Positions 1 to 32,000 of a stretch of DNA of 32,000 nt are shown here, in pieces. Origin of the DNA: Promethearchaeota archaeon. Lineage in GTDB: Archaea; Asgardarchaeota; Lokiarchaeia; Sigyniarchaeales; Promethearchaeaceae. Below the pieces are notes generated by a model. That model worked only from the letters and a program-made list of their open reading frames with translations, was not told the DNA's origin and did not search any database. Location of the stretch: positions 60,001 through 92,000 of the forward strand of contig JAFGBS010000014.1 of assembly GCA_016933055.1 (NCBI GenBank), written 5' to 3'. The number at the start of each line of letters is the position of its first letter. Position 1 is the stretch's first letter. A program made the position numbers and the translations under genes.

Positions 1-116
1 TATCTGCAATAAGCTTCAATCTAAAAAATAAAAATGTGTATCAAATCAAATCTGAATTATAAAATTTTTACTCAGTTTTCGGTTTTTAAGGGAAAAGAGG
101 AAATTATTTTTTTCCA

Positions 117-746
117 TCAATGAAATAATGCTTTAATATGACGCACACCCTCAACAGCATCATCAGCATAATCGTCCGCACCTAATTTCTTTGCTAATTC
201 CATATTTAAAGGGGCTCCACCAGCGATTATTTTTACTTTATCCCGTAACCCCTCCTTTTTCAAAACTTGATCAACCGTGGATATTTCTTCAACTGTCATA
301 GTAAGTAAAGAAGACATCGCTATTACTTTCGCTCCTGTCTCTTTCACCGTTTGTACAACTTTATCTTCATGTACATCCATGCCAAGATCGATAACTTCAA
401 ATCCTGCACTTAATAATAATGAAGCTAATATGTTCTTACCAATATCGTGATTATCTCCCTTTACGGTGAGAGTAATTACCTTATTCTTATTTCCTTGATC
501 TCCAGCTTTCAAATGGGGTTGAAGGATTGCAAAGGCTTCTTTCATAGTCTCACCAGCAAGAACTAACTCTGTCAGATAATACTCTTGTGTTTCATATAGA
601 CGACCTACTTCATCCATACCTTCTGTAAGCGCACTTAAGACTTCTTGAGCTTTTAGACCAGAATCTAATGCAGCTTGCACTTTCCCAGCAATCTCATCGA
701 TGTCCAATTCGATAAGAGTTTGTTTTAACTCTTCTGTTATCGACAT
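117..746 (-). CDS. Corrinoid (cobalamin-binding) protein of the MtbC/MttC/MtaC methyltransferase family
   Basis: N-terminal helical cap (GMDEVGRLYETQEYYLTELVLAGETMK) plus B12-binding domain with DxHxxG (GDNHDIGKNIL), SSL and GGAP motifs; 209 aa. Confidence 0.93.
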   Translation of the reverse strand: MSITEELKQTLIELDIDEIAGKVQAALDSGLKAQEVLSALTEGMDEVGRLYETQEYYLTELVLAGETMKEAFAILQPHLKAGDQGNKNKVITLTVKGDNHDIGKNILASLLLSAGFEVIDLGMDVHEDKVVQTVKETGAKVIAMSSLLTMTVEEISTVDQVLKKEGLRDKVKIIAGGAPLNMELAKKLGADDYADDAVEGVRHIKALFH

Positions 747-768
747 AAATCTATTTTGATTCTGTTAG

Positions 769-783
769 TTAAAAAGGTTTTTC
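769..783 (-). promoter_or_regulatory. Putative BRE/TATA promoter of the corrinoid gene (probably leaderless)
   Basis: Minus strand reads AAAAACC-TTTTTAA, ending about 23 nt upstream of the ATG at 746. Confidence 0.55.
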
Positions 784-901
784 GATCCGGGATTTAGAGA
801 GTTACTTAGCTGAAGATAATTTCCCGAAAATTCTCCTCAATTTTGAATCCCAATTAGTAAAACAAGATATCCATAATAATGGAGATTACCCAATTAATTA
901 T

Positions 902-1519
902 ATGAAACGAAAGAGAAAAGTGGGTTTGATTATCGGAATTGTTCTTTTAATTATAATTCCAGGAATGGGGGGATACGTAATGTGGAAAATCACCCCTTAC
1001 CACTGGTCTAATGAAAGAGTTCAGATCTGTTTTCCAATTTCCGAGATCATTTGCATTCAGAACATTCAAGGATATGGGGAAACTTATTGTAATGATTTCC
1101 ACAATGGGATTGACTTAGGCACTAATCAAAGTGTCGAATTAATTGCATGGTGTGATATGCGCATTACGTACTTAAAAACTTGGTACAACGAAAAAGGGGG
1201 TCATTGGCAAACCAATATCCTTGGGAAATATAATTGGAAATACACTTTTGATGTAGCAGTTGAATCGTGGGCTTTAAATGAAACTTATGCTTACATTCAA
1301 AGGAATGCACTTGATCTGAAAGTGGGCCAAATAATTAAGCAAGGGGAGTCAATAGGAATGTTACTATATCATGGAGAGGGAACCCACATTCATTTTGGAA
1401 TGAAGGAAAGCGGTAAAAATGTTTGTCCCTACCTTTTTATGACTCCATTTGCTCAATCAGTCGTGGACCAACTTTGGTTTCTATATGGTGAATCAGGAGA
1501 AGACATATGTGATCAATAA
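902..1519 (+). CDS. Membrane-anchored M23-family (LytM-like) zinc metallopeptidase
   Basis: Basic N-terminus plus hydrophobic segment (aa 7-27); HxxxD (H67-NGI-D71); LKVGQIIKQGESIG; HxH (H162-I-H164). Confidence 0.75.
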   Translation: MKRKRKVGLIIGIVLLIIIPGMGGYVMWKITPYHWSNERVQICFPISEIICIQNIQGYGETYCNDFHNGIDLGTNQSVELIAWCDMRITYLKTWYNEKGGHWQTNILGKYNWKYTFDVAVESWALNETYAYIQRNALDLKVGQIIKQGESIGMLLYHGEGTHIHFGMKESGKNVCPYLFMTPFAQSVVDQLWFLYGESGEDICDQ

Positions 1520-1575
1520 TGGTCACTTAAGAAACCGAAAACCTCATAATTTATTTTTTTTTACCTTTAAACAAA

Positions 1576-3375
1576 ATGAAGCCGAAAAATGGATTACATT
1601 GGATAATAAAATATCATTTAAAATTTCCATTGAAGACATTTTATACTTATTTTACTGCAATTCTTGAAGTCGTTCTATTCACCTTTCCCATACGAATTAG
1701 TGCAAGGGTAATTAACCAAGTGATTGAGGGGGGAGGATTTACCATAGAGATCCGACAAGACATCTTTTTTCTCCTTGGACTTGCGTTCATTCAAGCAATT
1801 ATTTTCTTCTCGATATCTTTTATAAACGAGATTCTTGCTCATAGAATAACTACAGATATGACTCAAGAGTTTTTTGAGACACTCCAATACCGCAGTCTGA
1901 CCTACCATGATAAACAAGATGTAGGAAATATCATGGCAATAGCAACGGGAGATACCAGAACAATTAATATTGCCCTCAGTCCAGCCACCCGATTTGTATT
2001 TTCAGTCATTTCAGTCTGGGTTCTTAATTTAATCAACGCTTTTCGGGTTCATTGGTCATTAGGTATCATCGGTGTTGTAATTTGTATTCTATTTTACTAT
2101 TCTAGCATAATTTATGCAAAAAAATTAGCCCCCTATGCTAGCAACACAAGGCAACAATTCAGCAATGTCTCCCAAATGACATCCAGTTCACTAGAAGGGA
2201 TACGAGAAATCAAAGGATTTCGATCTGAACTTTGGGCTAAAAGAAGGTTTATAAAAACAAGTAATGCATTACAAGACGCTGAAATTAGAGAGGGAAAAAA
2301 GGCAGCATGGTTTTATCCCCATTTATTTGTTACGCTATATACTGCCTCTGTTATTGCGCTTTCTCTGTTCTTTGCTTCCCAGAGCAATCCAGTATTACCC
2401 ACCGTGAATCTAGAACAAATTATGGTTATTTCTGGTTACATCTTAATGTTGACAGGAATCTGTGGGGAGTTTGATTGGGCTATGTCTTTTATCGTTAGAG
2501 CAAAAGCTGCTGCGGATCGGCTATATAATATCATATATGATTCAGATCTTGGAGAATTTCAAGAAGGCGAAAAATCCCTTGATACGACTTCCACCGATTT
2601 AGAGTTTCGAAATGTGAGTTTTAAGTACTCACCACATGAGCCATTTGTTTTGAAAGACATTTCTTTTAAAATTCGGGAGAATCAAACTGTAGCAATAGTG
2701 GGGGGACCTGGTTCTGGAAAATCTACGTTAACAAAACTCATTCAACGCTTATATTTACCAACGGAGGGAGAGATCCTTATTGGTAATACTTCAATTACTG
2801 ATTTCACAAACCAATCATTACGCAAAGCAATAAGCACAGTTGAGCAAGATATTTTCCTATTTAACTTACCAGTTAAGGATAACATCCGCTTCGGCAAACC
2901 TGAAGCTTCTGATAAGATGGTTATTGATGCTGCAAAACTTGCAGAAGCACACGAATTTATCATGGAAATGCCAGAACAATATGACACATTAATTGGAGAA
3001 AGGGGAGTGCGTCTATCGGGAGGACAAGCTCAACGAATTTCAATTGCTCGAGCTCTGCTAATCAATCCAAAAATACTGATAATGGATGACGCAGCAGCCG
3101 CATTGGATGCAAAAACCGAAATAAAGATACAAAAGGCTATTACAACAATTCTGAAAACAAGAACGACAATCATTACCACTCATCGTCTTGCAATAATTAG
3201 CAAAGCTGATAAGGTAATTATACTAGATAAGGGCAAAATCGTTGGAATGGGAAGCCATGAAGAACTGATAAGAAGAAATCACTTTTACCGCCGACTTTTT
3301 GAACAACATTATGAATTACCATCATTAGAAGCAGCTCATGAAGAACTTCTGGAGCAAGGGGGGAGGATATTCTGA
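1576..3375 (+). CDS. ABC exporter half-transporter (TMD+NBD), subunit carrying the degenerate Walker B
   Basis: N-terminal TM domain; Walker A GGPGSGKST; LSGGQ signature; Walker B ILIMDD (Asp in place of catalytic Glu); H-loop THRL. Confidence 0.93.
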   Translation: MKPKNGLHWIIKYHLKFPLKTFYTYFTAILEVVLFTFPIRISARVINQVIEGGGFTIEIRQDIFFLLGLAFIQAIIFFSISFINEILAHRITTDMTQEFFETLQYRSLTYHDKQDVGNIMAIATGDTRTINIALSPATRFVFSVISVWVLNLINAFRVHWSLGIIGVVICILFYYSSIIYAKKLAPYASNTRQQFSNVSQMTSSSLEGIREIKGFRSELWAKRRFIKTSNALQDAEIREGKKAAWFYPHLFVTLYTASVIALSLFFASQSNPVLPTVNLEQIMVISGYILMLTGICGEFDWAMSFIVRAKAAADRLYNIIYDSDLGEFQEGEKSLDTTSTDLEFRNVSFKYSPHEPFVLKDISFKIRENQTVAIVGGPGSGKSTLTKLIQRLYLPTEGEILIGNTSITDFTNQSLRKAISTVEQDIFLFNLPVKDNIRFGKPEASDKMVIDAAKLAEAHEFIMEMPEQYDTLIGERGVRLSGGQAQRISIARALLINPKILIMDDAAAALDAKTEIKIQKAITTILKTRTTIITTHRLAIISKADKVIILDKGKIVGMGSHEELIRRNHFYRRLFEQHYELPSLEAAHEELLEQGGRIF

Positions 3376-3437
3376 ATAAGAAAAACCAGAAAAAGAAAGA
3401 AGAAGAAAGAACTCATACGGACAAGGAACTTCTCCAG

Positions 3438-5180
3438 ATGTTATGGAGATATGTAAAACCGTATAATAGTATGTTCAATAAACTGGTGATCTTAGTTCTT
3501 GTTAATGTAAGTTTTGGAGTTATCGCACCAATTCTATTTAAACAAGCAATGGAACTTGTAGAACAATCAGAAACAGTCGCAATACGCTATATTCTTCCTT
3601 TTCTAATCGCATATTTTATAATTCGTGTATCCGAATGGTTCTCTCGGGTATTGCAGAGGTATTTTAGCTATCAATTCAATTCAAGGATAACTAACAGTAT
3701 ACGAAAGCATGTGTTTGGAGACATATTATCTAATAAGCTGGATTTTTTTCATAAAACCGAATCAGGAAGATTAACCAGCACGATAACGAATGACGTTCAG
3801 GAATTGTACGACACAGGCGATAGATTCGTATATATTGCCACAAATCTGATTCGATTATTTGTGATTCTGGGAATACTGTTTTATTTTTCCCGTTGGCTTA
3901 CATTTGCATCTCTTTTGTTTCTTCCTTTGGTATTTATTATCGTGTTCATCATGAGGAAATATACCCGTAGAGTGAGTAGAAAATGGCGGAAAAATTTTGC
4001 AATAGTAAATCAAAATTTCAGTGAATCAATGAGATCGATTCAGATTTGCAAGGCATTTAATCAAGAGCAAAAAAATATATCTCGCATGAGAGAACTCAAT
4101 GAAGAGACATACCGATCATCTGTGAAGAGAGGTTTTGCGATTTTTATTATTGGACCCATTAATGATTTTTTTCGGCACATCCTAACTATTATTATTCTTG
4201 TGGTCGGTACGATGGAGTATAACAACCGGAGTAATTTTTCGGTTTCCGCGTTTTTTTTATTCATATTCCTTTTGGATTATTATTACTATCCCATTTTAGC
4301 ACTTGCACGGAACGTGAGTTCATTCCAGAGTGCTTTTGCAATCCTAGATCGTATCTTAAAAATAACTGAAGATCAGAATATCAAGGAAGAAGATAGTGCT
4401 GGTTTCAGAGCATCAAGTTTTAAAGGTGAGATAGAATTCAAGGGTGTAACTTTTTCTTACATTCCAGATAGTCCAGTCATTAAAAATATTTCGTTTAAAC
4501 TACAGCCCGGACAAAGAATAGCACTTGTTGGGCATACGGGTTCCGGAAAAACTACAATTGCATCACTGCTTCTAAGGTTTTATGATGTAGACACAGGAGA
4601 AATCTTGTTAGATGGTAAAAACATCCAGTCTTATGACCTAGATAATCTGAGAAAAAAAATAGGCTTAGTAAATCAACGTGTTCTTCTAATTCAAGGAACC
4701 ATTCGGGATAATTTGATCCTGGGCAATCCCAATGCGACGGATGAAGATATTTGGCAAGCTTTGGATGCAGTTCAGGCGAGAGAATTTATTGAATCAATTG
4801 GGCTAGATTTTGAGGTATCGGATGATGGTAAAAACCTGTCAGCAGGACAGCGTCAAATGGTCTCCTATGCAAGAGTATTATTGACTAATCCAGAAATAAT
4901 TGTGGCTGATGAAGCAACATCGGCTGTAGATTTGTACACAGAATCTAAAATACAGGATGCAACCGATATTTTATTAGAAGGGAGGTCAAGTATTGTAATA
5001 GCTCACCGTTTAACCACAATCCTTAAAAGTGATAAAATTATTGTGATAAAAGACGGAGAAATCGTACAACAAGGCACTCATAACGAATTAAGTAAAATTT
5101 TCGGACCATATCAAGAGATGTATCAATTATACTTTCAAACTCAGTCAGCTAAATACTTAGAAGTTATCAAAACTAGTTAA
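3438..5180 (+). CDS. ABC exporter half-transporter (TMD+NBD), partner subunit; true start may be CTG at 3372
   Basis: TM domain; Walker A GHTGSGKTT; LSAGQ signature; Walker B IIVADE; H-loop AHRL; frame open upstream to 3342. Confidence 0.93.
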   Translation: MLWRYVKPYNSMFNKLVILVLVNVSFGVIAPILFKQAMELVEQSETVAIRYILPFLIAYFIIRVSEWFSRVLQRYFSYQFNSRITNSIRKHVFGDILSNKLDFFHKTESGRLTSTITNDVQELYDTGDRFVYIATNLIRLFVILGILFYFSRWLTFASLLFLPLVFIIVFIMRKYTRRVSRKWRKNFAIVNQNFSESMRSIQICKAFNQEQKNISRMRELNEETYRSSVKRGFAIFIIGPINDFFRHILTIIILVVGTMEYNNRSNFSVSAFFLFIFLLDYYYYPILALARNVSSFQSAFAILDRILKITEDQNIKEEDSAGFRASSFKGEIEFKGVTFSYIPDSPVIKNISFKLQPGQRIALVGHTGSGKTTIASLLLRFYDVDTGEILLDGKNIQSYDLDNLRKKIGLVNQRVLLIQGTIRDNLILGNPNATDEDIWQALDAVQAREFIESIGLDFEVSDDGKNLSAGQRQMVSYARVLLTNPEIIVADEATSAVDLYTESKIQDATDILLEGRSSIVIAHRLTTILKSDKIIVIKDGEIVQQGTHNELSKIFGPYQEMYQLYFQTQSAKYLEVIKTS

Positions 5181-5216
5181 ACAGTATGAAAGAAACCTTC
5201 TGAATAAGAAATTTTA

Positions 5217-6197
5217 CTAAGAAGGAATAACTTTTCGCAATTCATCCTTCTTTTTCATACGATCTAGCCCAAATTGTTTAAGATCTTTTGCACGCATTCT
5301 GAGTGTTACTTCAGTAATATGGGATAATTTCGCTATCTCGTTTTGTGTTCGATTTTCTCCCAGTAACTTAGATGCCGTATAAATTGCTGCTGCTGCTAAT
5401 CCTTTTGGGTCTTTTCCCTCAGTTGGCATCCCATTTTCTTTTGCGATTTTTAATAATTCAATAGCTTTATTACGAGTATCCATACTGAGTTTTAATTCTT
5501 CAATGAATTTATCTATATATCGAATTGCACCAAAGTGTTTTATTTTTACACCCATTTCTGGTAAAATTTTTAACAAAATTAAGCGATAACTCTTAATTAC
5601 ATTTTTTTTAGGTAATTCTGCAATGTCGAGAATTTCCTCGATAGTCCTCGGAATTTCGTGAATCCGAAGTGCAGCAAAAATAGAAGCTGCTAATAATGTA
5701 TCTATACTTCGTCCCATAGTTAATTTCTTTTTGACAGCATTAGTATAGATTCTGAGGGCATCTTCTTCTACAGCATCAGGAAGGTTAAGTCGTTCCTTTA
5801 ATCTCTGGAGATTTGGTAAAGCTATCCACAAGTTGCGTTCGTAGGAAGTAGTAAGAGAACGATGGATTTTTGCCAAACGATGGTATTTTTGCTTTCCCCT
5901 GGGGGATAACAGACTACCTTTAGCATCCGTATTTCCTTGAATTACTGTACGAGGCCCAATGGGGCTATAAACGGGTTCCGCAGATTTTCGTTTCGCGATT
6001 TCATCCTGTGTGAAAGCTCGTCGTGGAGAAGAATCTAATACTTGTTCATCGTATACCATGCCACAATTTAAGCATACGAAAAATCCATCTTGCTCCTTGA
6101 TAAGAGGTTCATCGCAACATGGATTATCAATGATATAATTATTCTCCTTCTTATCGAGTTTTGGTGATTTTTTTTTCGATGGAGGGTTGTCTGTCAT
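5217..6197 (-). CDS. tfb: Transcription initiation factor IIB (TFB), divergent paralog; alternative GTG start at 6215
   Basis: Zn ribbon ending CLNCG; two cyclin repeats (LTMGRSID, IPRTIEEI, GKDPKGLAAAAIY); C-terminal HTH RTQNEIA...ITEVTLRMR. Confidence 0.93.
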   Translation of the reverse strand: MTDNPPSKKKSPKLDKKENNYIIDNPCCDEPLIKEQDGFFVCLNCGMVYDEQVLDSSPRRAFTQDEIAKRKSAEPVYSPIGPRTVIQGNTDAKGSLLSPRGKQKYHRLAKIHRSLTTSYERNLWIALPNLQRLKERLNLPDAVEEDALRIYTNAVKKKLTMGRSIDTLLAASIFAALRIHEIPRTIEEILDIAELPKKNVIKSYRLILLKILPEMGVKIKHFGAIRYIDKFIEELKLSMDTRNKAIELLKIAKENGMPTEGKDPKGLAAAAIYTASKLLGENRTQNEIAKLSHITEVTLRMRAKDLKQFGLDRMKKKDELRKVIPS

Positions 6198-6220
6198 AGT
6201 AGTATTTTCCTTCACACAGA

Positions 6221-6274
6221 TTGAAACGTATTGAACTTGAATACGTAAATTTTAAAGTTTTGTTGAAACGCATT
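6221..6274. promoter_or_regulatory. tfb promoter: TATA-like TTTAAA (6251-6256), 7-7-7 inverted repeat and flanking 12-bp direct repeat
   Basis: ACGTATT (6226-6232)-N7-AATACGT (6240-6246); TTGAAACGTATT (6221-6232) and TTGAAACGCATT (6263-6274). Confidence 0.5.
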
Positions 6275-6383
6275 TTTTGTTTGTTATTCTTGATTCAATA
6301 TGGAATTTTTCTCCTTAAAAATAGTTCCATACATAATATCACTGGTTTAATATATTCTGAGATCCACAGTTAGATTACTCTTA

Positions 6384-9197
6384 TCAACTGGGTTGATATT
6401 TTTTTGCTACACGTCGCCAATAATCTGCAAACATGGATGAAATGTGTGTGACCATTGGAGATAATTCCGACATAATTGCTGTAGTTTCATCCTCTTTAGG
6501 AGCAACTGGGGCTATTAAAATCTCTTCATTATCATGGTATGCAGCAAAAAAATCTTTTTGTGTATAGGAATATAATTCTATACCACTTTCATATGCTTGA
6601 TTGACTAAATTTATATCTTTCACAGTGTCCAAATTCGTGCAAATAATGAATTTTCTTCCCTTTTTATGGATCTCCATGATTAGTTTCCAATTTAAATCTT
6701 CAAATTTGGGTACTAAAAGAAAAACTGATGCTTTAGATCGTGAAATCATATCTTCTATATGTAGCTTTATCATTTCTTCTCCCGTAATGATCCAAGATTT
6801 CTCAGCATCGAACAATTTACTATCAACAAGGTTTTTCCAAATATCTTTCATCATTTCCCTTGGCTGATTGAGAGTATCAGCCGCTGAGTTTACGGTTTCT
6901 TCCAAACTGTTACGTATCTGTGTTAATTTTGCAAATAAATCCGTTTGAAAGTTCTGACCGATTTCTTGTACCGTATTTTCAATTTGTTTAGAAATTAGAT
7001 TCGATGATTCATTTATTTGCTGGAAAGAATTTTCCATTTTTGTGTGAATATTATTTACCGTTGAATGTATAGAATCTTCAACATATTGGATTTTGCTCTG
7101 TAATTCAGTTGAAGTGTCATCTACTGAACTGGAAAATGCATCTTTTATGTCTTGAGTATTAGAAATAAATGTGTTTTTCATGTCTTCAATTAAATGCACA
7201 ATTTCTTCTTTGGTCGAATTAATGGTTTCTGTATTTTGTTCAAAAAGAGCTGTGATGTTAGGATTTAATCCCATTTCAAAGTGGTTAATGGTGTCCTTCA
7301 TTGCTTCACTAGCCTTATCCAAAGAAAAACTGGCATTTTGAGCTAAAATTTCCAATATTTGTTTATTTTTCTTCATGTTTTCTTTAATTATTGTGTCTTG
7401 GTTTTCAATGGTTTGTTGGGCTAGTTCCCGAATTTTATTAATTCTTTCATCTACTGTTTGGAGTAGTTTGCTAGATTCTGTTTTTAAGCTTTCATCGATG
7501 AGTTTTGCAATCTCATCAATATCTAATAACAAAAGTTTGCTGTTCTGTTTTAAAATATCTAATGTAGAATTAAAAGAACCTTCTGCTTGACCCGAATTTT
7601 CAGTATATATATTTCCAATAGATTTTAATGCTGTTTCGTAGCCTTTTTGTAAAATAGAGCGAAATTCTGAACTGATATTATCGCTAGTATCCGAAATTTT
7701 TGTTTTTATGTCTTCATTGAATGTAGTATACAAGTTCGATTGCGTGGATGTGAATTCCACATTTTTCTGATTTAATTGGTCCAAATTTCTCTTTAATGAT
7801 CCTTGAAAATCAACTAACTTATCATTTATGTTGTTCTTGAAGGTGTTTTCATAAGCTTTTCCAGTTTCCTCCATCCGCTTTATGTATTCATTTTGAATTT
7901 TATTGAGTTCCGTAATTACCTCACTTTTAAATTTAGTGATTTCGTCGTGTATTGATTTTCCGATTACGGATTTTAACTGGGTGCTGCCCTCATTTATGGA
8001 ACTAATCGTATCATTGAGAATCTTTGAAAACATCTCACCCCAGTCTTTATGGGAATCCTGAATTGAAGATAATGAATCCTTAACGAGAGAATCAGTTTTA
8101 CTTAATAAATCTGATTGGACTTTAGTCATTTGGTTTGAAGTGGAACTCATCAAATCGGTTACTTGGGATCGAATTTTTTCCTTTAATTCATTTTGCTGAG
8201 CTCCTAAAGCGTTGATAAGTTGTTCTTCTGTATTTTGCACTTCTGCATAAGTATTGTCAAAATTCTTCTTGATTTCCCCACTCGAGTTAGAAAACATGGT
8301 ATTCGAGGTTTTTATAACACTATCTAATGTATTTTTTGAGATGTCTTCAGCATTTCGAATTGCTTGAGCAATAGTTTCCGCAGAATTTTCTACATTTTCT
8401 TTTAATACTTGTTGTGCCTCGATACTAATTTTCTCCATTTTTTCGTCCATTCGTTCCGCTTGCTCGGATACTAGACCTTTCGTCTTAGTAAGAGATTCAT
8501 CTATCACTAGTTGTTGGTTCACAAAGAACTTGGATAGATCATTTTGACGGAGATTAATTTTCTCTTTATAATTTTTGACCAGTGTTTGGGTTTGATCTGA
8601 ATAATACGATTGGGAATCAATCAATTTTTTATCAAAATCCTCAACAGAAGTATTAATTTTGGTATCAAATGCATCGATTTGGGTATTCTTGGTAGCATTT
8701 AATTGGTCTTCTACAGATTTCTTTAGTTCTTGCAGGATTTTATCCATCTCTTGAGCCGTATTGTTTATATCACCGCTTGCAGTCTGTTTTATTTCTTTAA
8801 TTTTTTCATTTAATGATGCGATGGAGGAGGTAATAGCAGATTGAGTATTTTCAGATATTGAACTACTCGCAATTTTTTGATTCTTAGTAATTTCGTGTAA
8901 TTTTTTCACAATTTCTGATTTTTCAGTTTCAAATTTATCCAAGTAGTTTAAATATTCCTTAATCGGAGTGAGAGGAATGTAGCGAGGAACAATACCAGGC
9001 AGTTTTTTGAGTAACTTCTTTTGCTCTAACTTCTTTAAATAATCATCTATTTTTTTAACGGGTTTCTTTATTTTGAGAGAAGTAACCATGGATAATGTTA
9101 TATATCCCCTTAGCAATGCCAGTTCATAAATTTGTATTTCCTCATCACTCAAATCTTTAAATAGGGTATTTAAATCAGTTTTCATAGATTCTACCAT
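6384..9197 (-). CDS. Giant TrmB-like protein: N-terminal wHTH, ~700-aa helical insert, C-terminal TrmB/PLD-like domain
   Basis: LSDEEIQIY...LKKLEQKKLLKKLPGIVPRYIPLTP resembles the TrmB wHTH; C-terminus (IEDMISRSKASVFL...HDNEEILIA...MFADYW) resembles the TrmB effector domain; middle shows 11-residue amphipathic periodicity. Confidence 0.65.
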   Translation of the reverse strand: MVESMKTDLNTLFKDLSDEEIQIYELALLRGYITLSMVTSLKIKKPVKKIDDYLKKLEQKKLLKKLPGIVPRYIPLTPIKEYLNYLDKFETEKSEIVKKLHEITKNQKIASSSISENTQSAITSSIASLNEKIKEIKQTASGDINNTAQEMDKILQELKKSVEDQLNATKNTQIDAFDTKINTSVEDFDKKLIDSQSYYSDQTQTLVKNYKEKINLRQNDLSKFFVNQQLVIDESLTKTKGLVSEQAERMDEKMEKISIEAQQVLKENVENSAETIAQAIRNAEDISKNTLDSVIKTSNTMFSNSSGEIKKNFDNTYAEVQNTEEQLINALGAQQNELKEKIRSQVTDLMSSTSNQMTKVQSDLLSKTDSLVKDSLSSIQDSHKDWGEMFSKILNDTISSINEGSTQLKSVIGKSIHDEITKFKSEVITELNKIQNEYIKRMEETGKAYENTFKNNINDKLVDFQGSLKRNLDQLNQKNVEFTSTQSNLYTTFNEDIKTKISDTSDNISSEFRSILQKGYETALKSIGNIYTENSGQAEGSFNSTLDILKQNSKLLLLDIDEIAKLIDESLKTESSKLLQTVDERINKIRELAQQTIENQDTIIKENMKKNKQILEILAQNASFSLDKASEAMKDTINHFEMGLNPNITALFEQNTETINSTKEEIVHLIEDMKNTFISNTQDIKDAFSSSVDDTSTELQSKIQYVEDSIHSTVNNIHTKMENSFQQINESSNLISKQIENTVQEIGQNFQTDLFAKLTQIRNSLEETVNSAADTLNQPREMMKDIWKNLVDSKLFDAEKSWIITGEEMIKLHIEDMISRSKASVFLLVPKFEDLNWKLIMEIHKKGRKFIICTNLDTVKDINLVNQAYESGIELYSYTQKDFFAAYHDNEEILIAPVAPKEDETTAIMSELSPMVTHISSMFADYWRRVAKKYQPS

Positions 9198-9442
9198 TTT
9201 TTACCTAAACTCCATTTAGCTAAGTTTCTAATATTAACATGTAGTTTAATTTTTTACCTATTACTGTGAGTAAAACCTCTTCATTAAAGTTTATTTTTTT
9301 CTTAGAAATAAGATATATCAATAGTATTATAAAAGATTACAGAATTAGAGTAAATTTAAAAAGGGTTTATAATCTAATATTAGCAATTTTTATATATCTT
9401 AGTGTTCAATCTTAATAGAAAACTAGTTTATGTACAGCAGAA

Positions 9443-9460
9443 GAAAGTATTTATATATAA
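9443..9460 (+). promoter_or_regulatory. Putative BRE/TATA promoter of the 9486 ORF
   Basis: GAAAG followed by TATTTATATATAA; TTTATATA (9450-9457) lies about 28 nt before the ATG at 9486. Confidence 0.55.
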
Positions 9461-9485
9461 TTTCGAGTAGAATAAAGGGAAAACC

Positions 9486-11510
9486 ATGGAAAACAAATTG
9501 GAGATATTCTTTCGAAGATTTACTGATAGTGTGATTGATTTTTATGATATTCCAGAAATTGTAAAATTTTTACAAACAGAGATTGAACGAAAGCGTAAAA
9601 TTTATCCATATTGGAAGAAGAAAGTTCGGTTCTCCTATGCAGCCTACCAAAAAACCCATTCATCCGAAAAAAAAACCCCCCCCCAATTGAATTCACACCC
9701 AAGTATATTGCAATATTTTTATCATGACGACCGATTTTCAGAAGATAAACAAATTCCAGATGACAATATTAACAAGATTATTCCATTTGAAGATAATTTA
9801 GAATCTATTCCTTTTTTTAAAAAGAAGAGTTTCGATTTTTTTTCTTATTTTTTCACCGAAATTATGCCATTCGATCAAAAAGAACTCAGTTTAACTCAGT
9901 TTCCTACAAATATTTACAAGGATATTTTCCTTGATTTCCGATATAATTTCTCAGATCCCGAGATTCTCGCAATTTCTCAACTAAAACGACATTATCAATT
10001 ATTAGAAAAGCTCGAAAAAATTATTGAATATTTATTTTCATGTTTCGTACATATTTATGGTATAGAACTGGGTGGGATTATTCCAGAAAATTTTCAGATT
10101 GAGTTAATTTCAGCAGTAAGTCATCTACAAACGACAAATCATATTGATTTTGTAATTACAATACGACAGCGAGAACGTAATTTAAAAGATTTTTTTCTCA
10201 ATTCCCATATTTACCAATTTTCTGAATATTTTGGACAAATACCAAGTACTTTGAAAAATAAACTTAAAATGCAAAAAGATTTAGTATATTTATTTGCCCT
10301 AGAACGCTACTTTACTTTGAAACCAGATATTATTTCTGTATTAGCTCGTGTTTTCAAAAAAAGTATTGCATTGAGACATATAACTCCTATATTAGATATA
10401 CTCAACTTTGTGTTTTCCCGGGTTGAGGATTCCGAATTTGATACTCAGGATATTCTTAAAGAAGTGACCGAAAAGTACACTGATAATCCACAAAAACAAG
10501 CTGCATTTAGGCATTTATTTAATTTTTGTAATAAAAATGCAGTGTTATTTGGGACTTTTCAATCCAATAATCGATCTCAACTGGAAGAGCAATTTAGATT
10601 GTTCTTTTTATATAATTTACAATTTTTTGGAGAAAGGGCAACAATTGGTCAAACTTATCATTCCGACGTAATATTTCTACCAGAAACGTTTAGAACACAG
10701 ATTAATGACTTAGAACAACAATTTCCATTGTTTAAACAATATTTTTGTGTGTTTCAAAACTTTTTGCACGCAGCCTTTGAAATTTCTTCCAATCCAGCAT
10801 TTAGAGTAGTATTCAAGTATATTTTTCGTAATAAGGTAGAAGATATGAATGAAGACTTTTTCTCTGCGTTCATTTCTTCCTTGAATGAAAGATTGTTACA
10901 GGAAATTAAGAGATTGAATGAAAAAATAAATGGAGAAGGAATCAGCTATTCTAATGTGGTTGATTTTATCATAAAAACAATTTATCATTCTGTAAACACT
11001 ATTTTTCTCGCAGATGATCCATTGCAAGCGAGTAAAAATTTCAAAGATTCCATAAGTAGGTATTCTCCTAAGAATATTGCTTTAAGGGCTTTGGAATTAC
11101 TTTTTTTCAAAGAAATACCTTTATCAGATAATAATTGGATGAACTATAATTTAAGTCGAAATAAAGAGAAAGTCATCAATCAATTTCAAGATTATTTGAG
11201 AATACCTAAAGATTATTTCTTTTCTAATAAAAAACTTCTGCACATTAGTATGAAACAGTTCTATTCCATAGAATCAGAAATAGTTCTGGAGAAATGGTTT
11301 GTCAAATATATTATTCTTCCTTTTATCACTTTCACTGATAGGATCTATAAGGAGGTCAAAAAAAAAGGACAGATCCTAACTAAAGACAACATTGTTGCAG
11401 AAATGAACTTTCAAATTTCTCGTGGTATAATAAATACGCAAACTCTGGATTATTTAGAAGTGCTCTGTGAAAAAATGGCTGAATCATTTACTGATGCACT
11501 CACTACCTAG
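9486..11510 (+). CDS. Hypothetical soluble, Phe-rich, mainly helical protein (674 aa)
   Basis: Long uninterrupted ORF with an upstream TATA; no recognisable motif; 3' end overlaps mobB by 8 nt. Confidence 0.8.
   Translation: MENKLEIFFRRFTDSVIDFYDIPEIVKFLQTEIERKRKIYPYWKKKVRFSYAAYQKTHSSEKKTPPQLNSHPSILQYFYHDDRFSEDKQIPDDNINKIIPFEDNLESIPFFKKKSFDFFSYFFTEIMPFDQKELSLTQFPTNIYKDIFLDFRYNFSDPEILAISQLKRHYQLLEKLEKIIEYLFSCFVHIYGIELGGIIPENFQIELISAVSHLQTTNHIDFVITIRQRERNLKDFFLNSHIYQFSEYFGQIPSTLKNKLKMQKDLVYLFALERYFTLKPDIISVLARVFKKSIALRHITPILDILNFVFSRVEDSEFDTQDILKEVTEKYTDNPQKQAAFRHLFNFCNKNAVLFGTFQSNNRSQLEEQFRLFFLYNLQFFGERATIGQTYHSDVIFLPETFRTQINDLEQQFPLFKQYFCVFQNFLHAAFEISSNPAFRVVFKYIFRNKVEDMNEDFFSAFISSLNERLLQEIKRLNEKINGEGISYSNVVDFIIKTIYHSVNTIFLADDPLQASKNFKDSISRYSPKNIALRALELLFFKEIPLSDNNWMNYNLSRNKEKVINQFQDYLRIPKDYFFSNKKLLHISMKQFYSIESEIVLEKWFVKYIILPFITFTDRIYKEVKKKGQILTKDNIVAEMNFQISRGIINTQTLDYLEVLCEKMAESFTDALTT
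9667..9684. repeat. Adjacent A9-C9 homopolymer tract
   Basis: aaaaaaaaaccccccccc inside the 5' part of the 9486 ORF (translated within ...SEKKTPPQL...). Confidence 0.9.
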
Positions 11511-12135
11511 TTTGAAACTCAGTAAATACACTGAAGAATTTTTCAGGATTCTCCTTTATGTTCACTACAGGAATGGTTTCAAGATGAGTTTGATGAAGTT
11601 TATTCAGAAAATCATAATTTTTACGCAGTTGTTCTATCTTTTTTATGGTAGGGTCTCTAAAGTCAGGATTATTTACAAAATACACCCCACTAAAACAGCA
11701 AATCGATTCCATAATTTGTTTTCTTATTGGATTCATAGAAAATTCTTTCATAAGTAAATCTAAATCGTCTAATTCCCGTAGGAAAAGGATTTTAGGATAT
11801 GCATTTTGCCAAAATCCCTCTAAAAAAATATAATTTAGGTTATTACGTATTTTTAAAAGAATCTGAATAGTATCATCTACAGGTAAGGATTTATTGGTAA
11901 TAATAGCAATCTCGTCATTACTATAAGAGATCACCGGATCACCACCCGCTTGCTTCAACCTCCAAGTATCTTTCCCAGGGTGGTCAATTGTGAACTTCTC
12001 CTTATGAATGTTTTTTATCACGGCCGAAGAAAATTGTCTTGAGGTCAGGTAACGAAGTAATGATTCGAGTGAGGTTGTTTTCCCAGAATTTGAATATCCT
12101 TTTAATGCAATTATGCGGGGTGTTCCATTATTCAT
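11503..12135 (-). CDS. mobB: Molybdopterin-guanine dinucleotide biosynthesis protein B
   Basis: P-loop GYSNSGKTT; VIK-x-H; DHPGKDTWRLKQAG; IFLEGF. Confidence 0.9.
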   Translation of the reverse strand: MNNGTPRIIALKGYSNSGKTTSLESLLRYLTSRQFSSAVIKNIHKEKFTIDHPGKDTWRLKQAGGDPVISYSNDEIAIITNKSLPVDDTIQILLKIRNNLNYIFLEGFWQNAYPKILFLRELDDLDLLMKEFSMNPIRKQIMESICCFSGVYFVNNPDFRDPTIKKIEQLRKNYDFLNKLHQTHLETIPVVNIKENPEKFFSVFTEFQTR

Positions 12136-12166
12136 TGCTATTAAATAACATTAGAATATATTTAAT

Positions 12167-12193
12167 GGGATAGGTTCTTCCTTTACCTATTCC
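12167..12193. promoter_or_regulatory. Inverted repeat in the divergent mobB/moaB promoter
   Basis: GGGATAGGT-N9-ACCTATTCC (8 of 9 Watson-Crick pairs plus one G-T), next to TATA-like ATATATTTAA. Confidence 0.4.
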
Positions 12194-12209
12194 AAATTAA
12201 AGTGATTTA

Positions 12210-12794
12210 ATGGTGAAATCAAAAGCAAAACGTGAACATCTGATTGATTGTCCCAAACAAGTAAATATCGGATTAATTATCGTCTCTACATCAAGAACTC
12301 GGGAAATCCGTAATAATTTACCTTGTACAGATCAAAACATACCGTTAATGAAAGAAATTCTTTCACGACCGATTGAATTGGATGTAGATACTACCTACAA
12401 TATATCCTTTGCCACAATCATTCCTGACGATGCGGATGAAATCTTAACTATCATGCGAAAACATACTCACCTTGATTCAAAGACTCATGTATTGATTTTT
12501 TCAGGAGGTACTGGAATTACTAAAAAAGATATAACCATTGAAACTCTAACACCTTTTTTTAATAAAGAAATTCCTGGATTTGGGGAGTTATTTCGATTTT
12601 TGAGTTATCAAGACGTTGGAAATTCTACAATATTATCCCGTGCAACTGCAGGCATAATAAGCAATGTGGTAGTATTTTTAATTCCAGGTTCTAAGAACGC
12701 GGTAAAAATTGCTCTTGAACAAATAATTGCACCTGAATTACCTCATGTTTTATCTGAAATATATCGAGAAATACGTAGGGAAACTAGGGATTGA
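12210..12794 (+). CDS. moaB: Molybdenum cofactor biosynthesis protein MoaB/MogA (molybdopterin adenylyltransferase)
   Basis: SGGTGITKKDIT; IPGFGELFR; ILSRATAG; FLIPGS. Confidence 0.92.
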   Translation: MVKSKAKREHLIDCPKQVNIGLIIVSTSRTREIRNNLPCTDQNIPLMKEILSRPIELDVDTTYNISFATIIPDDADEILTIMRKHTHLDSKTHVLIFSGGTGITKKDITIETLTPFFNKEIPGFGELFRFLSYQDVGNSTILSRATAGIISNVVVFLIPGSKNAVKIALEQIIAPELPHVLSEIYREIRRETRD

Positions 12795-12797
12795 TAT

Positions 12798-13121
12798 ATG
12801 TATAATGTTATTATTATTTTTTTTGCGGGAATACGAGAAATTACTCAAACAAAAGAAATTCGAGTGGAATTCGAACAAGGGGATTTAACCTTGCAAGACA
12901 TAATTATATATCTGATTGAGAAATATAAAAAATTAAGAGAGATCTTATTTAAGGGGGTTCCATCGAGTCAAGTTGAAGCATATTTAGGTAAGAAAATTGA
13001 TTTTCAAATTACCCAAGTCAAATTTGCTATCAATCGGAAAATCACCACTCAATCCTCACAAAAAGTGACAATTTCAGATGGAGATGTCATTGCTATGTTC
13101 CTACCTCTAATTGGAGGATAA
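12798..13121 (+). CDS. moaD: MoaD/SAMP-like ubiquitin-like sulfur carrier
   Basis: FFAGIREI at the N-terminus; FAIN; ISDGDVIAMFLPLIGG with C-terminal diglycine; adjacent to moaB. Confidence 0.85.
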   Translation: MYNVIIIFFAGIREITQTKEIRVEFEQGDLTLQDIIIYLIEKYKKLREILFKGVPSSQVEAYLGKKIDFQITQVKFAINRKITTQSSQKVTISDGDVIAMFLPLIGG

Positions 13122-13147
13122 ATGCAACACCACATTGAGGTTTATCT

Positions 13148-15196
13148 ATGACAAAGAAACAATCCACTTTTAATACGTTTATTTTTGATGCCAACTTTTT
13201 CATTACGCTGAAGCATGTGAAGGCAAAAAATTATTTAGACCGTTTATTGGATGTCAGAGATGAGTTAAAAATCAAATTTTATACTTCTAAGCAAGTCTAT
13301 GATGAGATTTTATTCGTTCATCAAGAACCTGAAAAATCAAAATTCACTAACCTTGTAAAGATTACTAATGTATCTGAAGAAGAAATATTATTTGTCAAAC
13401 GAGATCTGTCTAACTTGGGAATTAATGAACCCAGACATGCTCAAGATCCAGATCTATCACTAGTAAGCTTGTCTCGTAAAATCCGTAATCCTAATACGAA
13501 AGTGTGCATTGTAAGTGATGATTACAAGCTCAACGATAATGTGAAATTATTAGAAAGTGTCGGAACCCGTAATTATGACATGGAATTCTGGCCAATCTCA
13601 GCATTTTTACTGTACCTAACCCGAACTACCGGAAGGACTGATTTACAAGACTATTACAAAAAGGTTCGGGATAAAACCTTGAAAAATCGATTAGCCTACT
13701 ACCTACAAAAACATAGTTCCAAGCAATATAACGTTCAGAACAAGCTGATGTGGTTAATTGAGAAAGCAATATCCGTAACAGAGGAGGGAGGTTTTAAATT
13801 AACTGGACTGAAACAACAATATGATTCTACTAAAGAAGGCTCCCTTTCTCCTGTTATATCCGATACTTTTTGCAATGAGATTGATGATAAAAGTTCCGAA
13901 ATACTGCAAATTAGTTCCAAATATATTCAAAAACTAAAAATATCCTCAACGGACCTCGAAAAAGTCGCTATGATGATTCCATTGTTGAATGAAATAATAG
14001 AGGGAAGAGAATATATAAAAATTGCAAAATCCTCTCTCAAAGACGATTATGATGCAATAGGCACTTTACGTATTGCAAAGGACAATTTGATGTATACTCT
14101 CCAAAAAGCTGCATCTGTTTTGAATAAACATCATTATGATATATTTCAAAAATTAGTATGTTCAGAATTGAGTAAGTGCGAGTTCCTTCGAGCATTCTTA
14201 TTTATTGGGACCGGTGACATTAATGCAGCATTGGAAGCGTTAGATGCTACTGCGATGTTTGCTACAATGGCTAATATATCAAATACAGTTTTATCAATTA
14301 ACTACCTTAAAGCATTAATATATTTATTTAATCAATTTTACATCGAAAGTATCGATCAATTCTATTTTACTCACAATCTTGCTGTTAATTATTCTGCACC
14401 TCCATTATTGGAATTAAAATGCGAGATTGGACATGCAATCGCTCAATTTTTGTCAGGATTAGAGGCAGAGGCATTAGATTCGATTGATAATATCAGTAAT
14501 AGTATAGAAAAAGGTAATCTGGAAGACGCATTAATTGTATTTCAAGAATTGGGAGACTATTTTTATGCAATGGCTAATCCTCGTATCGCTATTACATTGT
14601 ATGATGAGGCTCTCGAATGTGCTGTAGATGACACAAAATTAGAATGGCGCATTGAAATCATTTTAGATAAACTAAAGAGAGCCTATATGAATGCCTTATT
14701 AGAATCGAGTACAAATATCGAATCGCCTACAAATATTGACTCAATAATAAACCATGTGTACAAATTGAAAAATATAAATCGTTATAATCAAGAAATTGCC
14801 AAGTTGTCACGATTTCATCAGATATTTTATGAGGATTTTCCTATTTACACAAGCGGTAGTACCAAAGTCTCATATTTCGATATTGATGAGAGCATTCGGG
14901 AATCGTTTGATGTAGTGGACATTCTTAAAGATGAAAAATCTTCCAATACTGTACTGATTGCGTACAATAAAGAAATAGGTCTGATCGGATTTCGAATAAA
15001 TTTGGATAAACAATTACAAGGAATCCCCGAAAATTATACCACAAGACTTACAAAAAAGGCGAAAGTACGTATTTTAAAACCTTCTGATGCTCTTAAAACG
15101 AAGTATCTTATCCGTGCGTTAATTTGTGTAGATGATCCATCTCATTTATACATTAATCGTAACATTCCCGTATTTTTTGCACAAATGAATATATAA
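13148..15196 (+). CDS. PIN-domain protein fused to a TPR-like solenoid and an uncharacterised C-terminal domain
   Basis: PIN acidic residues D14 (FIFDANF), E53, D102, D124/D125 (IVSDDYKL); TPR-like helices such as ELGDYFYAMANPRIAITLYDEALE. Confidence 0.7.
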   Translation: MTKKQSTFNTFIFDANFFITLKHVKAKNYLDRLLDVRDELKIKFYTSKQVYDEILFVHQEPEKSKFTNLVKITNVSEEEILFVKRDLSNLGINEPRHAQDPDLSLVSLSRKIRNPNTKVCIVSDDYKLNDNVKLLESVGTRNYDMEFWPISAFLLYLTRTTGRTDLQDYYKKVRDKTLKNRLAYYLQKHSSKQYNVQNKLMWLIEKAISVTEEGGFKLTGLKQQYDSTKEGSLSPVISDTFCNEIDDKSSEILQISSKYIQKLKISSTDLEKVAMMIPLLNEIIEGREYIKIAKSSLKDDYDAIGTLRIAKDNLMYTLQKAASVLNKHHYDIFQKLVCSELSKCEFLRAFLFIGTGDINAALEALDATAMFATMANISNTVLSINYLKALIYLFNQFYIESIDQFYFTHNLAVNYSAPPLLELKCEIGHAIAQFLSGLEAEALDSIDNISNSIEKGNLEDALIVFQELGDYFYAMANPRIAITLYDEALECAVDDTKLEWRIEIILDKLKRAYMNALLESSTNIESPTNIDSIINHVYKLKNINRYNQEIAKLSRFHQIFYEDFPIYTSGSTKVSYFDIDESIRESFDVVDILKDEKSSNTVLIAYNKEIGLIGFRINLDKQLQGIPENYTTRLTKKAKVRILKPSDALKTKYLIRALICVDDPSHLYINRNIPVFFAQMNI

Positions 15197-15200
15197 AAAT

Positions 15201-16583
15201 TTATTTTTTCTTTCTTCCTTTTTTCATCTTCTTTCCCAATGAACCTAATTTATTTATCGGATTATTTGTATCAAGATTTTTTTTTGCTTGAAAAAGAGAG
15301 CTAAGTTCATTTAATATTGTTAATCGTATATCAGAAGCTTGCGAAGAGGACTCAATTTCAGATTCCTCAGCAGAAGGTTTGGTATATATAATTGAAGGAA
15401 CTTTAATTTCCTCCATACTCTCCTTTCGAACATGTCTAGAAGATGAAGTCTCAGGTAAAGGTAATATTCCTGCTTCTAATTTTGTCTCTAAATCATTGAT
15501 TCGTTGATTTAATGCTGAAATTTGCTCACCTAACGAATTTGCCAGAGTAACAACAGCATTTAGGGTTGAATCTAAAATATCTCCCATCCCTTCTACCTTT
15601 CGGATTAGGGGATTATTTAAAGATTCTTTATCGCTAAGTACATCCTTAATAAATCGGGAAAACTTAGGTTCAGAAGTGAAGAAATTGTAAATACTTGTGC
15701 TGTAAATATCATATTCAAAATCATAATTTGATAAGTGATAATTGAGCTTATCGGCAACATATTCAGAATTGAGTTGAAAATCAGGATCCAAAAGAATATC
15801 TGGGTCTGCCTTGTGCATAAATGCTAAGATGTAAACATTTTCTCCTAATAGGCGAATTACCTCCAGTATTTCGATCAAATATTCAAAAGATTCATTGTAT
15901 CTTTCGGGATCTTGCATATCTAAAACATAAATAAGCAAATCTGTGCCAACGAAATAGGCTTCTGGTTTCGCTAGATAATCTTTTCGATATTCTTCTTGAC
16001 CTCCAAAATCCCATATGAATAAATCTAAATTGGTAGTAGAAATACGTTTTCGTTCTATTCTTTTTGTAGGTTTTAATTTTCCGAGTTCACTAATTCCTAG
16101 TTTCCCACCTAAGCCGGAGAGTATAGCTGTCTTACCCGCGTTGTCTAATCCGACACAAATTACTTTCGTATCCCGTTTTTTTGTATATGTTTTTCTTTTG
16201 GACCAAGATCTCTTTATCATACCGGCAACGGCTACGTGATTTCGAAATTTTTCCAAGTCTGGAATTCCTTCCTTCACTTGATCCTTTATTATCTTAACTT
16301 TTTTTTCATATCTTTTGGGATCAATTCCCTTTTCTATACTGGGTAAAAGATGTTCGATGGGATTGTTAGGATTAAGTTCTGCCAGCTCCTCAATAGAATT
16401 TACTCGAAAGATGTCATGAATTTGAGCCGCTTCAATTTTATCAATATTTTTAAGAGCTGTAATGGGTAATTCCAATATTTCTTTAATACTTGTAAACTGT
16501 TCTGGGGTATATTTCAACTCCGGTTTAATAAATCTTGATATAATATGAGAGATCAGCAGTGTCTCTCCCTTTCTTTTAGCCAT
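15201..16583 (-). CDS. Arf/Rag-like small GTPase with ~135-aa N-terminal domain and coiled-coil/polybasic C-terminal tail
   Basis: G1 GLDNAGKT; G2 KPT; G3 WDFGGQ; G4 HKAD; G5 STSIY; upstream AGGAG. Confidence 0.88.
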   Translation of the reverse strand: MAKRKGETLLISHIISRFIKPELKYTPEQFTSIKEILELPITALKNIDKIEAAQIHDIFRVNSIEELAELNPNNPIEHLLPSIEKGIDPKRYEKKVKIIKDQVKEGIPDLEKFRNHVAVAGMIKRSWSKRKTYTKKRDTKVICVGLDNAGKTAILSGLGGKLGISELGKLKPTKRIERKRISTTNLDLFIWDFGGQEEYRKDYLAKPEAYFVGTDLLIYVLDMQDPERYNESFEYLIEILEVIRLLGENVYILAFMHKADPDILLDPDFQLNSEYVADKLNYHLSNYDFEYDIYSTSIYNFFTSEPKFSRFIKDVLSDKESLNNPLIRKVEGMGDILDSTLNAVVTLANSLGEQISALNQRINDLETKLEAGILPLPETSSSRHVRKESMEEIKVPSIIYTKPSAEESEIESSSQASDIRLTILNELSSLFQAKKNLDTNNPINKLGSLGKKMKKGRKKK

Positions 16584-16610
16584 ATCTGATACTCCTGTTT
16601 TTTGCTCCAG

Positions 16611-16649
16611 TTCATGAAAATAGGATCTTACGGTCGGATTTCATGAAAT
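16611..16649. repeat. Two related palindromes in the divergent intergenic region
   Basis: TTCATGAA (16611-16618) and perfect 12-bp ATTTCATGAAAT (16638-16649), centres 29 bp apart. Confidence 0.45.
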
Positions 16650-16761
16650 ATACTATTACATAATATAAATTACACCTAAATTTTATTTTTCACATAGTCA
16701 TTGAGAAGGTGTATTCATTTATAACCGATCATTTGTTTTGTAAACTTGATTTAATGGTATT

Positions 16762-17715
16762 GTGAATATCATGGCTTTACAGATTGAATTTTACTTTTAC
16801 ATCATTGCATCTATTATAATTCTCGTTGGTTTTCCTTTTCTGGGTAGATTGTTATATTTAATCAAGAACAGATTGGGAAGAGTATTAAGTATATATTTTC
16901 TTGGTGTTGCCGGATTTTTTGCATTGAACATGATACTTTCTGATGAAATTAATATAAGATATTCAGTAGAAATTTTCAATCAATTAAAAGGTGTCAAAAT
17001 AGTTTATATTATTTCTCTTATCCTATATTTTCTCGGAGGTTTCGGCTTTTTCGGAAGTCTTGCAGAAAGGAGTATGGAGAGACTTGAAGAAATCCATCTT
17101 TTATCCACATTGGAGCGAAGACGATCGTGGATTAAGCAATATTTTTTGTATGTAATTTATGGATATGTGTTTGCGTTTTCAGTGTATGCACTTACCCGTA
17201 TTTTACTTATTATACTGGGAGTGTCTTACAAATTCGTTTGGCAACAAAAAATGTACACTATTTTGGGTTTTGAGAGTGTGATTTTAGTGTTGATAGGTGC
17301 ATCATTATTTCTCTTGAAAAGTTTTAATTATGGTTTCTTCTCTCGTGAGTATTGGAAAAATCCAGGTTTCGTTGAATCAGAAGACAATGCATGGCGCCTT
17401 TTACGAAAACTTTTCATTATTTTCTTATACGTGTGGGCTGTGTATATCGCATCGATATTATTTTTTGTTCAGATTTTTAAATTAGAGACATCCTTATTTA
17501 CCAGTATCCAATTAACCTATGAAACGGCTCAACCGATTATCCATTCTCTTCAGTTCGTTTTTTATATTACTACCACAATGCAGGCTTTGTATTTTTTTAC
17601 TCACATCTATAAATTGGTTAGCCCCTTGAAATCAGCGGATCCAAACTATAAGAAAAAAGTGGATGAAAGTATCAAAATCGATTTAGATGACGATGATGAT
17701 GAAATTAAATTTTAA
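16762..17715 (+). CDS. Hypothetical polytopic membrane protein (about 7-8 TM) with acidic C-terminal tail
   Basis: Multiple hydrophobic segments; ends DLDDDDDEIKF; same strand and 31 nt upstream of the ABC ATPase. Confidence 0.8.
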   Translation: MNIMALQIEFYFYIIASIIILVGFPFLGRLLYLIKNRLGRVLSIYFLGVAGFFALNMILSDEINIRYSVEIFNQLKGVKIVYIISLILYFLGGFGFFGSLAERSMERLEEIHLLSTLERRRSWIKQYFLYVIYGYVFAFSVYALTRILLIILGVSYKFVWQQKMYTILGFESVILVLIGASLFLLKSFNYGFFSREYWKNPGFVESEDNAWRLLRKLFIIFLYVWAVYIASILFFVQIFKLETSLFTSIQLTYETAQPIIHSLQFVFYITTTMQALYFFTHIYKLVSPLKSADPNYKKKVDESIKIDLDDDDDEIKF

Positions 17716-17746
17716 TGGTTAATACCACAGAATTTAAAATAAGTAT

Positions 17747-18631
17747 GTGACTCACAAAGGCATGGAAGAAGACGCAGAGATCTCTGAAATTCGTCCTTCT
17801 GACTCCGATTATACACTCAAACGTGAAATTATTCGATGTAACAACATAACTAAGGAATTTGAAATAGGAGAATATGTTGTTCTTGCTTTAGATTCTATTT
17901 CCTTTGAAGTATATCGCGGGGAATTTATTGTATTTCAAGGTCCAAGTGGGGCAGGAAAGTCAACCCTTCTTTCTTTACTCGGTGGATTAGATTCTCCATC
18001 TAAAGGGGAGATTTTTATCGAATGGGTCAAAATATCTGATCTTTCTGAGGAATCTATGTCCGTATTCCGAGCTGGCACAATTGGATTCATCTTTCAAAAT
18101 TATAATCTCATATCTTCCCTTACCGCAGAAGAAAATATCTTATTTCCAATGCAACTCACTGGAATGGAACCCTCCATACAAGAACAACGGGTGCATATGC
18201 TGCTTGAAAAAATTAATCTTCAAGAAAGAACCGAACACTTGCCTTTTCAATTAAGTTCTGGGGAACAGCAACGTGTTGGAATTGCACGTGCCATGGCAAA
18301 TGACCCTACAATCATACTCGCAGACGAACCTACTGCGAATTTAGATAAAAGAAGTAGTAAGATAATAGCTGAGCTGTTTTCAGACATGAGTCAGGAGGGA
18401 AAGACAATTATAATTGCAACTCATGATGATAAACTCATTGAACAAGCAAATCGTGTATTCACTATTGAAGATGGCAAAATTGTTGCAGAAAAGAAGCAAA
18501 AAGAAGCTCCGGATTTTGAAACAATACCCATTCCTACTGCTTATCGAAAATGTCCTAATTGTAATAAATTAATTCTTCCAGGTTTAAAATCGTGCAGCTT
18601 TTGTGGAGTAGTTTTACCTAAAAAGGAATAG
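17747..18631 (+). CDS. LolD/MacB/FtsE-type ABC ATPase with C-terminal zinc ribbon (GTG start; alternative ATG 17762)
   Basis: GPSGAGKST; IGFIFQNYNLI; LSSGEQQRVGIARA; ILADEPTANLD; ATHD; terminal CPNC-x10-CSFC. Confidence 0.92.
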   Translation: MTHKGMEEDAEISEIRPSDSDYTLKREIIRCNNITKEFEIGEYVVLALDSISFEVYRGEFIVFQGPSGAGKSTLLSLLGGLDSPSKGEIFIEWVKISDLSEESMSVFRAGTIGFIFQNYNLISSLTAEENILFPMQLTGMEPSIQEQRVHMLLEKINLQERTEHLPFQLSSGEQQRVGIARAMANDPTIILADEPTANLDKRSSKIIAELFSDMSQEGKTIIIATHDDKLIEQANRVFTIEDGKIVAEKKQKEAPDFETIPIPTAYRKCPNCNKLILPGLKSCSFCGVVLPKKE

Positions 18632-18638
18632 AATCAAT

Positions 18639-20525
18639 ATGTCGTTTGAATTTGGATTAAAAAATATACTACGCAACTGGAAACAGTCCATATCCTATAT
18701 TGTTACAATTGCAATATTATTTGCGATAACTGTTTTTTTTATCTATCTAGGAAATGGATTAGGAATAGTGTTTTTTGATTCAGTTCCTCGATTTAACATA
18801 ACTACAGTGGAATTATTTTCCCAATATTTCAGATTTATAATCTATTCATCCATGGTTGTCACCCTTGTATGGATTGTCGTAATAAATCACTCCCTTATTC
18901 ATCATAAGACTCATGATATTGCAGTCATAAAGGCAATTGGAGCAATTCAGAGGAAACTGCGATCATTTTTTTTTGCTGTTGTGTTACTAATTGATATTAT
19001 AGGAATTATATTAGGTATTATCTGTGGTTTTTTGCTGTATTTAGTTTTCTTTTTTATCCTTTCTGCAGTAGGTTTCGATATTATAATCTATATTGACTTT
19101 ATTTTTGTACCTATACTTATTATTGGAATCCTCATAATGGTTTTTTTGATCAACGGTTATGAATTATGGAAAATCTCAATGAAAAATTATGCAAGTATTG
19201 CTCTTGGGGATATTCCAAAGAATATTGATATCCAATTTAAAAATTTTATACCAAAAAACAAATTAGGTGCTCGAATAAAGTTAGCTCTTCGAAATTTGAC
19301 TAGAAAACGCAAATCATTTTACCGTGTTCTTATCACTTCAATTTTAACTCTTTCGATAATAGTTACTTTAACTACTAGTGTTTTTATTATTTCGTCTACT
19401 ACAATCCAATCCATACGAGGGGCTCAAGGAAATAATGTAATCGTTATGGGGCATGAAGATGTTGTAAATCATTATATTGAGCGATATGAAGAATTTTCCA
19501 ATTCGGATCTGATATTTACCAACAATGACAACTTGACCTCATTAGAATATTTGATGAATGCATCCGTTGTGGATACGTTGATCAATTCCCATAGTGATAA
19601 AGAAATTTCCTATTGGGATAAGCGTGTATTTGCATATGAATTCGCTCGGGAGATGAAAGGGTATATATACAAACTTGAAAATGGTGAGGAAATTTATCAA
19701 ATTGTTGGAAGTAATCGAACTGCATATGTGCCAGTTTTAGGTCTTGAATTTCAGGAAATATATACTTCTCAATGGCAAATTGTTGGTGATATCGGATATG
19801 ACCCTAATTCCGCTTTAGTGGGGGATACACTTGCGGCACAATTATTTGAAGCCGCGATATTTCAAAGAATTAAATTGGAAAACATTACTACACAAGAATA
19901 TAACGTAACGGGAGTGTTTTTTGATTCATTTTGCGCCGGTTTTTCTACATACGTTCCCTTGGAATCGTTACAGCAAGACTTGAATATATCTAATCAAATT
20001 AATCTTTTAATTGTGGGTCTTTCTCCAACAGCAGATAAGGAAGCAATAATTCAAAGTCTTCAAAGTTCCTTGAATTCCTCATTCGGGAGTGATTTTGTTG
20101 CACGAGATTTAACGGTCGCATTTCGCAATAACCTAAAAGCACTCTATCCGTTCGTGATTGTGTCAATACTAGTAATAATAATCGAAACGGTGGTAATTAT
20201 TGCATCGTTGTTTTATTATCAAATGGGGAATTTTCAAGAGCGTGCACCAGATTACGCAATTATTAAAGGCATTGGTGGGACGAGTAAATTCATTAAACAA
20301 GTGATTTTTTACGAGGATTTTGCGATATTGGCAATTGCATCCAGTATAGCATTAAGTATTAGTTTGATCTTTAACGGAGTAATTTTGTACCAAGACGCTA
20401 TTCTTCCTCCGATCTGGTTAATTATGCTACTTTGGTTGGCTTTATCCGTGATCACAATTCTCATAGTTAAACTTTCTATAGTTCTTCTCTATAAAGAATT
20501 AAAAAGAAAGCAGAAAATTTATTAA
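18639..20525 (+). CDS. FtsX/MacB-family ABC permease with two FtsX modules
   Basis: Two copies of the FtsX loop (DIAVIKAIGA; DYAIIKGIGG); ALRNLTRKRK; one large extracytoplasmic domain; 7 nt after the ATPase. Confidence 0.87.
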   Translation: MSFEFGLKNILRNWKQSISYIVTIAILFAITVFFIYLGNGLGIVFFDSVPRFNITTVELFSQYFRFIIYSSMVVTLVWIVVINHSLIHHKTHDIAVIKAIGAIQRKLRSFFFAVVLLIDIIGIILGIICGFLLYLVFFFILSAVGFDIIIYIDFIFVPILIIGILIMVFLINGYELWKISMKNYASIALGDIPKNIDIQFKNFIPKNKLGARIKLALRNLTRKRKSFYRVLITSILTLSIIVTLTTSVFIISSTTIQSIRGAQGNNVIVMGHEDVVNHYIERYEEFSNSDLIFTNNDNLTSLEYLMNASVVDTLINSHSDKEISYWDKRVFAYEFAREMKGYIYKLENGEEIYQIVGSNRTAYVPVLGLEFQEIYTSQWQIVGDIGYDPNSALVGDTLAAQLFEAAIFQRIKLENITTQEYNVTGVFFDSFCAGFSTYVPLESLQQDLNISNQINLLIVGLSPTADKEAIIQSLQSSLNSSFGSDFVARDLTVAFRNNLKALYPFVIVSILVIIIETVVIIASLFYYQMGNFQERAPDYAIIKGIGGTSKFIKQVIFYEDFAILAIASSIALSISLIFNGVILYQDAILPPIWLIMLLWLALSVITILIVKLSIVLLYKELKRKQKIY

Positions 20526-20553
20526 AAGATTTTGGTAGGATAATATGAAAAAA

Positions 20554-21606
20554 TTACCCTAGCCGTTTCTTAAGATTTTCAATCTCTAATTTTTGCTGTT
20601 TAGTCCGATTTTTCAAAATTTCAATCAAAGACTTCATTTCATTAATTTTAATTTGGTCTTGTCCTGGACCTTGACTAAGAATGGAAATTTTTTCTTGAAG
20701 AGTTTGATTTTCCCGTTTTAAGGCTTCAATTTGTTTTGTGAGATCATTTATATTTAAGTTGGGTTCACTGGAAGATGGTTCAGGACTCAATTTCCACAAC
20801 TTTTCTTTCAAAATATTTTTTGCCTTCTCCAATTCATCTATTTTTCTATCATCTTCGGTAATTTTCGGAACCACTGGTTCTTTTAATATATGTTTTTCTT
20901 CGATCTCCTCTCGTAATTTTTTATTTTGTGCGCGAAGTCTATCATTATTTCTTCGTAATTCTTCAATTAATTCTTGTAAGGGGATTTCTTTGTTTTGAGC
21001 AATTGTATTTTTTTGAGCAAGTTGTTCTTTTAGAGATTCAATTTGATTATCTTTGTCCATCAATAATCCTTGGAGCTGAGATTTTTCGTTATCGACTTCC
21101 GTAATATTTTTTTGGAGTTCATAAAACTCGTTGCTTTTTGTGTTTTTGAGTTTTGAGATTTCTCGTTCCAATAATTCAATGTTATCCCTCAATGAAGCAA
21201 TTTCTTTTTTATCTTTCATCGTGGAAACTTGGATGGTCTTTACAGGTTGTGCACTATCAGGTGTCTCCAAAGTATTCCCACTAATGTTGGTTTGTTCCAA
21301 TTGTTTGCTTAGTTTCTCAATTTGTGCTTTTTGCTTACGAATTTTAATTTGCATATCTTGCACTAAATCGTTCATTGAAGCCACTCCGTCGTATCTTTTC
21401 GTGGATGTTCCACCCAGTGCGGAAGTATTTTCGAGAATGACGATTTTGTTTTCTTTCTTTTGCAAATTTTCATTTAATTCCTGTAATTGACTTTTTAAAT
21501 TTTGGATATCCATTTCCAAGATTTTGATTTTACCATCCTTGGATTTTATTTGAATGTCTTTCGTTTTTAAAGCATTCTCTAATTCTGTGAGCTTATTTTC
21601 AGCCAT
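20554..21606 (-). CDS. Segmented coiled-coil protein with internal repeats
   Basis: K/E/Q/L-rich heptad segments separated by Pro/Ser/Gly linkers; three copies of a 26-aa motif. Confidence 0.8.
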   Translation of the reverse strand: MAENKLTELENALKTKDIQIKSKDGKIKILEMDIQNLKSQLQELNENLQKKENKIVILENTSALGGTSTKRYDGVASMNDLVQDMQIKIRKQKAQIEKLSKQLEQTNISGNTLETPDSAQPVKTIQVSTMKDKKEIASLRDNIELLEREISKLKNTKSNEFYELQKNITEVDNEKSQLQGLLMDKDNQIESLKEQLAQKNTIAQNKEIPLQELIEELRRNNDRLRAQNKKLREEIEEKHILKEPVVPKITEDDRKIDELEKAKNILKEKLWKLSPEPSSSEPNLNINDLTKQIEALKRENQTLQEKISILSQGPGQDQIKINEMKSLIEILKNRTKQQKLEIENLKKRLG

Positions 21607-21696
21607 AAAAAAACCCTTTTGACTTTTGCTATATCTGATTATACATTACTAACTCAAAAATTAATAGTTTTGTCATATATGGAGACCGTGATCAAA

Positions 21697-22704
21697 ATGG
21701 AAATTACCTTCCTTGGTACTTCAGCAGCGGTTCCAACCCGAGAAAGAAACCTTCCCTCAATAGCATTATTGTACAATGGAGATCAGATTCTATTTGATGC
21801 GGGGGAAGACGTTCAAAGACGATTTGAGGACCTTGGTTTGAAATTTAACGCTCCATTATCTATTTTTATATCCCATATGCATGGTGACCATGTAATTGGA
21901 CTACCAGGATTACTTTTTCGTTTCACCCTTATAGGTAGAACTACTGATGTTATTATCTTTGGACCTCCTGGTTTGTTTTCATACTTATACTTACATCGTC
22001 TCGTAACGGGATTACGCGCTCCATTTCTGCATGAAGTATATGAAATCTATTTAGAAGAAAAATTACTACGTAAATATGATTTTCAAGGGAGTTCTGATCA
22101 GAAACCAGAGGAGATCCCAATAAAGAAGAATACACTATATGATACTTCGGACTATTTTGTTGATGCTTTTCCCGTTTGCCATAGTATAATTACGTATGGA
22201 TTTAGATTCCAAGAGAAGCCACGACCGGGAAAATTTTATCCAATGATTGCAAAAAAATTAAAAATTCCCCGGGGTCATTTGTGGAAAGAGATGCAAATGG
22301 GGAAAACCATAAATTATAAAGGAAAATCCTACAATCCAGAAGAATTAGGTATAATTGGACCAAAACGTCAGGGTATTATTATTGCGTATTCAGCAGATAC
22401 GATGCTATGTGAGAAATTACATCCATTGGCGAATAATGCTGATGTTTTTATTTGTGAAGCCACATATGGAAATGAATTAAAAGATCTCGCGGAAGAAAAA
22501 AAGCATATGACAGCCCTTCAATGTGCAGAAATTGCGAGGGATTCGAATGTAGGTCAACTTATTTTGACGCATATTTCTTCACGATATACCGATGAGAATA
22601 TCCTACTAAAAGAGGCTCAATTTATATTCCCTAATACGGTTATTGCGCATGATATGCTACGGTTAACAACGACAAAGAACAGAATACTGAAATTATCTCA
22701 ATAA
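21697..22704 (+). CDS. rnz: Ribonuclease Z (tRNA 3' endonuclease)
   Basis: MEITFLGTSAAVPTRERN; HxHxDH (HMHGDH); exosite region; YSADT; CEATY; HMTA; THISSRY. The ATG at 21697 fits the family better than the TTG at 21619. Confidence 0.95.
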   Translation: MEITFLGTSAAVPTRERNLPSIALLYNGDQILFDAGEDVQRRFEDLGLKFNAPLSIFISHMHGDHVIGLPGLLFRFTLIGRTTDVIIFGPPGLFSYLYLHRLVTGLRAPFLHEVYEIYLEEKLLRKYDFQGSSDQKPEEIPIKKNTLYDTSDYFVDAFPVCHSIITYGFRFQEKPRPGKFYPMIAKKLKIPRGHLWKEMQMGKTINYKGKSYNPEELGIIGPKRQGIIIAYSADTMLCEKLHPLANNADVFICEATYGNELKDLAEEKKHMTALQCAEIARDSNVGQLILTHISSRYTDENILLKEAQFIFPNTVIAHDMLRLTTTKNRILKLSQ

Positions 22705-22742
22705 AAATGATTGTTATTACCAATTTTCTATTCTAAACTAAA

Positions 22743-22758
22743 GTAATAAATTTATTAC
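22743..22758. promoter_or_regulatory. Perfect 16-bp palindrome upstream of the second ubiquitin-like gene
   Basis: GTAATAAATTTATTAC is its own reverse complement. Confidence 0.45.
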
Positions 22759-22817
22759 ATAAAATATAAATGCGAAAAAACTCCTTGTTATATGTAAGTA
22801 AAGGGAGATCCAAACTT

Positions 22818-23039
22818 ATGGACCAAAAACTCGAACATATATATGAAGAATCAAAAACTATAGGCTCACTTAAAGAGTATATTGTTAAAGAAAAACGCAC
22901 TGTGAAGGATTTACTCCACGATTTAAACCTAGATGATAAATATTTTGCTATCTTGGTTGATGGAAAAAAAGCAAGATTGGATACAGAAATAGCTCAAGGT
23001 CAATCTATCGTTGTGCTCCCGAGAATTGCTGGTGGATAA
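22818..23039 (+). CDS. ThiS/MoaD/SAMP2-like ubiquitin-like protein (~73 aa)
   Basis: TVKDLLHDLNL; AILVDG; C-terminal VVLPRIAGG; ATG at 22818 preceded by AAGGGAG. Confidence 0.85.
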   Translation: MDQKLEHIYEESKTIGSLKEYIVKEKRTVKDLLHDLNLDDKYFAILVDGKKARLDTEIAQGQSIVVLPRIAGG

Positions 23040-23175
23040 AAACAATTACAGAATGACGCAGAATATGAAAATTGAAGTGATTACTAAAAGAAGACTCAAT
23101 TTTTAATAAATCTGTGCAGTGTAATAAAGATCGGAAACCTTTTTTTATATCCCATATTGTATTTCTTGAATTGGG

Positions 23176-24834
23176 TTGAACTTTGAAGAGACAGATGATC
23201 TGAGACCAAATGAGAAAATACTTGAACTCTTGGATGACTATTTTACTCAAGCTGGAGAAATTACTTCACATAAGAGACGAGAAACTATTTTTCGTGATAT
23301 GATCAGCCGTCTGATTGAGTTAATTAATGAACTAGCAATAGATGGTGATTCATATGAAGTGGGAGAATACCTCTATTCTGCTGCATACTACCTTGAAGAA
23401 TTTGACTTTAAAGAAGCCCAAGAAATATATGTCCAAGCAATCGGTTATTATGACGAATATCGTATAAAGGAACAAAAATTGGGAAAATTTGAAGAAGCTA
23501 GCTGGGTATCCTACAAAATTGCGGAAACATATCATGATAAATTAGGAGATCAGCAATCTGAAAAAAAGTATATTAGAAAATGCATTGAATATAAAGAAGC
23601 CCTATATGATATTCTGAACGGTTTTAGTAAACCCAGAAAGTTAGCTATTTTAGTATATAATTTAGGAGAATTAAATGCACGTATTAATAATTGGGAACGT
23701 GCAATAGAATATAATAACCTAACTCTTGATATTGCCAAGGAACAGAAATTTTACGACGTAATAGCGAATACTTATCTGAATTTAAGCGATATTCATTTGT
23801 TTATGGATAAAGAAGACAGATCTCGAGATTATATTGAGGAGGCACGTCAATTTTTCTTAAATGAGGAAAAACTCTGTACACAAACTAGACAATTTCGCCA
23901 ATTATCTCAGATTTATCAGATATTAAAAACTATTAATGCGGAAATAAATGATCAAAAAGAATTTGTAAGATTTTCAAGGAAAGAAGCGAAATCTTACATT
24001 GATTGTGCAAAACAAATCCACCGTGAAAAATTAAATTATTTTAAACTCGCAAATTTTTACAAAGGAGCTGCCGTTTGTTTTAAGGAGACTGATTATCTTG
24101 AATGTGCTACTTGTTATTATCTGGCAGCACGTATTTTTCAACAAATTGGGGAATTAACGCAAGCCAATTCCTGCTATAGTGAAGCAGCGGAATTATTTGA
24201 AGAGGTCGGACTTTATAAAAAATCAATTGAATTATATTGCTTAGCTGGAGATGCTAGCTTAAATAATAATGATTTGGAGTTTGCGATTGAAAAATTCATG
24301 AATGCCTTTGACCTCCTTTCTCGAGAGAACATTAATTTCCAAAAAAATGAACTAGCAAGAAAAATCGAAACAAATCTGATGTTACTAAGTAATATTAATG
24401 CGCAAGAAAATCGATTTTTTATCGCAGGTACCTTACTTCTTGAAACCTTGTTCTATTATAAAAAATCAGGATTGCATAAATCACAGAAAGAAATAAATCA
24501 TCTTTTCAAAAAAATAAAAAAATACTATTATTTGGAATATAAGGAACATGAGGCCTCGAGTAAATCGTCGTGGGTTGCTTATATGCTTGCTTTAACAGCA
24601 ATTGCTCATATCAGCTTAGAACAACTAGAAAAAGCCAAGTCCCTTATTTCACGGTTAAAAGACCTAGAAAATAACTCACAGACCATAAAAGCCTATAGAG
24701 AAATTACAGAATTGATTCTTCAAGCAAAAAATAATGAAATTAAGTTTACATTAGGGCATTTAGATAAGAAAAGCAAAAAAATATATTCCGGATCCGAAGA
24801 GATCAAACTTTTTAATAATTTATTGTTTTACTAA
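23176..24834 (+). CDS. TPR-like helical protein with two alpha-SNAP (NSF attachment protein)-like segments
   Basis: aa ~62-140 and ~291-345 match the alpha-SNAP repeat pattern (GKF..A......IAE.Y...L.D; A.....A...FK..D..E...C...A..I....G); TTG start. Confidence 0.6.
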   Translation: MNFEETDDLRPNEKILELLDDYFTQAGEITSHKRRETIFRDMISRLIELINELAIDGDSYEVGEYLYSAAYYLEEFDFKEAQEIYVQAIGYYDEYRIKEQKLGKFEEASWVSYKIAETYHDKLGDQQSEKKYIRKCIEYKEALYDILNGFSKPRKLAILVYNLGELNARINNWERAIEYNNLTLDIAKEQKFYDVIANTYLNLSDIHLFMDKEDRSRDYIEEARQFFLNEEKLCTQTRQFRQLSQIYQILKTINAEINDQKEFVRFSRKEAKSYIDCAKQIHREKLNYFKLANFYKGAAVCFKETDYLECATCYYLAARIFQQIGELTQANSCYSEAAELFEEVGLYKKSIELYCLAGDASLNNNDLEFAIEKFMNAFDLLSRENINFQKNELARKIETNLMLLSNINAQENRFFIAGTLLLETLFYYKKSGLHKSQKEINHLFKKIKKYYYLEYKEHEASSKSSWVAYMLALTAIAHISLEQLEKAKSLISRLKDLENNSQTIKAYREITELILQAKNNEIKFTLGHLDKKSKKIYSGSEEIKLFNNLLFY

Positions 24835-25682
24835 ATTTTTCTCAGTTCTCTACGAGCTTTATGCAGATCTCGATCAATCCCCCAATAAATTAATCGAGGG
24901 AAAAAACGCTTTATTAACCAATATAGTTTCGTATCCCCTGGAAAAATCATAAATTTCTTTTTTAAAATGCCTTTTACAAATACTTCTGCGACAATTTCAG
25001 GTCGTAAGAGTTTTGAATGTTGAGAAATAATTTCGCATTCCTTTGGTTTGAATTTATTCTCTTCAGCAAAGCCCGGTGTATCAGTATCAGGAGGAAATAA
25101 TATAGAAATCGAGATATCATAGGGACGTAATTCATTACGCAGAGATTCTGCTAATCCTACTAATGCAAATTTTGAAGGGGCATACGCTACATACCCCATT
25201 ATTCCTAACAATCCTAATAATGATGATATAAATACAATATGTCCTTTCTTCGCTTTAATGAAATAAGGAAGAATAATTAAAGTGGGAACTAGCTGACCAT
25301 TATAATTCACATCATAATTATTGAGACAATCTTGCAAAGTTAAGGCTTCCACGTATTGAGGAAATGCATACCCCACGCAATTGATTAAGAAGTCTGGTGT
25401 ACCATTTTTTGTGATTTCATCATCCAAAAATGGCTTTAATTTTTTGTAATCGGTACAATCACATGATAGAATTGAAATGCTTTGTTCATTGGAAAATTTT
25501 AGGGATTCACATTCCCTTTGAATAAGTTCCAATGAAGCAATTTCCCTAGCTATGATCAAGACATTCGCACCCAATTGCACGAATAATTTCGATGTTTCTC
25601 TGCCAATTCCTTTTGATCCCCCACAGATAATTACAGATTGTCCCTTAAGTATTTTTTTTCCTATGTATCTTTGAATATTCAT
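24831..25682 (-). CDS. Short-chain dehydrogenase/reductase, 3-ketodihydrosphingosine reductase (KDSR/Tsc10)-like
   Basis: GGSKGIG; S154 and Y167xxxK171 catalytic residues; PPDTDTPGFAEEN; ATG at 25682 overlaps the upstream stop (TAATG). Confidence 0.8.
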   Translation of the reverse strand: MNIQRYIGKKILKGQSVIICGGSKGIGRETSKLFVQLGANVLIIAREIASLELIQRECESLKFSNEQSISILSCDCTDYKKLKPFLDDEITKNGTPDFLINCVGYAFPQYVEALTLQDCLNNYDVNYNGQLVPTLIILPYFIKAKKGHIVFISSLLGLLGIMGYVAYAPSKFALVGLAESLRNELRPYDISISILFPPDTDTPGFAEENKFKPKECEIISQHSKLLRPEIVAEVFVKGILKKKFMIFPGDTKLYWLIKRFFPRLIYWGIDRDLHKARRELRKI

Positions 25683-26089
25683 TATTGGATAACTCCTATA
25701 TATTGGGTAGCACTGATGATGAAGATTGGACCCATTATTAAACAAGCAAGATTTATGAAAATGTTCAGAATAGCATCTCCCACATTTGTGCTGTACTGTT
25801 TATTTTGAAGATTAAAGGAAATATCCACTAGACCGAGAAAAATCAGACCCCCTGAAACTGCGATTGTTAGAATAAATCCATACAGCTTATTATTTAATAC
25901 GCCTATTGCCGAAACTAGTAAACCCGGTGTAATCCAAAATAAGTCCGGGAGAGGAAAGGATCGTTCATAAGCAAAAAAAATATCACTTCTTGAGGGATTT
26001 TTATTTTCAACCAAGAAGAAATAAATCCAAAAACTTGCCATGCCGATCGCAAATATAATTTCCAAGATAGCTAGTAATATGAGTTTCAT
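25682..26089 (-). CDS. Small 4-TM membrane protein translationally coupled to the SDR
   Basis: Four hydrophobic segments; polar ERSFPLPD motif after TM1; TAATG stop/start overlap. Confidence 0.8.
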   Translation of the reverse strand: MKLILLAILEIIFAIGMASFWIYFFLVENKNPSRSDIFFAYERSFPLPDLFWITPGLLVSAIGVLNNKLYGFILTIAVSGGLIFLGLVDISFNLQNKQYSTNVGDAILNIFINLACLIMGPIFIISATQYIGVIQ

Positions 26090-26138
26090 TATATTCCCTT
26101 ATAAAACTACTAAGAATGAAAAATGTTACTGAACAATT

Positions 26139-27242
26139 TTAACTATTAAAAATTTTGGTGATTTCATCCCTTTCATCATACCGTATCTCAGAAGTTTTTC
26201 CTTGAGTGATAATCAAATACTCATTAGTTGCCGTGAGATTTCCAATTTTACTCGCTATTATGCCATTATTTCTCATTAATTGTAGTAAAGAATCACTATC
26301 CTTATCCTCTAACACTATCAATAATGACCCTGATGAAAGTGTTTGAAGAGGATTTAATTTGAAAATTTCGCATAATTTTTTTCCTTCGGGTATGATCGGG
26401 ATTTTTTCATATTCGATTTGAAATCCGCAATTGGAGGCTTTTGATAACTCCACCAAGCCCATAGCTAACCCTCCCTCGGTTGGATCATGCATAGAATGAA
26501 TATTAAAATGCTTAACAGCAAGTAGTGCCTCTTTCATTATACTAATACCGGGATGAAATAGTAAATCTTTCGATCGTCGAATTACCTCTTCAGTTATACC
26601 CATATCAAGTAGCTGCTTTTCTTTTTCACGTGCAATAATCGAAGTACCCTCCAATGGGATCCCTTTTGTAAGTATGATCGCATCACCGGATTTTCCTCCA
26701 CCGGATTGAACATAATTATCCCTCAAAACCTCCCCAAACATAGAACCAATGACAATAGGACGATTCAAATCATATGTAACTTCTGTATGTCCTCCAATTA
26801 AGAGTATTCCTAAGCGAAGACAAGCTGTTTGGATGTCCAAACATATCTTTTTTGCCGTCTGCTCAGTTGCAATTCCGGCCGGTAATAATATTGTTGCTTG
26901 AAACCATTTCGGAGTCGCTCCCATGGCAGCAATATCATTAGCATTAATGTTTACAACATAGTACCCAATGTCTTCAGTTGCAAATGTAATTGGATCGGTT
27001 TTAGTAACAAGATATTTACTGGAATTTTCCATAGAGATAATTGCAGCATCTTCTCCTATACCAAAACCGAGTATTACTCTCTTTTGAGATTCATTATAAA
27101 TCTCTTTATAGTTTGATTGTTCCAGAGTTTTCAGAATCTTTGGGGAGTTATAGGCTTTAAAAATCTCGCTCAATAATTCCATACTCAACTTTCCAATAGG
27201 TAAAACTTTTTCTTCTTTTGGTGTTTTTTTGGGAGGTGTCAC
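26139..27242 (-). CDS. AIR synthase-related (PurM/HypE/ThiL superfamily) ATP-binding protein
   Basis: GEDAAII; KTDPIT; NANDIAAMGATP; GGHTEVT; MHDPTEGG. Confidence 0.9.
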   Translation of the reverse strand: MTPPKKTPKEEKVLPIGKLSMELLSEIFKAYNSPKILKTLEQSNYKEIYNESQKRVILGFGIGEDAAIISMENSSKYLVTKTDPITFATEDIGYYVVNINANDIAAMGATPKWFQATILLPAGIATEQTAKKICLDIQTACLRLGILLIGGHTEVTYDLNRPIVIGSMFGEVLRDNYVQSGGGKSGDAIILTKGIPLEGTSIIAREKEKQLLDMGITEEVIRRSKDLLFHPGISIMKEALLAVKHFNIHSMHDPTEGGLAMGLVELSKASNCGFQIEYEKIPIIPEGKKLCEIFKLNPLQTLSSGSLLIVLEDKDSDSLLQLMRNNGIIASKIGNLTATNEYLIITQGKTSEIRYDERDEITKIFNS

Positions 27243-27248
27243 TTTATC

Positions 27249-27989
27249 TTAACCTTTATTTGGGAAATTCATGATAGCGTTTTCATAGTTAATAATCACC
27301 CGATTAATAACTGCGTTCGTTTCCAGTGGTTCGGGATAAATTGAAATATCTTCAGCATCTATCTCCATTATTTCTTTTGAATATGTGCCCGATTGAAATC
27401 CCCCAATTAACGCAATTATTTCTGCTGTTCCATTTTTAAGGAAATTGAATATTTCATTTTGAGAGATTAAGGTTCCTTTCGAGGTAAACCTCAAAATTTT
27501 TTCGGGATTTAACATTTTGATCAATCCTCGCAAATTCACCCTAATGTTGTTCATTAATATGTTTCCATGATTATTACTGGAAGAATTTTGAGATTCTTGA
27601 GAATTTTTCACAGGAGTTTTTATTGCTTGGATCTTTTTTTCATTCAACAATTGGTACATCAATCCCTTGTAACGAATGTAATCTTTGGGAGGCCGAAGGA
27701 TTGGATTTACTTCATAAACATTATCATCGTAGGTATGAAAATACATTCGTAATTGCTTTTGCTTATTTATGGGACTGGTTAGACACGATAAAAGGTATTG
27801 ATGCAGGATATCTGGTCTTCCACGTTTCTCATTATCGGGCAAATTTTTCATAAAAGAATGATGCAAAGCAATATCAAGAATGCGTCCCGGATTTCCAAAT
27901 TTCTTGGCATTATTCAGCACAGATGGATGTCCACGATATCTACTAGGAACTATTTCTAATGCAGTTTCAACTAAAATTAAGTTTAACAT
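27249..27989 (-). CDS. nep1: SSU rRNA pseudouridine N1-methyltransferase Nep1/Emg1 (SPOUT)
   Basis: LILVETALEIVP; ILDIALHH; RGRPDILHQYLL; RPPKDYIRYKGLM; IGGFQSG. Confidence 0.92.
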   Translation of the reverse strand: MLNLILVETALEIVPSRYRGHPSVLNNAKKFGNPGRILDIALHHSFMKNLPDNEKRGRPDILHQYLLSCLTSPINKQKQLRMYFHTYDDNVYEVNPILRPPKDYIRYKGLMYQLLNEKKIQAIKTPVKNSQESQNSSSNNHGNILMNNIRVNLRGLIKMLNPEKILRFTSKGTLISQNEIFNFLKNGTAEIIALIGGFQSGTYSKEIMEIDAEDISIYPEPLETNAVINRVIINYENAIMNFPNKG

Positions 27990-28012
27990 TATAATCCTTA
28001 CGTTTTCGATTT

Positions 28013-28447
28013 TTAAGTAGATTTTTGCTTAAAATATATATGAATAGTTTTGTTACAATTTAAACACGTAATTACGTAACGAGATCCTCTCTTTTTCCTT
28101 GATTGTATACGATGTCTACTAGATACTCCTGGGATGAGCAATTTCTTACATCTATGGCAGATCATCTTCTTATATTTAGTAGGAATACTGACTTTTGCAG
28201 ACATGGAATACTTCCGAGCTAAATCTACGTAACGATTTGCAAATTCGGAATTTTTCGAATAGATAACAATGGCGTTTTCCATTAGATATTCTATACGTTC
28301 TAATGCAAGTTTTTGGATTATTGTGTTTTGTTTTCGAAACCGACTGGGTTTTCTACGTTTTCTTCTTAAAACTTGCTTGGTTTTTTTCTTTTGTGCGGAT
28401 CTTGGGGTTGGTTTAGTAATTTTTGAATTATTGCTGTTTAGCTCCAT
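28013..28447 (-). CDS. rnp4: Ribonuclease P protein component 4 (Rpp21/Rpr2) with basic N-terminal extension
   Basis: ALERIEYL; RYVDLARK; CHRC...LIPG; ITCLNC zinc ribbon. Confidence 0.92.
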   Translation of the reverse strand: MELNSNNSKITKPTPRSAQKKKTKQVLRRKRRKPSRFRKQNTIIQKLALERIEYLMENAIVIYSKNSEFANRYVDLARKYSMSAKVSIPTKYKKMICHRCKKLLIPGVSSRHRIQSRKKRGSRYVITCLNCNKTIHIYFKQKST

Positions 28448-28459
28448 TTTTAATCTATT

Positions 28460-28717
28460 TTATTTGGGCTTTTCTGAAAGGATTACCGAAGATCCACGGA
28501 TCTCAATTACTTCAAAATTTGTATCCGAAAGTAGATCTGAAATTAAATTTTTTATGGAATAATCGGAAGATAATGCTGTTTTAAGAACCTTTATTTTAAG
28601 GAATCTATAACGCTTAATATTTTGAGAAATTTCTTTCTTAATCCCTGAATTTACCCCATTCTTTCCAATTATGATTCTCGCTTTATTTTTACGAACCTCT
28701 TGCAACTCCATCGGCAT
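28460..28717 (-). CDS. YhbY/CRM-domain RNA-binding protein
   Basis: IIIGKNGV; LKIKVLK; IEIRG-SSVIL; adjacent to rnp4 and rps19e. Confidence 0.85.
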   Translation of the reverse strand: MPMELQEVRKNKARIIIGKNGVNSGIKKEISQNIKRYRFLKIKVLKTALSSDYSIKNLISDLLSDTNFEVIEIRGSSVILSEKPK

Positions 28718-28870
28718 AATCTCCGTGCTACGTCTGCTTTGTATAAGTTAAGATAGTTTATTAATTCCCATGGTACGGATCCTATTATCTGCGAAAGAAG
28801 AGAAAAAATTTTATTCTATATTGCATTGGAGGGATCATCTCAGATTAATGTAGGTAAAATTGATTCAATA

Positions 28871-29335
28871 ATGTCCAGTACAAGTGTATCAGTCTTTGAT
28901 GTGTTTCCCATTGACTTAATAAAAGCGGTTGCAGAGAAATTAAAAACAATCCCGGGTATAACTCCACCAGAACAATCTAAATTCTGGAAAACCGCGAGCT
29001 TTAAGGAGAAATCTCCCATAGATCAAGAGAATTTTTGGTATGTCCGATGTGCATCCTTACTTCGAAAACTTTACGTCCGTAACGAAATAGGTGTGAATAA
29101 ACTTCGAAAAGAATATGGGGGAAGAGACAAAAATCACATGCATAAGAAACACAAACAACCTGGATCAGGGGCAATAATTAGAAGATGCTTACAACAACTT
29201 CAGAATGTGGATTTAGTAAAAACTACTGAGAAAGGTAGAGCTTTAAGCCCAGCTGGAGTATCTCTTCTAGATAAAACCGCATTAGAGATCTACAAAGAAA
29301 ATCCAATATCACGGTTTACTGAACTCTCAGAATAA
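28871..29335 (+). CDS. rps19e: Ribosomal protein S19e (eS19)
   Basis: FWYVRCASLLRKLY; IGVNKLRKEYGG; GSGAIIRRCLQQL; GRALSPAG. ATG 28871 preferred over TTG 28826. Confidence 0.96.
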   Translation: MSSTSVSVFDVFPIDLIKAVAEKLKTIPGITPPEQSKFWKTASFKEKSPIDQENFWYVRCASLLRKLYVRNEIGVNKLRKEYGGRDKNHMHKKHKQPGSGAIIRRCLQQLQNVDLVKTTEKGRALSPAGVSLLDKTALEIYKENPISRFTELSE

Positions 29336-29359
29336 AAGATTAATCGGAAGCTGCATACC

Positions 29360-29713
29360 ATGTCAGATGAGGAATTAGATAAAATTCGGCAGAAACGATT
29401 AGAAGAATTAAGAAGGAAACAAGCTCAACATCAGCATTATGAAAATATACAGAGACAACAAGAGGAGTTTGAGCAACAGAAAGAAGAAATTTTACGTCAA
29501 ATTTTATCTAGTGAAGCACGATCACGGCTTTTAAATTTACGGATTAGTCGTCCAGATTATGCAGAATCCATAGAAATGCAGTTAATTCAATTATTCCAAC
29601 AAGGAGTACTCCAATCGCAGATGAATTTACCCTTATCTGATGAAACCTTTAAATCAATTCTCAAAAAAAGTCAAGAAAAGCAGAAGAGAAACACAAAAAT
29701 TAAAATTATTTAA
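29360..29713 (+). CDS. PDCD5-like DNA-binding protein
   Basis: DEELDKIRQKRLEEL; ILRQILSSEARSRLLNL; canonical position after rps19e. Confidence 0.93.
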   Translation: MSDEELDKIRQKRLEELRRKQAQHQHYENIQRQQEEFEQQKEEILRQILSSEARSRLLNLRISRPDYAESIEMQLIQLFQQGVLQSQMNLPLSDETFKSILKKSQEKQKRNTKIKII

Positions 29714-29739
29714 TGAATCACAAAAAAAGTGTAATAGAA

Positions 29740-29907
29740 ATGGCCACGGGAAGTAAACGAACTCTAGGTAAAAAAATTCGAAAGGCTAAGGCCCTACGAC
29801 AAAATAGAAACATGCCTACATGGATTGTAATGAAAAGTAAGGGAAAAGTGAGGTATAGTCCACACTCCAGAAGACACTGGCGATCCAGTAAGCTTGATCT
29901 CTCTTAA
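29740..29907 (+). CDS. rpl39e: Ribosomal protein L39e (eL39)
   Basis: KKIRKAKALRQNRNMPTWIVMK; RRHWRSSKL. Confidence 0.95.
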   Translation: MATGSKRTLGKKIRKAKALRQNRNMPTWIVMKSKGKVRYSPHSRRHWRSSKLDLS

Positions 29908-29918
29908 ACAAGGTGAAG

Positions 29919-30362
29919 ATGATGGCAAAGAAAAAATCAACTTCAAAAAAATCAGAATCTCCTGAAGTAGAAACCGATGAATTGGAAACCAGTGAACAGA
30001 TTGATTCTTTATCAATTGATGATGTTGCACAAGAATTAAGTGCCTTTGAAGAAGAACCCTCCGAAGTTGAACGGGAAATTTCTGCTGCAGAAGAAGAATT
30101 CGAGGAAGAGATTCAAGAAGAACGGATTTATACAATCCCTCTTGCAAGGGAATTTCAGAAAGCTCCAAATTGGAATCGAACAAAGCGTGCGATGAAGGTT
30201 CTAAGGAAATTCGTTACCCGACATATGAAACCCGAAGCATTATATATTTCACAAGAAGTAAATGAACTTTTATGGGAAAATGGAATTAAAAAACCACCAC
30301 GCAAAATTCGTGTTCGCGTCACGAAAAGCGTGGAAGGATTAGTAAGAGTATTTCCTGCATAA
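29919..30362 (+). CDS. rpl31e: Ribosomal protein L31e (eL31) with acidic N-terminal extension
   Basis: EERIYTIPL; RTKRAMKVLRKFVTRHMK; VNELLWENGIKKPPRKIRVRV. Confidence 0.95.
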   Translation: MMAKKKSTSKKSESPEVETDELETSEQIDSLSIDDVAQELSAFEEEPSEVEREISAAEEEFEEEIQEERIYTIPLAREFQKAPNWNRTKRAMKVLRKFVTRHMKPEALYISQEVNELLWENGIKKPPRKIRVRVTKSVEGLVRVFPA

Positions 30363-30388
30363 AATAAAATCGGAATCAAGGGGCTTTC

Positions 30389-31075
30389 ATGGGAATTTTA
30401 AAAGATAAATTGTTTGGTAGTGTTGATCTCGGTGTATACATGGCAATCAATAATAATTTTTTATTTATTCCTAGAAATACCCCTCCTGAAAAAATAGAAG
30501 CTTTTCACAAACCTTTCAATAACACAACTTCGGATTTTTCCATCGTTACTACTAGCATTAATCAAAGTTCCTTATTGGGTGTATACATAGCAACAAATTC
30601 TAATGGAATTCTTGTTCCTTCAATTATTTCAGAATCAGAATTAATGGAAATCACGGAATATAGTAAAACTTATGATGTACACATAGAAATCTTGGACTCT
30701 ACCGACAATGCCTTAGGTAATTTGATATTATGTAATAATTACGGATGTGTTATTTCTTCGGAATTAGCAGAAAATGTGAAAATAATACAAGAAGTTCTAG
30801 ATGTTGAGGTAATGATTCTTGATTATGCTCAAAATAAACTTCCGGGTTCATCGGGTGTTACAAATAATCATGGGTGCTGTGTTCATCCTCTCACCTCCGA
30901 AAAACAGGCAGAATTAATCGGAGAAGTATTAAGAGTGCCAGTTGATGTTTCCACTATTAATATGGGAAATCCATATGTTCGAGCGGGTTCAATTGTAAAT
31001 GATTTCGGTGGAATTTTCGGGTATGATTCCTCTGGTCCTGAACTCATGAGGATTTCAAATGTATTGAACCTTTGA
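30389..31075 (+). CDS. eif6: Translation initiation factor 6 (aIF6)
   Basis: LGVYMAINN; ATNSNGILVP; ALGNLILCNNYG; GSIVNDFG. Confidence 0.95.
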   Translation: MGILKDKLFGSVDLGVYMAINNNFLFIPRNTPPEKIEAFHKPFNNTTSDFSIVTTSINQSSLLGVYIATNSNGILVPSIISESELMEITEYSKTYDVHIEILDSTDNALGNLILCNNYGCVISSELAENVKIIQEVLDVEVMILDYAQNKLPGSSGVTNNHGCCVHPLTSEKQAELIGEVLRVPVDVSTINMGNPYVRAGSIVNDFGGIFGYDSSGPELMRISNVLNL

Positions 31076-31376
31076 ATGGCCGAATTATCTTAGTTCCATT
31101 TAATTAATTATAATCTTACTCTATTAACTTATTTTTAAGCTCACGAGTCGTTTTAGGAACCTATTTTCCTCAAATCTAATGAAGGTCGATCCCGAACTAA
31201 ATATAATTTACCGATTTAGTTAAAAAACTCTGCCATCCCGTGAGATCTTTTGGTAAAACGGAGAAGAAGAACGGAAGAGATTCAAGTTTTCCTACTGAGA
31301 ACTGTCGTAAATAAAATCGAGAATAAAATTGATAAAGTATCTAATCTTTTTCTTTTCAAACCAGGAAAGTTGAACG

Positions 31377-31610
31377 ATGTCAAAAGTAAAAGTATTCCGT
31401 GTAGAAGGAGAATATACCAAAGAACACCAACGATATGTGTTTCGAAAGGAAAAGAGAGCACTGACCAAAGAAGAAGCGATAGAACTCGTTCTATCAGAAA
31501 TTACCTCAATCGGAATTTATCGCCGCCAAATTAAGAACCTTGCAGTAAAAGAACTTAAGGAAAATGAGATTAAAGATCCTTTAATATTACAGCTGATGGA
31601 GAATCAATAA
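31377..31610 (+). CDS. rpl18a: Ribosomal protein LX (L18Ae/eL20)
   Basis: KVFRVEG; FRKEKRALTKEEAIELVLSEI; RRQIK; position between eif6 and prefoldin. Confidence 0.85.
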   Translation: MSKVKVFRVEGEYTKEHQRYVFRKEKRALTKEEAIELVLSEITSIGIYRRQIKNLAVKELKENEIKDPLILQLMENQ

Positions 31611-31626
31611 AAATTGTGATCAATTT

Positions 31627-32000
31627 ATGACTGAATCCCCCGATTATCAACAGCTTCTTGTGCATGCCTATAATCTTCAAATGCAATTACAAGCCTCCAT
31701 GAATGAATTATCTCAAGTAGAAAATATGCTTGAAGGACTCTCTCTCACTAATGAAGTAATTGATGGGCTAAATGAGGCACCTCCCAATCAGGAAATAATA
31801 CTTCCCATAGGAAGTTACGCCTATATAAAAGCTAAGATACCGAATCCTGATAATTTCCTAATTCATATAGGACGAAAAACAGTCGTAGAGCGTGATTCCA
31901 AACAATCTTTGGATCTCATTCGAAAAAAACGAGATCAATTTCAAAAACAAAAGGATACACTAAAAAAAATTGTTGATGAACTTACGCAGAAATTGAAAGA
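31627..32000 (+). CDS. pfdA: Prefoldin subunit alpha (runs off the window end; not in the ORF track)
   Basis: Manual translation from ATG 31627: MTESPDYQQLL...QEIILPIGSYAYIKAKIPNPDNFLIHIGRKTVVER... with no stop; helix-hairpin-helix prefoldin layout. Confidence 0.9.
   Translation, partial: MTESPDYQQLLVHAYNLQMQLQASMNELSQVENMLEGLSLTNEVIDGLNEAPPNQEIILPIGSYAYIKAKIPNPDNFLIHIGRKTVVERDSKQSLDLIRKKRDQFQKQKDTLKKIVDELTQKLK

Follow-up and report, generated by a model that had tools for sequence, protein, structure and literature searches.

Locus organization

The window analysed here is a 32,000-nucleotide stretch of contig JAFGBS010000014.1 from a Promethearchaeota archaeon, an Asgard of the Lokiarchaeia/Promethearchaeaceae type. 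On its minus strand, at 24831..25682, it carries a gene for a KDSR-like classical SDR (P0001), an intact ORF of 283 amino acids that runs from an ATG at 25682 to a stop codon at 24831–24833. A TTG at 25745, 21 codons upstream, is an unlikely alternative start, because homologues measure 277–288 amino acids and the additional stretch overlaps the upstream ORF. The neighbours of the SDR in the window are genes for S19e, Nep1/EMG1 and Rpr2 and a SAMP-like gene; together with the named homologues, they bear out the view, put forward in an earlier note on this DNA, that the SDR sits in an archaeon.

Immediately upstream, an ORF of 135 amino acids (25682..26089, minus strand) encodes a membrane protein with approximately four hydrophobic helices, and its TAA stop shares one base with the ATG of the SDR (TAATG). 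The membrane ORF adjoins the SDR in the same orientation in 16 named archaeal loci, and the two are adjacent and co-oriented in approximately 26 of the 34 genomes with both genes; in genomes that lack the SDR, internal stops tend to interrupt the membrane ORF. The translationally coupled 4-TM protein is a conserved, Asgard-specific partner of the SDR. It is weakly DUF8058-like (an Atlas lead at 0.94, for which just one of 120 homologues carries a precomputed PF26247 tag), and a Pfam profile search returned no significant family. The partner is absent from the bacterial KDSR-like/SPT-like loci; a 129-amino-acid ORF upstream of the Acidimicrobiia genes, considered as a bacterial counterpart, is soluble and unrelated.

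Family, motifs and cofactor of the SDR

The SDR matches Pfam adh_short (PF00106) with 129.9 bits (cut-off 26.6), at an E value of 1.1e-37, and the match is therefore not due to chance. In alignment A3, the cofactor loop reads GGSKGIG, the tetrad is N126/S154/Y167/K171, and Arg46, an NADP-type residue, follows β-2. After the active site, residues 197–215 (PPDTDTPGFAEENKFKPKE) form the KDSR lid signature, with its consensus PPDTDTPGF..EN..KP.E kept. The tetrad, Arg46 and the signature are invariant across the Asgard, bacterial and eukaryotic members of the alignment. Identity to eukaryotic KDSR clusters, as named by their sources, is 37–44%; BLASTP aligns the KDSR of the coral Orbicella at 38% identity over 242 amino acids (E 4e-57), and named KDSRs of Orbicella and Dictyostelium are among the matches at E 1e-41 to 1e-44. 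In the PDB, TSC10 (8jat, 1.1e-22) gives the best single-domain match, with an alignment that runs through the lid motif. A 13-mer of the SDR (PPDTDTPGFAEEN) was also compared with named eukaryotic KDSRs: the stretch is FPPDTDTPGFAEENKFKPKE in the window SDR, FPPDTDTPGFENENKNKPEE in Orbicella and YPPDTDTPGYKQENLTKPEE in Dictyostelium.

Judged by sequence, the protein is a member of the KDSR-like subfamily of classical SDRs, with intact catalytic and cofactor residues. The earlier note had made the same assignment, which the Pfam match, tetrad, signature and identity to named KDSRs confirm; both peptides that it quoted are present in the translation. The SDR stays below all NCBIfam equivalog cut-offs; on the model of the characterised bacterial KdsR (NF049977) it reaches 81 bits, where 400 are required. 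It has no transmembrane segment, as a hydropathy scan picks out only the core β-strand at 147–168, and both an N-terminal extension and a C-terminal hydrophobic insert are absent from it in alignment A3.

An unlinked SPT-like gene and its distribution

KDSR enzymes perform step two of sphingolipid synthesis. By tblastn, no alpha-oxoamine synthase (AOS) is found inside the window, in agreement with the statement of the earlier note that no serine palmitoyltransferase (SPT) is encoded there. The genome-wide search for an SPT-like AOS that the note had proposed found one on another contig (G000:C6:333762-334991). Among NCBIfam models SPT is the best for this protein, at 471.5 bits, below the equivalog cut-off of 640; its PDB matches are led by the characterised SPT of Sphingobacterium multivorum (3a2b/8guh) with 371 bits, against at most 267 for any KBL/BioF structure. 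The gene is flanked by genes for a HAD hydrolase, MutL, MutS and an MFS protein, and no lipid gene cluster lies in its neighbourhood.

In the window's own family, 6 of 7 genomes hold both the KDSR-like and the SPT-like gene, and both are carried by each of the cultured organisms P. syntrophicum MK-D1 and L. ossiferum. This is the only Asgard family in which the two co-occur, and linkage between them was never seen in Asgards. Three families (f7, f16 and f29) have the SPT-like AOS and lack the KDSR-like gene. Of the 69 genomes of the sister family (f2), 42 hold the KDSR-like gene and a single one has an SPT-like AOS (G270, 46% identical and SPT-best by NCBIfam), the remaining AOSs of that family being KBL-type (approximately 485 bits on TIGR01825 vs 358 on SPT).

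Alternatively, the SDR could be a membrane-associated ketoreductase for another lipid or hydrophobic ketone, unrelated to AOS products. Its co-worker would be the 4-TM protein, joined in the sister family by the products of three further genes that the loci there hold: a second SDR (SDR2), a 526-amino-acid protein free of Pfam matches and a NAD_kinase/DAGK_cat-like protein. A search with the DAGK_cat profile gave marginal matches only (24–27 bits). The context conserved in Asgards is indeed the membrane protein and not an AOS, and the sister family keeps the reductase almost entirely apart from SPT-like genes. Against this stand the KDSR lid motif, the approximately 50% identity to bacterial members encoded in operons and the existence of an SPT-like gene in the window's own family, and we regard such a function as rather unlikely.

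Bacterial operons join the two genes

In approximately 25 bacterial loci, which hold the nearest relatives of both genes, a KDSR-like gene is followed directly by an AOS. The AOSs of these operons are 45–48% identical to the Asgard SPT-like protein and reach 524–538 bits on the SPT model, and the Spirochaetota loci carry genes for a PP-binding ACP and an AMP-binding ligase as well. The identity of approximately 50% between the window SDR and these operon-encoded members, in combination with the signature lid motif, argues for a conserved substrate class.

The operons also bear on a catabolic or scavenging role, in which the SDR would catalyse the oxidation, or would salvage sphingoid bases taken up from outside after glycosidase and ceramidase-like enzymes had released them from sphingolipids in the sediment. 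The genome does encode a GH116/GBA2-like protein (203 bits) and a neutral-ceramidase-like domain (40 bits), genomes of the sister family hold the reductase and almost never the SPT-like gene, and a preprint reports an Asgard affinity of the degradative GBA2, SGPL1 and SGPP1. However, the operons of the bacterial relatives are biosynthetic and include AOS, ACP and ligase genes, Arg46 indicates NADP(H), typical of reductive biosynthesis, and the ceramidase domain is matched only weakly and in part. GH116 enzymes in archaea are known as general beta-glucosidases. We consider a scavenging role improbable.

Phylogeny and origin of the gene

Maximum-likelihood trees were built under LG+G4 and LG+C20 PMSF, and in neither does the window SDR group with eukaryotic KDSRs apart from the bacterial homologues. 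The Asgard genes nest within Chloroflexota, Acidimicrobiia and Acidobacteriota (support 100), and eukaryotic KDSRs are sister to a cyanobacterial, proteobacterial and Chloroflexota group that includes Nostoc and Sedimenticola (support 99 and 93). Monophyly of Asgards and eukaryotes is rejected by the AU test (delta lnL 145.5, p-AU 0.002). The tree is best explained by horizontal transfer from bacteria and favours the suggestion of the earlier note that transfer was plausible given close bacterial homologues. The gene would have entered an ancestor of Lokiarchaeia from bacteria, probably Chloroflexota-like ones, in which it forms an operon with the SPT-like gene.

The earlier note had also considered this gene relevant to how the eukaryotic enzyme arose, and had proposed a phylogeny with eukaryotic and bacterial homologues as the check. 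That phylogeny sets eukaryotic KDSR apart from the Asgard genes, which belong to another, bacterial-rooted clade; the link to eukaryotic origins is not supported, because the Asgards nest in a bacterial clade and the AU test rejects a joint one. The view of the gene as an Asgard forerunner of eukaryotic KDSR, passed on vertically, could draw on the 37–44% identity and the shared signature motif, and on a 2026 Nature paper that describes a global Asgard association for sphingolipid metabolism; the accessible supplements of that paper make no mention of KDSR or SPTLC. Both tree positions and the AU result oppose such a forerunner, as does the occurrence of the KDSR-like gene in only 1 of approximately 225 sampled Asgard genomes outside the window's own class, and we judge it very improbable. 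Rather than supporting an Asgard origin of eukaryotic KDSR, the gene points to bacterial donors for both lineages, and its phylogeny moderates recent claims that sphingolipid metabolism has a general affinity to Asgards.

A candidate two-component reductase for sphingoid bases

The function best supported for the SDR is the reduction of a 3-keto long-chain amino ketone, because the genome has an SPT-like AOS and the bacterial relatives of both proteins are operonic, and we lean towards it with modest confidence. Long-chain amino-ketone reduction had been proposed in the earlier note; the operonic relatives of both genes speak for the proposal and the patchy co-occurrence in Asgards speaks against it. 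We infer a scheme for what the SDR acts on, which way the reaction runs, what the membrane partner does and whether a sphingoid lipid is made at all. In it, the NADPH-type SDR would reduce the 3-keto group of a long-chain 2-amino-3-ketone, the putative product of the unlinked SPT-like AOS, to a 3-hydroxy sphingoid-type base. The reductase, itself soluble, would probably work at the membrane by way of the upstream-encoded 4-TM protein, which may take over in trans the anchoring or substrate-presenting role of the fused transmembrane helices in eukaryotic KDSR. An uncharacterised protein family is thereby given a concrete functional hypothesis.

As for later steps, the genome yielded neither a ceramide synthase nor another N-acyltransferase; the TLC/Lag1 profile (PF03798) matched neither this genome nor any of 14 control genomes, and its silence therefore says nothing for or against such a gene. 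An alkaline-ceramidase profile likewise matched in no control genome and is equally uninformative. Sphingolipids are regarded as a eukaryotic and patchily bacterial trait, with archaea not known as makers, and the literature searched held no report of a sphingolipid from archaea. More tentatively, and as a possibility that falls short of probable, we propose that Promethearchaeaceae, the cultured P. syntrophicum and L. ossiferum among them, make sphingoid-type long-chain bases by a bacterially derived SPT-like/KDSR-like pair, with a two-component reductase that has a separate, Asgard-specific 4-TM anchor. If true, Archaea would thereby have their first sphingoid lipid pathway, with a reductase that is a split-gene counterpart of the membrane-anchored eukaryotic KDSR. 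Intact step-one-like and step-two-like genes are present in the family of both cultured Asgards, and the question is therefore directly testable by lipidomics and heterologous assays.

Comparison with known systems

The uncharacterised operons of Chloroflexota, Acidimicrobiia and Spirochaetota encode reductases of the same subfamily as the window SDR (support 100, 45–62% identity). In these operons reductase and AOS are adjacent, whereas Asgards keep the two genes unlinked and pair the reductase with a membrane protein that the bacterial loci lack. The Caulobacter-type ceramide cluster follows the same logic of AOS and ketoreductase, with acyl-ACP delivery in the spirochaete relatives, but its ketoreductase, CerR, is of another family and works on the N-acylated product. 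The cluster reportedly consists of Spt, an ACP, an ACP synthetase, bCerS and CerR (Stankeviciute et al. 2022).

The SDR BT_0972 of Bacteroides thetaiotaomicron reduces 3-ketosphinganine with NADPH, is not clustered with SPT and has approximately 16–30% identity to Tsc10/FVT1 (PMC9278070). This type of KdsR (NF049977) is related to the window SDR only at the level of the SDR superfamily, as the score of 81 bits against 400 indicates, and of the two, the window SDR resembles eukaryotic KDSR far more. With eukaryotic KDSR/FVT1 and fungal TSC10 (8jat), the window SDR has in common the GGSxGIG loop, the Arg after β-2 and the N-S-Y-K tetrad, and the lid signature PPDTDTPG..EN..KP.E of eukaryotic KDSR is found in it as well. 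Its clade is nevertheless a different, bacterial-rooted one, and whereas eukaryotic KDSR has an N-terminal transmembrane helix and a C-terminal hydrophobic insert, the window SDR is devoid of both and has, in place of anchors of its own, a separate, translationally coupled 4-TM protein.

The KDSR-like reductase and its setting

The KDSR-like SDR P0001 is a protein of 283 aa encoded on the minus strand at 24831–25682, with its ATG at 25682 and its stop codon at 24831–24833. Both peptides quoted in the earlier note lie in this ORF, and the underlying observation is real. An alternative TTG start 21 codons 5′ of the ATG is unlikely, because homologues are 277–288 aa long and the additional stretch falls within the upstream ORF. 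The window corresponds to C22:60001–92000 of a 3.76 Mb genome, hereafter G000, with 91% completeness. The genes around the SDR (S19e, Nep1/EMG1, RNase P Rpr2 and a ThiS/SAMP-like protein) and the sources of its top named homologues, which are Promethearchaeota and Lokiarchaeota MAGs, confirm an Asgard archaeal setting.

Two plus-strand neighbours are worth recording. The small modifier at 22770–23039 is ThiS/SAMP2-like, with 89 aa and a C-terminal GG. A 552-aa TPR protein at 23176–24834, with a weak Pfam match to SNAP (soluble NSF attachment protein; 9.2e-08), is convergent with the SDR, overlaps it by 4 nt at the SDR stop, and is kept beside it only in a same-genus genome, at 82% identity.

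P0001 matches Pfam adh_short at 1.1e-37 and reaches no equivalog cut-off in NCBIfam; the model based on the characterised Bacteroides KdsR gives 81 bits against a cut-off of 400. Among solved structures, the top single-domain match is Cryptococcus TSC10 (8jat, 1.1e-22), with an alignment spanning residues 13–246 and including the lid after the active site. When 1.84 billion cluster representatives were searched exhaustively, 445 reached E ≤1e-30, among them proteins of 320–340 aa from clusters named 3-ketodihydrosphingosine reductase-like (Orbicella faveolata) and 3-dehydrosphinganine reductase (Dictyostelium purpureum). The coral (Orbicella) enzyme aligns with P0001 by BLASTP at 38% identity over 242 residues (E 4e-57). 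The lid motif reads FPPDTDTPGFAEENKFKPKE in the window protein, FPPDTDTPGFENENKNKPEE in coral KDSR and YPPDTDTPGYKQENLTKPEE in Dictyostelium KDSR; the match to human KDSR given in the earlier note holds in equivalent form for these real eukaryotic KDSRs. An alignment of ten sequences from Asgards, bacteria and eukaryotes shows little or no variation in the GGSxGIG loop, in Arg46 after beta-2, in N126, S154, Y167 and K171, or in the lid motif; an Arg at the position of Arg46 marks the NADP(H) type among classical SDRs. The earlier assignment of a KDSR-family SDR to an archaeon is sound, resting on the TSC10 structure, the coral enzyme and the lid motif. Many homologues are already named 3-dehydrosphinganine reductase by the JGI pipeline, so the family as such is already known and P0001 is a further member.

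Bacterial relatives and operons

Scanning GTDB species genomes with the subfamily alignment returned 80 named loci, including Promethearchaeum syntrophicum MK-D1, Ca. Lokiarchaeum ossiferum and a Helarchaeote, together with many Chloroflexota, Spirochaetota, Acidimicrobiia and Acidobacteriota at 45–62% identity, which bears out the expectation of close bacterial homologues. An alpha-oxoamine synthase (AOS) directly follows the KDSR-like gene on the same strand in about 25 bacterial loci, often overlapping it, and an AOS family was found in 32 of 56 bacterial loci. The operon AOSs share 45–48% identity with the Asgard serine palmitoyltransferase (SPT)-like protein and 35–38% with the KBL-like paralogue of G000, and three of them score 524–538 bits with the SPT model. 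In Spirochaetota, the reductase adjoins an AOS, a PP-binding carrier protein and an AMP-binding ligase, a composition that follows the logic of acyl-ACP delivery seen in known bacterial SPT clusters. These operons and spirochaete clusters provide strong guilt-by-association evidence that members of the KDSR-like subfamily act as reductases on what an SPT-like enzyme produces.

Origin of the gene

A maximum-likelihood tree of 103 rows (LG+G4, SH-aLRT), rooted on an unrelated SDR from loci of the sister family f2, places the window protein within a 57-row clade (support 100) in which every deep branch is bacterial (Chloroflexota, Acidobacteriota and Acidimicrobiia). Nested in it as a subclade are the 23 Asgard sequences, in agreement with the horizontal transfer proposed earlier. 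Five Spirochaetota sequences (L052, L055, L058, L063 and L086; support 95), encoded beside AOS, ACP and AMP-ligase genes, are nested in turn among the Asgards, which indicates transfer between Lokiarchaeia and Spirochaetota in one direction or the other. The 14 eukaryote-type sequences group together (support 85), and their sister group (99) is bacterial, its named sequences coming from Nostoc, an Elainellaceae cyanobacterium, Sedimenticola and a Chloroflexota bacterium. A second tree of 86 rows under LG+C20+F+G4 PMSF leaves this arrangement unchanged, with supports of 100 and 93, and a tree constrained to join eukaryotes with Asgards is worse by 145.5 log-likelihood units (p-AU 0.002). The a priori idea of the earlier note, that the gene bears on the origin of eukaryotic KDSR, is thus not supported: both trees and the AU test rule against an Asgard forerunner, and the trees have the gene entering Lokiarchaeia from bacteria.

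Pathway genes in the genome and across Asgards

Ten class-I/II aminotransferase matches occur in G000, two of them AOSs. The genome search suggested by the earlier note found an SPT-like AOS of 410 aa on contig C6 (G000:C6:333762–334991). Its top NCBIfam model is SPT (471.5 bits, below the cut-off of 640), followed by the BioF/Kbl subfamily (402) and KBL (392), and its top PDB match, Sphingobacterium multivorum SPT (3a2b, 8guh), scores 371 bits, about 100 more than any KBL/BioF structure. The second AOS is KBL-type, with 37% identity to the first. The neighbours of the SPT-like gene are a HAD hydrolase, MutL, MutS and MFS, with no lipid cluster there; P0001 is the obvious candidate for the step after this enzyme. 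Candidate sphingolipid-degrading functions are a GH116/GBA2-like gene (G000:C17:63063–64142, 203 bits) and, within a 670-aa ORF, a domain that matches neutral ceramidase weakly and in part (G000:C17:211492–212082, 40 bits). TLC/Lag1 and alkaline ceramidase profiles gave no match in G000, and control genomes were equally silent.

Among 301 genomes sampled across the phylum, the reductase (E ≤1e-40) is present in 6/6 genomes of the window's family f1, 42/69 of f2, the single genomes of f3 and f4, and 1/21 of f24, and in no other family. Clear SPT-like orthologues (at least 54% identity) occur only in f1 (5/6) and f16 (3/11), with a 46–51% tier in f7 and f29. NCBIfam types the f2 AOSs as KBL (about 485 bits versus 358 for SPT) and those of f7, f16 and f29 as SPT-best (439–519 bits). 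Examples in genomes with no KDSR-like gene found (f7 G026:C1:2111982–2113145, f29 G232:C14:20401–21558 and f16 G181:C81:11775–12920) indicate that an SPT-like enzyme without the reductase is widespread in other Asgard lineages. The two genes occur together only in f1, which appears to include both cultured species; MK-D1 and L. ossiferum each carry both, unlinked. This patchy co-occurrence keeps alive two alternatives, that the reductase acts on a different substrate or that it serves scavenging, and is the main reason why confidence in the pathway is moderate, not high. The long-chain amino-ketone reduction proposed earlier is plausible and gains backing from the bacterial operons and from the SPT-like gene in the genome.

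An Asgard membrane partner

Directly upstream of the SDR, on the same strand, a 135-aa ORF (25682–26089, minus strand) encodes a protein with about four hydrophobic helices, and its TAA stop overlaps the SDR start in a TAATG junction. The same-genus locus aside, it is the only conserved SDR neighbour in Asgards, lying next to it in the same orientation in 7 of the 14 relatives that were retrieved by coordinates and adjoining the SDR in 16 of the 80 named loci, MK-D1 included and none from bacterial records; bacterial KDSR-like loci hold no counterpart. One of the 16, L037 (RXIL01000144.1), is binned as the euryarchaeote Ca. Methanolliviera hydrocarbonicum; on it, SDR2, the membrane ORF and the KDSR-like gene make up the Lokiarchaeial cluster, and in the tree it falls within the Asgard clade. 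The contig is probably misbinned, or else records a recent transfer.

Across the 301 genomes, strong partner matches occur only in families that also hold the reductase, and of 34 genomes that have both genes, about 26 have them side by side. In f2, 28 genomes have both genes, 14 the reductase only, 9 the membrane gene only and 18 neither, counts from related, non-independent genomes to which we attach no statistic. A stop codon interrupts five of the nine membrane-only copies (G008:C90:2451–2846, G150:C83:19920–20315, G165:C208:2214–2480, G168:C14:24350–24745 and G189:C26:31555–31953), which suggests that the module decays jointly in f2 genomes without the KDSR-like gene. Nearly all members of the partner family are Asgard hypothetical proteins; a Pfam scan gave nothing significant, and a language-model search points to DUF8058. 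The partner may anchor the soluble reductase at the membrane or supply its substrate.

The f2 module also extends further, with a second SDR of 270 aa upstream of the membrane ORF (L017:7034–7843, L016:9815–10633 and L025:9881–10693) and, nearby, a 526-aa protein without a Pfam match (11 loci) and a NAD_kinase/DAGK_cat-like protein of 368 aa (9 loci). An SPT-like gene is all but absent from these genomes.

Comparison with known systems

A literature search found no paper linking Asgard or Lokiarchaeia with KDSR or SPT. A 2026 Nature paper describes a global Asgard association for sphingolipid metabolism, KDSR being unnamed in its text and in the supplements searched; a 2026 preprint lists GBA2, SGPL1 and SGPP1 with Asgard sister groups, and another paper takes SPTLC as bacterial by origin. 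Three things are new here: a membrane partner that is specific to Asgards and translationally coupled, the likely source of the gene in a bacterial KDSR-like/SPT-like operon, and the presence of the pair in both cultured Asgards, which makes the hypothesis testable at the bench. Eukaryotic KDSRs have an extra N-terminal hydrophobic extension and a C-terminal hydrophobic insert, whereas the prokaryotic proteins lack both. BT_0972, the only characterised bacterial 3-KDSR, has about 16–30% identity to Tsc10/FVT1 and was validated by co-expression with SPT in E. coli (PMC9278070), an assay that is applicable to the window enzyme.
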